DNA of 64,000 bases, taken from the IMG/VR virus record IMGVR_UViG_3300030330_005655, positions 1 through 64,000 of that record; one strand, 5' to 3'. Position 1 is the first letter of the stretch. Every line of letters begins with the position of its first letter. The notes beneath the pieces were generated by a model. It worked only from the letters and a program-made list of their open reading frames with translations, made no database searches and was not told the DNA's origin. Below, piece by piece: positions 1 through 64,000 of this stretch. The position numbers and the translations under genes are program-made. The stretch is from a virus (Duplodnaviria > Caudoviricetes).

Positions 1-2016
1 CAAATGCGCAAGAAAAAAGTTCTTGGAAGCCAACGCGCTCTACAGTTTGGCGGCTCACCAATCTTTAAACACAATGCCCGTATGTATAATTGTATTGTCT
101 CATTTTGCGATAGAACTAGATTCTTTCAAGAGTGTATGTATCTACTTCTTTGCGGGTGCGGCACAGGATTTAGTGTACAAAAGCACCACATAGATAACCT
201 GCCAGAACTTTTACCTAAAAAAGAAGGAAGTAAAAAGTATGTCATACCTGACACGATTGAAGGATGGAGCGATGCTGTCGGAGTCCTCGTATCAAGTTAT
301 TTTGATCAGTTCCTTGGGGAAGAGTTGTTTGTAGAATATTCTGGCAAGAATGTAAACTTTGATTACAGTCAAATCAGACCGGCTGGGGCATACCTTAAAT
401 CTAGCGGAGGTAAAGCGCCCGGACCAGAGCCGCTTAAAAAAGCTCTAACTAATATCAGGAAAATTTTAGACAAGGCATTGAAAGATGGACAAAAGAAACT
501 CAAACCCATCCAAGCTTACGATATTGTTATGCACACCGCTGACGCTGTTATTTCTGGCGGGGTTCGTCGCAGTGCTACCATTTGTGTTTTTAGCCCAGAC
601 GACGAAGAAATGGCAAAGGCAAAAACAGGCACATGGTTTATAGATAATCCCCAGCGTGGACGATCTAATAACTCTGCCCTACTTCTGCGTGACGAGACAA
701 GCAAAGAGCAATTTGCAGAACTCATGAAGTCCGTTAAGGAGTTTGGCGAACCGGGATTTGTTTGGTCAGACAGCACGGAACTCCTTGTAAACCCTTGTGT
801 TGAAATTGGTATGTGGCCCGTCTGTGAAAAAACAAAAGAGTCAGGATGGCAGGCTTGTAATCTATCAACCATTAATTGTTCTAAAATTAAAACAGAACAA
901 GATTTCTTTGATGCGTGTCGTGCCGCAACAATTATTGGCACACTACAAGCTGGGTTCGCAGAGTTTGAATATCTTGGGAAAGCATCAGAAAGAATTATTG
1001 CAAGGGAAGCGTTGCTTGGCGTTAGTATGACGGGCATAATGGAACAGCATGAAATTTGCCTAGACGCGACTGCGCAAAAGCGCGGCGCTACTATTGTCAA
1101 GAAAACAAACAAAAAGATTGCAGACATGATTGGTATCAATCAAGCTGCCCGTACTACGTGTATCAAGCCAGAAGGCACTTCAAGCTGCATCCTTGGAACT
1201 TCTAGTGGTATTCATCCTCACCACGCTAAACGCTATATCAGGCGCGTACAAGCAAACAAAATGGAACCCATATATAACTACTTTAAAGAAGTAAATCCTA
1301 GAGCGTGTGAAGAAAGCGTTTGGAGCAACAATGATAGCGATGACGTTGTTGGCTTTTGCATTGAAGTTCCTGACGGAAGCAAAACTAAAAATAAGGTTGA
1401 TGCTATACAGCTTTTAGATTATGTAAAGTCTACTCAGCAAAATTGGGTAATAAATGGCACTAATAAAGACCTATGCACACAACCTTGGCTGGTTCATAAT
1501 GTTAGTAATACTATTAACATAAAACGAGACGAATGGGAAGAGGTAGAAAAGTATATTTATAAGAATCGAAAATATTTCTGTGGTATTTCTTTGCTTCCTA
1601 TTTCTGGAGATAAGGATTATCCACAAGCGCCCTTTACTACGGTATACCTACCAAGCGAACAAGTAGGTCACTACGGAGATGCGTGTCTCTTTGTTAGCGG
1701 GTTGATTGAAGTAGCCCTTACGCTGTGGGAAGATAATCTTTGGGCAGCTTGTGATAGTTTGCTTGGGGTTGGGGAAAAGATAAAAGGTAACGGAAAGAAG
1801 GCTTGGGCTGATAGATGTAAGAAATTTGCTGGAAAATATTTTGAAGGAGATTTAAGAAAGTTGACCTACTGCATGAAAGATGTTTACAACTGGAAAGAGT
1901 GGGTAGATATGAATAGAGAATACACGGATGTTGATTTTACAAATGTTATCGAGGAAACCAACAATGTTCAACCAGAGCAGGAGCTTGCCTGCGCAGGAGG
2001 GAAATGCGAAATATGA
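1..2016 (+). CDS. nrdJ: Class II (adenosylcobalamin-dependent) ribonucleotide reductase, 5'-truncated by window edge
   Basis: RRSATI, RSNNS, NPCVEI finger-loop, CNL, KPEGTSS and C-terminal CAGGKCEI cysteine pair; frame open to position 1. Confidence 0.88.
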   Translation, partial: QMRKKKVLGSQRALQFGGSPIFKHNARMYNCIVSFCDRTRFFQECMYLLLCGCGTGFSVQKHHIDNLPELLPKKEGSKKYVIPDTIEGWSDAVGVLVSSYFDQFLGEELFVEYSGKNVNFDYSQIRPAGAYLKSSGGKAPGPEPLKKALTNIRKILDKALKDGQKKLKPIQAYDIVMHTADAVISGGVRRSATICVFSPDDEEMAKAKTGTWFIDNPQRGRSNNSALLLRDETSKEQFAELMKSVKEFGEPGFVWSDSTELLVNPCVEIGMWPVCEKTKESGWQACNLSTINCSKIKTEQDFFDACRAATIIGTLQAGFAEFEYLGKASERIIAREALLGVSMTGIMEQHEICLDATAQKRGATIVKKTNKKIADMIGINQAARTTCIKPEGTSSCILGTSSGIHPHHAKRYIRRVQANKMEPIYNYFKEVNPRACEESVWSNNDSDDVVGFCIEVPDGSKTKNKVDAIQLLDYVKSTQQNWVINGTNKDLCTQPWLVHNVSNTINIKRDEWEEVEKYIYKNRKYFCGISLLPISGDKDYPQAPFTTVYLPSEQVGHYGDACLFVSGLIEVALTLWEDNLWAACDSLLGVGEKIKGNGKKAWADRCKKFAGKYFEGDLRKLTYCMKDVYNWKEWVDMNREYTDVDFTNVIEETNNVQPEQELACAGGKCEI

Positions 2017-2531
2017 GTACTCACCCAGATCAATTAGCTAGATTAAAAGAACTAGAGAAATCGCAAGATAAAACATGCTTTCCTAGCTACATAAAGCCTT
2101 GGAATGGCACACCTTTAGAAATTGTAAAGCTAAACGAAAATGCTATCACGCCAACCAAGGCAAATAAATCTGATGCGGGTTTCGATCTTTATGCTTCTCA
2201 TGGCGCTATATTAGAGAAGCATACGCACAAACTAATTAAGACAGGCATATCTATGGCTATACCTAAAGGATATGTCGGCTTGATTTGGCCGCGATCAGGT
2301 ATGGCATACAAGTATGGCATAGATGTTTTTGCTGGCGTGATTGACAGTGGATACAGGGGAGACGTTGGTGTTATACTTTACAATTCTCAATACAATAATT
2401 ACAAAGTAGAAAAAGGTGACAGAATTGCTCAGTTGGTATTACAAAGAGTAGAAAACTTTGAACTACTAGAAGTGTCTGACCTGAATAAAACCGACCGCGA
2501 AAAAGGGGGGTTCGGTAGCACCGGACAGTAA
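2013..2531 (+). CDS. dut: Trimeric dUTPase
   Basis: AGFDL, PRSG, GVIDSGYRG, GDRIAQ, REKGGFGSTG motifs; ATG 2013 overlaps nrdJ stop (ATGA). Confidence 0.96.
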   Translation: MSTHPDQLARLKELEKSQDKTCFPSYIKPWNGTPLEIVKLNENAITPTKANKSDAGFDLYASHGAILEKHTHKLIKTGISMAIPKGYVGLIWPRSGMAYKYGIDVFAGVIDSGYRGDVGVILYNSQYNNYKVEKGDRIAQLVLQRVENFELLEVSDLNKTDREKGGFGSTGQ

Positions 2532-2533
2532 TC

Positions 2534-3892
2534 ATGACGGTTCCTTTTGATCAGCCTAACAGTAGAATATTTTACGCTTGTCAGGCGGTATTTGTAAAAG
2601 AAAGAGATTTTGAGGGTGATGAGACTTTTGATCCCACATCTGAGGGTAATAATTTTTTAACAGGCGTTCAGGCTGTTGGGGTTTCTTCAAGCAATACGTC
2701 TGTTTCGCCGCTTGATGTTGGTAGATTCCAAAGATCAAAAGTTTTTTATGAACCTCAAGATATAGAGATAACTCTTGAAAGAGTAATAAATAAAAATGAT
2801 AATTTGTTTTATAGCATAAGTACTTCTCAGTACACTTCTGGAAATGATACTTACAAGAGTACACATTTTTTAAATCCCGCAAACTTTGGGTCGAAAGGAG
2901 CGGAGGACAATAATGGTAAGTGTTTAAGAAACTATGATATAACAGTACTATATACCCCTGATAGATTTAGTAGGCTTGGCAGCGCCCTTGATGGAACCGA
3001 CGCTGATAAAGATGATGTAATATCTGTCTCTTATAGAAATTGTTTGATAACTTCAATATCTTATAATATATCTACAGACAGGATTACAGAATCAATAACC
3101 TTAACAACAAAACAAATAAGATATAACTCTGATTTCTCTACACTCTCCAGCTATCAACTACCCATAGAATTTAAGCCAACAGACCCCACTGACCCCACCA
3201 CACCAAGAAGGGGCCAAGACGGAGATATTTTAAAGCCCCACAACATACTACTACATGAAGACCCTTGTGTTCTGCCTGCTGAAGTTGAACAGCTATTTGT
3301 TGCAAAAGACGCTGCCGGAGGAATGGTAACGGAGGCAGGACAACCCATAAATGGTATACAAAGCATAGCTATAGATGTAACGATAGATTACGACAGACTT
3401 ACAGATGTGGGGGAATGGAGAGGCGGCGTAGACGGCAAGGAGCATGAACAAAACAGATGGACTTTTGTTAACTTGCCCGTTGGGGTTACATGCTCTTTTA
3501 CAGGTACGCTTAGACAATCTATGCCGTATGATTCTTGGGCAAATGACGGATCTGCGTTAAAGGAAATAAGAAATGTTGACGACATATATACAAGAGCGTC
3601 TGGAGATGCAAGAGTATTCACAACACCATTTAACCCCTACTATTCTGCTTGGAGCGAGCCGAATAGACAAATAAGGATATGCGGTAGCGGCCTTGAAAAC
3701 CCAGCTACGGAATGGTTTATATGGGATCTTGGTAAAAAAAATTACATTGATGGAATTCAATATACCGGTGGCGATACATCCGGCGGAAATGTTGAAGCAA
3801 CAATCACATATCAAAATCAGTATAGTGATGCTGTGTTTATCAAAGTTCTTGATGGCATAGTATTAGATATTGTAAATGATGGACCATATTAA
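2534..3892 (+). CDS. Hypothetical protein, possibly tail-tube-like structural paralogue
   Basis: 452 aa acidic, beta-rich; two similar halves (GVQAVGVS / GIQSIAID), IEITLERV, ITSISYN..ESITL pattern. Confidence 0.35.
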   Translation: MTVPFDQPNSRIFYACQAVFVKERDFEGDETFDPTSEGNNFLTGVQAVGVSSSNTSVSPLDVGRFQRSKVFYEPQDIEITLERVINKNDNLFYSISTSQYTSGNDTYKSTHFLNPANFGSKGAEDNNGKCLRNYDITVLYTPDRFSRLGSALDGTDADKDDVISVSYRNCLITSISYNISTDRITESITLTTKQIRYNSDFSTLSSYQLPIEFKPTDPTDPTTPRRGQDGDILKPHNILLHEDPCVLPAEVEQLFVAKDAAGGMVTEAGQPINGIQSIAIDVTIDYDRLTDVGEWRGGVDGKEHEQNRWTFVNLPVGVTCSFTGTLRQSMPYDSWANDGSALKEIRNVDDIYTRASGDARVFTTPFNPYYSAWSEPNRQIRICGSGLENPATEWFIWDLGKKNYIDGIQYTGGDTSGGNVEATITYQNQYSDAVFIKVLDGIVLDIVNDGPY

Positions 3893-3912
3893 TAACTAAC
3901 CCAAAAGTTTCA

Positions 3913-4590
3913 ATGGCAAAAAAGCAAAACAGAAGAACAACAAGACAAAAACAAAACAGCAAAAACTTTAAACAGGTGGAGGCAAAAACTGATAATCAAG
4001 AATCATATATAAGATCAATTATTGAAAACGATATAATATTCTGTACTGGTCCTAGCGGCTCAGGAAAATCTTTTATAGCTTCCGGGCTGGCCTCTGAAAA
4101 ACTTTATTATGAACAAATAGAAAATATAATAGTAACAAGACCGCTAGTTTGTACTGGTAAGGATATAGGATCTTTGCCCGGAGAATTAACAGAAAAAATA
4201 GCCCCATACCTCATGCCAATGGAAGAAAATTTAAAATTCTTTTTAGGACAGGCGCATTACGGACATTTCTTAAACAATAATAAGATAAGATACTTACCTT
4301 TAGAAGTTATGAGAGGTAGCACTTTTAATCATTCTTATATGATATTGGACGAAGCTCAAAATTGCAGCATGGAACAGATAAAAATGTTTATAACGAGAAT
4401 GGGAGAAGGTTCTAAGGTGCTAATAAACGGAGACATAAAACAAACAGATATAAAATTTCATAGTGGCCTTGCAAAAACTATAGACAAGCTCTATAATATA
4501 GATGGCGTAGGTGTTTGCGCCTTAAACTACCAAGACATACAAAGAAATGGCATCATAGGAAGGGTGCTTTCAGCTTTAGAAGACTCATAA
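3913..4590 (+). CDS. phoH: PhoH-like ATPase
   Basis: GPSGSGKS, TRP, LPGEL.EK..PY, MRGSTF, ILDEAQN, TRMG, GDIKQTD. Confidence 0.95.
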   Translation: MAKKQNRRTTRQKQNSKNFKQVEAKTDNQESYIRSIIENDIIFCTGPSGSGKSFIASGLASEKLYYEQIENIIVTRPLVCTGKDIGSLPGELTEKIAPYLMPMEENLKFFLGQAHYGHFLNNNKIRYLPLEVMRGSTFNHSYMILDEAQNCSMEQIKMFITRMGEGSKVLINGDIKQTDIKFHSGLAKTIDKLYNIDGVGVCALNYQDIQRNGIIGRVLSALEDS

Positions 4591-4599
4591 GGAATAAAT

Positions 4600-4941
4600 A
4601 TGCCTTTATATGATTTTGAATGCGAGCCTTGCGCATATTACACTGAAATAAAACAAGGGCCGAATGATCCTTCGGTGATAGAGTGTCCGCTTTGCGGCGA
4701 AAAAAACTTAAAAAAGATCTATATCAACTCTCCTGCTTTTTTTGTTAGAGGTGAACCCTCAACAATAGGACAGGTGATGGATAGAAATACTGAAAAAATG
4801 GGTAAGTATGAACTAGAACAAAAGAATAAGGACAATAATATAAATCAAGATAAGGAAGCGATCAAGACGAAGGCGACAAGAAGAAAAATCAATTCCATGA
4901 CACCTGAACAAAAAGTCAAATGGATAAAAGAAGGAGATTGA
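4600..4941 (+). CDS. FmdB-family zinc-ribbon protein
   Basis: MPLYDFECEPC...CPLCG. Confidence 0.8.
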   Translation: MPLYDFECEPCAYYTEIKQGPNDPSVIECPLCGEKNLKKIYINSPAFFVRGEPSTIGQVMDRNTEKMGKYELEQKNKDNNINQDKEAIKTKATRRKINSMTPEQKVKWIKEGD

Positions 4942-4960
4942 ATTGCAAGGCGAAAAACTA

Positions 4961-5176
4961 ATGAACAGAACAGAATTTCCTCACCACGCTACTGTCACGC
5001 TTAAAATAGATGTCAGAAAAATGCATCCAGACGGAAGTCTAGAATCATCGGTGATAGGAAATGAAATACTTAAAAAGTATGGTGTTTCAAGAAAGGCTCA
5101 GATATGCACCTCCGGGGCAACCGAGGCAGACTGCATAAAAAACCTAAAAGAAATGTTGGAGAAAATGAATGGCTAG
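4961..5176 (+). CDS. Hypothetical protein
   Basis: Short ORF tightly packed between neighbours; stop overlaps next start. Confidence 0.6.
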   Translation: MNRTEFPHHATVTLKIDVRKMHPDGSLESSVIGNEILKKYGVSRKAQICTSGATEADCIKNLKEMLEKMNG

Positions 5177-5501
5177 ATGGGAAAATGAAGATGTTTCTGG
5201 TTTAGATTTGCCAGAACCAAATAAAATTGCGACTACGTTTATAGATAAAAATGGAAAACCGTGTGATGAGTCTATAGCCTATGCGGTCTTGAGGGCTTGC
5301 AATAAATCAGAAACTTATTATGTTAGATTTTCTAGAGGTGAGCTAATTGACCCCCATTCTGTAGACGGCAATGCGAAGTTAAGAAACAAACCAAATTTTA
5401 AAAAGGTTAAGAAGAAATGCTTTGACGAATATGTTAGATATTTAAAAAGCAAAAACACCTTGTACTTTACTAGATCTAGACGAATGGCTATGGAGATTTG
5501 A
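5169..5501 (+). CDS. Hypothetical protein
   Basis: 110 aa ORF in coupled operon; basic C-terminus. Confidence 0.65.
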   Translation: MARWENEDVSGLDLPEPNKIATTFIDKNGKPCDESIAYAVLRACNKSETYYVRFSRGELIDPHSVDGNAKLRNKPNFKKVKKKCFDEYVRYLKSKNTLYFTRSRRMAMEI

Positions 5502-5502
5502 T

Positions 5503-5823
5503 ATGAAAAAGGGACCACTTTCTAACAAAGACAAAGAATATATTAATGAAAATATTTTTAAAGGCGCTAAAACTTTAGCTAAAGAGCTAGACCGCTCTCT
5601 ACAGTCGGTTAAAAATTATTTTAAAACATTTAAACCAGAAGCTGTAAAAGATGAACCCAAGAGTGTTGATCCAACTGTTTCAAATCTTCTAGCTAGAAAT
5701 GAAGACAGGGGTGTTGTAGTAATGACAGAGGCTGCATCTATGGAGTCAGACTCAAACAGAAAAAAGACAAACGAACCGCCAAGAAGATATAAAGGCGTTA
5801 TACATAAAATTAAGAAGGCGTAA
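5503..5823 (+). CDS. Hypothetical protein, possible N-terminal HTH
   Basis: LSNKDKEYI...AKTLAKELDRSLQSVKNY helix-turn-helix-like pattern. Confidence 0.55.
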   Translation: MKKGPLSNKDKEYINENIFKGAKTLAKELDRSLQSVKNYFKTFKPEAVKDEPKSVDPTVSNLLARNEDRGVVVMTEAASMESDSNRKKTNEPPRRYKGVIHKIKKA

Positions 5824-5824
5824 A

Positions 5825-6340
5825 ATGATTTGTACAAAAAGAGATCAGTACATGAGAGATCTTATTAATACAGATCTCATGATTAGCTGGACCGCCGATC
5901 TGTCTGACGGAACTACTGTATACGGAGATTATGACAGGCCCGGATTTGAAAACCCTTGGATAAGACTTAAAAAACATTGCAGTTCTGAAAATTTGTATAT
6001 AACTAAAATACAACTTTTAATGTTAGGCGCTGATAGACATGTTTTTTTTGAAGATGAAAATGGTCTTGATGGTGTTTATGTAATGAGAGGCATGGCGAAG
6101 GAGCAAACGATGGCTGGAGATCACTCACAGTCATATCAAACCATGACTGTTTGCTGTTTAAGAAAAGACTGTTCTGTTTTTGATGTTTCTAAGTATACTT
6201 GGCCTTACAATGATTTTGAGCAAAAAGTATCTACCAGAGAAGTAACTGTTCAGGGATTAGAACATTGTATTTTTAAAAACGATTCAGTAAAGCTTCAAAA
6301 TGAAAAACTACAAGAGTATCTCAACGGGGCAGGCGTGTAG
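5825..6340 (+). CDS. Hypothetical protein
   Basis: 171 aa ORF in operon. Confidence 0.65.
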   Translation: MICTKRDQYMRDLINTDLMISWTADLSDGTTVYGDYDRPGFENPWIRLKKHCSSENLYITKIQLLMLGADRHVFFEDENGLDGVYVMRGMAKEQTMAGDHSQSYQTMTVCCLRKDCSVFDVSKYTWPYNDFEQKVSTREVTVQGLEHCIFKNDSVKLQNEKLQEYLNGAGV

Positions 6341-6752
6341 CGCTGCTCAATATGCTGCCGAGCTTGTATGCATTAGAAAAAGAGAAAAAGAAAATTCCGG
6401 TAGTCTAGAGTTTAAATTCTGGAATAAGTCTCAAAAAAAAGAGTATGAAATACAAATTAGGGTTGCTTCTAAAATAATTAAGAAGTACAGTGAATCAGCC
6501 TTGGTTAAGTATTTAAATAGCAAGAGCGGATTCAATATATATGCTTTAGGTTTTCTGCACAAAAGTAAAAAGTTTGTTTTAATATTAGATTTTGTTGAAG
6601 CTGGCGTTGCTAAATGCTTTGATAATATTGAAAAGCAAAAAGAAAAACCTAAAAATATAATACGGGCATCAGAAGAAGACTACAAGCCTAAAAAACCAAG
6701 AAAGTCAAAATCAATCTTTTCAAAGATAAGGAAAATAGATGGCAAAAACTAA
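6300..6752 (+). CDS. Hypothetical basic protein
   Basis: 150 aa Lys-rich ORF overlapping recA start. Confidence 0.6.
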   Translation: MKNYKSISTGQACSAAQYAAELVCIRKREKENSGSLEFKFWNKSQKKEYEIQIRVASKIIKKYSESALVKYLNSKSGFNIYALGFLHKSKKFVLILDFVEAGVAKCFDNIEKQKEKPKNIIRASEEDYKPKKPRKSKSIFSKIRKIDGKN

Positions 6753-7812
6753 AGACTGGCGAAAAGAACTGTCTGAAAAATATGGTGATATTATACTAAC
6801 AGGCAAGCAGGTTCTAGATCAAAAAAAAGATTGCAAGATTCTATCGGTATCGCCAATGCTTGATATAGCGCTAGGAGGCGGCGTCAAAGAAGGCTCTTGG
6901 GTAATGCTGTCAGGAGATCCAAAATGTGGCAAAACAACCACTGCGATGCAGATAGCCGCTAATGCGCAGAAGGAGGGTAGGAATGTATTGTATGTGGACG
7001 CAGAAGGCAGACTCAAAGAAATGAACTTTGAGGTTCCAGAGCTAGATCCTAAAAAAATGAATGTAATGTCGCCTCAAGGCAAGCCAATCTCTGCGGAAGA
7101 TTTCTTGAAGTGGGCCTACAACGAAATGACAGACCCAAAGAATCATGGCGCTGTTCTAATTATTGATTCGATATCATCCCTGATTGCTGCAAAAGAATTA
7201 GATGGAGATTTTAGCCCTACAAGGGCCGGTCTTCCCAAGATACTTTCTAACTTCACTAAGATGATGGGGCAGGTCTTACCCAACCAAAAAGGATTGATAG
7301 TGATGATCACCCATACTATATCGAACACTTCGGGGATGGGTGCTTCTAAAATGGCGGACGGAGGTAGAAAAATTCAGTATCAAGCTGATACCAGAATGGA
7401 AGTTAGAAGCGGCGGCGAAAAAGTTCCAGCCATCAAGCCTTGGGAAGATGAAAATAAAAACATTATAGGACAACAGATAAACTGGAGAATAATCTGCTCT
7501 TCTATGGGTTCCCCCGGTGGAAACTGCCAAAGCTTTATAAGATATGGACAGGGAATTGACAAATGTCAGGAGTATCTACACCTAGCTCAACAACTGGCAC
7601 TGGTTGATAGATCTGCTTCTTGGTTTAAGTTTAATTACATGCTTGAAGACAAAAAACTAATGAAGAAATTAAGACCAGACCTAGACACAGAAGATGACAA
7701 AGCCTGCATTAAGGCTTTTCAATTTCAAGGTCAGCCAAAAGCCTATAAGTTTTTGAAAGAAACACCAGAGGCTTTGGATCTGCTAGCAAAAACTATAAAA
7801 GAGATGTTATGA
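6739..7812 (+). CDS. recA: RecA/UvsX-like recombinase
   Basis: LDIALGGG, Walker A GDPKCGKTT, YVDAE, Walker B IIDSI, GGRKIQYQA, YGQGID. Confidence 0.9.
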   Translation: MAKTKDWRKELSEKYGDIILTGKQVLDQKKDCKILSVSPMLDIALGGGVKEGSWVMLSGDPKCGKTTTAMQIAANAQKEGRNVLYVDAEGRLKEMNFEVPELDPKKMNVMSPQGKPISAEDFLKWAYNEMTDPKNHGAVLIIDSISSLIAAKELDGDFSPTRAGLPKILSNFTKMMGQVLPNQKGLIVMITHTISNTSGMGASKMADGGRKIQYQADTRMEVRSGGEKVPAIKPWEDENKNIIGQQINWRIICSSMGSPGGNCQSFIRYGQGIDKCQEYLHLAQQLALVDRSASWFKFNYMLEDKKLMKKLRPDLDTEDDKACIKAFQFQGQPKAYKFLKETPEALDLLAKTIKEML

Positions 7813-8231
7813 AAATACAGATAACAGGATTAGACGATAAAATTTATTTTTGGAATCCTGCCTCCTCTGCTTCAAAAAGTGTTTCGCCTTCAAAACTACA
7901 CCAAAAAGCAAAGCGTACTATTGAAGAATTTTATCCATATGATATCATACTGGAAGAGGTTGTGCTGCCGGGGAGTAAAGACCAATTTGGTTCAAGAAAT
8001 TTAAGGGCAGATATGTTCTTGCCCTCAAGAAGAATACTCATAGAGGTTCATGGAGAGCAACACTATAACTTTAACAAGTTTTTTTTCAAAAACAAGCTAG
8101 AGTTTTACAAAGCAAAAGCTAGAGATTCAGATAAAAAGCGATGGTGTGAATCTAATGAAATAGAATTATTAGAATTAAATTATAATGAGGATGTTGATGA
8201 CTGGCGAGAAAAAATTAGAAGAATTTCTTGA
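7809..8231 (+). CDS. PD-(D/E)XK endonuclease (Vsr/DUF559-like)
   Basis: LRADMFLP...IEVHGEQHY...RD.DKK.WC..N.I.L. Confidence 0.75.
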   Translation: MKIQITGLDDKIYFWNPASSASKSVSPSKLHQKAKRTIEEFYPYDIILEEVVLPGSKDQFGSRNLRADMFLPSRRILIEVHGEQHYNFNKFFFKNKLEFYKAKARDSDKKRWCESNEIELLELNYNEDVDDWREKIRRIS

Positions 8232-8658
8232 TGCTATAAACGACTGGATTTCCTGCAAGGGTCTTATTAAACTAGAAAGAAATGATGAAGTAGAAGTTAT
8301 ATTAAATATGAATTCATCAGATCTAAATCATTTATCTGCAAAAGAATGCTTGTCTCACGCTTATGAATTATATGCCTATGCTGATTATGTAGAATCTGTA
8401 AAAGCTAAAGAAAAAATAGTTTTAGAGTGGGCAGAATCAAGTATTTGGTATATAATATCAAAGTCGCTAGACAATTATGGAAGCACCTACACAAAGTGGG
8501 AGCAGAAATATTATTCAGCCGTTAAAGAAAACCCACTTGCTTCAGACATATTAAAGATAAAAAAACACGCTGAGTCACGACTGTCAATAATTGAAGGCAA
8601 ATCTGCTAGAATACAAAAGATGGCAGATATTTTGAACAATCTATCAAGAACGAGGTAA
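8185..8658 (+). CDS. Helical protein, possible UvsY-like recombination mediator
   Basis: All-helical, coiled-coil character; located just downstream of recA; family assignment is inference. Confidence 0.35.
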   Translation: MRMLMTGEKKLEEFLDAINDWISCKGLIKLERNDEVEVILNMNSSDLNHLSAKECLSHAYELYAYADYVESVKAKEKIVLEWAESSIWYIISKSLDNYGSTYTKWEQKYYSAVKENPLASDILKIKKHAESRLSIIEGKSARIQKMADILNNLSRTR

Positions 8659-8660
8659 AA

Positions 8661-9074
8661 ATGTTAGAAAATTTTATAAACTCTTTGTCAGAAGAGCAAA
8701 AAAAAGAACTAATTAAAGCTCTTTCAGCAGGTGATACTCCGTCAGTGGACGACACCCCACCAGCAGAGAAAAAAGATCAACCTAGACAAAGCACTAGGGA
8801 TATTTCTGACTTCACTTCTTCGATAAAAAAAGATGATTCAAAAATTTCTAGAAAACCCGTCTCAACATCAAAAAGAGAAAACCTTTTTGTAGACGATAAG
8901 ACAGAATCTGTTGGCGAAGAGTTTGAAACACCTCAAGTTGAACTAGCAGAAAGAAGCAGGCCGCCCGTAAAAAAGATTGAACAGAATTGCGTAAAATGCA
9001 ACAAGCAATTCTTTGTTCATCCAAGCCACGCTAGAGACTGGTTTGTTTGCGACAGGTGTATCGGAGCAAGGTAA
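8661..9074 (+). CDS. Hypothetical protein with C-terminal Zn finger
   Basis: CVKC-x16-CDRC at C-terminus; disordered middle. Confidence 0.65.
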   Translation: MLENFINSLSEEQKKELIKALSAGDTPSVDDTPPAEKKDQPRQSTRDISDFTSSIKKDDSKISRKPVSTSKRENLFVDDKTESVGEEFETPQVELAERSRPPVKKIEQNCVKCNKQFFVHPSHARDWFVCDRCIGAR

Positions 9075-10537
9075 TGAAGCTTGAAAAACTTCAAGACCTA
9101 GCTTCAGAAAGGGCCGTGCTTGCGGCTCTTTGTCAGTATGGGCTTGACTGTTATCTGGATGTAGACTTTATAGATTCTGATCATTTCACAGATGAAATGA
9201 ATCAGTTGTTGTTTAGCTGTATACATAAAACAATTTCAGAAAACAATAAGGTTGAGTTAGCCTCTATCTTATCATCAGCAAATTCCTTGGGTGTTGCCGA
9301 CGTTCTGTCAACAAAAGAAGAGATAGGATTTATAAGATCTCTTTTTAATTTTCCTGTACATAAAGAAAATGCGCAGTCACATGCGGCAAAAGTAGCTAAA
9401 CTAAAACTGGCTAGGGATCTACATAAGACATTATCATCTTGTCAAAAAAATGTATCTTCCATAACGGGAGAAGAAGAAATTGTAGATTTGATATCTATGG
9501 TTGAATCTCCTATTTTGGATGCCACGTCAGACATATATCAAACATCAAACAACAAGACAGAGATTATTGGCGATGATATAGATGATTATCTAGACTATCT
9601 TTGCGATAATGTTTCAGATTTTGTTGGTATACCTACTGGATTTTCTAGATACGATGCCGCTATTGGCGGTGGTCTAAGAAGAAAATGTGTTGATCTAATA
9701 GCTGCTCGACCAAAGGTGGGTAAATCAATGTTCGCTGATGCCGTTGCTCTCAATATATCTAGCCAAAACGTTCCTGTTCTTGTTTTAGATACGGAGATGA
9801 GCAAAGACGACCATCTAAATAGAATATTGGCGAGTATCAGTGGTGTTGATATCAATAAGATATCTACCGGTAAATTTTCTGAAACTGAGATAGATAAAGA
9901 AAAAGTTCGTCAGGCTTCTGAAAAATTAAAAGACATACCATATCACTATATTAGTATAGCAGGGCAGTCTTTTGAAAACATATTATCTATTATGAGAAAA
10001 TGGATATACCAACATGTTGGATTTGACGAAGAAGGTAGAACGAATGATTGTGTGATAATCTATGATTACTTAAAGCTAATGAGTTCAGATGGCATCAGCG
10101 CCTCAATGCAGGAATATCAGGTATTGGGTTTTCAAATTACTAAACTTCATAACTTCATGGTTAAGTATGATGTTCCCTGCCTAAGTTTTGTTCAGTTGAA
10201 TAGGGACGGCATAACAAAAGAATCAACAGATGTTGTTTCTGGATCTGATAGGCTTATATGGCTATGTACAAGTTTTACTATTTTTAAGTTAAAGTCAGAG
10301 GAAGAAAAAGCTGAAGACAATCAGCAAAATGGTAATAGAAAACTAGTACCTGTTGTTGCTAGGCATGGGCAGGGATTAGATGATGGTGATTATATAAGCA
10401 TGAAAATGTTTGGAAGTATTGGGAGACTAGAAGAGGGTCTTACCAGAAATGAAATACATAATAGCGCAAAAGCGAGAGAAGAAGGATTTGAAATAGATGA
10501 AAGCATTGACTCAGAATCAGATATCAGCGGCGTGTGA
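9074..10537 (+). CDS. dnaB: Replicative DNA helicase
   Basis: SERAVL, GIPTGF, AARPKVGKS, DTEM, IYDYL, QLNR; ATG 9074 overlaps upstream TAA. Confidence 0.93.
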   Translation: MKLEKLQDLASERAVLAALCQYGLDCYLDVDFIDSDHFTDEMNQLLFSCIHKTISENNKVELASILSSANSLGVADVLSTKEEIGFIRSLFNFPVHKENAQSHAAKVAKLKLARDLHKTLSSCQKNVSSITGEEEIVDLISMVESPILDATSDIYQTSNNKTEIIGDDIDDYLDYLCDNVSDFVGIPTGFSRYDAAIGGGLRRKCVDLIAARPKVGKSMFADAVALNISSQNVPVLVLDTEMSKDDHLNRILASISGVDINKISTGKFSETEIDKEKVRQASEKLKDIPYHYISIAGQSFENILSIMRKWIYQHVGFDEEGRTNDCVIIYDYLKLMSSDGISASMQEYQVLGFQITKLHNFMVKYDVPCLSFVQLNRDGITKESTDVVSGSDRLIWLCTSFTIFKLKSEEEKAEDNQQNGNRKLVPVVARHGQGLDDGDYISMKMFGSIGRLEEGLTRNEIHNSAKAREEGFEIDESIDSESDISGV

Positions 10538-11519
10538 TGCTCTTTCTGATAAAATTCCAGAAGTTCTGGAAAGGTTAGGGATTGATGATTATGAAGAGCA
10601 TCCTAATAGGTATGCTTTTCCCTGTCCGATACACGGCGGCGACAAAGAAGACGGATGCACTATATACACAGACTCAGAATCTGTAGTTGGCAACTGGCAA
10701 TGCTGGACAGCAGGATGTCATCACGACCATGTAAATAATATATTTGGATTTATAAGAGCCTGCTTGGGCGCAAAAAAAGGATCTCCGGCAACACTAAATG
10801 AAACTTATGAGTTTTGCTCAAGCATAAAAAAACCAACCAACAAGAGATCAAATCATGACGATATTGGTACTCAGTGCAAGCTTACAGACGTATTTTTAAA
10901 AACTTCTAAAAAAAGCGAACAGAGTATAGATAGAGATACTATAAAAAAATCTTTAAATATACCTTCTAAATATTACTTAGATAGAGGCTTTTCTAAAGAA
11001 GTTCTTGAAACCTTTGATGTTGGTGACTGTTTAGACGCAAGCAAGCCTATGGCTAATAGAGCAGTTGTTCCAATATATGATGGCTATGGCTTGTATGTAG
11101 CTTGCGTTGGCAGATCAATTAATGACAAAATAAAACCAAAATGGCTCAACAGCAAAGGCTTTAAAAAAGATTATCTTTATGGGTTGAATATTGCCAAAGA
11201 AGCCATAATAAAGAGCAGGACAGCTTTTATACTTGAGGGGCAGGGCGATGTCTGGAGAATGCATGAGGCTGGATATAAAAATTCAATAAGCATATTTGGA
11301 TCTGCAATAAATGAAAATCAGTTAGTAATACTAGAAGAGCTTGGAGTAATGAATCTAGTAGTGCTTACAGACTATGATGATGCTGGAGAAAAAGCAGCTA
11401 AACAGATAATAAAAAAATGTGGCAGAAGATTTAACTACACAAGACCAAAACTTGACACTAAGGACGTGGGCGACATGTCTATACAGTCGCTTCAAAAAGA
11501 ACTTTCTTTACAAATATAG
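10497..11519 (+). CDS. dnaG: DNA primase (CHC2 Zn finger + TOPRIM)
   Basis: CPIH...CWTAGC; YLDRG; KWLNS; LYG; EGQGD; DYDDAG. Confidence 0.92.
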   Translation: MKALTQNQISAACDALSDKIPEVLERLGIDDYEEHPNRYAFPCPIHGGDKEDGCTIYTDSESVVGNWQCWTAGCHHDHVNNIFGFIRACLGAKKGSPATLNETYEFCSSIKKPTNKRSNHDDIGTQCKLTDVFLKTSKKSEQSIDRDTIKKSLNIPSKYYLDRGFSKEVLETFDVGDCLDASKPMANRAVVPIYDGYGLYVACVGRSINDKIKPKWLNSKGFKKDYLYGLNIAKEAIIKSRTAFILEGQGDVWRMHEAGYKNSISIFGSAINENQLVILEELGVMNLVVLTDYDDAGEKAAKQIIKKCGRRFNYTRPKLDTKDVGDMSIQSLQKELSLQI

Positions 11520-11526
11520 GTTAATC

Positions 11527-12360
11527 ATGACAAGAATACTAGCATTTTCAGGTAAAAAACAATCGGGAAAAAGCACCCATACAAATTTTATTCATGGCTA
11601 TCAGTTAAAATCCTTTCATGTTATACAAAACTATGCTTTAACAAAGGAAGGCAATCTATTGGTGGAAACAAACGGTTCGTCTGATCAAGAGCCTGTATAT
11701 TCTAAGCTAGACATATCAAGAACAGATGATGAATTCGCTGACTGGGCATCATATCACATGTGGCCCTTTGTTAAGAAATATTCATTTGCACATCCGTTAA
11801 AAAGTATTGCTGTTGAGTTGTTTGGAATTAGACCTGAGCAGGTAAACGGAAGTGATTTTGACAAGAATACAAAAACGCATTTAAGATGGGAAGACATGCC
11901 CATCCTCAAAAGCGGTAAAAGAACAAGTCAGAAAAAAGGAAGAATGACAGCAAGAGAGTTTTTGCAATTTTTTGGAACAGAAATATGTAGACATATGTAT
12001 GAAGACATATGGTCTGAGAGTTTGATAAGAGCAATTAATTCAGAGTCTCCGCTAATAGCAGTGATAGATGATGTGAGATTTGAAAATGAAATTAAAGCAG
12101 TGCAAGATGCTGGCGGAAAAGTTGTTAGGCTAACCAGAAAGTCATCCAAAGACAATCACAAGAGCGAAACTGAACTCGACTCTTACAAAGGTTTTGATTG
12201 TGTTATAGATAATACTAAAATGTCAATTAATGAAACAAATCAAGAAATAATTAAAGCTTTAAAAAGCTGGAACTGGCTTGGAGAAGAGTTACAACCGCGC
12301 CCCCAAAAGCCTAATGAAGAAAGGCAATTAGTTGGAGGTATACATCAAATAAAAGGTTAA
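11527..12360 (+). CDS. Deoxynucleoside monophosphate kinase
   Basis: FSGKKQSGKS, SFAHPLK, REFLQFFGTE, IDDVRFENE, HKSE (T4 gp1-like). Confidence 0.88.
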   Translation: MTRILAFSGKKQSGKSTHTNFIHGYQLKSFHVIQNYALTKEGNLLVETNGSSDQEPVYSKLDISRTDDEFADWASYHMWPFVKKYSFAHPLKSIAVELFGIRPEQVNGSDFDKNTKTHLRWEDMPILKSGKRTSQKKGRMTAREFLQFFGTEICRHMYEDIWSESLIRAINSESPLIAVIDDVRFENEIKAVQDAGGKVVRLTRKSSKDNHKSETELDSYKGFDCVIDNTKMSINETNQEIIKALKSWNWLGEELQPRPQKPNEERQLVGGIHQIKG

Positions 12361-12361
12361 C

Positions 12362-13384
12362 ATGATAGTAACATATATAAGGTCATCAAGCTACGGCAAT
12401 TATGACTTCTGTCAGATGCAATACTTTTTGACCTACGTGCTGGGTCATAGATCGGAGTCTGGCAAAAAGGCGCAGCTAGGGACAGCTTGCCACAAGGTAA
12501 TGGAATGCATGTCTGCCTGCAAAAAGGAAATACAAGAAAAGCCAGATGAAAAAAAATTAATTATTAATGACGATGCGATTGGTGAGATAGAGTTTACGCC
12601 TAAAAAGCTTAATACAAAAAAATTTGTTGCTGATTTGCTAAAGTCTAGTTATGATTATTACACATCATCTGATAATCACAAGTATTACCCTGCGGATTTT
12701 AAATTTTGTCAAAAGCAAGTGGACGCAGCTATATCTTTCAATAACGGTCAGTTTGATCCACGAAATAGAGACATAGTTGACACAGAGCCAACGTTTGACA
12801 TACCAATAGAAGAAGATTGGGCTAAGTATAAATACGAAATGCCGGATGGAAAAGTAATAGAAGGGAACTTGGCTATAAAAGGCACTATAGACCTTGTAAC
12901 AAAAGTAGACGATGACATCATAGAAGTTATAGATTGGAAAACGGGACAGAGAAAAAATTGGGCTACTGGCGAAGAAAAAACTTACGAAAAACTGCTTGAC
13001 GATGCACAATTGCTGTTGTATAATTATGCTATATCTAAGCTTTATCCCAACTACAGCCAAGCGATTATGTCAATATTTTTCACTAGAGATGGTGGACCGT
13101 TTAGCATGTGCTTTGATAAATCAGACCAAGATAGATTTCTAGAAATGCTTAAAAAAAGATATCAAGAAATTCAAGACAACATCAAGCCCAAGCCGATCAA
13201 TAGTAGTCGTAGAGATTTTAGATGTCAAAAGCTTTGTCATTTCTATAAAAACAAATGGCCGGGAACAAATACTACTATGTGTGAATATGTTGAAAAAAGG
13301 CTTTACTCTATAGGTCACGATGAAACCGTAAAAGAATGCACAAAAGAAGGATTTAATATAGGATATTACGAGGCTCCCGGATAA
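12362..13384 (+). CDS. PD-(D/E)XK exonuclease, Cas4/AddB-like
   Basis: N-terminal Cys, G..CH, GTIDLV, IDWKTG, QLLLY, C-terminal CQKLC...C (possible Fe-S staple). Confidence 0.85.
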   Translation: MIVTYIRSSSYGNYDFCQMQYFLTYVLGHRSESGKKAQLGTACHKVMECMSACKKEIQEKPDEKKLIINDDAIGEIEFTPKKLNTKKFVADLLKSSYDYYTSSDNHKYYPADFKFCQKQVDAAISFNNGQFDPRNRDIVDTEPTFDIPIEEDWAKYKYEMPDGKVIEGNLAIKGTIDLVTKVDDDIIEVIDWKTGQRKNWATGEEKTYEKLLDDAQLLLYNYAISKLYPNYSQAIMSIFFTRDGGPFSMCFDKSDQDRFLEMLKKRYQEIQDNIKPKPINSSRRDFRCQKLCHFYKNKWPGTNTTMCEYVEKRLYSIGHDETVKECTKEGFNIGYYEAPG

Positions 13385-14229
13385 TGGCACAATTAGTAGA
13401 TATTAAAAAAGACTTTGATAGCGGTAACAAATTCACTCTTGATGTTGCTACACACTTAGCATCTATGATAAGTGATAGATTTAGAATTATTGTAAAATAC
13501 GAAAGCCAGTTATGTAATATACCTAATGACAATAAGATAAACATACTGTTCTCCACATCAAGAGAAACTCACGATATGCCCGATTACATTGAGCATGAAA
13601 GAGTTGCGATGGTGTTTCAGCACTATGCTCCGCTAGATAGCTGGGGTTATCCAAGCCCACATAAAAAAATATTTCCCGCTCCAGCAGGGTATTTTATAAA
13701 TGATATCGAATCAATGGTTGAAGAGATAAAACCGTTGCAGGATAGAGAGTATGATTTTTGTTTTATTGGACAGATTCCCCATACTGGAACTAGGGATATG
13801 TTCAAAAGAAATTTAGATAAATTGATAAAAAATCATGGAGATAAATTTAATTGTTATGTAAAATATACTAGCGCATTTGGAACAGGGTTAGATCATCAGG
13901 AGTATTTAGATGTTTTAAATAACTCTAAGCTTTGTCTTTGTCCACATGGAGCTTTTTCCGCAGAAACCTTTAGGTTTTTTGAAGCCGTAAAAATGGGATG
14001 CATTCCTGTGGTAAATAAGCTTCCAAAATTTTGGTACTATCAAAACGCACCTATTGTTTTTGCAGAATGGCCGTTTTTGAAAGACCAAATGGAGACAATA
14101 CTAAATTCTTTGCAAGACGAAGAAGTGCTAAATAGATTTACAAAAGTTATAAATACATACAATGAAAAAATATTGAACCCACAGGGCTTGGCGACCCTAA
14201 TGAAAAAAGCAGTTGACACCATTGGATAA
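13384..14229 (+). CDS. Exostosin-like (GT47) glycosyltransferase
   Basis: YDFCFIG...R; Y...LNNSKLCLCPHG..ETFRFFEAVKMGCIPVV. Confidence 0.78.
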   Translation: MAQLVDIKKDFDSGNKFTLDVATHLASMISDRFRIIVKYESQLCNIPNDNKINILFSTSRETHDMPDYIEHERVAMVFQHYAPLDSWGYPSPHKKIFPAPAGYFINDIESMVEEIKPLQDREYDFCFIGQIPHTGTRDMFKRNLDKLIKNHGDKFNCYVKYTSAFGTGLDHQEYLDVLNNSKLCLCPHGAFSAETFRFFEAVKMGCIPVVNKLPKFWYYQNAPIVFAEWPFLKDQMETILNSLQDEEVLNRFTKVINTYNEKILNPQGLATLMKKAVDTIG

Positions 14230-14233
14230 AAGA

Positions 14234-15820
14234 ATGTTTGCACCTATAAATTGTAAAACTCACTTTAGTTTATTGAGGGGTTTTTGTAAACCCGATAAAT
14301 TGGCTAAAAAATGCGTAGAATATAATTATGATTTTTGCGTATTGTCTGATATAAACACCCTGTCTGGCGCTGTAGATTTTAGTAAGGCTTGTAAAGATAA
14401 TGGTATTAAACCCATCATAGGATATGATACAGAGTCTTTTCTGCTTATAGCAAAAAATAAAAACGGATGGTTGGATCTGATTAAATATTCATCTAGTGAA
14501 AAAACCATAGATGACTTGAAAACCGTGGCAAAGAATAAAAACGTAATTTTTGTAACACCAAAATCAGATAGCTCGCATAGAAAATTATGGTCTAATAATT
14601 ATTATTGCTACAACTACGATAAGGATTCTGTATATTATGTAACAAAAGATGAGTCGGATCTACATAGAATATTGCTATGCTCTGGAATGAAAACAACAAT
14701 ACCAAAAGTAAATAGCAAAATTCAAAAAGGCGAAGACTTTGATAATAAAATATTTTTTACTACGGATTCTTTCTATCTAAAGAAACCAAAAGCAGTTCCA
14801 CAAGCGCAAAAAAAACTTCATCAAGCACTAATAGACTGTGAAGACTACGACATCACAGGAAAGCCAATGCTTCCAGAGTTTGATGTGCCAAAGGGCTATG
14901 ACAACAATGAGTATTTAAAACAGCTTTGTCGTGATGGATGGAAAGCAAAGCTTGGCAAAGCGGGAAAAGTTTCAAACCCAGAAAAGAAACAGCAGTATCT
15001 TGAAAGGGTCAAGCTTGAACTTGAGGTTATATTTAAAGCAAATCTTAGCGGGTACTTTTTAATTGTTCAAGATATTGTAAATTATGTAAAAAAATGTGGT
15101 TGGTTGGCTGGACCGGGACGAGGCTCTGCTGCTGGCTGCTTAATTTCTTATCTTTTGGGAATAACAGAGGTTGATCCTATCGAGTACGATCTTCTTTTTG
15201 AAAGATTTTACAACGAGGGAAGAAATACTGAGGACTACATATCGCTTCCTGATGTTGACATGGATGTTCCGGCAGAACATAGAGACGAAGTTATAGATTA
15301 CATCAAGCAAAAGTATGGTGTTGATAAAGTTTCACAGATGATTACGTTTGGAAAACTTCAAGGACGTGCTGCGATCAAAGAGGTTTTAAGAATTAGCGAT
15401 GCTGTGTCATTTTCAGAAATGAACACTATAACAGAAAGCATACCTGATGAAGCAAAAATTTCTGATCAACTAGAGCTTATGGATGACAAGTCTATAATTA
15501 GATGGTCGCTAGAAAATGAAGCAGATAATTTAAGAAACTGGTGCTATTATGACAAGGATGGAAACTTGGACGGGCCACTGGCTCATTATTTTGAACAAGC
15601 TATAAAAATAGAGGGAACAAACAAATCTCAGGGAAAACACGCCGCAGGAGTTATCATATCTAAACATCCCCTGTCAACTGTTTGTCCGATGGTTTTGGAC
15701 AAGTCTGGCAATATGATTGCTGGATTAGAAATGAACGACCTAGAATCTATGGGTCATGTAAAATTTGATGTTTTGGGAATTGATCTTTTATCTAAAATTA
15801 TGGAAATTTGCAAGGAGTAA
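14234..15820 (+). CDS. dnaE: DNA polymerase III alpha, N-terminal part (degenerate PHP + palm/thumb)
   Basis: THFSLL, GYFLIV.D, GPGRGSAAG, LLFERF, LPDVDMD, HAAGV, KFDVLG, then stop. Confidence 0.93.
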   Translation: MFAPINCKTHFSLLRGFCKPDKLAKKCVEYNYDFCVLSDINTLSGAVDFSKACKDNGIKPIIGYDTESFLLIAKNKNGWLDLIKYSSSEKTIDDLKTVAKNKNVIFVTPKSDSSHRKLWSNNYYCYNYDKDSVYYVTKDESDLHRILLCSGMKTTIPKVNSKIQKGEDFDNKIFFTTDSFYLKKPKAVPQAQKKLHQALIDCEDYDITGKPMLPEFDVPKGYDNNEYLKQLCRDGWKAKLGKAGKVSNPEKKQQYLERVKLELEVIFKANLSGYFLIVQDIVNYVKKCGWLAGPGRGSAAGCLISYLLGITEVDPIEYDLLFERFYNEGRNTEDYISLPDVDMDVPAEHRDEVIDYIKQKYGVDKVSQMITFGKLQGRAAIKEVLRISDAVSFSEMNTITESIPDEAKISDQLELMDDKSIIRWSLENEADNLRNWCYYDKDGNLDGPLAHYFEQAIKIEGTNKSQGKHAAGVIISKHPLSTVCPMVLDKSGNMIAGLEMNDLESMGHVKFDVLGIDLLSKIMEICKE

Positions 15821-15822
15821 AA

Positions 15823-16038
15823 ATGACTGCTACTGAAGATGACTATAAATCTGTTATTTTTTCTGGATGTTCTATTGACTATAAAGGTATTTCTATATGC
15901 AATTTAGCAAACACAAACCCTAGAATGGTTAGTGGTAATGAATATCAGGTATGGTCTGACAAGCACAACCATTATGCGATTTATAAGAATATAGATGAGG
16001 CTGTTAGAGAATTTATGAAACTTTTAAAAAGGAAATAA
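15823..16038 (+). CDS. Small hypothetical protein between the dnaE halves
   Basis: 71 aa ORF preceded by AAGGAG; tight packing. Confidence 0.6.
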   Translation: MTATEDDYKSVIFSGCSIDYKGISICNLANTNPRMVSGNEYQVWSDKHNHYAIYKNIDEAVREFMKLLKRK

Positions 16039-16039
16039 G

Positions 16040-16735
16040 ATGGCTAATTATAGAGACATTATAGTTTTTGACTTTGAGACCGGAAGCGCAGACCCAAGAA
16101 CCTGTCAGCCCACACAGATTGCCGCCGTAGCGATCCACGCTAGGAAGCTAGAGCTACAGCCCGGAGGGTTCTTTAATAGTGAAATAAGGCCAATTATAGA
16201 CGACGACGAGGCTATTAAAGCTGGCGTTGCGCCGCTAGAAGATGACGCGCTCAGAATCACAAGAAAAACAAGAGACGAATTAGCAAAAGCTCCACCGCTT
16301 AAAACGGTTTGGAATAAATTTGCACAATTTTGCGATAAGTATAACTGGAAAAAGGACTCTTGGAACGTTCCAATCGCGGCTGGTTATAACATCAATGGTT
16401 TCGACATGCCCATCGTGGAAAGAATGTGTCAGCAATTTGGTCCTACAAATTCTAAACGTGGAACCCAAGGAATATTCAATCCTATTTTTACAATAGATAT
16501 GATGCAGCACATCTACTGTTGGTTTGAAAATAATCACGATGTTAAAAAATACGGCATGGATTATTTGAGAGACTACTTTGGAATGAGTCAAGCTAGCAAG
16601 GAAAATGCTCACGATGCACTGCAAGATGTTAAAGACACAGCAAATATAATGATAAAGTTTTTGAAGCTACAGCGAACCCTTTTAAACAAGGTTAAGTTTG
16701 AAAAAACCTTTGCTAATGGTGATATTTACGTATGA
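16040..16735 (+). CDS. DEDDh 3'-5' exonuclease (epsilon/DnaQ-like)
   Basis: ExoI FDFETG, ExoII YNINGFD, ExoIII HDALQD. Confidence 0.9.
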   Translation: MANYRDIIVFDFETGSADPRTCQPTQIAAVAIHARKLELQPGGFFNSEIRPIIDDDEAIKAGVAPLEDDALRITRKTRDELAKAPPLKTVWNKFAQFCDKYNWKKDSWNVPIAAGYNINGFDMPIVERMCQQFGPTNSKRGTQGIFNPIFTIDMMQHIYCWFENNHDVKKYGMDYLRDYFGMSQASKENAHDALQDVKDTANIMIKFLKLQRTLLNKVKFEKTFANGDIYV

Positions 16736-17202
16736 ATTTAAAACAACTAACCTTGTTTGAACTACCAGAAGTAGCAAATCATAAAGTTTCTGATGAAGAT
16801 GTAATTGATATTAGTAAAATAAAGGCTAACTTTGTCGGAGACAGAGAAATGCATAGAAAATCTAATATTATGATCTCTAAGTTAAACTCTATTGATTCTG
16901 GTAAGTATTTTCTTTATAAGAATACTGGTGGTTTTCCATATGTGATAGGGGCAAAAGGTAAAAAATTATCAGTAAGCACTACGAGAAATCAGTATCCATG
17001 TATAGGTTTAGGTGGAGTTGTAATAGCTATGCACAGATTAGTAGCATTAGCGTTTATAGAAAATGACGACACCTCTAAAAAACTAGAAGTAGATCACATA
17101 AACGATGATAAGTCAGACTACAGAGTGGAAAACTTGCAGTGGGTAACAAACGGTTTTAACTCTAAAAAAGCTCAACAGAAAAGAAAAGGGTTACAAGATT
17201 GA
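16732..17202 (+). mobile_element. Free-standing HNH homing endonuclease gene
   Basis: HRLVALAFI...VDHINDDKSDYRVENLQWVT (HNH_3-type); flanked by TGAATTT direct repeats. Confidence 0.85.
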
Positions 17203-18737
17203 ATTTTGATATTAATAATTTTGAAGATGAAGAAACTTGGGACTTAATCTGTGAAGGACGAACTAAAGGTGTCTTTCAGTTAGAATCAAACCTTGGTAAA
17301 AAATGGGCTAAAGAAGTTCAGCCAAGATCTATAAGTGAACTAGCCGCTTTAATTTCTCTGATCAGGCCGGGATGTCTGAAGGCATACACCGAGGGTAAAT
17401 CTATGACGCAACACTATGCCGACAGAAAAAAGAGCATAGATGCTGTTGATTACCCGCATGAGTCTTTAGAGCCTATCCTAAAAGAAACATATGGCGTTCT
17501 TGTTTACCAAGAGCAAAGCATGAAAATAGCCCAACAGCTTGCAGGATTTGATCTAAAAGAAGCAGACTCGCTGCGTAAAGCAATCGGCAAGAAGAAAGCA
17601 GGACTCATGGAAGAGGTTAAAAAATCTTTTCTGGAAGGCGCAGAAGAACAAGAGATTGTAACCAAAGAGGTTGCAGAAGAAATATTTTCTTGGATTGAAA
17701 AGTCTAATCGCTACGCCTTTAATAAGAGCCATGCGGTATCTTATGCGATTGACGCATACTGGAGCGCTTACTGCAAATGTCATAGGCTGGAAAAATTTTA
17801 CATCAGCTATATGAATCGCTCAGACAGAAAGCCAAAGCCAGAAATAGAACTTAAACAGTTAATCATGGACGCAAGAAGGGAGAATATAGAGACATATCCC
17901 CCAAGATTAAACAATATGTATACAAACTTTCTATATAAAAATGATACAATACATTTTGGTCTTAGGCATATCAAGAATGTTGGTGTGAAAGAGTGTGAAA
18001 AAATAGAAGAGTTGAAACAGGAACAAGATATTTCTCAATTTACTTGGATGGACTGCTTGGTAAAAGCCATACATAAAAAGAAAATTAATAAAAGAGCAGT
18101 TATCGCTATGATATCTGTAGGGTGTTTTAACGGACCCAATAATAGAATTTCAAGACAAAAAATGCTATATGATTATGATAGCTGGAATTCTCTGTCTCCA
18201 AGAGAAAAAGATTGCATATCTGACAACTATAAAAGCCAAATGACATTGGCTGAGTGTGTTCAGGGTTTGCCAACATGGACAAAAATTAACTCAAAAAGAC
18301 TAGATGTTGTTTCTGGAATAGAGCAATCCCTAACATCACCATTTTTTAGCTTGGATGATGATTCTGCATCAATCGCAGAGTTAGAAATAAAGTATCTTGG
18401 CTGTGCATTAACTTGTAGCAAAGCAGATATGATAAATATTTCAACTAATATGTGCAAAGATGTATCAAATTCTACTATAAAAGGTAAAGTGAGCCTGTCT
18501 GTTGTTTTAAATTCAGTAAGGGTGTACAAAACTAAAAGAGGAAAAAATCCCGGCCAAGAAATGGCTTTCTTGTGTCTAGAGGATTCTAGTGGAGAACTAG
18601 ACTCCGTGACTATTTTCCCAGAAACGTATACTAAATATAAGCATCTTTTGATAGAGGGTAACACCATTTTTGTAAATGCTGAAACATCTAAAAAAGAAAA
18701 AGGCTCCATAATAGTAAATAAAGTTGTTCAGGTTTGA
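17199..18737 (+). CDS. dnaE: DNA polymerase III alpha, C-terminal part (fingers, HhH, OB)
   Basis: GVFQLES, LIRPG, TYGVLVYQEQ, ADSLRKAIGKK, YAFNKSHA, GLRHIKNVG, MAFLCLEDSSG; TTG start overlaps HNH stop. Confidence 0.92.
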   Translation: MNFDINNFEDEETWDLICEGRTKGVFQLESNLGKKWAKEVQPRSISELAALISLIRPGCLKAYTEGKSMTQHYADRKKSIDAVDYPHESLEPILKETYGVLVYQEQSMKIAQQLAGFDLKEADSLRKAIGKKKAGLMEEVKKSFLEGAEEQEIVTKEVAEEIFSWIEKSNRYAFNKSHAVSYAIDAYWSAYCKCHRLEKFYISYMNRSDRKPKPEIELKQLIMDARRENIETYPPRLNNMYTNFLYKNDTIHFGLRHIKNVGVKECEKIEELKQEQDISQFTWMDCLVKAIHKKKINKRAVIAMISVGCFNGPNNRISRQKMLYDYDSWNSLSPREKDCISDNYKSQMTLAECVQGLPTWTKINSKRLDVVSGIEQSLTSPFFSLDDDSASIAELEIKYLGCALTCSKADMINISTNMCKDVSNSTIKGKVSLSVVLNSVRVYKTKRGKNPGQEMAFLCLEDSSGELDSVTIFPETYTKYKHLLIEGNTIFVNAETSKKEKGSIIVNKVVQV

Positions 18738-18746
18738 AAGGATATT

Positions 18747-19082
18747 ATGAATAATTGCTACTTTATTGGTAGGCTTAGAGAGCCTGTAAATATTATAAAA
18801 ACCGAGAGGGGTGTAAGCAAGTCAGAATTTTACTTAGAGATAGAGGAATATAGGAAAAATAAAAACGGTCAAAAGACTAGAGCTACAGAAGTTTTTTTAT
18901 TCGAGGCTTGGGACACGGCGGCTTTAACTATATCTCAAAGACTATCTGTAGGCGACTTGGTTGCAGTTGAGTGTACAGCAAGAGACTCGCTTCATAAAAA
19001 CAACTCTCCAAGTGTGTATTTTAGGGTTAATAATTTTAGAATCTTCAATAAAGAAAAATTCCACCCTTTGGAAAATAAATGA
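18747..19082 (+). CDS. ssb: Single-stranded DNA-binding protein (OB fold, no acidic tail)
   Basis: MNNCYFIGRL...EAWDTAA...GDLVAVE. Confidence 0.75.
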   Translation: MNNCYFIGRLREPVNIIKTERGVSKSEFYLEIEEYRKNKNGQKTRATEVFLFEAWDTAALTISQRLSVGDLVAVECTARDSLHKNNSPSVYFRVNNFRIFNKEKFHPLENK

Positions 19083-20743
19083 GAAATAAAAAAGTATTAT
19101 TTGTCTCTGAAGCTTCTTGGATGAGTACGGGATATTCTGTATACACTAAAGAAGTTTTATCTAGACTTAATCAAATAGACGGTCTTGAAGTGGCTGAATT
19201 GGCATGTTATGCCGATGCCTTAGATGAGAATGGAAAAAAAACACCTTGGAAATGCTATCCAAATAAGCCCCTGAAAAGCGATCCAGCGTATGATTCTTAC
19301 AGTCAGAATCCCAGCGCTCAATTTGGAGATCAGGCTTTTAACCACGTCTTATTAGATTTTAAGCCGGATATTGTAATGGATATACGTGACTGGTGGATGC
19401 TTGAATTTGAACAACGGTCCCCTTTTAGAGATTTCTTTCATTGGGCTATCATGCCAACAGTGGATGCTTCGCCACAAAATCAGCAGTGGATAAACACTTA
19501 TAACTCTGCCGACTCTGTGTTTACTTATTCTGAATTTGGAAGAGATACGCTGCTGTCCCAATGCGATTCTATTAAGTTTACGGACATAGCTTCTCCAGCC
19601 GCTAGTCAAAGCTTTAGCCCTGTTGAAAACAAGCAGCAGCACAAAGAGAGTATGGGTGTGTCTAGCGATAGCATTATAATAGGCACGGTGATGAGAAACC
19701 AAAAAAGAAAACTATATCCCGACCTATTACAATCTTTTAGAAAAATACTATCCGCATCAAACAACCCAAACCTATATCTCTATCTGCACACATATTATCC
19801 AGATGTTGGGTGGGAAATTCCTAGCCTTATTCAAGATAGCGGATTGGCTAACAGGGTTTTGATGACATACAGGTGTAAAGCTTGCGGCCACATTTCAGTA
19901 AACTTTTTTCAAAACTCTGTTTGTATTTGCGACAAGTGTAAATCTTTTAGTAATAGTCTAGTTGGTATTAATAACTCTATATCTGAACAAGACTTATCTA
20001 AGATATATAACCTATTCGACGTTTATGTTCAGTATGCAAACAGCGAAGGCTTTGGTATGCCTCAGTTAGAAGCTGCGCAGTGTGGGCTGCCAGTAATTTC
20101 AACATACTACTCTGCAATGCAATCAGTTATAGATAACATTGGTGGATATGGAATAAAACCTTTGGCATTTAGCAAGGAATGTGAAACTGGATGTGATAGG
20201 GCGATTCCTGACAACGATGTTTTTGTAGCATTAATGTTAAAAATGCTTGAGTCTTATGAGTCGGACAAAGATTTTTTCGCCAAGGAGGGCGAGAGAATCA
20301 GAAAAAATGCTATTTCCAACTATACTTGGGATAAAGCCGCAGACGCTTGGGCGAAAAGGATAAAACAAATTGAACTTAAAGACCTGTCAGAAACTTGGCT
20401 TTCGCCCCCAAATATAAAACAGCCAAACACAAATGGAGTACCTAGCAATCTTACAAATCCAGTGGACGTTGTTAATTACTTGTTTGATTATGTTTTGTGC
20501 AAGCCCGAATGGAAAAACGAATATCTGTGGAGAAGGCTTGTCAGAGATATAACATTTGCATATAGGTGTGAAAATATTAGTAAGGATTTTTACTTTAACG
20601 AGTCTCATGTTAAAACATTCAATTCTGTAATTCCCTTTAGCCCACAGCAAGCTTATGAAGAAATGCTTAATTTTAGAAATCAAATTAACCAATGGGAAGG
20701 ATTAAGGGTGCAAATGATGCAAACAGGATCAAATAATGAATAA
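19079..20743 (+). CDS. GT4 (GT-B) glycosyltransferase with Zn-ribbon insert
   Basis: TGYS, RNQKRK, EGFGMPQLEAAQCGLP; CKAC...CDKC insertion. Confidence 0.88.
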   Translation: MRNKKVLFVSEASWMSTGYSVYTKEVLSRLNQIDGLEVAELACYADALDENGKKTPWKCYPNKPLKSDPAYDSYSQNPSAQFGDQAFNHVLLDFKPDIVMDIRDWWMLEFEQRSPFRDFFHWAIMPTVDASPQNQQWINTYNSADSVFTYSEFGRDTLLSQCDSIKFTDIASPAASQSFSPVENKQQHKESMGVSSDSIIIGTVMRNQKRKLYPDLLQSFRKILSASNNPNLYLYLHTYYPDVGWEIPSLIQDSGLANRVLMTYRCKACGHISVNFFQNSVCICDKCKSFSNSLVGINNSISEQDLSKIYNLFDVYVQYANSEGFGMPQLEAAQCGLPVISTYYSAMQSVIDNIGGYGIKPLAFSKECETGCDRAIPDNDVFVALMLKMLESYESDKDFFAKEGERIRKNAISNYTWDKAADAWAKRIKQIELKDLSETWLSPPNIKQPNTNGVPSNLTNPVDVVNYLFDYVLCKPEWKNEYLWRRLVRDITFAYRCENISKDFYFNESHVKTFNSVIPFSPQQAYEEMLNFRNQINQWEGLRVQMMQTGSNNE

Positions 20744-21365
20744 AATACATACATTAGGCCAGCTTTCTCAAGATGCGTTTGTTTATTATGTACTAGGCAA
20801 GAAAACAGATGGATTTTTTGTAGATATTGGAGCCGGTATAGGCGGGCCAGAACAAAAATTTTATCACTCGCTTGCCATGAGTAATACATTCAACCTAGAA
20901 AAACTTGGATGGAAAGGAATAGCTATAGACTATGATGAAAGATGGTACAACTCTGTTGTTGAGTTTAGGCGGTGCTGTTTATCCTGTGCTGACCTTTTAG
21001 AAAAAAATGTTAACGAAGTATTAGAAGAATATGACTGCCCTACTGAATGCACATATCTTTCTATAGATGTTGATGATGCTCAAGAAAAAGTATTTAAGGA
21101 TTTTGATTTTGACAAATATAGATTTGATGTTATAACATATGAAACTAATTGCTACTTTGGCGACCATATGAAAGAACCAACTCAGCAGTCTAGAGATAAA
21201 TTTAAATCTTTTGGGTATAAACTTTTGTTCGGCGGCGTGGGCATAGAAGATAATCAACCAATAGAAGACTGGTATGTTAGCGAAGAGATTTTCGACAAGC
21301 ATAAGCACCTATTTTCAGATGGAATTACTTGTGGCGATGCTGTAAAAGCATTAAGGAAGGATTAA
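20736..21365 (+). CDS. FkbM-like methyltransferase
   Basis: GFFVDIGA, SNT..LE..GWKGIAID, YLSIDVD, F.VITYE, EDWY. Confidence 0.8.
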   Translation: MNKIHTLGQLSQDAFVYYVLGKKTDGFFVDIGAGIGGPEQKFYHSLAMSNTFNLEKLGWKGIAIDYDERWYNSVVEFRRCCLSCADLLEKNVNEVLEEYDCPTECTYLSIDVDDAQEKVFKDFDFDKYRFDVITYETNCYFGDHMKEPTQQSRDKFKSFGYKLLFGGVGIEDNQPIEDWYVSEEIFDKHKHLFSDGITCGDAVKALRKD

Positions 21366-22445
21366 ATGAAAGTATTGTACATAGGACACTACAAAGACGG
21401 CACAGGATGGGGCGATGCTGCTATAAATAATATCTTGGCTATGGATAGCGCTGGCATTGAGGTTGTTCCAAGGGCAATAACCTATAATAATGGAGACAGT
21501 GAAGTACCAGAGAGGATAAAACAACTAGAGCTAAAAACCAGCAAGGGTTGTGATGTCTGTGTTCAGCACACTCTTCCGGTTAATTATACCTACAATAGCA
21601 ACTTTAAAAATATAGGCTTTGTGGCAACGGAGTCTGAAAATTTTAAAGATTCTGGCTGGCAAAAAAATCTAAATATTATGGATGAAGTTTGGGTTCCGTC
21701 AAAGTATAGTAAAGATTCCTGTATTAATAGTGGCGTTACTTCAAAAGTAAACATTGTGCCACACTCATTAGATGTAGAGTGTTATAAACAAAACACCAAC
21801 GGTAACAAAATACAAGAACTCTTGAACACTTTTAATTTTGGTTTTATTGGAGAGTTCATAGAAAGAAAAAACGTTAAGGCTTTAATTAAAGCTTTCCACT
21901 CAGAGTTTACACAAAGAGAGCCTGTAAACCTTTTTATAAAAACATCCAACACTAATCTAGAAAGTTTTAAGAAATACTGTGATTCGATAAAGAAAGGATT
22001 GAAGTTAAGAAATAATTATAAGGAAGAAGTGGTTATATGCGGGAGGCTTGACAGAAAAGATTATATCTCTGTCCTAAGCCAGTGTCATTGCTTTGTTATG
22101 CCTAGCAGGGGCGAGGGATTTTGTATACCGGCGCTAGAGGCGATGAGCGCTGGAGTTCCTTCTCTTTTTACGAGCGGTATTGCCTTGGAAGAGTTTTGCA
22201 CAGGAGGCTCAGTAGAATCACATAGCGAGCCTTGCTTTGGCGGGGTGGAATCATTAGGAAATCTATATACTGCAAATAGCGACTGGAAAGAAATAAGTGT
22301 CAAAGATCTGCAACGAAAAATGCGAGAAGCTTTTGAAAACAGAAAAAATACAGAACAAATAAAACAGCAGTGCTACGAACAAGCAAGTAAATATTCGCAC
22401 AGAAACGTAGGAAAAAAAATAAAGGAAATACTTAATGATAGCTAA
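21366..22445 (+). CDS. GT4 glycosyltransferase
   Basis: DEVWVPS, RKN...LIKAF, FVMPSRGEGFCIPALEAM. Confidence 0.9.
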   Translation: MKVLYIGHYKDGTGWGDAAINNILAMDSAGIEVVPRAITYNNGDSEVPERIKQLELKTSKGCDVCVQHTLPVNYTYNSNFKNIGFVATESENFKDSGWQKNLNIMDEVWVPSKYSKDSCINSGVTSKVNIVPHSLDVECYKQNTNGNKIQELLNTFNFGFIGEFIERKNVKALIKAFHSEFTQREPVNLFIKTSNTNLESFKKYCDSIKKGLKLRNNYKEEVVICGRLDRKDYISVLSQCHCFVMPSRGEGFCIPALEAMSAGVPSLFTSGIALEEFCTGGSVESHSEPCFGGVESLGNLYTANSDWKEISVKDLQRKMREAFENRKNTEQIKQQCYEQASKYSHRNVGKKIKEILNDS

Positions 22446-23442
22446 GGCTAATCAAAAAACAATAAGAAATATTCTGAGAAGATGCTCTCAAAAAGACAAG
22501 CTGAATATATTAACTTATTGCGCACACGAAAGATGCGAACAAAACATATGCAAAAGTGGGCATAATTTTTATTCTCTAGAAGGGGTATCTGAAAAAAAAT
22601 GGGACACCGACTATGGAGATGTGCCAGAAAATTACAATATAATATCAGAGATTCCAAATGATATTAATTTCGACTTGATCTTATGGCATATGGCTAGCAA
22701 TCCCCAGCTTGCAAAATCACTAAGCCAAGATTTAAATATACCAGTTGTCGTCTTGGTACACACATTGCCGAATGTTACAATGCCGCTAGATCCTCAAATA
22801 CAGGAATTTAAAAAATCTTGGTCTTCCTGCATGGACAGGGTTGTGTTTATATCTGAATATAGCAAAAAAGCTTGGATGTACGATGAAGACAATGCTGTTG
22901 TCATAGAGCATGGCATGGATATAGATTTCTGGTCTGATCAACAGCCACTAAAAAGAGATAATGCCTGCCTTTCTGTTGTAAATGACTGGCCTAATAGAGA
23001 CTGGTGTTGCGGATTTAATTTATGGAAACAGACAGCCCAAGGGCTACCGGTAAAAGTCTTCGGTAAAAGTCCCGGATTTTCTGAGCCTGCAAGGTCAACA
23101 GAACATTTAAGAGAAATATATCATTCATCAAAAATATTTTACAATACATCATTGCACTCGCCGGTTCCAAGCGTTCTATTGGAGGCTATGGCTTGTGGAT
23201 GCGCAGTGGTTTCAACAGCAACATGCATGATACCAGAAATTATTGATCACGGGGTAAACGGATTGATTTCAAACGACCCCAACGAACTCAGGTCTTACTT
23301 AGAGCTTTTGTTACAAAATGATGATATAGCAAAAAAATTAGGCGAAAGCGCAAAGCATACAGTTAAAGAAAAATATAATGTAGTAAGATATGCAAAAGAC
23401 TGGAATACACTTTTTGAAAAAACAATAGACTCTTACAGGTGA
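22435..23442 (+). CDS. GT4 glycosyltransferase
   Basis: VFIS...HGMD; LLEAMACGCAVVS...PEIIDHGVNG. Confidence 0.88.
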   Translation: MIAKANQKTIRNILRRCSQKDKLNILTYCAHERCEQNICKSGHNFYSLEGVSEKKWDTDYGDVPENYNIISEIPNDINFDLILWHMASNPQLAKSLSQDLNIPVVVLVHTLPNVTMPLDPQIQEFKKSWSSCMDRVVFISEYSKKAWMYDEDNAVVIEHGMDIDFWSDQQPLKRDNACLSVVNDWPNRDWCCGFNLWKQTAQGLPVKVFGKSPGFSEPARSTEHLREIYHSSKIFYNTSLHSPVPSVLLEAMACGCAVVSTATCMIPEIIDHGVNGLISNDPNELRSYLELLLQNDDIAKKLGESAKHTVKEKYNVVRYAKDWNTLFEKTIDSYR

Positions 23443-23446
23443 TAAC

Positions 23447-23869
23447 ATGAACATATATCTCTCTAGTAAAAACTGCCCTAATGAAAACTATACACATGTT
23501 TCAGATATATTTAGCTTTGATAAATCAGTGCTAGATAGCGAAGCAAGATCTATAATTTGCGATTGTTTTTTATCTGAGTTTTCTTTGTCGGATATTGATA
23601 GCGTAATTAAAAAAGTTTTTAGTAAGCTAAGAATTGGCGCATCTATCACCATCATAGAGAAAGATATAGATTTGTTGTGCTTGAAATACACTAGAAATGA
23701 GATAACAATGGAGCAGCTTAATGATTTTATTTTTACAGATAAATCTACATGCTCTACTTTCAATATAGAATTTGTCGAACCTAAGATCTCAGGCAGTATT
23801 CAAATTGAAGAAAAGTTTATTGATAGCGAGCAGGGCATGTTTGTGATAAAAGGAAGGAGGGTCAAATGA
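23447..23869 (+). CDS. Hypothetical protein, possibly degenerate methyltransferase fold
   Basis: Resembles the C-terminal half of class I MTases (FL..F...SKLRIGA.I.I..D) but lacks GxG. Confidence 0.4.
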   Translation: MNIYLSSKNCPNENYTHVSDIFSFDKSVLDSEARSIICDCFLSEFSLSDIDSVIKKVFSKLRIGASITIIEKDIDLLCLKYTRNEITMEQLNDFIFTDKSTCSTFNIEFVEPKISGSIQIEEKFIDSEQGMFVIKGRRVK

Positions 23870-24660
23870 TAGAAACAAACTGTGAAGGATGTGTTTTTTC
23901 AGAACTAGATAATGGAACACAGTGTGGATGTACATTAAACAGAATCGAAAAGCTTGGCGTTTCAAAACGCGCTGGTACAGACGGCTTAAAGTACACCGTT
24001 CTGTCTAGATTTTGTAATGCCTTCAGGCCGGTTGAGTGGGTTAAAAGACTATCGTATGAAGAGGCTACCAACCCAGTAGAAACCGTAAACACGGAAATAA
24101 AACCCCGAATTGGTTTTTTGATTTATTTAGACACATCAAAGCCGTCTGCGATACAGCTTCTTGAGGAAACTCTAAAAGACATAAAAAATCAAACAGACAA
24201 TGTGGCTAGATATGTTATCGTTGCCACAGAAAAAGTGGAATATAGTCAAGAAGTCCTTGAGTTGCTTTTATCTTATTTTGACCAAGATGAAACAACGACC
24301 CATGTGCTACAGCTATTGATACAGCATGAAGATAAAATGAGAATAATAGACGAAGCATTTAGATTAGCGTTAAATGGGTGGCTTTATGTTACAACATCCG
24401 GTCAAAATATTGATATCAATCTATTAAAAAATATAGATAATCATATCAATAAACAAATGAAAAGACTATCCGTAGTCTTGCCTTATGATGGTATAAATGG
24501 ACTTTTATTTCAGTGTTCTCTTTTTAAATATGTTAATGGAAATGGTGTAAAACAGTGGGATGAAAATAACATGGACCACAGGCCGTTTTTAGAAAAGGTA
24601 AAAGACCTAGATACAAACAATAACTCAATTTTAGACTGGAGTGATATAGATGCTTCCTAA
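23866..24660 (+). CDS. Hypothetical protein, Cys motif plus possible degenerate GT-A fold
   Basis: CEGCVF...C.C...FC N-terminus; TL.DIKNQT..YVIV pattern; no DxD seen. Confidence 0.4.
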   Translation: MIETNCEGCVFSELDNGTQCGCTLNRIEKLGVSKRAGTDGLKYTVLSRFCNAFRPVEWVKRLSYEEATNPVETVNTEIKPRIGFLIYLDTSKPSAIQLLEETLKDIKNQTDNVARYVIVATEKVEYSQEVLELLLSYFDQDETTTHVLQLLIQHEDKMRIIDEAFRLALNGWLYVTTSGQNIDINLLKNIDNHINKQMKRLSVVLPYDGINGLLFQCSLFKYVNGNGVKQWDENNMDHRPFLEKVKDLDTNNNSILDWSDIDAS

Positions 24661-25384
24661 AGTTGCTATTATCTGTGCAAATTATAACTATGGACACTTC
24701 ATTCTTGGCGGCATGGAGAGCATAATAAATCAAACATACGAAGGTGAGCTTCGCCTGTATGTGGTTGATGACGGATCGTCTGATGATTCTTGGGAAAAAA
24801 TATCAAAGTATGCAGACAATAAAGATAATGTCTATGTTAAGAGGATCGAGAACTCTGGCGCTAGTGTGGCTCGTAACACGGCCATAGGGATGTGCTGGGA
24901 TTGGGCCGATATTATTGGCGTATTGGACGCAGACGACGAATATAAGCCTACAAAGGTGCAAAAATTTGTTGATAAACTGGTAGAATATGACGAGGTTGGT
25001 GTTGTTTATGGTGACTATGAGATACATAGAACTTTTGGTCATAACTCCTACATCAAACATGAGTTTAAACCTCAATACAGCAGAAACGATCTTTTAAATA
25101 GGTGTATTGTACATAGCAATTCGCTTATTAAAAAGAAATACCTTGAAGCAGTTAGGCTTCCAAATGGTGAATTTTATGACAGCAGGCTTCATGGTCCTGC
25201 TAGTCAAGGTTTTATTGGATGTACAGAAGATTATGATTTGTGGCTAAGACTTTCAAATTATTGCATTATGTGTCATATTCCTGAGCCTCTTTCTGTAGTC
25301 AATGAAACAGGCCAAAATCAATCAATGAAAATGACCCCAGAAATATTTATTCAAAATGCTCAAATACTTGGGAGTAGGACTTGA
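24650..25384 (+). CDS. GT2 glycosyltransferase
   Basis: NYNY, SIINQT, VVDDGSSD, NSG..VARN, LDADD, EDYDLWLR. Confidence 0.92.
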   Translation: MLPKVAIICANYNYGHFILGGMESIINQTYEGELRLYVVDDGSSDDSWEKISKYADNKDNVYVKRIENSGASVARNTAIGMCWDWADIIGVLDADDEYKPTKVQKFVDKLVEYDEVGVVYGDYEIHRTFGHNSYIKHEFKPQYSRNDLLNRCIVHSNSLIKKKYLEAVRLPNGEFYDSRLHGPASQGFIGCTEDYDLWLRLSNYCIMCHIPEPLSVVNETGQNQSMKMTPEIFIQNAQILGSRT

Positions 25385-26097
25385 GCAGATCAACAATATG
25401 TATCAAAAAAAATACTAGCAATATAGAAGTTTCTGTTATCGTGCTTTCTGCTGGCATAGGGGCTAAGATAAAGTCTAGCGAGCCTAGAAGTCTAATACAG
25501 TTAAAAGGCAAGCATTTAATTGACTGGCAAACGCAAACGATAAAAAAAGTATTTAAAAATGTAGAAATAGTGGGCGTGTTTGGTGCGCATATTGACAAGA
25601 TAATAAGAAAAAATAAAAATGATCTTAGAATAGTAGAAAATCAGCTTTTCAATACTACAAACAATTCTGAAAGCTTGAGGCTTGGCCTAAACAATTGTGT
25701 AAATGAAAATGTTTTGTTTGTTCATGGCGATATATACTTTACACCGTCTACATTTAAAAATGCAGATTTTTCAAAGTCTTTTTTAGTTATTGATGGCACT
25801 AATAGCATAAAAGAAAAAGAGGTGGGCGTAACAATAAGCAAAAATAAAATATCTGTACTTTCATACGGGCTTGAAAAAAAATGGTGTCAGATATGCTACA
25901 TGACTGGAAAAGAGCTAAAGATACTAAAATCTATATTTTTAAAGTTTAAAGAAAAAGACAAAAAGATGCTATCTTTTGAAGTGATAAATAAAATTATAGA
26001 ACTAGGTGGATCTTTTGAATGCTTTGAGCAAAAGGAATCCAAGATATTAGAAATAGACTGCATTAAGGATTTAAATGATGAAAATTTTAATATGTAG
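25381..26097 (+). CDS. Sugar/choline-phosphate nucleotidyltransferase-like (LicC/MobA family), possibly degenerate
   Basis: IVLSAGIG, EN..F.TTN..ESL, HGDI, EIDC.KDL; canonical GxR and PK replaced by GAK and PR. Confidence 0.65.
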   Translation: MSRSTICIKKNTSNIEVSVIVLSAGIGAKIKSSEPRSLIQLKGKHLIDWQTQTIKKVFKNVEIVGVFGAHIDKIIRKNKNDLRIVENQLFNTTNNSESLRLGLNNCVNENVLFVHGDIYFTPSTFKNADFSKSFLVIDGTNSIKEKEVGVTISKNKISVLSYGLEKKWCQICYMTGKELKILKSIFLKFKEKDKKMLSFEVINKIIELGGSFECFEQKESKILEIDCIKDLNDENFNM

Positions 26098-27112
26098 TGA
26101 CGGACTACACGCTCACTATTTTCAGAGAATGTCTTGGGCAAACGCTTTCGCCGCAACGGGACATCAGGTTGCACTGTGGGATTACAAAACAGTTCCAGCT
26201 TTTGATATGTTTGATAACTTTGAACCGGATATATTTTTAGGGCAGTCTTATAATTTAGATGAGGCCACTCTTAAATGCATTGCTGAAAGACCTCATTTAA
26301 AGGTTGGTCTTAGGGCTGGAGACTGGGGAGATCAAACAAAAGAGATCGACCGTAGCAGATTTAATATCTTAACGGTTACGGAACAAGAGGTGAGAACTCT
26401 AGAAAAACTAAAGAAAACAACAGGCAAACCAGACTTTGTACATATCCATTACAACGAACGAGATATACAAAGAACGCACAATCACTTTAATTCAATAGGA
26501 ATAAAGCCCGTTTCGCTTATGATGTGTGCGGACACAGCCGCATACGGCAACTCGCACGTTGATGAAAATCTAAAGTGTGATATTGGATTTGTTGGGGGTT
26601 ACTGGCCTTACAAGGGGCAAGTGATTGACCAATACCTATTTCCATTATTATACCCTGTTGGCAAATACAACGTTAAAATATTTGGGAATCAGGTGTGGCC
26701 CGTAAATCAATACTGCGGTCCTATAGAAGATGAAAATGTTAAGAATCTATTCAGATCTGCAAAAATATGTCCCAATCTAAGCGAGCCTCATGCTCAAGTG
26801 TACGGCATAGATGTAAATGAAAGAATATTTAAAATTCTATATGCAGGCGGCTTCTGTATTAGTGATAATGTAGAAGGATACAAAATGTTTGGTGACGGTA
26901 TTGTAATCGCAGATTCTCCAGAGGACTTTAGAGAAAAGGTTGAACATTACAAAAACGCCGAACATGAAAGAAGTTTACACACACAGCGCGGTCAAACGTT
27001 TGTTGCCGAAAATCATACAGGCTTTCATAGAATTGCAACTATGATGAAAGAGTTTGGATACAGCGATATAGCTAATGGAATTTTGGAAGCTTACGAGGGT
27101 ACATTAAATTGA
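26075..27112 (+). CDS. CgeB-like GT-B glycosyltransferase
   Basis: DIGFVG, KIFG..W, SAKICPN, VNERIF...GGFCISD, HT..HR. Confidence 0.8.
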   Translation: MMKILICSDGLHAHYFQRMSWANAFAATGHQVALWDYKTVPAFDMFDNFEPDIFLGQSYNLDEATLKCIAERPHLKVGLRAGDWGDQTKEIDRSRFNILTVTEQEVRTLEKLKKTTGKPDFVHIHYNERDIQRTHNHFNSIGIKPVSLMMCADTAAYGNSHVDENLKCDIGFVGGYWPYKGQVIDQYLFPLLYPVGKYNVKIFGNQVWPVNQYCGPIEDENVKNLFRSAKICPNLSEPHAQVYGIDVNERIFKILYAGGFCISDNVEGYKMFGDGIVIADSPEDFREKVEHYKNAEHERSLHTQRGQTFVAENHTGFHRIATMMKEFGYSDIANGILEAYEGTLN

Positions 27113-28071
27113 AAAGTAAAATTATTATCACGGGTGGAAATGGTTTTCTTGGCAAGGCTGTAAACAAGGCTTTAAAAGACAATTTCTTCTACGATGTTGT
27201 ATCTCTTGGAGGAAAGAGAGAGTACGACCTTACAAATCAAAAACAGGTTGATTATCTTTACAAAGAACATGAGCCAGATGCGATTGTCCATCTAGCAGCT
27301 AGGGTTGGTGGAATTGGTGCAAATAAAGAAAATCCCGGCCTGTTCATGTATGAGAATCTAGTCATGGGTATGAATCTCATAGAAACAGCCAGAAAGTATG
27401 GAAAACTTCAAAAATTTGTTATGGTTGGCACTGTCTGCGCGTATCCTAAATTTACACCCGTGCCATTTAAAGAAGATGATATTTGGAATGGCTATCCTGA
27501 AGAAACAAACGCGCCCTATGGAGTTGCTAAAAAGGCTTTGATGGAGATGTTGATTGCATACAACTCTCAGTATGGTCTTAACTGCACAAATCTTATTCCT
27601 GTAAATATGTATGGGCCGCATGATAATTTTCATCCCGCGATTAGCCATGTCATACCCGCGATTATATTAAAGATTGATAAGGCTATTGATAACGGTGAAA
27701 CAGAAGTCAACCTATGGGGAACGGGCGAGGCTAGTAGAGAGTTTCTTTATGTAGACGATTGTGCGACAGCTATAAAAAAAGCGGTAGAGATAGACACAAC
27801 ACCACATCCAATAAACGTTGGAACCGGTGAAGAGTGCAGTATTTCCATACTTGCGCATAAGATAGCCGACATGATGAATTTTAAAGGTGATATTGTCTTT
27901 AATTCCAACGGTATGGATGGTCAACCAAGAAGATGTTTAGATACATCCAGAGCAAACAAAGTGCTAGGATTTGAAGCTAAAACAGGACTAGATAGAGGGC
28001 TACATGATACAGTAAGCTGGTACTATAAAAACAAGGAAAAGTTTGTTGATTACTTCCATCATATTCAGTAA
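27109..28071 (+). CDS. fcl: GDP-L-fucose synthase
   Basis: TGGNGFLG, HLAARVGGIGAN, GTVCAYP, YGVAK, WGTG..SREFLYVDD, DGQPRR. Confidence 0.93.
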   Translation: MKSKIIITGGNGFLGKAVNKALKDNFFYDVVSLGGKREYDLTNQKQVDYLYKEHEPDAIVHLAARVGGIGANKENPGLFMYENLVMGMNLIETARKYGKLQKFVMVGTVCAYPKFTPVPFKEDDIWNGYPEETNAPYGVAKKALMEMLIAYNSQYGLNCTNLIPVNMYGPHDNFHPAISHVIPAIILKIDKAIDNGETEVNLWGTGEASREFLYVDDCATAIKKAVEIDTTPHPINVGTGEECSISILAHKIADMMNFKGDIVFNSNGMDGQPRRCLDTSRANKVLGFEAKTGLDRGLHDTVSWYYKNKEKFVDYFHHIQ

Positions 28072-28924
28072 AAATAGACCGCTTCAACTAGATCTAACGC
28101 TAAACACAATAGGTAAAAATTTTGACATCTGCAACGATGTGATAGTAATATACAAAACATCGGACAAGAAGTATAAAGAGTCCTACGAAAATTTGAAAAG
28201 AGAACATCCGAACGTTTCTTTTTACGAGCAGTCATACTCCTTGTTTTTAGACATACTAGCGATTATCGACGCATCAACTTATAAATATGTTTGTTTCTTT
28301 ACTGATGATAATATTGTCTATCGAAAAGTAGACATAAATAGTCACCAATTAGATGATGTTTTCGATGCTTATGCGTCGTGCCTAAGTCTCAGAATAGGAG
28401 CAAACACAACACAAAGGGACTATGGTGACGGGGTGCTTAGAGATGATAACATGCCTAGAGAGGTTTTTAATACCCCGCCATTTATAGCGTGGAACAGGAC
28501 AAGCATACCCACAGGCGGCTATTGGGCATACCCTTTATCTGTAGATGGTCATATATTTAAAAGGGACACAATGCTAGAATTTTGCATAGAGCTTGAATTT
28601 TTAAACAAGCACTACTCCCGCACAGCAATACCCGGAGAAAAATCCTGCTGGAAGCAAACGCCTAATGAGTTTGAGTCTAAGCTGCAAAGATACTACTTCG
28701 ACATACCCGCAGGCATGTTTGCTCTGGAGCAAAGCTGTGTAGTAAATAGCCCAAATAATAAAGTGCAAGATAGTCACAACAACAGGTCTGGAGATTACTT
28801 TAATTATGATGAAAAAAAATTACTTGATAAATATGAGTCTGGAGCTAGAATTAATTTAGACGCATTAGACTTTTCTAATATAAGGTGTCCACATACAGAA
28901 ATAGATATTTTGAAAGGGCTATAA
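28043..28924 (+). CDS. GT-A-like glycosyltransferase
   Basis: IIFSKNRP.QL, FFTDD, YPLSVDGH, PN.FE. Confidence 0.6.
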   Translation: MLITSIIFSKNRPLQLDLTLNTIGKNFDICNDVIVIYKTSDKKYKESYENLKREHPNVSFYEQSYSLFLDILAIIDASTYKYVCFFTDDNIVYRKVDINSHQLDDVFDAYASCLSLRIGANTTQRDYGDGVLRDDNMPREVFNTPPFIAWNRTSIPTGGYWAYPLSVDGHIFKRDTMLEFCIELEFLNKHYSRTAIPGEKSCWKQTPNEFESKLQRYYFDIPAGMFALEQSCVVNSPNNKVQDSHNNRSGDYFNYDEKKLLDKYESGARINLDALDFSNIRCPHTEIDILKGL

Positions 28925-29574
28925 TGATATTTAATTTACAGGCCGTACAAGAACACATCGGCATAAAGATTACAGGCGCTGTACACGTTGGCGCTTTTTT
29001 AGGAGAGGAACTAACTCAATACAGATCTTTGGGGCTAGTAAACACCATACTGTTTGAGCCACAAAAAAAACTCTTTGACATCGTTAATTCTAAATGTATA
29101 TTTAAAGAAAGGGCTTTTAACGTAGCTCTTGGTTCAGAAGAAGACGTGGTAGGTATGTTTATCTCTGACAGAGAGGGCGGCGTATCTAATGGTGCGGGAG
29201 CTTCTAGTTCTATTCTAGCGCCCAAAAAACATCTCACAGAACACCCAGAGGTTACGTTTCCTTCAAAAGAATCTATCGAAGTAAAAAGATTTGACAAATT
29301 TGTAGAAGAAAATGGAGTAGATATAAGCAACCACAATCTTTTAAATGTAGATGTTCAAGGCTACGAATTAGAGGTTTTAAAAGGTATGGGTGAAGAGCTT
29401 AATAAAATACAGATTATAATAGCAGAAGTAAATAGAGACGAGATGTACGAAGGCTGCCCTATGATTGAAGATATAGACGCTTATGTAAAGCAGTTTGGTT
29501 TTGAGAGAATTGCTGTTGAGTGGCAGTCAGAAAGCTGGGGAGATGCACTTTATATAAGGAAAGAAACTAAATGA
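28924..29574 (+). CDS. FkbM-family methyltransferase
   Basis: HVGAF.GEE, FEP, ALG, SSSIL, DVQGYELEVLKG, WGDALY. Confidence 0.9.
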   Translation: MIFNLQAVQEHIGIKITGAVHVGAFLGEELTQYRSLGLVNTILFEPQKKLFDIVNSKCIFKERAFNVALGSEEDVVGMFISDREGGVSNGAGASSSILAPKKHLTEHPEVTFPSKESIEVKRFDKFVEENGVDISNHNLLNVDVQGYELEVLKGMGEELNKIQIIIAEVNRDEMYEGCPMIEDIDAYVKQFGFERIAVEWQSESWGDALYIRKETK

Positions 29575-30500
29575 TAAATATATGCGCACTATCTGATAAA
29601 AACTACTTTAAATTTGGAATGGTTCTTTATGATTCACTGGTAGAGAACTGCAAACAAGATTTTACCCTTCATTACTTGTGTATGGACGAAGAAACTTACG
29701 ACGCCATAGACGCTCTCAACTTAGAGCATATCAATGCTGTAAAAATGAAAGAGCTAGAAGAAACAGAAGATTTTAAAACACTAAAAGAAAATACAGTCTA
29801 CAATCCTTCAGGAGACAATACCTATTGTTGGGCGCTCGCTTCTTTCTTTTCCGAGTATCTAGTAAATAAATTAAATTTAGAAGATTTACTTTATGTAGAT
29901 TCAGACATATGTTTCTATAATAACGTAGTAGACATTTATGAAAAACTTTCTAAAAAAAGTATCGGGATTATGCTACATAGACATAATCAAATAGGAGATT
30001 ATGTTGGAGCATACAATGTAGGGCTGATATATTTTAAAAATGACAATGTGGGATATAACTGTCTAAAATGGTGGAGAGACTGCGTTATGAATCCCAATAA
30101 TGAATGGGCTGAAGAATACGGAACCTGCGGCGATCAAAAATATCTTGAGGCTTTTGCGCCTATGTTTGGAGAAGAAAACATTTGCGTAATAGATGAAGAA
30201 ATAGGTCACGGCGCACCTTGGAATATGGGTCTATACAAATATCTACATGCAGAACTTGGGAGCGAAGTAGAGTGGAACCCAGATCCAAATTTAAATATAG
30301 GAATAGACAACAAACAAAGAATACAAAAAATGTACTTTGTACACTTTGCACAGTTTACTCCAGACTATGAAAATAATGGATATAGATTCGACAGAAGTGG
30401 CGCTTGGTGTCAATGTGGAATATACTCAAATAATGCAGTTATCAATTACTACAATGATTATTTTCTGAAAACTAGAAAATACAAGGACATGGTGAAATGA
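29571..30500 (+). CDS. GT8-like glycosyltransferase
   Basis: D.NY...LYDSL, YVDSD, YNVG, WW..C, DQKYL, APWN, HF. Confidence 0.75.
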   Translation: MINICALSDKNYFKFGMVLYDSLVENCKQDFTLHYLCMDEETYDAIDALNLEHINAVKMKELEETEDFKTLKENTVYNPSGDNTYCWALASFFSEYLVNKLNLEDLLYVDSDICFYNNVVDIYEKLSKKSIGIMLHRHNQIGDYVGAYNVGLIYFKNDNVGYNCLKWWRDCVMNPNNEWAEEYGTCGDQKYLEAFAPMFGEENICVIDEEIGHGAPWNMGLYKYLHAELGSEVEWNPDPNLNIGIDNKQRIQKMYFVHFAQFTPDYENNGYRFDRSGAWCQCGIYSNNAVINYYNDYFLKTRKYKDMVK

Positions 30501-31381
30501 AAATAACTTTTGGCATGATTGTATTGAATGGCGATCAGGTTTTGGAAGAAACCTTGGCGTCTGTATATCCATATGCGCATCAAATCCTTATAGCTGAAGG
30601 TCCAGTGGGATACTGGCAGCAACAAGGCTACACGACCTCTATGGATGGTACAAACGAGATATTAGAAAACTTTCCCGATCCAGATAACAAGATTAAGATT
30701 GTTCACTCTCAGTATTCAGAAAAAGACGAACAGTGTAATGCCTATATGGAGTTTCTTGATGACGAAACAGACTACATCTGGAACTTAGACTGCGATGAAG
30801 TTTTTAAACCAGAAGATATAGAAAAGGTTATTAATCTACTGGAAACAGAACGATATACTTCTGTAGGATTTAAAAGCGTAACATTTTACGGCGGATTTGA
30901 CAAATGTCTTGGAGGTTTTGAAGAAGGCGCAGAGTTCATGCGAATTAGAAAAGTTTATCCGGGTTCATATTGGGCAACTCATAGACCGCCGACGATAGCT
31001 CACAAGATCGACAATCCTTGGCCTGAAAAGCATCTTGACTTTAACGAGCTTGCGGAAAAACATGGCGTTAGAATGTATCACTACTCCTACGTCTTTCCAG
31101 ATCAAGTGTTTAATAAACTAAAGTATTACAAAGAATACCTAAGCGGAAACAACTGTATAGATAATTATTTTCAAGAAGTTTATCTGCCTTGGGTTCTAGG
31201 TGACGAAGAACAGAAAAACGAAATAGAAGATCGTTATCGCGGTGTGCATGAGTTTAAACCATCGTACAGAGGTGTCTGCCGCACTAAAAAATTTGAAGGA
31301 GAACATCCAGAAATTATTAAGACAAACATAGAAAAATTAAAAGAAAAGCTCGACAAACAACTTTTAAGGTATAAAGTATGA
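30497..31381 (+). CDS. GT2-like glycosyltransferase
   Basis: MIVLN, I.EG, S.DGT, LDCDE, HYSYV. Confidence 0.78.
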   Translation: MKITFGMIVLNGDQVLEETLASVYPYAHQILIAEGPVGYWQQQGYTTSMDGTNEILENFPDPDNKIKIVHSQYSEKDEQCNAYMEFLDDETDYIWNLDCDEVFKPEDIEKVINLLETERYTSVGFKSVTFYGGFDKCLGGFEEGAEFMRIRKVYPGSYWATHRPPTIAHKIDNPWPEKHLDFNELAEKHGVRMYHYSYVFPDQVFNKLKYYKEYLSGNNCIDNYFQEVYLPWVLGDEEQKNEIEDRYRGVHEFKPSYRGVCRTKKFEGEHPEIIKTNIEKLKEKLDKQLLRYKV

Positions 31382-32277
31382 TATATCTAGTCACAGGCGG
31401 TAGGGGTTTCATAGGAAGTCATTTCGTAGAAATGCTTTTAGAGCAAGGGCATTATGTTGTAGATATAGACAAGATTACTTATGCCGCAAATCGCGAACTA
31501 CCTTGGGACTATGATTCAAAGTATAAACACATAAAAGAAGATATATGTAATATAGATCATTTGCCAAACTGCGATATAATTGTAAACTTTGCGGCAGAAT
31601 CCCATGTGGACAACTCTATAGAATCTCCAAAAGTTTTTCTTAAATCCAATACGGATGGTGTTTTTAATATATTGAATTTGCTTAGAGCAAAAGTTTATGA
31701 AAAGCCATTGTTTGTTCATATAAGCACAGACGAGGTTTACGGAGACGTAAACGAGGGAGAAAAGACAGAAGGAAGTATTCTTAATCCAAGCAATCCATAC
31801 TCCGCTACAAAAGCGGCGGCAGAAATGCTTATAAACGCATACGCAAGAACTTTTCAAATAGATTATCAGATTGTAAGAAGCACCAACAACTATGGACCAA
31901 GGCAGTATCCAGAAAAACTAATACCTAGAATTATTCATTCAATAGACACTGGGCAAAAAATACCCATACACGGAGACGGATCATATGTGAGAGATTGGCT
32001 TTATGTGAAAGATAATGCTAGGGCTATTTATAAAATATGCAGTCACAACGAAAGAAATCAAACATGGAATGTTTCTGCTTATAATTACATGACCAACCTA
32101 GATGTTGTGAGAAACATATGCTCATGGAAAGGAATTGAAAACTGGATGGATCATGTAAACTTTGTTGAAAACAGAATGGGTCAAGACTACAGATATTCTA
32201 TCTCTTCGCAGAAATTAAGAAATGAATTAAACTGGACACCAGAACAAAATAAACTATTTAACTTTATAGGAGAATAA
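31378..32277 (+). CDS. rmlB: dTDP-glucose 4,6-dehydratase
   Basis: TGGRGFIGS, AAESHVD, ISTDEVYG, PYSATK, NNYGPRQYPEK, RDWLYV.D. Confidence 0.93.
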   Translation: MIYLVTGGRGFIGSHFVEMLLEQGHYVVDIDKITYAANRELPWDYDSKYKHIKEDICNIDHLPNCDIIVNFAAESHVDNSIESPKVFLKSNTDGVFNILNLLRAKVYEKPLFVHISTDEVYGDVNEGEKTEGSILNPSNPYSATKAAAEMLINAYARTFQIDYQIVRSTNNYGPRQYPEKLIPRIIHSIDTGQKIPIHGDGSYVRDWLYVKDNARAIYKICSHNERNQTWNVSAYNYMTNLDVVRNICSWKGIENWMDHVNFVENRMGQDYRYSISSQKLRNELNWTPEQNKLFNFIGE

Positions 32278-32278
32278 G

Positions 32279-32842
32279 ATGGTAGATCAAAAGATACTGG
32301 ATTTTTGGACAGAGGAAATTGGACACCTTAGCGAAGGTCAAGCACAATTCATCATTGAAAAGCTGAAAAATTTTAAAACAGATTATGTTTTGGAAATTGG
32401 CTTTGCGGGAGGTCGCCACACCTACGCTATTCTGGAGTCATTTAAGCCAAAGCAAATGGTTACTGTTGACATTGACTTTGACTATCAGGATGGTAGACAT
32501 AAAATAGAAGAAATTAAAAAAGAGTTTGATACCTGCACGTTTATAGAAGAAAACTCTGCATCATGCTTGAATCCTGAATTTTTTAATAAATATTTTCCTG
32601 ACGGGGTTGATTATGTTTTAGTCGATGGTGGTCATCAATACAACGATGCGATGCGTGATATGATGAACTGTTTTTCTTTCGTCAACGAAGGCGGCATCAT
32701 GATAGTGGACGATTATGAAAGCAAGGTTTGTCCTCTTAAAAGTGTAGACATGGCGGTAAGAGATTTCTCTGAGCAGTCAGGAAATACCTTTGAGACCATA
32801 AGTCTAGAAGACGGTAAGGGTATGGCGGTGTTCGTAAAATGA
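32279..32842 (+). CDS. Class I SAM methyltransferase (Methyltransf_24-like)
   Basis: LEIGFAGG, VDGGH.Y, GGIMIVDDY. Confidence 0.85.
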   Translation: MVDQKILDFWTEEIGHLSEGQAQFIIEKLKNFKTDYVLEIGFAGGRHTYAILESFKPKQMVTVDIDFDYQDGRHKIEEIKKEFDTCTFIEENSASCLNPEFFNKYFPDGVDYVLVDGGHQYNDAMRDMMNCFSFVNEGGIMIVDDYESKVCPLKSVDMAVRDFSEQSGNTFETISLEDGKGMAVFVK

Positions 32843-33450
32843 GCAACTATGCAACCGCTTGGAACAATGAGGAAATATCTGACCATATGATGCAGACTAA
32901 TTTCCCACACCTTCAAATCAGCAATCACTTTGCACCATTAAAGCTGTGTGTCGATTTTGTTGTTTTAAATTGTAAAAATGTTTTAGATATTGGATGCGGC
33001 AAGGCTGAGTTTGCTACAGCATTTCCTAATTTTGACTATACCGGGGCCGATCTAGGGCATGTGATAGAAAACGTTTCAAAAAAAACTAGTCCACAGCTTA
33101 ATTATGTAGCCTTCGATGCTCAAGAGGATAACTACGGTTTCATAAGTCAATTTGATTTAATTATTATGAATAGCTTTTTAAGCGAAATGCCCAATGGAAT
33201 AGAGGTGCTTGATAAAGTTTTAGAGAATACGTCAGGATATGTTATAATACACAGACAGGAATTACACTCAACAGAAGACTACTTGACTGAATATAAGACT
33301 TATGGAGGTCTTCCTACGGTAAACTATACAATGTCTAAGACAACATTAGATCGTCTACTTAAAAAAAATGACTGCACATTACTTATAAATGTTGAATCTT
33401 TTCCAGACGACAAAAAAAGAAGAACCTTACTGATTAAAAAAAATGACTGA
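32839..33450 (+). CDS. Class I SAM methyltransferase
   Basis: VLDIGCG...YTGAD, FDL. Confidence 0.82.
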   Translation: MSNYATAWNNEEISDHMMQTNFPHLQISNHFAPLKLCVDFVVLNCKNVLDIGCGKAEFATAFPNFDYTGADLGHVIENVSKKTSPQLNYVAFDAQEDNYGFISQFDLIIMNSFLSEMPNGIEVLDKVLENTSGYVIIHRQELHSTEDYLTEYKTYGGLPTVNYTMSKTTLDRLLKKNDCTLLINVESFPDDKKRRTLLIKKND

Positions 33451-34135
33451 TCAAAACATTTTAATTTTAGGTAATAAGCACTACCAAAACATTAATCTAG
33501 ACGCTATTGTAGATAGCTTTGATGTTGTTTATAGATTTAATCTTGCTCGTCCCGGCATGAATAATGGAACTAAATTTGGCAGGCTGGCAATGTGTAGCCA
33601 TGTATATCAAAACTTTGTGAGTAATCCAATTAGCAAAGAGCGTATAATAGACATATATCAAAGCGATTATACTGCTGAGTTTGTAAGTGACTGGTACGAT
33701 TTTTTTCAAGAAAACAAAGAAAAGTTCGATGCTATATTTCATCAAGATGAATACAAATGGCGCGCGTGGAACGCCATGCTTGGAGAATATGGCAGCCCTC
33801 ACAGATTTTCAAAAATGGCTACAACAGGTTACTCAACTATTTTTAAGAGTCTACAGGACGGCAACGAGAATATTTATGTTTCTGGCTTTACTTTGTGCGA
33901 AAAAGAGATTAGGCAAACAATAGGAGAAGAATACGGTTTTGCTCTATCAAAAAACCAAGGCAGCGGCTGTCATTCATTTTCTGAAGAAAGAGATGTGTTG
34001 GCTTGGCTGCATAACAACGATAAGATTGATGCGTCTTTGTGCATGTTGAAAGACGCTGAAAATCCTACTATAGAAGAAAATAAATACGACACAGAGCCTT
34101 CAAAGTTTATACTTGATTTGTTGGGAAAATTATGA
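33443..34135 (+). CDS. GT29 sialyltransferase-like protein
   Basis: ILGN...IVDSFDVVYRFN...GTK (sialylmotif L-like), TTG...IYVSGF (S-like), HSFSEE (VS-like). Confidence 0.65.
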   Translation: MTDQNILILGNKHYQNINLDAIVDSFDVVYRFNLARPGMNNGTKFGRLAMCSHVYQNFVSNPISKERIIDIYQSDYTAEFVSDWYDFFQENKEKFDAIFHQDEYKWRAWNAMLGEYGSPHRFSKMATTGYSTIFKSLQDGNENIYVSGFTLCEKEIRQTIGEEYGFALSKNQGSGCHSFSEERDVLAWLHNNDKIDASLCMLKDAENPTIEENKYDTEPSKFILDLLGKL

Positions 34136-34482
34136 AAACACAAGGAAAAATTTGGGGAAAAACCAAAGAAATATTTCAAAATTCTAACTTTGAGATTCAC
34201 AGAATCGAAGCAAAAAAAGGCGGATTTTGCTCTAAGCATCAGCACAAGCACAAATTTAATGCGTTTTATATAGAACGAGGAAAGCTAAAAATAACAATTT
34301 ATGAGAATGATTATAATCTAGTTGACGAAACCATTATATCTACAGGCGAAATGACAATCGCTAAACCCGGAACATATCATAGATTTGAAGCTATTGAAGA
34401 TACTACTTGCTATGAAATTTATTGGGTAGAGTTGAACCATAACGATATACAAAGAGAGGATGTTGGAGGGCTAAATGGCTGA
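34132..34482 (+). CDS. Cupin-domain protein (sugar isomerase-like)
   Basis: KIWG, CSKHQH, G.LKI, PG.YHRF. Confidence 0.8.
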   Translation: MKTQGKIWGKTKEIFQNSNFEIHRIEAKKGGFCSKHQHKHKFNAFYIERGKLKITIYENDYNLVDETIISTGEMTIAKPGTYHRFEAIEDTTCYEIYWVELNHNDIQREDVGGLNG

Positions 34483-35368
34483 AATGAAAAAGGGCATGAA
34501 GGACAACATAGAAAGAAAACAACCTTCTATAAATACTGTACAGCTACACAACAATATTCCGCTGTTTAGCTTTGTTGAATTAAATATTAATGAGATTTGT
34601 AATAGAAAATGCCCGTTCTGCCCTAGAGCCGAACCTGATAAATATCCAAATCAAAACATTCACATGGATGTAGCCTTAGCTGAAAATATCGCTAATCAGC
34701 TTGCCGATCTCAACTTTAAAGGTATTGTCAATATTAGCGGCACTGGCGAGCCTTTGCTGACAAAGCACATAACAGATATAGTTAAGCAGTTTGGCGATAG
34801 AGGAATACACATAGAAATTGTAACCAATGGAGACATGCTAGTAAGCAAAAAGGGAAAGCAGCTAATCAAAGATTTATATTCATCGGGTCTTTGTCAATTT
34901 GTTGTTAGTATGTATGATGGGCCTGAGCAAGTAGAATCTTTTAATAATTTATTTGCTGAATGCGGAATAGATAAAAGCTCGTACTCTTTAAGAGATAGAT
35001 GGTACGATGAGTCGGAAGACTATGGTCTGCTTTACACAAACAGAGCAGGAAACATAGGCTTTCAACACTTGTCCGATATAGCTAAAGAAAAATTAATGAA
35101 ATCAGGAAAATCTGCTTGTTTTTATACTCATTATTCTATGATGATAGACTGGAATGGTGATGCATTGCTTTGTTGTCAAGATATGTACAATAGAACGGTT
35201 AAGTTTGGAAATGTTAAAGACAAGTCTCTTCTGGATATATGGACAGATGCAAAGCTGATGGAGTTTAGAAACAAACTTAAAAACGGAGAAAGGTCTTTAT
35301 CGCCTTGCAGTAATTGTAATGCTAATGGTCAAATCTTTGGAAGGAATCACGCAGAAAAATGGAAATAG
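34475..35368 (+). CDS. Radical SAM protein with SPASM/Twitch domain
   Basis: CNRKCPFC, GTGEPLL, TNG; C...IDWNG..LCC, GNV, IW, PCSNC. Confidence 0.9.
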   Translation: MAEMKKGMKDNIERKQPSINTVQLHNNIPLFSFVELNINEICNRKCPFCPRAEPDKYPNQNIHMDVALAENIANQLADLNFKGIVNISGTGEPLLTKHITDIVKQFGDRGIHIEIVTNGDMLVSKKGKQLIKDLYSSGLCQFVVSMYDGPEQVESFNNLFAECGIDKSSYSLRDRWYDESEDYGLLYTNRAGNIGFQHLSDIAKEKLMKSGKSACFYTHYSMMIDWNGDALLCCQDMYNRTVKFGNVKDKSLLDIWTDAKLMEFRNKLKNGERSLSPCSNCNANGQIFGRNHAEKWK

Positions 35369-36489
35369 AAGCAGCGCATGGGTGCTATATAACAGACCGC
35401 AGTGGTAACACATATATTGATACTACGATGGGGTCCGGTGCGCAGTTAATAGGTCATGGCAATCCATTAAGCTTGAAGATCGCAAAACAAATAGAAAAGG
35501 GTACGATATACACCATCCCAAATTCTTATACCCATGAAGTAAATAGCTATTTAAAAAAATATATCAATCCCGATCTACACGATCAATACATATTTTGTAG
35601 TTCGGGAACAGAAGCTAATATGAGAGCTATAAGACTTGCCCGCGCCTGTAATGGTAAAAGTCTGATCGGAAGATTTCACGGTGGATGGCATGGTGGACTA
35701 GATGGTTTTTTAAAAGAGCATACAGACAACAAAGGTGTGCCAGAGCAAGTAGACAATTTATTTAAAGTATTACCTTATAATGATGACAATTGTTTTGAGC
35801 AAATTACCTCTGACATGTCTGCTGTTATAATAGAGCCGGTTCAAGGTTCTAATCCCAGATCAGACATAAAAGAGTTTTTACATAAGCTAAGAGAACACTG
35901 CGCCAAGAAAAATATATTACTAATATTTGATGAAGTGATGACGGGCTTTAGACTATCCGCTAAAGGTGGTGCTGGTGTGTTTGGTGTCATGCCAGATATA
36001 GTAACCTACGGCAAAGTTTTAGGCGGCGGGTTTCCAATCGGTGCAGTTGGAGCTAGACCAGAAATTATAAAAACAGGAAATGTGTTCTATGGAGGTACTT
36101 TCTCAGCGAATCCTTTGAGTATGTATGCCGCTAAGTTAGTACTTGAAACGATAATTGAAAAAAGACATATCAATTATGACGATCTAGACACTGCTGGAAA
36201 AATATTTCGCGACGAGCTTAATAAGTTTTTCATAACTAAAAACAAGAAAATAAGAGCTATAGGATGTGGTCCAATCAATAGGATCGTATTCACGGATAAA
36301 TTCATTACCAATAGGGAAGAAAGAGATTTATACGAACCAGAAAATGCTCAAAAAATATTTTCCAAAAAACTAAAAGAATCAGGCGTGTTTGTTAACACAA
36401 ATGGATTATATCACTTTTCTATGGCTCATACTCCAGAAGTTGTTAAAGAGCTTATTAATATAATTAAAAAGATATGTATTTATGATTAG
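35359..36489 (+). CDS. Class III PLP aminotransferase (GSA-aminomutase-like)
   Basis: SGTEA, GGWHG, IEPVQG, FDEVMTGFR, TYGKVLGGG, GTF. Confidence 0.9.
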   Translation: MEIEAAHGCYITDRSGNTYIDTTMGSGAQLIGHGNPLSLKIAKQIEKGTIYTIPNSYTHEVNSYLKKYINPDLHDQYIFCSSGTEANMRAIRLARACNGKSLIGRFHGGWHGGLDGFLKEHTDNKGVPEQVDNLFKVLPYNDDNCFEQITSDMSAVIIEPVQGSNPRSDIKEFLHKLREHCAKKNILLIFDEVMTGFRLSAKGGAGVFGVMPDIVTYGKVLGGGFPIGAVGARPEIIKTGNVFYGGTFSANPLSMYAAKLVLETIIEKRHINYDDLDTAGKIFRDELNKFFITKNKKIRAIGCGPINRIVFTDKFITNREERDLYEPENAQKIFSKKLKESGVFVNTNGLYHFSMAHTPEVVKELINIIKKICIYD

Positions 36490-37582
36490 TGTTGAGAAAG
36501 AATCAATAGAGAAAATATTCAAACATGTAGATCTACAGGAAGATGATGTTATTTTATATCTGGGCGGCAGGATTGACGATGATAATCTATACCCACGAAA
36601 GTATAGAAAATATCTAAGGGGTCAAATAGAAAGGTTGAATCCGTCCAAAATAATTTGCCATAATCATTGGTATGCTAAGAAGTATTATGAGAATGAAATC
36701 TTATCTAAGAATACTAAAATAGATATGGTATTATCATTTCACTGCTATTTTTCATCAGGTGAAATTCAAACAATTAATCCTGAACACTACGATGATCATC
36801 TCAACTGGATAAAGATATTAATAGACAAAAACCCTAACATAATCTATGCGCTGTGCATAGACGACGGAATACCCTATGGAAGAAGCCGCTATGGAACTCA
36901 AGACATAGGACCATCCTCCGTGCATGTTGACGATAGCTGGTTTGGAGAAGATTACGATCTAAATAATATTAAATACTTCGATTACGATAGAAGAACATCT
37001 GCCAAGGATTTAACGGGAAAGGATCTGGGCTATGGGGGAGAGCAAATAAACGCTACTGGTGGTTTTGCCATGATTAGGAACATACTGAATGCAGGTTTTA
37101 AGAATTTGAATATACTTGGTTTTAGCGCATTTGGGTCTGACGAAGACCAGTCTCATTTTACTCCGTATGGAGGACAATACCGCCAATACGCAGGCGTAAA
37201 GTACTTCAATATCGCAACCTCGGAAAATCAAGAAGCAGAAGCGGATATATTAAAATACTTGGTAGAAAATGAACGCATATATAATCTAGAAGATTACGAA
37301 ACACTAAAAGAATGTTTAGCTCTATCAGATTTATATTCAAGATTCATTCAAAAACATTCGCGCCAGAAACAAAATACGGAGCCACGCGCAAAGCTAAGTG
37401 TAGAGCAAAGTGAAATTAAACGAATAGCTTCTTCTGTTAGAGGCAAGGGTTCAATTGAGATAGAAAAAGATGTTAGAATTTTTAATGAAGTTCGTCGAGA
37501 ATTTCGCGGAGAACATAACAAACCCAGACTTATCAAAGGTGACAAATTACATCCGGGAATTTGGAAAATAGTATATCCTTAA
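36482..37582 (+). CDS. Hypothetical protein with possible GT29/GT42-like motif
   Basis: ATGG..MI......LNILGF...E.EA resembles sialyltransferase S/VS-type region; basic, unrelated C-terminal tail. Confidence 0.4.
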   Translation: MISVEKESIEKIFKHVDLQEDDVILYLGGRIDDDNLYPRKYRKYLRGQIERLNPSKIICHNHWYAKKYYENEILSKNTKIDMVLSFHCYFSSGEIQTINPEHYDDHLNWIKILIDKNPNIIYALCIDDGIPYGRSRYGTQDIGPSSVHVDDSWFGEDYDLNNIKYFDYDRRTSAKDLTGKDLGYGGEQINATGGFAMIRNILNAGFKNLNILGFSAFGSDEDQSHFTPYGGQYRQYAGVKYFNIATSENQEAEADILKYLVENERIYNLEDYETLKECLALSDLYSRFIQKHSRQKQNTEPRAKLSVEQSEIKRIASSVRGKGSIEIEKDVRIFNEVRREFRGEHNKPRLIKGDKLHPGIWKIVYP

Positions 37583-37636
37583 TTAAGTTAACTGGAAGCA
37601 GAAATTTATTTCAAATATTTTTTACAAAAATCAGGC

Positions 37637-38557
37637 ATGATCAATCTATTTAACATAAACAATTATATTATAAACACAAACGACCTTGGTCATATTCTTC
37701 ATGGAGAAATAGTTGAAGAGCTTGAACAGGCTTTTGCAGAATATGTAGGAGCAAAGTATGCCTGCTTTGCAAACAGCGCATCTAGCTTAATTTATCTTTC
37801 TTTAAAAAATCTTAATTCAACAGTAAAAATACCAAGCATAATACCCGTAGTTGTGCCTAATATGATACTAAACTCTGGAAACAAAATAGAGTTTTATGAT
37901 GATATTGATTGGGTTGGAGATATGTATCAATTGCATCCGGGAATATGGGACTCTGCACAAAGAGTAACAAGAAATCAGTATAGCAAATTCTCAAATTCCG
38001 ATAGCGATACTATGATATTCAGCTTTTATCCAACAAAACCCGTAGGCGGTTGTGACGGTGGAATGATTGTATCTAATAATCGTTATGCAATAGACCGATT
38101 CAAAGCTATGGTTTTAAATGGAACTAATCCATCTAAAAACTCTTGGGAAAGAGAACAAATAATGATTGGGTATAAGATGCATGGAAGTTCTATACAGGCA
38201 AAAATAGCGTATGAAAATCTGAAGAAGCTAGATAAAAAAAATAGCATTTTACAAGAAATTAGACTTGCCTTTAATGAATCTTTACATTATAATAATAAGA
38301 GCAATCATCTTTACAGAATAAGAGTAAGAGACAATTCTAAATTCGTAAAAGCGATGAAAGACGAAGGAATTCAGTGTGGCATACACTATAAGGCTTTTCA
38401 TAAGAGCGACCTTTTAAAAAATATTGTAAAATACAGAGAAATGCCAAAGTCAGAACTGGAAGAAAAGCAAACAGTAAGCATACCATTTCATGAACAACTA
38501 ACCAGCGAAGAAATACAGCGTATTATAAAAAATGTTAAAAAATTTACCAACATTTAG
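37637..38557 (+). CDS. DegT/DnrJ/EryC1 sugar aminotransferase
   Basis: ELE..FA.YVG, DSAQ, SFYPTK (PLP Lys), GGM, GYK, SIPFH. Confidence 0.88.
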   Translation: MINLFNINNYIINTNDLGHILHGEIVEELEQAFAEYVGAKYACFANSASSLIYLSLKNLNSTVKIPSIIPVVVPNMILNSGNKIEFYDDIDWVGDMYQLHPGIWDSAQRVTRNQYSKFSNSDSDTMIFSFYPTKPVGGCDGGMIVSNNRYAIDRFKAMVLNGTNPSKNSWEREQIMIGYKMHGSSIQAKIAYENLKKLDKKNSILQEIRLAFNESLHYNNKSNHLYRIRVRDNSKFVKAMKDEGIQCGIHYKAFHKSDLLKNIVKYREMPKSELEEKQTVSIPFHEQLTSEEIQRIIKNVKKFTNI

Positions 38558-38915
38558 CGACAGCAGAGGATGCCTGACTGCTATAAATAAAGGGTTTGAG
38601 TTTGCTCCCAAAAGAATATTCTACATATATAATGTACCCAAAGGGGAAAAACGAGGCGCTCACGCCCATATAAAAAGCAAACAAATACTGGTTTGTATAT
38701 CTGGCAGTGTAAAAGTTTCCCTGAATGACGGCAAATCCGTTCAGGAGTATATATTGAATAAAAACCAATCGCTATACATAGATAATATGATTTGGGATGA
38801 GCAGACGTATCTCACCGGAGATGAAATTTTGCTTGCTATTTGCTCAGAGGAACACTCAGAAGATGATTACATAAGAGACTATGAATTATTTTTAAAGGAA
38901 AAATTAAATGGCTAG
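38532..38915 (+). CDS. FdtA/QdtA-like dTDP-6-deoxy-hexulose 3,4-ketoisomerase
   Basis: DSRG.L, KRIFYIY, RGAHAH, SGS, YIRDY. Confidence 0.88.
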   Translation: MLKNLPTFSDSRGCLTAINKGFEFAPKRIFYIYNVPKGEKRGAHAHIKSKQILVCISGSVKVSLNDGKSVQEYILNKNQSLYIDNMIWDEQTYLTGDEILLAICSEEHSEDDYIRDYELFLKEKLNG

Positions 38916-39369
38916 CATTGCTGCAATGACCGACTGTTTAAAAAACTCTCAAAAGTCGTTTTACTTGGTTAAAGAATTTAACAAAATTGCAAAAGATCCA
39001 AGCGTATCTTGCTTACTTTTCACTAGCACGACTGCGGTTCCTATAACAAAGCCACTGTTTCCTTGTTATAATATATCCTTTTACGCAGATTATTCAGGGG
39101 TTTGTATAGGCAGTAGCTTGGCAGACCTGAGAATCATGACTGCTACAAGCAACAACGTCGATAAATATTTTTATCTTTGGGACTTTGAGTGGCTAGATAA
39201 TCCAATTAGCCACAACACTACCTGCGATCTACTCAGGGAAAATGAAATAAAGATAATCGCAAGAAGCGAACCACACTCAAAACTAATAGAAAACTATTGT
39301 AATAAAAAACCGGTCGGCATTTTGGATGATTGGAATTCTGAAGAACTTAGAAAAATAGTGGGAGTTTAA
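38908..39369 (+). CDS. Hypothetical protein (possible GT-B N-terminal fragment)
   Basis: KYFYLWD.EW...IIARS pattern; coupled to upstream gene. Confidence 0.4.
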   Translation: MASIAAMTDCLKNSQKSFYLVKEFNKIAKDPSVSCLLFTSTTAVPITKPLFPCYNISFYADYSGVCIGSSLADLRIMTATSNNVDKYFYLWDFEWLDNPISHNTTCDLLRENEIKIIARSEPHSKLIENYCNKKPVGILDDWNSEELRKIVGV

Positions 39370-39370
39370 A

Positions 39371-40144
39371 ATGTCAAAGATTGATGAAGAATACGTAATA
39401 GAAAAATATAACGAAAATCAAAGCACATATTCTATTGCTAAAGATTTAAATACGTATGCCAAAAAGATAGAAAGAATTTTAAAGAAAAACAACATACCAA
39501 TCAGAAGCAAATCTGAATCTCAAAAGATAGCTATAGAAACAGGCAGAAGCAAGCACCCAACAAAGGGAAAGACAAGGACAGAACAAGAAAAGTTTAAAAT
39601 TAGCGAAGGTGTATACAGCAACTGGCAAGCAAGAAGCGAAGAAGAAAGAGAAGAATTTTCTAAACAAGCAAAGAAAAGATGGGAAGAAATACCCGCCAAC
39701 AAAAAAAGAGACATGCTTGAGGCGGCAGGAAGGGCGCTGCACAAAACCTGCACAGAAGGATCTAAAGCCGAAAGATGCTTGTATGAAGCAATACAAAAGC
39801 GGGGGATAGATGTTGTTCTTCACAAAAAAGGTTTGATTCAAGGACAATTTGAAATAGATTTGTTTTTGCCAGAGTTGAAAACAGCAATAGAAATTGATGG
39901 ACCTCAACACTTTTTACCTCTGTGGGGGGAAGAAAAATTAAAAGAGACAATAAAGCTAGACTCAATTAAAAACGGTTTGCTTTTGTCTTCTGGATATTGT
40001 ATAATAAGAGTAAAGTATATGTTAAAAGGATTTTCTCAAAAATCATCTAGGACACTGTGGGAAATTGTTTCAAGAGAAATATCCAAAATAGAAAAGAAAT
40101 TCCCACCAAAGGACAAACGTTTTATTGAATTGGAGATTAAATGA
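39371..40144 (+). CDS. Endonuclease: HTH + NUMOD3-like + Vsr/DUF559-like domain (possible homing endonuclease)
   Basis: STYSIAK.L; HPTKGK.RT.QEK.KISEG; SKAE, EIDLFLP, IEIDGPQH, GY.IIR. Confidence 0.75.
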   Translation: MSKIDEEYVIEKYNENQSTYSIAKDLNTYAKKIERILKKNNIPIRSKSESQKIAIETGRSKHPTKGKTRTEQEKFKISEGVYSNWQARSEEEREEFSKQAKKRWEEIPANKKRDMLEAAGRALHKTCTEGSKAERCLYEAIQKRGIDVVLHKKGLIQGQFEIDLFLPELKTAIEIDGPQHFLPLWGEEKLKETIKLDSIKNGLLLSSGYCIIRVKYMLKGFSQKSSRTLWEIVSREISKIEKKFPPKDKRFIELEIK

Positions 40145-40905
40145 TGAGTTCAAGCACTGACCTTTTTGACCAAGAAGATATTGAAAACTCACAACAGGAA
40201 ACAGAGCTACAAGAAGAAACAAGCCCAGCTTACGGATCAGAGGATTGGCATGATTATGTCATGAGTAAGTTTCACAAGTCAGAAATGTACAATGGAAACC
40301 CCCTGACCGTAGGTCTTCGCAGGGTGGCAGAAGAACTTCTTGGAGATATTATTGTCAGCAGACCAACTACAATCGTCGCCTCTGATGATCCAAACGGACC
40401 CGGAAGAGCAACGGTTGGATTTGAGGTTGTTATCGACTGGATGAACTCTGGTCAGCTTAGAACCTATGGCGATGTAGCAGACTGCTGGCATGGCAACACA
40501 GACGACCTATTTTGCGCCCATCCCGCTGCTACGGCTAGCACCAAGGCAGAGGGTCGATGTTTGAGAAAGGCTCTTAAAGTGCGATGTGTGGCCGCAGAAG
40601 AGATTCCAAGAAACAAGGATGTTGTTGCAATTGTTAGGCAGTCTATCAAGGTAGAGCCTAGCAATGGTGACTGGACAGAGGAAGACGATATTACGTCACC
40701 ACAAATTCAATTTATTGATACAAAGTGTAAACAACTAAATGTAAATGTAATCAAGTTTATAAATCAGGGGGATAAAAAATACGAAGCGATTGGGGATGTT
40801 AGGAAAATGACCGCATCTAAAATGATTAAACTTTTAAACGAATATCAAAATAAATCTAAAGAAATCCCGGACGACATAGTGGGATATAACAACAACTGGA
40901 GGTAG
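40141..40905 (+). CDS. Possible Rad52/Sak/ERF-like single-strand annealing protein
   Basis: ATASTKAEGRCLRKAL; C-terminal TSPQ..FI...ASKMI..L helical motif; family assignment is inference. Confidence 0.5.
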   Translation: MMSSSTDLFDQEDIENSQQETELQEETSPAYGSEDWHDYVMSKFHKSEMYNGNPLTVGLRRVAEELLGDIIVSRPTTIVASDDPNGPGRATVGFEVVIDWMNSGQLRTYGDVADCWHGNTDDLFCAHPAATASTKAEGRCLRKALKVRCVAAEEIPRNKDVVAIVRQSIKVEPSNGDWTEEDDITSPQIQFIDTKCKQLNVNVIKFINQGDKKYEAIGDVRKMTASKMIKLLNEYQNKSKEIPDDIVGYNNNWR

Positions 40906-40907
40906 AA

Positions 40908-41237
40908 ATGAAACTAAATTATAAACTTGGAAATCTTACTGTAGAATTTGAATGCGATACCGTAAAGGAAGTATTCAATCAGCTTGCGATTTACCAAGAG
41001 GTTTTTGGAGAAACCAAATGTGGCAAATGCGGATCTGAGAATCTAAGATTTGTAGTTCGTGAAAACGATGGCAATGAATACTACGAGCTTAGATGCTTGG
41101 ACTGTGGCGCAAGGTTATCGTTTGGCGTCATGAAAAAGGGCGGTGGACTATTCCCGAAACGCAAGGACGCAGAAGGCAACTGGCTACCAGACAATGGCTG
41201 GACGCGATGGAATAGTAAAACCAAAAAGCTTGAGTAA
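40908..41237 (+). CDS. Zinc-ribbon hypothetical protein
   Basis: CGKCGS...CLDCGA; GGAGG RBS upstream. Confidence 0.7.
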   Translation: MKLNYKLGNLTVEFECDTVKEVFNQLAIYQEVFGETKCGKCGSENLRFVVRENDGNEYYELRCLDCGARLSFGVMKKGGGLFPKRKDAEGNWLPDNGWTRWNSKTKKLE

Positions 41238-41261
41238 AAGTATACGATACGATCTTAAACT

Positions 41262-41292
41262 GCGGGTAGGACTTTTTGTGCTACCCGCTTTT
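41262..41292 (+). terminator. Intrinsic terminator
   Basis: GCGGGTAG-11nt-CTACCCGC stem followed by TTTT, just after the 40908-41237 stop. Confidence 0.7.
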
Positions 41293-41307
41293 ACTTTAAG
41301 GCAAGTA

Positions 41308-41967
41308 ATGAAAGCAATAATACCAGCAAAAGATAACTCTGCAAGAATCGCCCACAAAAACTTTAAAAATTTTTATAATGGTCAGTCTTTAGTTGACTTA
41401 ACAATACAAAAACTTCTTGAAGTAATGGACGCGCAAGATATTTATCTAAGCTGCGAAAATAAACAAAAAGAAAAAATTTGCTCAAGGTGGGGTGTAAACT
41501 TTTTACATAGGGATAATCACCTAACTAAAAACAGCGTATCAAGCAAGAATCTATTGAATGGGATAGTAGATCAAGTTCCGGGGGATGACGACATCGCTTG
41601 GTGCTGTGTGATTGAACCGTTTTTTAATAGCTATGGCGAATGTATAAAAAAATGGAATGATGTAAACAGCGAACATGATTCTTTATCGGTGGTATATCCT
41701 AAGAAAAGATTTATTTTAGACTCTAACTATAGCCCTCAAGGTTTTGGCTTTGGGCCTTGGCACAAGGTTTCCCAGTTACTGCCCGTGTGTTATGAATTGT
41801 CTTTTTCGCTAGCCATCTTAAAAAGATCGTGCATAAGAGATATAGGCTACTATTTAGGAGCAAATCCTTATTGGTATCATGCAAAGGGAATTCATATAGA
41901 TATAGATACTAATGAAGATTTTGAACTTGCTCAATGTGTATATAGACACTATAGTAAAACTAATTGA
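41308..41967 (+). CDS. NeuA/KdsB-like CMP-nonulosonate cytidylyltransferase
   Basis: MKAIIPAK..S.RI.HKN, R...L, PF, IDIDT.EDF; true start ATG 41308. Confidence 0.82.
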   Translation: MKAIIPAKDNSARIAHKNFKNFYNGQSLVDLTIQKLLEVMDAQDIYLSCENKQKEKICSRWGVNFLHRDNHLTKNSVSSKNLLNGIVDQVPGDDDIAWCCVIEPFFNSYGECIKKWNDVNSEHDSLSVVYPKKRFILDSNYSPQGFGFGPWHKVSQLLPVCYELSFSLAILKRSCIRDIGYYLGANPYWYHAKGIHIDIDTNEDFELAQCVYRHYSKTN

Positions 41968-42655
41968 AATTAATATCTTTGGCAATCAGTGTTTTCTGTA
42001 TTTGTTTTTTAATTTCTTTTATTACATTTTTTGAATCCTCGCTAGTAGGATGCCCCGCAGCATTATTGGGATGAGCAACGGTAACAGTCTGATTATTAGA
42101 ATTGAATGGATTATATTTTTCAAACAGGTGATGGTAAAAGTATCCTTCTGAACTATTTGCAACTCCGTAAAAATCTACTCGTCTGACATTACTAGCGCAA
42201 CAAGATATAAAGCCAGAAGCTGTGTGTGAACTGGTGCAGTGATGACCTTTTATTAAAGTTGTGAAGTTAGGATCTTCACACGATTCGTGGCTGTTTAAAT
42301 TGTGAACAATCGCATAAGTTTTTTTACAGTTAGCGGAAAATAACTCTAATGCTTGTTTATAAGTGTGTCCAGATCTACTGGTAAGTCGCGGAACGACTAC
42401 ATACTTTAAATCTTTTAATTTTTCTGAAACCATGTTATTAGAAATATCTTGAGCAATATCGAAATCATTTAATACTAATGCGTCTATATGATCACTATAA
42501 AATATGGCTTGATTAATTGCCACGTTCAATGTGGTTTCATTATTACTTTCGATAGGCTTGAATGTTGGCCCCTTGCCTAGTATTATAGCGCTATCGTACC
42601 TTTCCATTTTTTTGATGATAGTGGGAATATTTCTTTTTGTTATAATTTTAATCAT
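41960..42655 (-). CDS. Sialyltransferase/Maf-like Rossmann-type glycosyltransferase
   Basis: AIILGKGPT, VAINQA, LND, TSS.TA...VDFYGV. Confidence 0.5.
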   Translation of the reverse strand: MIKIITKRNIPTIIKKMERYDSAIILGKGPTFKPIESNNETTLNVAINQAIFYSDHIDALVLNDFDIAQDISNNMVSEKLKDLKYVVVPRLTSRSGHTYKQALELFSANCKKTYAIVHNLNSHESCEDPNFTTLIKGHHCTSSHTASGFISCCASNVRRVDFYGVANSSEGYFYHHLFEKYNPFNSNNQTVTVAHPNNAAGHPTSEDSKNVIKEIKKQIQKTLIAKDINFN

Positions 42656-42798
42656 TAAATTCCCTAGCAATTTTTGCAATTTCTATAACTTTAGCCCAGT
42701 CTGTCGGCAATCTGTTTACAATTTTTTAAGAATTTTAGATGACCATAATGAAAAAGGTCAAAAGTACCGCCAGTGTAAAGTACTCTATCCCTGCACAT
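42648..42798 (-). pseudogene. Truncated TagD-like (HxGH) cytidylyltransferase fragment / deletion scar
   Basis: ATG 42798 reads MCRDRVLYTGGTFDLFHYGHLKFLKNCKQIADRLG* (stop 42691-42693); another frame gives TDWAKVIEIAKIAREFND* ending at 42648. Confidence 0.8.
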
Positions 42799-42802
42799 AC
42801 AC

Positions 42803-43483
42803 TTATGAAAACCTTCCGGCAAGACTTAAATAATTAGAAAACAACTCGTCATCAGTCAATGCCCTATTGTAAATTTTTACGTTTGCTATATTGCCTTCAA
42901 AGTAATTAGTATTAGAAGCGCCAATTAAAACAGGCGTGGATGAAGCACCAAACATCAAACCGGTTTGAGAGGCTTCACTTTCCAGCACGCCATTTATATG
43001 ACAAGAAATATTTGCTCCATTGTATCGGCCACAGACATTGTACCAAGTGTCAGTTTCTAGAGATGTAGAACTGGTTCCAGAGCTATCAAAACCCACGCCG
43101 TTTGTAGAAATATAAAACTCTAGCTTGCCAGTCGTTAAAGAATGCGTCAATAGAAAATGCCTTGTTCCAGTTCCAGCCCACTGAGAGACAATATCCCCTC
43201 GATCAGTGTTTGGTATCTTAATCCATGCAGAAACGGTTATAGCACTAGATATCCCAGAAAGAGATGCATCAGAACCACAATCAATATAGTCATCAGTTCC
43301 ATCAAAAGAAAAACTTCCTTTGTTGTCCGTGCTGAAAACAGGACCGTTTGTTGCGGTCCCATCATTATCGCCTATCATGTCAGACCAAGTGCTGCCAGAA
43401 CCAACATAACTTAGTTTATTTCCAGCGTCAAAATAGGATGCTAAACCAGAATCAGCAACACTTGGTGAAAAAAATACACTCAT
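42803..43483 (-). CDS. LamG/concanavalin-A-like lectin-domain virion protein
   Basis: DAGN..SY.GSG.TW.D, FDGTDDY, TVSAWI, WYNV, NG, F.G.I..VKIYNRALT. Confidence 0.88.
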   Translation of the reverse strand: MSVFFSPSVADSGLASYFDAGNKLSYVGSGSTWSDMIGDNDGTATNGPVFSTDNKGSFSFDGTDDYIDCGSDASLSGISSAITVSAWIKIPNTDRGDIVSQWAGTGTRHFLLTHSLTTGKLEFYISTNGVGFDSSGTSSTSLETDTWYNVCGRYNGANISCHINGVLESEASQTGLMFGASSTPVLIGASNTNYFEGNIANVKIYNRALTDDELFSNYLSLAGRFS

Positions 43484-43487
43484 ACGA

Positions 43488-44453
43488 TTACAGATATTCT
43501 AGAGAAACGTATAATCCATACTGTTCTTTTGCACCCAATGAAATTGGGCTAGCAGACAAAGCAACGGCCCATGTGTGGTGCGTATAAACTCCGGTTCCGC
43601 CGTAGTTCTTTGCTCTGTTGGCGGCAGTAGCACCGTCACCAAATTGATGAGCAGTAGAGCCAGCCCACAATTGTTGTCTACCAGTAGTGTTGATATATTG
43701 CGTCCATTTGGGCCAAACCATTCCGGTTCCACTAATCACCTGATTAGCTTGAAGCCCCTGCTGACCACTGCCCGGAGAATCAAGAAGTGGAACCACAATA
43801 CCGCTTCCTCCAACCGTCTCGTCAGAACTTCCAGCGCTAAGTCTAGAATCGCCATTCACAGAGGTCTCGTTGTCTCTACCGTTGTAGAATTCCACGCCCA
43901 AGCTATTTGTGTAGTAACTATTAGTGCCAACAAGCTCTTGAGGCCAAGGCTCACCCCACCAAAAAGCATCGCCGCTACCAACTGCGCCATTACCAGTTCC
44001 AGCACTACCTTGAGAATTGTATGTTGAACCTTGAAAGTTGACTATTTCAGCAACCTTAGTATAAACACCACTAGCAGGATTATTTATAAAGCTTCGGTCA
44101 AAGACTCTCAACTGACAATTTTGAACACTGACTGCGGTGGTGTGTCCAAATCTAATACCCAAAGTGGATTCAAAACTAGGAACACCACTCAGCCCAGTGC
44201 TGTAGGCTGGTCCGGTAGCGTCAACAGTACACCTTCCGCTAGGATGTGCGCCAGTGGTAAACTTAATATTCGTCAACGCTGTTCCAACAGTAGAGCCATC
44301 AGAAGAAGCTACATTGCTTCTGTCTTGGTATTGACCTATTGCTACTGAAGAGCCAGCGGTAGATCCAAAAAAACCAACGCCAGAGCCAGAAAGGGTTTCT
44401 TCTGCCGGAACTGCTGTATTGTTACCTAAAACTTGAAAGTCTATAATAGCCAT
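43488..44453 (-). CDS. Putative virion structural protein
   Basis: G/S/T-rich 321 aa; strong AAGGAG RBS; located in tail module. Confidence 0.55.
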   Translation of the reverse strand: MAIIDFQVLGNNTAVPAEETLSGSGVGFFGSTAGSSVAIGQYQDRSNVASSDGSTVGTALTNIKFTTGAHPSGRCTVDATGPAYSTGLSGVPSFESTLGIRFGHTTAVSVQNCQLRVFDRSFINNPASGVYTKVAEIVNFQGSTYNSQGSAGTGNGAVGSGDAFWWGEPWPQELVGTNSYYTNSLGVEFYNGRDNETSVNGDSRLSAGSSDETVGGSGIVVPLLDSPGSGQQGLQANQVISGTGMVWPKWTQYINTTGRQQLWAGSTAHQFGDGATAANRAKNYGGTGVYTHHTWAVALSASPISLGAKEQYGLYVSLEYL

Positions 44454-44463
44454 TATTTTCTCC

Positions 44464-44513
44464 TTTGTGTATTATACACAAATTTGTGTACAGTCATAGT
44501 ATTATTACACAAA
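44464..44513. promoter_or_regulatory. Palindromic TTTGTGTA array / putative promoter-operator
   Basis: Four TTTGTGTA units (44464+, 44475-, 44483+, 44506-); perfect palindrome TACACAAATTTGTGTA at 44475-44490; minus strand reads TGTGTATAAT just upstream of RBS. Confidence 0.55.
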
Positions 44514-45071
44514 ATAAGCTTGTTTTCTAATATTTTTTGATTGGTCGTTTTTACTCCACAAAAACACACAAAGAGTGCATCTTGGATCTGGACCAACAAC
44601 ATCTTTTACTTCGTGAAAGCTTTCATCTGTGCATCTAAATGTAATTAATTGATTAAATTTAGGCAATATTTCCGTATCGCCCAAAACAAAAGCGCCGCCA
44701 TAATCATCCTGCCAGTGTTTGTTTACAGACAAAACACAGCTATATTCTCTTTTCCATCCGGTTGACTCCATCAAAGACGAATCTAGATGCCTTCTAAGAT
44801 AGCCGCCAGACGGAATCATGTGCAATCCAGCGCCATAAAACTCCATGTCAGGAAAAACATTACAATCTACATACGGAGTTATGCGCTTTATCATCTCTAT
44901 GGTGCATAGTTTTGCTATTTCTGGTAGATCGTTATGGCTTTTGCTAGCGTATTTTTCAGCGTTTTTGCCAGAATAATGATGCCAGAATCTAGAACTTGCA
45001 TCGGGCCAAGACGCGCAAAGCGAATTCAGCAAAAGTGGGTTGATTGCATCTTCAATTATCTTGAATTCCAT
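44505..45071 (-). CDS. 2OG-Fe(II) oxygenase
   Basis: GAGLH..GG.L..HLD, W...YGG.F, P.FN, SFHEV, R. Confidence 0.88.
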   Translation of the reverse strand: MEFKIIEDAINPLLLNSLCASWPDASSRFWHHYSGKNAEKYASKSHNDLPEIAKLCTIEMIKRITPYVDCNVFPDMEFYGAGLHMIPSGGYLRRHLDSSLMESTGWKREYSCVLSVNKHWQDDYGGAFVLGDTEILPKFNQLITFRCTDESFHEVKDVVGPDPRCTLCVFLWSKNDQSKNIRKQAYFV

Positions 45072-46994
45072 TTATATTTGCCCCACAGAAAAAAGCCCAA
45101 AAGGATCTATTTCTTGCCAAGCCTCTTGCTCATACAAAGAAGATTCCAAATCGCACCCAAACAAACACGCCGCCTCTTGGTCTATAAAGCGATCTCCACA
45201 ATAATATTGAGTTGCGTATTTGTTGCTTCTTAAATCCTTCCATAATTTATTTAAAAACAGATAAGCGGATCTAGCCCACCAAAAAGATCCTTGGTAATGC
45301 CAACGATTATGATTATGTTTTTGAGAATTTCTTGACTTAAAGCACCCTACGGCCTTGAACCCGTCTTCAAATTTTTCTTTTATAACTTCCCAGTTTTCAA
45401 AAGTATAATAGTATAGTGCCTCGTTCCATCTTTTTACCCATTCAGACTCTGCCGTTTTTGTCATTTGGCCTTTCGCATGAGCAAAGCAAATAACCTCATC
45501 TCTGTTGTTAGACTCTAGATATTTTAAAGAATCTACAAATCCAACGCCCTCTCTTTTTCTTTGGTCGTTGTCTCTTATGTAAACTACATCAAACAAATTA
45601 TTAGCTCTGTCTACTACGGCATCAATATTTACACCGTTTGGCTTTGCGATGCAGCAAATCTTTTTACCATTAAAGTCATCAGAATATTGTTCAATTTTTG
45701 AAAGATGATAATCTGTGGACTCTTTATGTTTTGGACAAATGAAATAATGTAGATTTTTTATTGGGTCTTTTTTGAATGGAAAGCTTTCTTTATAAAATGG
45801 AATATCTACTTTATACTTTGAATTGTTGGTTTTTCTCCAGTCTTCTAAATGCTGTGTTATGGGTGTATCTTTCACCTTTGCATTCTTAAAATCATACATA
45901 CTTCCATCAAACGAATCAGCAAACAAACAATACCCCTCCTTTTCCTTCCAGTGTCTGCCAGCCCAAGACTCAGTGGCCCACCAATGGTGCTTCATATTCC
46001 TCCAATTTTGTTTTTCATGTATGCTCATAGACCTAGCCCAAAAGAAAGAGCCAGAATAATGCCAACCCATGATATGTCCTGAGTTTCTTTTAAAAGATCC
46101 CGCTAGGTGGTATCCAGATTCCATAGCGTGTTTTACGCCCTCCCAATTTCTAACACAGGTTTCGTACATCATTTCAACCCAAGTTAAAACAGTTTCAGAC
46201 TGATGGGTGTGAGGCTGCTGACCCTTGCCGTGAGCAAAGCATATGACTCTATTGGGATCATCAAGCTTCATTTTTTCCAAAGTAGAAACAAAACCAGCGG
46301 CCTCTCTTTTTCCAGAGTCATTTTTTATATAGTAAACCTCAGTAAATATTTCTTCTAGATCGTCTTTGTATGTTTTTTCTAGTGTGGTGTCATCGGTAGC
46401 AACGCAACAGATTCTATCTCCGTTAAACAAATCTATAGAAGCTTTTAACTGATCAATATGATATTTAGTAGAAGAGGCAAACTTAGGCCAAAGAAAAAAA
46501 TGTAAATCTCTTTTAACTTCTGCGGTAAAAGGAAAAGGCTCTCGACTTTTCGCAAAAAACTTGCTTTCGTACATACTAACATCATAAGGGTCAATAAACG
46601 AGCTTTTTGCTCTAGCTTTAACCCGTTCTAAACACGTATCACATATGGTTTTGTTGCCAAAAAATATTACAGCCTCACACCACTCGCAGACAGGCTTGCC
46701 GTGATTATACATTGTCTCATTTGGATTAACCCCTAGCTCTCGATCCCACTCTTGTATCGGGCAAGCCTCATAAAGATCTTTTGCTAAATTTTCTACTTTA
46801 GATTCTTCTTGTGTTTTTTTTTCAACGTTTAATTTATACCAACACATCCCATCCTTGTTCAAGTCACAATCTTGACAAGAGTTCATTCTTCTGCCAAAAG
46901 CATTTTCCGTAGAAAAAACTTGAGCCTTTGGAATTATCACAGGCTTTGGCGGGTCTGATGGAGGATTTTTATTTTTACCGCAACCGCATCCCAT
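45072..46994 (-). CDS. Cys-rich N-terminus plus two tandem glycosyltransferase-like domains
   Basis: MGCGCG, C..C..C, CP, CEWC..CDTC; two repeats each with FNG..ICC, KRE..GF, FAH.KG, WHY.GSF.WARS. Confidence 0.6.
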   Translation of the reverse strand: MGCGCGKNKNPPSDPPKPVIIPKAQVFSTENAFGRRMNSCQDCDLNKDGMCWYKLNVEKKTQEESKVENLAKDLYEACPIQEWDRELGVNPNETMYNHGKPVCEWCEAVIFFGNKTICDTCLERVKARAKSSFIDPYDVSMYESKFFAKSREPFPFTAEVKRDLHFFLWPKFASSTKYHIDQLKASIDLFNGDRICCVATDDTTLEKTYKDDLEEIFTEVYYIKNDSGKREAAGFVSTLEKMKLDDPNRVICFAHGKGQQPHTHQSETVLTWVEMMYETCVRNWEGVKHAMESGYHLAGSFKRNSGHIMGWHYSGSFFWARSMSIHEKQNWRNMKHHWWATESWAGRHWKEKEGYCLFADSFDGSMYDFKNAKVKDTPITQHLEDWRKTNNSKYKVDIPFYKESFPFKKDPIKNLHYFICPKHKESTDYHLSKIEQYSDDFNGKKICCIAKPNGVNIDAVVDRANNLFDVVYIRDNDQRKREGVGFVDSLKYLESNNRDEVICFAHAKGQMTKTAESEWVKRWNEALYYYTFENWEVIKEKFEDGFKAVGCFKSRNSQKHNHNRWHYQGSFWWARSAYLFLNKLWKDLRSNKYATQYYCGDRFIDQEAACLFGCDLESSLYEQEAWQEIDPFGLFSVGQI

Positions 46995-47496
46995 CTTTTT
47001 TCCTTTGTATAGAAATTGCTTTGTGTAATAATCTCTTGGCTGCCATTTTTACAATAGTCTTTGGTGTTGCTGTAAAAGGAAGACCCAAGTGTTTAACTTT
47101 TGACGACAAATATTCAACAATCTCAGCCTCTCTTTTAAGGCATCCATCTGCGCCCCACTTGTTCATTTTAGCTTCATAGTCTTGACAGCCGCAGGTTTCT
47201 TTGGGAACTTTTTGCAAAACAGATTTGGGCAATGTTTTTTCTATAATTTTTGACAGAATAGTGCCAACCTGAGATAGCTTTTTAGGATCTTCTTTTGGTT
47301 TGAGTGCAGGCATTTTTTCGCCTGCGTCTTTTATTCTTTTTAGCTCTTTTATTTCAGCGACTATTTGTTCCTTATTTTCCTTTAGCCACTCTCTTTGCTC
47401 TGGACTGCACTTGCTCCAAGGAGACACTTTTAGCATTCCATCTTTTTGTAGGTCTATGCTGAAACCCATTTCTACAATTTTTGATAAATGTTCCAT
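46975..47496 (-). CDS. TubC_N-like docking domain plus Cys-containing domain
   Basis: GFSIDLQKDG.LKVSPWS...EQREWLKENKEQIV; VGT.L...CGC....MNKWG.DGC. Confidence 0.5.
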   Translation of the reverse strand: MEHLSKIVEMGFSIDLQKDGMLKVSPWSKCSPEQREWLKENKEQIVAEIKELKRIKDAGEKMPALKPKEDPKKLSQVGTILSKIIEKTLPKSVLQKVPKETCGCQDYEAKMNKWGADGCLKREAEIVEYLSSKVKHLGLPFTATPKTIVKMAAKRLLHKAISIQRKKDGMRLR

Positions 47497-47497
47497 T

Positions 47498-48361
47498 CTA
47501 TATCCTTGCTACTTTACTAGGGGGCCAAAGTTTTTTGTGTTCCCAATTTTGATGATATGAATATTCATAATTATTGTATATTTTTGCACCTTCTCTAAAT
47601 ATATAATTACATACTTCCTCCACAGAAGGCTCATATAATTCTATTCTTTTGTTCCAAACCTCGCCATCTTGTATTTTAAAATCAACAATATCTTTAATTT
47701 TTTGTTGGCCTGCTTGTCTTAGTTGCTCTAAAAAACCTTCATCTCTGTTTGCTTTTACACCAAGAACAGAAGCGTGTGGATCTTTTTTGAATGAATAACT
47801 AGGAATAAATACTTGCTGCTCTATCTTTTCAAATATTTCAGAAACATCACAGTTTATTACAACGCTTGGGTCAACCCAAAGAACCTTATCATACTCTTCT
47901 AAGGCGTCTAGTATGCAGTCGATATTTGAGTTAAATTTACCAATAACTTCTTGTGCGCCCCAAAAGAACATTTCTTTAAATAAAGCACCACCATTATTAT
48001 AGACGACATATTCAACATCATTATTAAAAAAGCAAAACCAACACGAAAATCGAGTCCATGCGTCACGATTGCCGGTCGTGCTTGTAATAACGGCACAATC
48101 AGAATCAATTCGCTTTGTTCTTTTGTCAGTATCTTTTTCAAAAATATCGGGCATCGACCCCCTTTTTTCGTTCGCAAATTTTTTCCGCTGACGTAGCTGA
48201 TTGTATATTTGTGTTTTATTTTGTTCTATAAAATCCAAATGTTCAGGTTTAAGTTGGCTCCAAGGGCTTACTTTGAGTTTCTCTAGCCAACTTTCACCAT
48301 CTTTTTTGACGGACATTTTGACCGTGTATCCCCAATCTTCAACAGTTTCTAGTTCTATCAT
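47498..48361 (-). CDS. TubC_N-like domain plus GT-A (GT8/GT77-like) domain
   Basis: LKVSPWSQLKPEHLDFIEQNKTQI; YDKVLWVDPSVVI. Confidence 0.45.
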   Translation of the reverse strand: MIELETVEDWGYTVKMSVKKDGESWLEKLKVSPWSQLKPEHLDFIEQNKTQIYNQLRQRKKFANEKRGSMPDIFEKDTDKRTKRIDSDCAVITSTTGNRDAWTRFSCWFCFFNNDVEYVVYNNGGALFKEMFFWGAQEVIGKFNSNIDCILDALEEYDKVLWVDPSVVINCDVSEIFEKIEQQVFIPSYSFKKDPHASVLGVKANRDEGFLEQLRQAGQQKIKDIVDFKIQDGEVWNKRIELYEPSVEEVCNYIFREGAKIYNNYEYSYHQNWEHKKLWPPSKVARI

Positions 48362-49176
48362 ACGTAACCATCATCCCCCGCATAATCATCGGGACAAGTT
48401 TTACAGCAGTCTCTTACGCTGCGATTTGGATCTATTATATAAAATCCGATATAATCCCATTGCTCTGTTCTGTCGGAAGCAGGCTCGCCTTCTAATGCGC
48501 CGTTACAACAGCCACAAGGATCAGTACAGATACCTCCAGCGCAACTTCCTACAATTCCAATAAATTTAGGAACCGGCTCTGTAAGCTCGTCTCCAGACTT
48601 ACAATCACTTATTCTTACTTCCCAGTAACATCCACAAGCCTCTGATAAATCATTATCTGTTGGATCGCAATGTTGGTATTCGCTAGTGTTGTAGTTTGTT
48701 TCGAGCGTATCGCAAACCCCCGCAGTGTAAACGGGCGCTTTGCCTGTAGCCGTAAATTCAGCATCACAAATTCTACAAGATGCTGCATCTCCCGTTCCGT
48801 CTACACACGCGCCAACGTTAACAATAGTAACCGTGCCGGTTATCGTTGGATCACACTTGTTTAGGTCCATTTCATAGTATTGTAAGTAAACTTGGTAGTA
48901 GCTACCAAAAGCGGCTACCAGAGGACCAAAAACTATTCTTCCAAGGTGTGGACTTCCGGGAATAGTAACTTCAAACTCAGAGTTACAGTTATCGTTCGGA
49001 GGAGTTGTGGGAAACAGACCACAAACATATTCATCGCCGTCGTATCCTTGACAACATTTACATTCTTTGGCATAGCCATAATCGTCATAATAATCATCAT
49101 CACAACAACAAGCTAAAGTGCCAGCCAGACCTCCATAAGCTTTTAATATTCCGCCAGCGTATCTTATCAACGGCAT
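48358..49176 (-). CDS. Cys-rich acidic protein, putative tail-tip/fibre component
   Basis: 25 Cys in 272 aa (ACCC, CKCC, CGCC, CCKTC); directly downstream of large tail protein. Confidence 0.5.
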   Translation of the reverse strand: MPLIRYAGGILKAYGGLAGTLACCCDDDYYDDYGYAKECKCCQGYDGDEYVCGLFPTTPPNDNCNSEFEVTIPGSPHLGRIVFGPLVAAFGSYYQVYLQYYEMDLNKCDPTITGTVTIVNVGACVDGTGDAASCRICDAEFTATGKAPVYTAGVCDTLETNYNTSEYQHCDPTDNDLSEACGCYWEVRISDCKSGDELTEPVPKFIGIVGSCAGGICTDPCGCCNGALEGEPASDRTEQWDYIGFYIIDPNRSVRDCCKTCPDDYAGDDGYV

Positions 49177-49191
49177 AAATAGTCCTTAGTG

Positions 49192-52100
49192 TTATTCGTA
49201 ATCTTCACAATCAATAAGTGGTATTTTGGTGGGTTCAAGTTTACAGCAATCCCAAATTCTAACCGTGTGTCTACCAAACTCTAAATTAGATCCCACAACA
49301 GCGGCGCTGGTTATAACATTTATATCTCTGTAATGGTCAAAGTATATTACAACCCACTTGCACTCATTGCCGTTTTCAACAAGCATGGCAACACCCTGTC
49401 CCGCAACTTCGTTTTGCAATCTCGGCCCACCTCCGATACCCCCACCTTCCCAGAAAAACTGCATATCATCATAAACCTGAATTGTTCCATCTTCTGCTGC
49501 GTATGGAACATGATCGCATCCACAAAGCTTGTGTACAATATGACCAGTTTGAGGACTGCTCGCATCGCCAGTCTTTGGACATTCAATATCACAATTGACA
49601 TCTTTAGAGCCTCTGATATCAAAAATAACCAACCTGCACTGATTTTGCTTTAATGGTATCCACTCATAATTTTGCCGAACGCATACAATCCACTGGGGCG
49701 GATCTTTCAGAAGCAGAGAAAAATTAGTATCTCTGTTGTATCCGGTAATTATTTCTCCATCTACAACTAGATTGTCGTCACCCTTAGTGGCTGGATCAGG
49801 ATCATCTTTTCTTGCCACCTCTACCTGAAATGTTGTAGGCTCATTCCAAGCGTCGGGCGCTGTTATATCACTTTTAAGCAATCCAACTATAAACTCATGA
49901 CCGCCAGACCAGATTTTTCTTTCGGCATCCCACATTAGGTTTATAGGGCCGGTTTCCCAGTGTCTTCTGTTGCCAGCAGCACCCTGATCAAAAGCTCCAC
50001 CACCAGTGGCACTCATGTCATTTGGAACAGGGTTAGCCGCCAAGTCATAGCCCCAACCAGAAAGAACCATCGGCCCCCTAAAGCCAACACTTCTAACAAT
50101 ATCAGACACGTTATTATTTAAATGGTGCTGTAGGTTGTCTGGATTTGAACTGCCATGAATACTAGAGTGATAATCGCTTTGCCTTAAAAACTCTTGTCCA
50201 TTATCCCCATCTTGATAAAGCTCATAAGGAAAATAAGGATCTAACTCTTCCGAAGAAGGATATATGCTCTGATCTTTAAATCTTTGTCCTTGTTCGTCAG
50301 TTACCGCAACGCTTTCTATCTCTGGATGAGTTGTTGAGCCATCGGGCTTTTCTGTTTGTGTTTGGTAAGGAGAAAAAATCTGCTCTTGAGTAGCACCAAA
50401 AGATTGGCTATATTTTGAAAGAGCCAAGCCATACAAATCACTAACATCTATCATTGCACCTTCAACGGCATATCCAGTATCCCCGTAAGCTTGAAAGTTT
50501 TGTGGGAATTCATCGTTTGGAGCAGTACCATCATACGCGCTAAACATAATCGCAGTTCCGTTTCCACGATTTCTTCTATATCTTTCGTCTATATCATCAA
50601 GATTAAATTCGCCAGCAGGATAAGGATTGAAACCTCTTTTTATAATCTGCTGACGTATTCTTTGAAGCGCATCCAATGTGGCTTTATAAATTCTACTGAG
50701 CCTGTCCGCATTGTACTTAGCCAGCTTTCCAAAGTTTGGAGTCCAAGTATTAAATTGATAAGTAGTATACATGCCGCTTGTGTCTATACTACAACTAAGA
50801 TTTGTAATGTAAGGACCAAGGCTGGTAAATCTATCTGCTATATTAAAGGCTGGCTTTGATGCAAGCCTCATGCTTCCAGACTCATTTTCAATAACCTGCG
50901 CATTTCCAGCGCGAGCATAAGAAGCGCCAATTTCATTCAAGGCTTGAAAACTACCAAAGTTTTCTGGAGCTAAAGATGTATCAAAAACAACTTCAGATTT
51001 TCCATTTGTAGCACCTTCAACAAAGTTATACCACGGACCCCAACAAAACTTTTGACTTTCTTGAGGAACCCCAATGGCAATCGGGTGCTTCAAATCTGGA
51101 GGAACTTGTATCTGTAATAATTCTTTACCAGCACCAATCATCGACTCCAAATTAACATCTGCGTCGAAGTGGTATTTAACAAGCGGAAGCAATCCCAAGT
51201 GAGGCGTGGTGTCAAAGGCATCTATAACACCTCCACCTCTAGCATCGCCAACACGATCCATAAGTGCTGTCTGCGCATAGTTTCTAATCTGAACACCACA
51301 ATCCCAAACTATACAAGGAAGACCTTCTCCACCACCCAAGTCATACCAGAAAACAGTGTCGGTGGCAGGACCGCCTTTTGTTGTGAAAACTCCGTCCTGT
51401 CCAGTAGCACCAGCGTTTGCTGGAGACCATCGGGCATAATCTTGCTGAAGCGCACTATAGTCATAAAAATTAGAATTTGCATATATTTGACCACTTTTTA
51501 ATCTGCCATTAGAGTCGTAAGCCGCTATGTCGTCAACAAGAGGAAGCTCTATGTAGGCAGAGTCAACCGTTTTCCAAGAAGGAACTTGTGTAAGTGGATT
51601 ATCGAAAAGTCCTTGATTAACTCCATCGTCCTCGTTCAGATACTTTAGGTTGTTATCTCTTCCTCCCGGCTCTTCTGGAACAGGAACTACAAACTTTTGT
51701 CTATAGAAATTTTCGGCACATTTAGAAACACCCCTCCAGATGGTGTCAACCTGATGAGCAGCAAAAGATCTATTTGCATTATATGCGTTATTAGCGGTGT
51801 GAAGGCTAGTGGCCGCAAACGCCAAGTTGCCTACAGCGTAAAGCAGGAACTGATCTAGTATGTCTTCAGTAAACTCAAACCCAACACACCAAGGGTCTTG
51901 ATCAAAAGTTCCAGCCGCAATGGATTCTACAACCTTAAATGCCTGCCAAGACTCTTTTCCGCCTAAAGCCATTCTTATTTCTGCTACAGTGGCTATGTAT
52001 CCGGGATTAAAGGAAGACTCATCAAGCATAACCTGAACACTATTTCCGGGCAGATATGCAAGAGGAGCAGTAACCGGATTACCAGCAAAATCGCGACTAA

Positions 52101-54369
52101 TTATCCATCTGCCAGCACCGTCTTTACCCCAAACAGGAACACATTGCTCTATAGGACAATACCACCATCGAGAAGCAGGGGCGCCAATGATTAATTTTTG
52201 AACAACTTCATCTGAAAGCTCTTGACCAACAGAATAAGAAATCAAGCTTTCACCTCTGTTCGCCTCCACATAATCAGATACCACTCCAAGTTGTGGTTGT
52301 TGCGTTCTGTCAACAAGCTTAGTGAGTATAATAGGAGGGTTTCTTTCCTGTCCAAACGTTGGCGAATCGGCTTCATTGTCTATATCTAAAACCCATTCAT
52401 CGTTTATATCTAAAACATAGCCAATAGGACCGCCACCTTCGGGTAACTCAATAATGTCGTCGGTAGGTATTACAGTTACATAATAATTATGCTGTATAAG
52501 CTCACAACATTCTTCAATAACATTAGAAATTGTGGTTGTTTGTCCTGCAATTCTAAAGTTGTTGTATTCAGGTGTTTCAACTATATCTCTAATCGCAGTT
52601 ATGTCTAACCTGTACCTGCTTTGCCCGAAAGATATAGGATCTCCAAAATTAGATTTTCCATAGGACATATTTTCCAAGATTTCTAAAAGTCTTGGGGCAG
52701 GGAATCCTGCCGAGTTTGTTCTAGCCTTTCCAAAATGACCACTTTCTCCAACGGGTTCTGTAAACCTTTCATCCCCAGCAAGCCAGTAATTTTCTTCATG
52801 TGCTAAAGCGTTCCATATATTTCTCATTTGCTGATTATTTTCAGTACCCTTGCAAGGGAACCCATTTGAATCAATAGCAAATATAGGATTATTAACTTTT
52901 GCATCATCATTTATATTACCATCCCCATCTAAACCTTCTGCGGGATTTAGGGGATTTCCTATGCAGCCTTCAGACTCGCGAACAGACACAGGAGAAAAAA
53001 TATCGGATTGCGTGTAAGGTATTTCTCTGTAATCATGACCAAAACTATTACCATCGGCAGCGCCCTGATCCCAGTTAAAACTTGTTCCGTCAAAATTAGA
53101 AAGTATTACGTTTACACCATTTAATACTTTGCCGCCCGGAGACTCTAATATAACATCATATTTTTTTCCGGCGGTGCTTTCATTTAAAGTAAACCTTTGA
53201 AAAACACCACCAAAATAAAACTGACCATATTTAAAATAACACGCAGTTCCAACCTGCGGAGGATTAAACACAACAGGTCTTCTAACTCCGTCAATTGGAT
53301 CTATTTCAGTAGTATCAGGATCTTCGACCAGTGTTAATTGACAAGAGCCTCCTTGAGAACCCCAAGTAGCACTAGACTCAAATTTTTCAACATAGCAACC
53401 AAACATCATGGGTGTTGGGGTACAGTCTTTTACAAATGTCTGAACCATAAAGTCCATTTTTTTTGTAACGACTTCATACTTTGATAGATCGTTTGGCGAC
53501 CAAGTTACTGTCAAGATAGCATCTTCACAAAGCTCCGTTCCAACAGGAGGATCAAACCTAAAAGCTCCTAAATCGCTTATATCTTGACCAGTTGTGGGAT
53601 CTATTACACTCATGCAATACTCTTCCCCGTCACCCTCCGCTAAGGTGTGTGGGAAAACTTGTTCCACTTCGCCCTCACAAGGAAGTCTTGTTTCACACTC
53701 GCCAGAATGTTGCAAACACTCCCAATCTATAAATGGGGTTACACAAACATCTTCTCGTATTTTAATAATTTTAATACTGGAAGTTTTTTCAGTAGTACGA
53801 TAGGTCGCTGTATCATCTGGAACAAATGTGGCAGTCACTTCTGTTGTTTCGCAAAGCTCTGTGCCAGCGGGAGGGCTGAAGGTCAAAGTACCCGGAACTA
53901 CTTCACCGGTATTAGGATCGGTAACAGTAACCTGATCTAGCTCTTGTTGAGAATTTAATATATAAAAAGTTGTAGTTACCAAACCCCGGCAATCTATCTC
54001 TTCTAGACACAATCCAAGATAGCCAGAAAGATTAAAATTAATTCTTGGAGTTTTACAAGAGTCGCTATTAACAATTCTTACTCTTAGATTTTGAACCTTA
54101 GATGCAGAATTATAAGCAGAAGGGTCTGTGGGTGTAAAAGTAGCAGTTATATCGGTATCTGCACAAATTGAAGCCCCAGCCGCTGGCGAATAAGCAAACG
54201 AGCCTTCAACGGTATCTCCAGTATTAGGATCTCTGGCTACTGCATTTAATTCATTTAAAGAGTTTATTACGTAGGAGGTTTGAGTAACCGCCCCTGCGCA
54301 ATTAGTAACCTTTGAGCAAGTTCCTTCGTACTCTGATAAATCCCATTTTATAACTGGTGTTTTCGGCAT
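49192..54369 (-). CDS. Large tail/baseplate protein with three N-terminal Ig-like repeats
   Basis: ~1725 aa acidic; repeats TP.I.W...DP.TG..V.G.F..SP..G..C....ATF.P.D...Y; downstream of tape measure; start ATG 54369 avoids overlap with upstream gene. Confidence 0.7.
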   Translation of the reverse strand: MPKTPVIKWDLSEYEGTCSKVTNCAGAVTQTSYVINSLNELNAVARDPNTGDTVEGSFAYSPAAGASICADTDITATFTPTDPSAYNSASKVQNLRVRIVNSDSCKTPRINFNLSGYLGLCLEEIDCRGLVTTTFYILNSQQELDQVTVTDPNTGEVVPGTLTFSPPAGTELCETTEVTATFVPDDTATYRTTEKTSSIKIIKIREDVCVTPFIDWECLQHSGECETRLPCEGEVEQVFPHTLAEGDGEEYCMSVIDPTTGQDISDLGAFRFDPPVGTELCEDAILTVTWSPNDLSKYEVVTKKMDFMVQTFVKDCTPTPMMFGCYVEKFESSATWGSQGGSCQLTLVEDPDTTEIDPIDGVRRPVVFNPPQVGTACYFKYGQFYFGGVFQRFTLNESTAGKKYDVILESPGGKVLNGVNVILSNFDGTSFNWDQGAADGNSFGHDYREIPYTQSDIFSPVSVRESEGCIGNPLNPAEGLDGDGNINDDAKVNNPIFAIDSNGFPCKGTENNQQMRNIWNALAHEENYWLAGDERFTEPVGESGHFGKARTNSAGFPAPRLLEILENMSYGKSNFGDPISFGQSRYRLDITAIRDIVETPEYNNFRIAGQTTTISNVIEECCELIQHNYYVTVIPTDDIIELPEGGGPIGYVLDINDEWVLDIDNEADSPTFGQERNPPIILTKLVDRTQQPQLGVVSDYVEANRGESLISYSVGQELSDEVVQKLIIGAPASRWWYCPIEQCVPVWGKDGAGRWIISRDFAGNPVTAPLAYLPGNSVQVMLDESSFNPGYIATVAEIRMALGGKESWQAFKVVESIAAGTFDQDPWCVGFEFTEDILDQFLLYAVGNLAFAATSLHTANNAYNANRSFAAHQVDTIWRGVSKCAENFYRQKFVVPVPEEPGGRDNNLKYLNEDDGVNQGLFDNPLTQVPSWKTVDSAYIELPLVDDIAAYDSNGRLKSGQIYANSNFYDYSALQQDYARWSPANAGATGQDGVFTTKGGPATDTVFWYDLGGGEGLPCIVWDCGVQIRNYAQTALMDRVGDARGGGVIDAFDTTPHLGLLPLVKYHFDADVNLESMIGAGKELLQIQVPPDLKHPIAIGVPQESQKFCWGPWYNFVEGATNGKSEVVFDTSLAPENFGSFQALNEIGASYARAGNAQVIENESGSMRLASKPAFNIADRFTSLGPYITNLSCSIDTSGMYTTYQFNTWTPNFGKLAKYNADRLSRIYKATLDALQRIRQQIIKRGFNPYPAGEFNLDDIDERYRRNRGNGTAIMFSAYDGTAPNDEFPQNFQAYGDTGYAVEGAMIDVSDLYGLALSKYSQSFGATQEQIFSPYQTQTEKPDGSTTHPEIESVAVTDEQGQRFKDQSIYPSSEELDPYFPYELYQDGDNGQEFLRQSDYHSSIHGSSNPDNLQHHLNNNVSDIVRSVGFRGPMVLSGWGYDLAANPVPNDMSATGGGAFDQGAAGNRRHWETGPINLMWDAERKIWSGGHEFIVGLLKSDITAPDAWNEPTTFQVEVARKDDPDPATKGDDNLVVDGEIITGYNRDTNFSLLLKDPPQWIVCVRQNYEWIPLKQNQCRLVIFDIRGSKDVNCDIECPKTGDASSPQTGHIVHKLCGCDHVPYAAEDGTIQVYDDMQFFWEGGGIGGGPRLQNEVAGQGVAMLVENGNECKWVVIYFDHYRDINVITSAAVVGSNLEFGRHTVRIWDCCKLEPTKIPLIDCEDYE
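53422..54363 (-). repeat. Three tandem ~104-aa Ig-like repeats with 4 conserved Cys each
   Basis: Visible alignment of three units in the translation. Confidence 0.8.
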
Positions 54370-54377
54370 GTTGTTTC

Positions 54378-56006
54378 CTATTCGGTCGTTAGTGGCATAG
54401 CGTCCCAACTTTCAGAAAGATTGTAAACCCTTGTTGAAGGATTCCAGCTTTCTGTAAAGCTTTTGCACTGCGCGTTATCGGCTGTAGGTCTGTATGGTTC
54501 TGATAGCGTTTGACCGTTGGGCTTGCCAAAGCCTCTAGCCATAGTCAGATCAACTGTTATGTTTGTATTAAAAATTGGAGTTGTTTCAAAGTTTTGAATA
54601 ACTGGACCGTCCTGCTTTCCCAAAACCTGTATAACAGCATATACGTCAACGATGCCATACTGATTAGAGTATGACACATTAATACTTTCTGATATAGATC
54701 CTTCAACAGAAGCCTCTCTGTCATTATAGGTCGCAGAATAAGTTATAACACCACCTGTTTTATTAACACCAACAGATTCATTAACCACTTGCGTACTTAA
54801 AGTGCCAGCCCCGCCGCCGGTTCTATAAACCTCTTCCGCTAAAGTGATCAAGGTAGGTCTCATCAAATCAAAAGCTCGTTTAGCATTATCATATTTAGAT
54901 ATGCTAGTAATACTTGATGTATTATAATCTAACCCATTGATAGTTGCATTTATGTTAACAGTAGTAAATGGCTGGTCTTGCTGTGCTTCATAAGAAGCCT
55001 CTATAACATGATTGGCGAAAAAGTTTTCTTGAGACAAAAGCCAAGTGTCTGTAACCTCATAACTTCCAGCCGATTGATCAGACTTTACAACCCTAACATG
55101 ATTAAATGCATCATAAACAATTAGCCCTGCACCGCCATCGCCAGACAAACTAAACCCAAGCTCGTCAGAAGCTTCAGGCTTGTTCATTTCTATAGGCAAA
55201 AACGTACTTTGAAAAAATGTAGTATCGCCCATCAAGTCTTCTGTTATAGCAACCGTTGGGTCATTCACAAGTCTGGTAGAAACCCACTGAACAGCCTGTC
55301 TAAAAGCCTCGCCGTCGTCTTCTAAGGATGTGGGGTCTTCGTATTTTTTTAAACCCTTTGCGGTAACGGTGTGTGACAAACTGTAGGTTTTATGCATAAC
55401 ATTTTCAGCGCTGTCATAAACACCCCCTTGAAAAAAAATACCATCATTTTGATTAAGATCCCAATTTTCAGAAACAGACTCCAGCAAATACGTTGGATCA
55501 GCTTTAGCCAGTGTATCAATATTTGTGCCAACAGACTCTTCTTGGTATGCCTCAAAAACAAAGTTATACTCAAAATTTTGAACACCAGCAGAATTTTCCT
55601 GCTGCTCTGGAAGATCAACAGAAACAAGTCTAGCATCCTTGTAAATTATAATATTGTCCAAGCCATTATAAGGCTGTATTTCTAATTTACCAGTACCCTG
55701 ATTAGGAAAAATGTTCCTAATAAACTGCATGGTTTTTATAAGATCGCCCTGAATAGTTGACTGCCTTTGACCCTTTTCTGTTATGTCTTGATTAGGTTGT
55801 GCGCTGTCTATCGTGGCGGTTCCGGTAACATTTATGGTGAACTTGGAATTTACATATGTTCCATCTCCGGTAGATATTATTTCTCTTGATATAGAGTATC
55901 TAGGCATTGGCCCAGACAATCCGGTATCGCCAGTGGCTCTGTTTACAGAAGAAACACCACCTATTACTAAAACTTTGCTGTCTTGGTTGGTTTGAAAAAC
56001 TATCAT
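54378..56006 (-). CDS. Putative tail/baseplate structural protein
   Basis: 542 aa acidic, beta-rich; two genes downstream of tape measure. Confidence 0.55.
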   Translation of the reverse strand: MIVFQTNQDSKVLVIGGVSSVNRATGDTGLSGPMPRYSISREIISTGDGTYVNSKFTINVTGTATIDSAQPNQDITEKGQRQSTIQGDLIKTMQFIRNIFPNQGTGKLEIQPYNGLDNIIIYKDARLVSVDLPEQQENSAGVQNFEYNFVFEAYQEESVGTNIDTLAKADPTYLLESVSENWDLNQNDGIFFQGGVYDSAENVMHKTYSLSHTVTAKGLKKYEDPTSLEDDGEAFRQAVQWVSTRLVNDPTVAITEDLMGDTTFFQSTFLPIEMNKPEASDELGFSLSGDGGAGLIVYDAFNHVRVVKSDQSAGSYEVTDTWLLSQENFFANHVIEASYEAQQDQPFTTVNINATINGLDYNTSSITSISKYDNAKRAFDLMRPTLITLAEEVYRTGGGAGTLSTQVVNESVGVNKTGGVITYSATYNDREASVEGSISESINVSYSNQYGIVDVYAVIQVLGKQDGPVIQNFETTPIFNTNITVDLTMARGFGKPNGQTLSEPYRPTADNAQCKSFTESWNPSTRVYNLSESWDAMPLTTE

Positions 56007-56671
56007 TATTCAGAAAAACCTCTTGTAAAGATATTCAATGTTTTTGTTTCTGGGGCTTTGATTATCAGATCCAAACCAGAGGCTTGAACAAAAACACCAC
56101 TTGTGTATAAATCGACATTGTTATTAACAGCATTAGAACGAACAAACAAATTCACATTGCCTTCAGCATTAAAGCTACCATATGGATTTTCTATATACAA
56201 AGGCATATTGTTATTATCTATTGAATTAGACCTTATATGCAAATTTATATTATTATTTTTTCTAAAGAAGATACCATCAGCAGAAGCAACATCACCACTA
56301 ATAAACGCCGTTATTGTGCCGGAAGAAGTAAGGTTGCTGATTGGAGCTTGAAGGAACAATGGGGCCGTTCCAGAGGCTTCAAACTTTCTATCGGTTGGCG
56401 TTATGAATAAAGAAACATCGCCACTAGCTGTAGATCTAGCTCCCACAATATTCAAATCAGCAGTATTATTTACAACATCGCCGCTACCACTAGGTTGAGC
56501 AAATTTATCATTTTGTATAAAAAGAGACATGACGCCGGTGGGAAAACTGTTGATGATCACCAACGGCATTGTTTTTTCTTCTGTCGCCCCGCGAATATAC
56601 GAGTTTATCGAACCGCTGTGAGGAACAGGGCCAGATATAAAAAGGCTCGTATTAGCGTTGTGAGTAGCCAA
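56006..56671 (-). CDS. Putative virion protein with repeated (SG)x(M/L)xL(F/Y)I beta motifs
   Basis: About a dozen SLFI/PLYI/NLFV/DLYT repeats; TTG start with AGGAG upstream. Confidence 0.55.
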   Translation of the reverse strand: MATHNANTSLFISGPVPHSGSINSYIRGATEEKTMPLVIINSFPTGVMSLFIQNDKFAQPSGSGDVVNNTADLNIVGARSTASGDVSLFITPTDRKFEASGTAPLFLQAPISNLTSSGTITAFISGDVASADGIFFRKNNNINLHIRSNSIDNNNMPLYIENPYGSFNAEGNVNLFVRSNAVNNNVDLYTSGVFVQASGLDLIIKAPETKTLNIFTRGFSE

Positions 56672-56683
56672 TCCTAAAAACTC

Positions 56684-59600
56684 CTAAGCTATAAATCTAG
56701 AATTATTTTGATCAATCATTGCAGCAACTTCTTGTCCTACAAACTCTCCTATAAACTGACTAAGTTCATTTTTGATAAGTTCAATATTTAATCCTTGCAG
56801 GTTTAATCCGCCTTGAACATTCACAGTGTGTGTGAACTGGAAACCGTTTGCAAAAAGCGCTGCGGCATCGCTCATCTTGGTTATTAGCGGATCGAAAGAA
56901 CTAATCGCACCGGCAAAAGCGTCGGTTATACCGCCAATAAAACCAGAAAATACACCCTCAATCTGTCCTGTGTCTATTGCGAACATGCCACCGCCAGTGC
57001 CTTCTCTGCCGCCGCTTCCTTGGTTGCGGTAAACTGGCCCACCTTTGTTGTAGCCCGGAACTTGGCCCCTGTTCAAACTTTTCATAAATCCAACACCATA
57101 TTTGTCTACGGTGTTTGAATTCATTACAAACTCTCCGGGCGTGAGCATTGCTGGCACAGTGTCTTGATTAGAGCCGCCATTTCTAAAGTAAGAAGGAACG
57201 AGACCGCCTTTAGCATAGTGATATGGAAATAAAGGCATAGCTTGGTACATGTTGTATAAATCTATATTTTTAAACTCATGATTAGTTTTTATTGCCGCAA
57301 ATCTTGCTCTTGCTTTATCAATAAGTTTATTAAATTCAATCCTAACATCGTCGTCAATATTACCAGCACCGTCCATGATTGGATCGCCAAGATGGGAAAA
57401 CGTTCTTTTTCCTGTTCTGAAGTTCCTTTTAAAATGAGCGCTCATTAAATTTGATGATGGAAATTGACCAGTAGCACCAACATGCCGTGCAATCTCTTCT
57501 ACTAGGGCAAGCTCAGTGTATTCTTTGTCATCGGGTGGTCCAAGATAGTCTACAGACCTATCTAATAGATTTCTTACACCCTGCGGAAGCCGTTCTTTTA
57601 GTGCTATTGCTTTCTTTTTGCCTTTGAGCGTTAGTCCGCTTGGAACAGGTTGTTGAGCTTCGATTCCCCTAAGTATTTGTCTAGCTCGTTCTCCCATTGG
57701 TCCGGGCTGCATAGCCATTGCTTGCAGTTGAGCCATATTGTTGAACCGATTCGTCGAATCGTATCTCCGATTGATACCCTCCACACCCATGCCTCGCATA
57801 TTGTTGATAGCCTCGCTACCCATATTCATTAAACCTTGACCGGGAATTCCACCCGGACCACCCGAAAACGCACCCATGTCGGTCATGATTGGGTTGCCAT
57901 ATATATCGTAGTTGGAGAACCCATAGCCACCAAATTGTGCATATCGACCACCGCTATAAGCAGCCCTAGGTATGCCCATATTGCCGTATCTTGTGCCGCC
58001 CATGTTTCGCATGTATCCACTTATGCCGCCACCAAATTGACGGTAAACAGGACCGCCTTTGGCATATCCTAAAATACGATAATATTTTCTAGCAAGATTC
58101 AAACTGTCTTTTGACAGGCTGCCCTGTGGAACTCCTACCGTTGATCCATCGGCTTTTTCTAGATTTAAAATTGCATTTCCGCTACCGGCGCCGCTTATAC
58201 CTCTATATCTAGCCTGCGTTGAATGTTCGCCCGTGACATTTGTCCATGTTTCAAGTCGATCTATACCAAGCCCTTGAAGAGAAGCGTTTTGTAATGATGA
58301 TATGTATGATGGGCCGGGATCTGGACGAAGGTCTTCATAAGGAACTTGGACTAGTGCCGCAGCGCGTGCCGCAGCGCCTTTTAAAAAGCCTCCAACAGCC
58401 GAAATGCCAGCACCAAGATTACCCCTAGCAGTATCAAAATTACTTTTAAAATTAGAATAACCAGTTTTAGCAGCATCTATAGCAGTTCTACCAGCCCCAA
58501 TCAAATCAGCTAATCCAAACTTCGGTTCTACGGAAGGCGACTGGAAGCCTGTCATCATAGGCTCTCTTCTACGTTCTTTCGGCTGAACCATTCGAGGATA
58601 TGGCGCGTCTGGATTTAACCGATCAAAATCCGCATCACTCATCATCGGAGGCATAAAGCTTGGAGAAACCCCTCCGATGGGTGTACTTATGTCAAGCAGC
58701 CCAGAAACATCAACGATAGGGAAATCTTTCAAAATGGCTGGGTCGGCTCTTCGGGGGGTTGGAGCGGTCGGGGTGCGCAGTCTTCTTTTAATAAATCTGT
58801 TTGGACCCTCTAAGGGAAAATTAGCCCCAAATGTATTAGCCATGCCAGCCAAAAAGTTGTGTACAAACATAGCAATACCCGAATGATCATCAGCAAAACC
58901 CGAACGATCACCAGCAAACTGCCCCGGATATCCTCCCGCTCTAATATCTGGATCTGGATGGCCTGAAGTGTAAACACCGGGAGCTACGCGCGTTCCCAAA
59001 TAGACAGGAGCGCTGGGTTGAACGCGCCGAAAGCTTCCATCAGCAGTAGCGCTACCGATAGTTCCTCGACCACCGCCGCTACCACCAATGGTTCTTACAG
59101 GCACATCGCCTACATGAGTACTTGAGTTCTTTTTACGGTTTTGCCATTCCGAATACTCTTGTGGGGTATTCCGTTGATGCCACATACTTGCTTGCTGTAT
59201 AGTTCTTGCCCCTATAGCAGTTATTTTGTTAGCAGGAAGTCCGGTGTGCTTATGATAAGGTAGACCGTCACTAGGAGTCTCTCCACCCATATGTCTATAA
59301 ACAACACTTCCACCCCTATTCAAAGCCGCCAAATTATCAGCACCAATCTTATCAACAGCAGACTTTCTTATAACAAACTCGCCCGGAGTTAACATAGCAG
59401 GAACAGTATCAGTGCCTTTGGGCTTGAATATAGTGCCACCATTTTTTCTATACTGAACCAATCCACCCCTAGCATTTCCTTGCGCTTCTTGGTCGCCTCC
59501 CGGCTGGTTTGCCGCAGCTTTTCTAGCCATAACCATTTCTTGAGTAAGCTTGGTTACTTCATCGGCAAGCTTGACATTCGCCTCTATCAATTGCTCTTCT

Positions 59601-62600
59601 TTTGTTGTTGCTTGAGCCAACTGTTCGGCTACTCTTGGATCAAGCCCCATGCGAATCGCATCACGAATAACAAGCTCTTGCTTTATTTCTTTTCCTGTAA
59701 AGCCGCCAACAAGCTCAACATCTGCAAGCCTATCAAGCAACCCCACGGTGTTTTGTCTTTGTTCAGGAGTTTGATTTTGAAGTGTTCCTGTGGCAAAAGC
59801 AAAATTCACACCACGAAAAGCCATCATTAAATCTTTTCTGGCGTCTTTACCACCAACAACAAAATCCTCAACAACATCAAGCATAGCAGCGCGTTTTGAT
59901 CTTTCATCTTCAATAAGGGCTATGTTTGCCTCCATCTCTTCAAATATACCAGTGGCCCTTTCTCCTTGGTTTGCCATTCTTTCAAGTTCGTTTGTGGTTA
60001 CGTCAATAACCTTCTGCATTTTATCTTGGCGAGCAATCAATTCTTTTGTTGCCCTGCCCGCATTTATTTCTTCTGCTATTCTTTGTCTAGTGGCTATGGC
60101 GGCCTGCCTACTAACTGCAATTTGTTGTAGATTTCCTGCTTCTAGCTGCTTGCCAGTAGGGTCTTGAAATCCTTGAAGATTAGCCTGAGCAACAACCCTT
60201 TCTCTTCTATCTTTAACCTTTCTGTCCAAAGGCTCTGCTTCAAATTCTGAATCTCTTGATCTGGAAACTAAATCTTGTGCTTGTTTTCTTAAATCTGCAC
60301 CTTCAAAAATTGTTTGAATTTCTGCCTGTTTTTGCTCTAGCTCTTTTTGTCTAAGGGTTTCTCTTGCATTTAAGAATGATTGATAATTATTAATATCCTT
60401 TTGACTTAAACCAACAAGTCTATTTATTGACTCTGCTTGTTTTTTAGCCAGTTCTTCCACTGGAGCAAATATGCTTTGCAAAGCTTCTTCTGTTATTCTT
60501 CCGCCTTGGGCGGCTTCTCTCAAACTTTTTCCTACATTATTGAAAAGCTCTTGACCAAAAGGCCCAAGTTGTTCGGGAGTTAGCCCCAAGCTTCTAAGTA
60601 TAACATCTGCATTTACAGGATCGCTACCAAAGTTTTTACCCAAAAGATCTCTTCTTGCATTTTGCAAAACAGTAGCAGAAGTTAAAAGCTGATCTCCAAC
60701 CTTTTGTGCGGCAGGCCCAAAGCTTGAAGTAATACTGTCAACTTGAGCTATAAACTTTTTAGGGTCTTGAATTCTACCAATATTATCTATTTCATCAACA
60801 CCACGAACCTCTGCTTTAAGAGCTTGGTTTTCAATTACAGCAGTATAGTTTTCTATAGCTTTTGCTTGATTTTCCAAAGCTTGTTCTTGCAGCGACAAGG
60901 CACTCAAAAACTTGTCGGCTTCAGCAACGGCTTTTGTAAGAGCTATAGTGGCTTTTCTTTGTTCATCTTCTGCTTTTCTTAATGTTCTCGCAGTGTCTGC
61001 TTGTCTTTTTATACCTTCAGCCAAGTCTCTTACTTTTTGATTCGCAGCGTTTGTAAGCTTGGTGTTTTGTTCTAAAATGCTATTAGCGGCGTTGGTCAAT
61101 GCGGCCTTTTCATCCTCGGTTTTCGCCGCTCTTGCCTGAGCCTGCAACGATGCCGCTTCAGCCTGATTTTTCGCCACCAACAAAGCAAGCTCTGCCTGAG
61201 TTGCGGCTTTTACCTGATTAAAAGCCTGAGCAACTAATCCGCTACCATTAATTAATTCATCAAACGTTTGCTCGCCGGTGATTTCAACACTTGCAGCATC
61301 TTGCAATGTTTTCACAGAAGCTTCGGCAGCTTGACTAGCGGCCTCTAAAGAAGCGCTTAATCTTAATTGATTTACTTCCACAATAGCGGCAATCGAAGCA
61401 TTGTCTTCAAAGTCTTCTTTCTTTAATTGACTTACGGCTTTTCCAGCGTTCATTGCTTGAGCCGCTAACTGGTGTAAAGCCTCTTTGCCTTGTTTGCTAG
61501 CACCAGCACTAATCAAATCTCCTTGAGCTTGAAGCCTTCTGTTGACTCTACCCTCTGGAGTTGCAGCAAGCTCTGCGGCTTCCATAGCGTCTTTAAAATT
61601 ATTACTAGCTTGAGTAATCTGGGTAAGACCTTCAATAGATTCTTTTATAGTTTGTGTGTGTCTTTGCTGTTCTGCTATAGCTTCTTCTTGTGCAGAACTA
61701 TACACCAAATAACCAACACCAGCACCGACTAAAGCACCAACCAAAGTACCAACAACCGGAACTACACTACCTAAAGCAGCACCCGCAGCAGCAGCAGCAC
61801 CAGCAGCAGCTAATCCACTACCAACAGCAGCAGCAGCGCCAGCCGTTCCAGCGCTTGAAAATGAAGCAGACTGATCTCTAAAAGCCACTTCCGAAAGTTT
61901 TGCAGTAGTTAAGGTTTCTGCACTAGCACCACTTTCCAGACCTTCTTTGAAAATTTTTGCTTGGGCATCAGCGCTTGCTTTCGCTTGAGCAGATAAATAT
62001 TTAAACACAACCATAACAGCAGTAGCAGCAAGAGCCACCCCACCCAAAGTCCCAGCAAGACCTGCGCCCGCCGCATTTTTACTCGCAAGAGCTTCTGCTT
62101 CATCAGAAGCCGCAGCATTTAAGCTAGCTTTAGCTTCAGCAGATTTAGCAGCAACCAAGGTGGCGCTAGCAAATACATCTAAAAAAGTACCACCTACTCC
62201 AACTAACGTTGCAACAAATGTACTCGTTTCATTGATAGCCTGCTTTGTTTCTTCACTCAAGCCACTCATTTGGGCTGTTACAGCGGCAGCAGCACTAGTT
62301 AAAAATATAAAGCTTTGTGCGGCTTGGGCTGGCCCTTTTAGTTTTTCAGCAGCGCCGCCTGCTGATCCAACTGCGCCGGATAGCGTATTCACACCAGCAG
62401 ATCTAAAGTTTTCACGACCTTTCGCAAGTCTGCCTTTTACAAAACCGCCAGCAGCCGCAGGTGTGCTAGCAGCTTTATTAAGAGCGTTGCGAACTTTTGC
62501 CCTTACTGTGTTATTTTCTTTTCTCGACTTGATAGTTTCTTGTATTTCTTTCTTTTCCCGCTGTCTTATTCCATTAGTCTCGGTTATTTGTCTTTCAGTT

Positions 62601-64000
62601 TCTTTTCTTGCCTTGTCTGTAGCGGCAATAGAACTTCCAGTCTTTTTTAGTTCGTCTTGATAAGCCTTTTCAACTTTAGACATGTCAACATTAGCACTTC
62701 CAGCGACACTCTGTTGAAAATCTGAAGCTAAATTTCCCTCTTTCCCACCAAGGATGGAAGCAACTGGTGCGCCAATCTCTGGGCGTGCGCCAGCCATACC
62801 CCTTGTACCTTCAAAGCCCTCTGCCCCCTTCAAAATTCCAGCGCCTTGAACACTAGCCGCGCCTTTTTCATAGGCTCTTGTCATTTTTCCTGAGCCGTCC
62901 TTTAAATCTTTTTCAGCTATTTGCATAGCCGCAGCTAAATCATTACCTTCCAACCCAAGAACTTCAAAATTTCTTCGTACCTTTTCTAATTGTTTAGCGA
63001 GACTGTCAGCCGGTCCCTTGATCAGTCCCGGATTAAATGCTCTTAATTCAACGCCAGAACCTCCAGCGGGAGTTCCATTTCCATACGTGTATCTTCCAGC
63101 AGTAACTATACCGCCAGCAGCATATCCACGAACCCCGCCCTGATTCATTTTCTTGAGATTACTATAACCTATACTTTGCGCCGCGCTTTTATTGAATACA
63201 AATTCGCCGGGAGTCAACAAAGCTGGAACAGTATCTGAGCCACTAATTCCACCACCTTTAGCGCGCCTTTCCATTCTAGAATATGGACCAGCGGCTGCCG
63301 AAAGCTCTCTAGACGCTCTTTGTCTATTCATAGCGTTGCCTTGATCATCTTCAAATCTTACAGCAGAAACTCTTCTGGTAGCCCTAGCTAAAAGACTTCT
63401 TTTTCCGCCAAAAGCTGTCATCAACGCTTCGCCAACATCTGCTCTTATAACATCTGCATCCGTGTCTAAATTCTTTCTTGTTTTTATATTATTAGCAAAG
63501 CTTTTAGCTATAGTTCCTTTATTTGCACTTAACTCTTTAAAAGCTGGAGAAGCTTTACCACCAGTCAATCTATAAGCACTACCTTTACTTAAAAGGCTAT
63601 TAAATATATCGCCGCCTTTTGCTTTTATATACCTTTTTAATATAGTGCCTGTAGTGCCTGCTTTGTTTTTTAAGTTCCAGTCTCTATTCCAGTTCATTGG
63701 CAGATCAACACCAACACTAGAATAAAGCTGTCTTATCTGTCTATTTTTTTCTTTAGCAGCAAAGGCTCTGGCAGAACCAGAAGTGTTAAGCTTGTCTAAG
63801 TGAGCAAACTCTGTGTCTAGAGTGGGTGTCAATTTTTTAAATTCTCTAGCAGACTGTGTTTTAACATCCTTTTTTGAAACAGCGCGAGTGCTGCCTCTTT
63901 GAAACCTATTTTGATTCATTGCCGCAAGAGTATTAGCACCCAAACTTTTTACGCTACTTTTCTTTATAACAAACTCGCCGGGGGTAAGCATTGCCGGAAC
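56684..64000 (-). CDS. Tail tape-measure-like protein, 5'-truncated
   Basis: >2435 aa; Ala/Gly hydrophobic segments at ~61695-62315, long coiled coil, four DTVPA(M/L)LTPGEFV motifs; frame open to 64000 (VPAMLTPGEF). Confidence 0.85.
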   Translation of the reverse strand, partial: VPAMLTPGEFVIKKSSVKSLGANTLAAMNQNRFQRGSTRAVSKKDVKTQSAREFKKLTPTLDTEFAHLDKLNTSGSARAFAAKEKNRQIRQLYSSVGVDLPMNWNRDWNLKNKAGTTGTILKRYIKAKGGDIFNSLLSKGSAYRLTGGKASPAFKELSANKGTIAKSFANNIKTRKNLDTDADVIRADVGEALMTAFGGKRSLLARATRRVSAVRFEDDQGNAMNRQRASRELSAAAGPYSRMERRAKGGGISGSDTVPALLTPGEFVFNKSAAQSIGYSNLKKMNQGGVRGYAAGGIVTAGRYTYGNGTPAGGSGVELRAFNPGLIKGPADSLAKQLEKVRRNFEVLGLEGNDLAAAMQIAEKDLKDGSGKMTRAYEKGAASVQGAGILKGAEGFEGTRGMAGARPEIGAPVASILGGKEGNLASDFQQSVAGSANVDMSKVEKAYQDELKKTGSSIAATDKARKETERQITETNGIRQREKKEIQETIKSRKENNTVRAKVRNALNKAASTPAAAGGFVKGRLAKGRENFRSAGVNTLSGAVGSAGGAAEKLKGPAQAAQSFIFLTSAAAAVTAQMSGLSEETKQAINETSTFVATLVGVGGTFLDVFASATLVAAKSAEAKASLNAAASDEAEALASKNAAGAGLAGTLGGVALAATAVMVVFKYLSAQAKASADAQAKIFKEGLESGASAETLTTAKLSEVAFRDQSASFSSAGTAGAAAAVGSGLAAAGAAAAAGAALGSVVPVVGTLVGALVGAGVGYLVYSSAQEEAIAEQQRHTQTIKESIEGLTQITQASNNFKDAMEAAELAATPEGRVNRRLQAQGDLISAGASKQGKEALHQLAAQAMNAGKAVSQLKKEDFEDNASIAAIVEVNQLRLSASLEAASQAAEASVKTLQDAASVEITGEQTFDELINGSGLVAQAFNQVKAATQAELALLVAKNQAEAASLQAQARAAKTEDEKAALTNAANSILEQNTKLTNAANQKVRDLAEGIKRQADTARTLRKAEDEQRKATIALTKAVAEADKFLSALSLQEQALENQAKAIENYTAVIENQALKAEVRGVDEIDNIGRIQDPKKFIAQVDSITSSFGPAAQKVGDQLLTSATVLQNARRDLLGKNFGSDPVNADVILRSLGLTPEQLGPFGQELFNNVGKSLREAAQGGRITEEALQSIFAPVEELAKKQAESINRLVGLSQKDINNYQSFLNARETLRQKELEQKQAEIQTIFEGADLRKQAQDLVSRSRDSEFEAEPLDRKVKDRRERVVAQANLQGFQDPTGKQLEAGNLQQIAVSRQAAIATRQRIAEEINAGRATKELIARQDKMQKVIDVTTNELERMANQGERATGIFEEMEANIALIEDERSKRAAMLDVVEDFVVGGKDARKDLMMAFRGVNFAFATGTLQNQTPEQRQNTVGLLDRLADVELVGGFTGKEIKQELVIRDAIRMGLDPRVAEQLAQATTKEEQLIEANVKLADEVTKLTQEMVMARKAAANQPGGDQEAQGNARGGLVQYRKNGGTIFKPKGTDTVPAMLTPGEFVIRKSAVDKIGADNLAALNRGGSVVYRHMGGETPSDGLPYHKHTGLPANKITAIGARTIQQASMWHQRNTPQEYSEWQNRKKNSSTHVGDVPVRTIGGSGGGRGTIGSATADGSFRRVQPSAPVYLGTRVAPGVYTSGHPDPDIRAGGYPGQFAGDRSGFADDHSGIAMFVHNFLAGMANTFGANFPLEGPNRFIKRRLRTPTAPTPRRADPAILKDFPIVDVSGLLDISTPIGGVSPSFMPPMMSDADFDRLNPDAPYPRMVQPKERRREPMMTGFQSPSVEPKFGLADLIGAGRTAIDAAKTGYSNFKSNFDTARGNLGAGISAVGGFLKGAAARAAALVQVPYEDLRPDPGPSYISSLQNASLQGLGIDRLETWTNVTGEHSTQARYRGISGAGSGNAILNLEKADGSTVGVPQGSLSKDSLNLARKYYRILGYAKGGPVYRQFGGGISGYMRNMGGTRYGNMGIPRAAYSGGRYAQFGGYGFSNYDIYGNPIMTDMGAFSGGPGGIPGQGLMNMGSEAINNMRGMGVEGINRRYDSTNRFNNMAQLQAMAMQPGPMGERARQILRGIEAQQPVPSGLTLKGKKKAIALKERLPQGVRNLLDRSVDYLGPPDDKEYTELALVEEIARHVGATGQFPSSNLMSAHFKRNFRTGKRTFSHLGDPIMDGAGNIDDDVRIEFNKLIDKARARFAAIKTNHEFKNIDLYNMYQAMPLFPYHYAKGGLVPSYFRNGGSNQDTVPAMLTPGEFVMNSNTVDKYGVGFMKSLNRGQVPGYNKGGPVYRNQGSGGREGTGGGMFAIDTGQIEGVFSGFIGGITDAFAGAISSFDPLITKMSDAAALFANGFQFTHTVNVQGGLNLQGLNIELIKNELSQFIGEFVGQEVAAMIDQNNSRFIA

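Follow-up and report, generated by a model that had tools for sequence, protein, structure and literature searches.

A repeated GG-core-GG module marks seams of segment exchange in the giant tape measure proteins of an uncultivated phage and its relatives

The locus that I discuss here lies in a virus record of 95,489 bp (~62% complete by CheckV), of which bases 1-64000 were analyzed as one stretch of 64,000 nucleotides, hereafter the window, and it is occupied by a single very long open reading frame on the minus strand, the strand to which all features given below also belong. The part of this gene that falls in the window (56684..64000, with the stop at 56684) is cut by the window edge and encodes aa 483-2920 of a protein of 2,920 aa, P0002; in the full record the gene (L003:684-9446(-)) reaches record base 65446. 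Its N-terminal domain at aa 93-397, beyond the window, matches PF10145 (E 1.5e-25; 90.7 bits against a cutoff of 33.2) and also TIGR01760 (E 1.9e-29), and because of these two matches P0002 can be taken as a genuine tail tape measure protein (TMP); it is the TMP of an uncultivated large siphovirus-type phage. Searches of cultured phages by megablast and tblastn gave no close relative of P0002, the nearest matches being SPbeta yomI and Enterocloster phages at 23-27% identity in the N-domain alone, and a PDB search with the whole protein as the query returned noise and no usable match. The gene belongs to a block of large ORFs that share its strand, with lengths of 221, 542 and 1,738 aa on the downstream side and of 306 and 125 aa on the upstream side, and Pfam and PHROG scans of the seven genes around it found no match.

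An earlier note, made from the letters of this DNA, had reported four copies of a motif along the chain together with a recurring paired GG motif, and both are present. The exact pattern D[TS]VPA[ML]LTPGEFV occurs in P0002 at aa 481, 738, 2013 and 2762, with the core copies at 63908-64000 (truncated by the window end), 63137-63235, 59312-59410 and 57065-57163, which agrees with where the note had placed them, and all six of the GG strings that it listed were located (aa 766-778, 1990-2003, 2042-2055, 2461-2473, 2744-2758 and 2799-2811), while a seventh, RFARGG, stands just beyond the window. When 139 units from P0002 and its relatives are aligned, the repeat is seen to be a module of ~75 aa in three parts: a GG element, [RKG][FY][AN]xGGxV, usually 10 aa ahead of the core; the core D[TS]VPAMLTPGEFV, followed by a helix with a nearly invariant Asn at its end; and a second GG element, [FY][AN]xGGxV, 32-41 aa past the core Asp. 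Module 1 (63836..64000, cut by the window end; aa 457-537) is built of FARGG, the DTVPAMLTPGEFV core and a helix ending in MNQN; module 2 (63059..63277; aa 724-796) of RAKGG, DTVPALLTPGEFV and YAAGG; module 3 (59261..59485; aa 1988-2062) of NARGG..RKNGG, DTVPAMLTPGEFV and NRGG..HMGG; and module 4 (56993..57241; aa 2736-2818) of YAKGG..RNGG, DTVPAMLTPGEFV and YNKGG. There is also an orphan GG element, YAKGGPVYRQFGG, which carries YAKGGPV without a core (58028-58066; aa 2461-2473), and Gly runs precede modules 1 and 2. The spacings between successive modules are highly unequal (186, 1,191 and 673 aa). A profile made from the four copies finds each of them at E ~1e-25, a circular figure since the profile was made from those same copies; judged instead from the same layout in independent metagenomic relatives and from a library-wide search, a chance origin of the four-copy layout is excluded. 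No model in Pfam-A or NCBIfam matches any of the P0002 copies, PHROG tape-measure profiles do cover the module, and AF2, given the module alone with the 139-sequence alignment, predicted one helix and no confident monomer fold (pLDDT 61.6).

The segments that the modules bound differ greatly in character, and their composition agrees with how they had first been described: a basic segment A, hydrophobic stretches, a Pro-rich segC1 and a Gly/Met/Tyr-rich part at aa 2470-2600. Variable segment A (63278..63835; aa 538-723, pI 10.7), recognized by composition and homology search, overlaps a stretch of ~140 aa that I call module X (63446-63865; aa 528-667), in which PTEF[AT]H, DLPxxWNR[DN]W and YRxTG are conserved. 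Homologues of module X are found in giant TMPs only, always right behind module 1, and none of segment A or module X was found among proteins of 121-2000 aa, whether free-standing or mid-size. Segment A has no match in Pfam or PHROG and no usable match in the ESM Atlas, and its AF2 model from 4 sequences (pLDDT 33.6) is unusable. The conserved core (59486..63058; aa 797-1987) consists of a charged Gly/Ala-rich part, hydrophobic stretches and a long Ala/Glu-rich part; by composition three of the stretches, between aa 1077 and 1249, are membrane-like (61700-62218; exactly aa 1077-1099, 1128-1153 and 1211-1249), and the Ala/Glu-rich part (aa 1260-1990), conserved in relatives, is probably helical. 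Variable segment C (57242..59260; aa 2063-2735) comprises a Pro-rich part, an SHD1-like stretch, the orphan GG element, a Gly/Met/Tyr-rich part and a last part of ~145 aa, with segC1 reaching 10% Pro and aa 2470-2600 reaching 21% Gly, 10% Met and 6% Tyr. Apart from the SHD1 stretch, no homologue of segment C was found among 150 giant TMPs or 80 loci, and in segments A, C and D the only match to Pfam or PHROG was a weak one to SHD1. That SHD1 assignment, already proposed for this segment, stands as homology but not as a domain call on P0002 itself: the stretch (58082-58261; aa 2396-2455) scores 15.6-17.8 bits against PF03983, below the cutoff of 23.7 (E 0.003-0.014), and aligns at E 6e-10 to the SHD1 of the relative L025, which at 37.4 bits is above it. 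A GG element comes after the SHD1 stretch in both P0002 and L025. The chain ends in an acidic tail (56687..56992; aa 2819-2920, pI 4.1) whose conservation extends to 20 giant TMPs and 7 loci and that probably docks in the tail tip, by analogy with lambda gpHC and the C-termini of the Douge TMP (PMC10721106, PMC13033339); the C-terminal parts of TMPs trimerise in the tip (PMC10721106, PMC13033339).

The module is by no means confined to this protein. Searched against 1.84 billion cluster representatives, its profile matched 28,626 proteins with the limit set at E<=1e-3, and 1,502 of them reached E<=1e-30, a score from which at least two module copies follow for each of the latter. The best 150 of the 28,626 matches are 1,026-7,872 aa long (149 of the 150 exceed 2,100 aa) and carry 3-11 copies each, and among these same 150 the copy number follows length (r=0.82, ~700 aa per copy). 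In the giant TMPs the first module lies at about aa 457-527 and the last finishes ~105-160 aa short of the C-terminus, and among PDB sequences lambda gpH has one copy of the module, Douge gp16 has two and 8rk3 a weak match. L005, L008, L010, L029 and other relatives, all from independent metagenomes, share the set of four modules and its order, and in a tree of the units, copies of like ordinal position fall together, the number of label changes being 19 where shuffled labels give ~70; judged from this grouping, the four copies are old, position-specific paralogues. When inter-module segments were compared by BLAST within one protein, no similarity was found in P0002 or in the giants P0003 and P0005 (7,794 and 5,762 aa), and so the repeats are not leftovers of a recent tandem duplication, the module alone having been preserved. 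Self-BLAST likewise revealed no large internal duplications, and tandem duplication was on this ground rejected as the origin of the repeats.

What the modules mark can be read directly from pairs of related phages: they are seams of exchange, and the stretches between them are replaced, inserted or deleted in relatives. The earlier note had suggested recombination cassettes and proposed aligning orthologues for swaps at the motifs, and the alignments, now run, bear this out with one replacement and one indel whose breakpoints fall in modules or at orphan GG elements. The replacement is between L005 and L008, whose DNA agrees at 98.9% up to TMP aa ~519 and again at 98.2% over aa ~720-2048; between module 1 and module 2 there is no detectable DNA similarity and a protein identity of 14-40%, one breakpoint falling in the tail of module 1 and the other in the head of module 2. 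The indel is between L062 and L068, which are 97% identical through module 1, after which L062 has a block of ~200 aa that is absent from L068 and whose limits are exactly GG elements, MN[RK]YAGGG and [IV]K[RS]FA[TR]GG; their identity later falls from ~80% to ~20% right after an isolated GG element (FALGGLV / YAQGGVV) and recovers at module 2. In two further pairs, L027/L035 and L021/L024, identity drops just past modules 1, 2 and 3. P0002 itself aligns with its four nearest relatives in three blocks: a first one of 62-75% identity, which begins at aa 1 and stops at 518 in three of them and at 570 in the remaining one, ~900/1030 to 2055/2061 at ~35% identity, and 2744/2753 to the end at 43-50% identity, this last block being aligned in three of the four. 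Nothing in segments A and C aligns with these four relatives, and the limits of homology lie inside module 1 (aa 518), module 3 (2055-2061) and module 4 (2744-2753). The rule has its exceptions and its weaker statistics, since a variable zone between L005 and L008 at aa ~2024-2480 has no module bounds, and family-wide the ends of homology show only a twofold enrichment at orphan GG elements, which is weak because the ends are not independent. HSP ends pile up just past full modules (1,511 of 2,273 against ~82 expected), an excess that is partly trivial because the conserved N-domain stops there and that is consequently left unused as proof of recombination. The breakpoints in modules may simply reflect that the modules are the sole conserved stretches of DNA.

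Do the exchangeable segments carry anything? The cargo that the earlier note had attributed to this TMP is found in relatives, but the inserts of P0002 hold no assignable enzyme domain by Pfam, PHROG or the ESM Atlas. In a Pfam census of 61 inter-module segments of relatives, ~10 bear a domain and ~50 have no Pfam match. The case nearest to hand is L029, closely related to P0002 in its N-domain (E 1e-177) and C-tail (E 4e-18), where a putative ADP-ribosyltransferase segment stands just ahead of module 2: PF03496 scores 25.2 bits against a cutoff of 23.4 when the segment is searched alone and 20.2 bits, under the cutoff, on the whole protein; PF01129 likewise clears its cutoff with the segment alone and misses it with the full chain; there are STS and ExE motifs; and a score of 0.96 to ADP-ribosyltransferase families comes from the ESM Atlas. 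A sequence search of the PDB with this segment found no match, and from its profiles and motifs it is a probable ADP-ribosyltransferase. L087, a TMP with PF10145, has a HAD acid phosphatase between modules (E 7.6e-14), L025 has its SHD1 in the same kind of position, and L077, a putative TMP, has two LysM domains as well as weak matches to SLT and NlpC/P60. Because of the domains in L029, L087 and L025, and with none assignable in P0002, cargo can be called real in the family, in relatives only; P0002 as an effector-delivery system is a hypothesis.

The module also offers a link to a TMP whose processing has been studied. Lambda gpH (8iyk_H, 853 aa) carries it at aa 731-799 (E 2.6e-5, profile search), in the order Gly-rich stretch, FATGG, core, YATGG, and lambda gpH sheds a C-terminal piece of ~14 kDa from its Gly-rich region after tail assembly, as is known from gels (PMC12617516). 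By mass calculation, a cut that gives a gpH* of ~78-79 kDa falls at gpH aa ~710-725, in the Gly run 705-721 and 10-25 aa ahead of the FATGG at 733, and because this computed cut adjoins the module, gpHC would be essentially the module plus the tip-binding helix. The module is unresolved in structures, with aa 818-849 built for lambda and aa 1658-1699 for Douge. By the same analogy the P0002 chain may be cut near its modules after tail assembly, which is how far the suggestion of the earlier note, that the repeats are autoprocessing or protease sites, can be followed. Scans of P0002 found no Pfam protease and no HExxH motif, and searches of the 95-kb record (~62% complete) found no lambda gpK-like JAB or NlpC/P60 peptidase. 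Given that the AF2 monomer has no confident fold (pLDDT 61.6), a self-contained autoprotease domain is not a likely identity for the module, and the core is not a universal cleavage chemistry either, since D[TS] is missing from the core of the lambda copy.

Taken together, I consider it probable, with a fair measure of doubt, that P0002 is a backbone with two inserts, that its modules are tolerated seams, that the inserts are ejected and that cleavage near the modules is possible. The backbone would consist of the N-terminal TMP domain, the membrane-like and probably helical core and the C-terminal tail, and segments A and C would break into it as two lineage-specific inserts. Each junction of backbone and insert would be a copy of the module, in which the DTVPAMLTPGEFV core with its helix stands between two GG elements; it is the same module with which the C-terminal fragment cleaved from lambda gpH begins. 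At these seams recombinants would remain functional, the inserts would ride in the tail with the TMP and exit at infection, and a cut near the modules after tail assembly, as in lambda, would free them.

Other explanations have to be weighed against this one, beginning with the suspicion, invited by a metagenome-derived contig from a virus without a cultured relative, that the contig is chimeric or that assembly or gene calling has fused several genes; with a frame unbroken across 2,920 codons and the four-module architecture seen again in independent metagenomes, such an artefact is exceedingly improbable. TMPs can lengthen through internal duplication, a known route, and the repeats could have arisen as by-products when ruler units were duplicated in tandem and the tail grew longer, the motif being their best-kept part, a picture into which the successive spacings of ~1,000-1,250 aa in giant members would fit. 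It has against it the absence of BLAST similarity among the inter-module segments of P0002, P0003 and P0005, the position-specific character of the copies across phages and the very unequal spacings in P0002, which leave it with a slim chance.

A good deal more weight, although still in the range of the doubtful, belongs to a purely structural account, by which the module would be a node needed at intervals along a very long ruler, such as a clamp for oligomerisation or a point where the chain touches the tube lumen or tip, with the stretches between these nodes as fast-evolving spacer; there would then be no cleavage and no cargo function, and recombination would occur at the modules as the sole conserved DNA. 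Copy number that scales with length (r=0.82, ~700 aa per copy) speaks for it, as do the ~50 of 61 inserts without a Pfam domain, the trimerisation of TMP C-terminal parts in the tip (PMC10721106, PMC13033339) and a module without a fold of its own, as would be expected if folding needs an oligomer or partner. However, an ADP-ribosyltransferase, a HAD phosphatase, an SHD1 and LysM domains (these last in the putative TMP L077) between modules are not ruler-like, near-identical phages differ by the presence or absence of blocks of ~200 aa, and lambda cuts its TMP beside the module (PMC12617516).

The reading of P0002 as a backbone with inserts can be carried further, to a proposal that I regard as rather unlikely as it stands: that the GG-core-GG module is a general seam with two purposes, a site for cutting the TMP after assembly and a junction for swapping passengers, and that giant TMPs are polymorphic delivery polyproteins. 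If this is true, the module would explain the gpH to gpH* cut in lambda, and giant TMPs would inject enzymes, for example ADP-ribosyltransferases, ahead of the DNA. TMPs are usually seen as rulers, at times with a cell-wall enzyme, and seams at which segments are exchanged, gained and lost add to that picture. The module also provides a concrete candidate location for the lambda gpH cut, suggests a route by which long-tailed phages might deliver proteins with the TMP, and could serve as a natural design rule for placing passengers in a TMP.

How does P0002 compare with the systems already described? A short conserved motif that marks a seam is familiar from polymorphic toxins, in which conserved demarcation motifs (VENN in CdiA, DPxGL in Rhs) indicate where cassettes are exchanged, and the Rhs DPxGL motif doubles as a self-cleavage site. 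The likeness to the P0002 modules, which also bound variable cassettes, is one of arrangement; CdiA and Rhs are an unrelated family, and P0002 has several seams per chain and no immunity gene that could be seen. In lambda gpH the module lies near the C-terminus, as the positional equivalent of P0002 module 4 (gpH aa 731-799), but gpH has one copy in 853 aa where P0002 has four copies and two large inserts in 2,920 aa, and its core lacks the D[TS]VPA of the P0002 copies. Gp16 of the mycobacteriophage Douge has two copies of the module, at aa 962-1013 and 1412-1462. Muralytic domains inside TMPs are an established finding (PMC9024508, citing Piuri and Hatfull 2006), and Douge, TM4, T5 pb2 and P1 Sit resemble the P0002 family in being TMPs with embedded domains; their embedded domains are cell-wall enzymes, whereas those in the relatives of P0002 are an ADP-ribosyltransferase, a HAD phosphatase and an SHD1, and delimiter-bounded exchange has not been described for them. 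The Sle1-type effectors, tape-measure-related proteins of actinobacterial contractile injection systems (PMC13277306), are alike in that, by their description, an exchangeable functional domain rides on a TMP-like scaffold which is packed in the tube and ejected. They differ in that Sle1 is no phage ruler and bears a single functional domain, at its C-terminus, and the GG/DTVPA module is not reported for it (PMC13277306). The literature searched contained no description of the module or of delimiter-bounded exchange in TMPs. Mosaic TMPs and TMPs with embedded domains are thus already known, and what P0002 and its relatives add, as far as that literature goes, is a repeated and conserved seam module at which cassettes are exchanged exactly.

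Some of the segments that lie between copies of the ~75-aa junction module in the giant tape measure proteins (TMPs) of metagenomic relatives contain HExxH motifs, and to judge from these motifs such segments could be embedded metallopeptidases. In the near-identical pair of loci L005 and L008 the motif reads MHEKLH and falls within segment C (in the studied TMP, the stretch between modules 3 and 4), at ORF residues ~2161 and ~2152, respectively, while three other giant TMPs have in common an inter-module LYHE[LM]THQ, at residue 1023 in L037, 1147 in L053 and 2140 in L065. At least one HExxH, at any position, occurs in 41 of the 151 giant TMPs, and the motif is absent from the studied 2,920-aa TMP, P0002.

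The TMP gene belongs to a minus-strand block carrying the tail genes. At ~42 kb of the window this block meets another, made up of many short genes on the plus strand; the border is marked by the change of coding strand, plus before it and minus after it, and by a reversal in the sign of the GC skew. Directly upstream of the TMP gene, outside the window at record bases 65515-66802 (L003:9515-10435 and 10425-10802, minus strand), is a pair of ORFs, 125 and 306 aa long, that overlap each other by 11 bases; neither has a match in Pfam or PHROG, and the two may encode tail assembly chaperones that work as a pair. Downstream, the minus-strand ORFs of 221, 542 and 1,738 aa (window 49192-56671) are likewise all without a Pfam or PHROG match; judged by position, their products are presumably proteins of the distal tail, the hub and the fibres, of a type not yet described. 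In the relatives L005 and L008 there is also a second variable spot within the tail module, shortly downstream of their TMP gene: ~900 bases present in L008 are absent from L005 (L008:12813-13976 versus L005:12888-13079), with flanking sequence 92-94% identical between the two.

Searching cluster representatives with the module profile also matched two far larger proteins, P0003 (7,794 aa) and P0004 (7,872 aa), each a single protein with 9-11 module copies (11 or 10 in P0003 and 10 or 9 in P0004, depending on the count) separated by mutually dissimilar stretches of ~1,000-1,240 aa; a chain that acted as ruler over its whole length would imply a tail more than 1 micrometre long.
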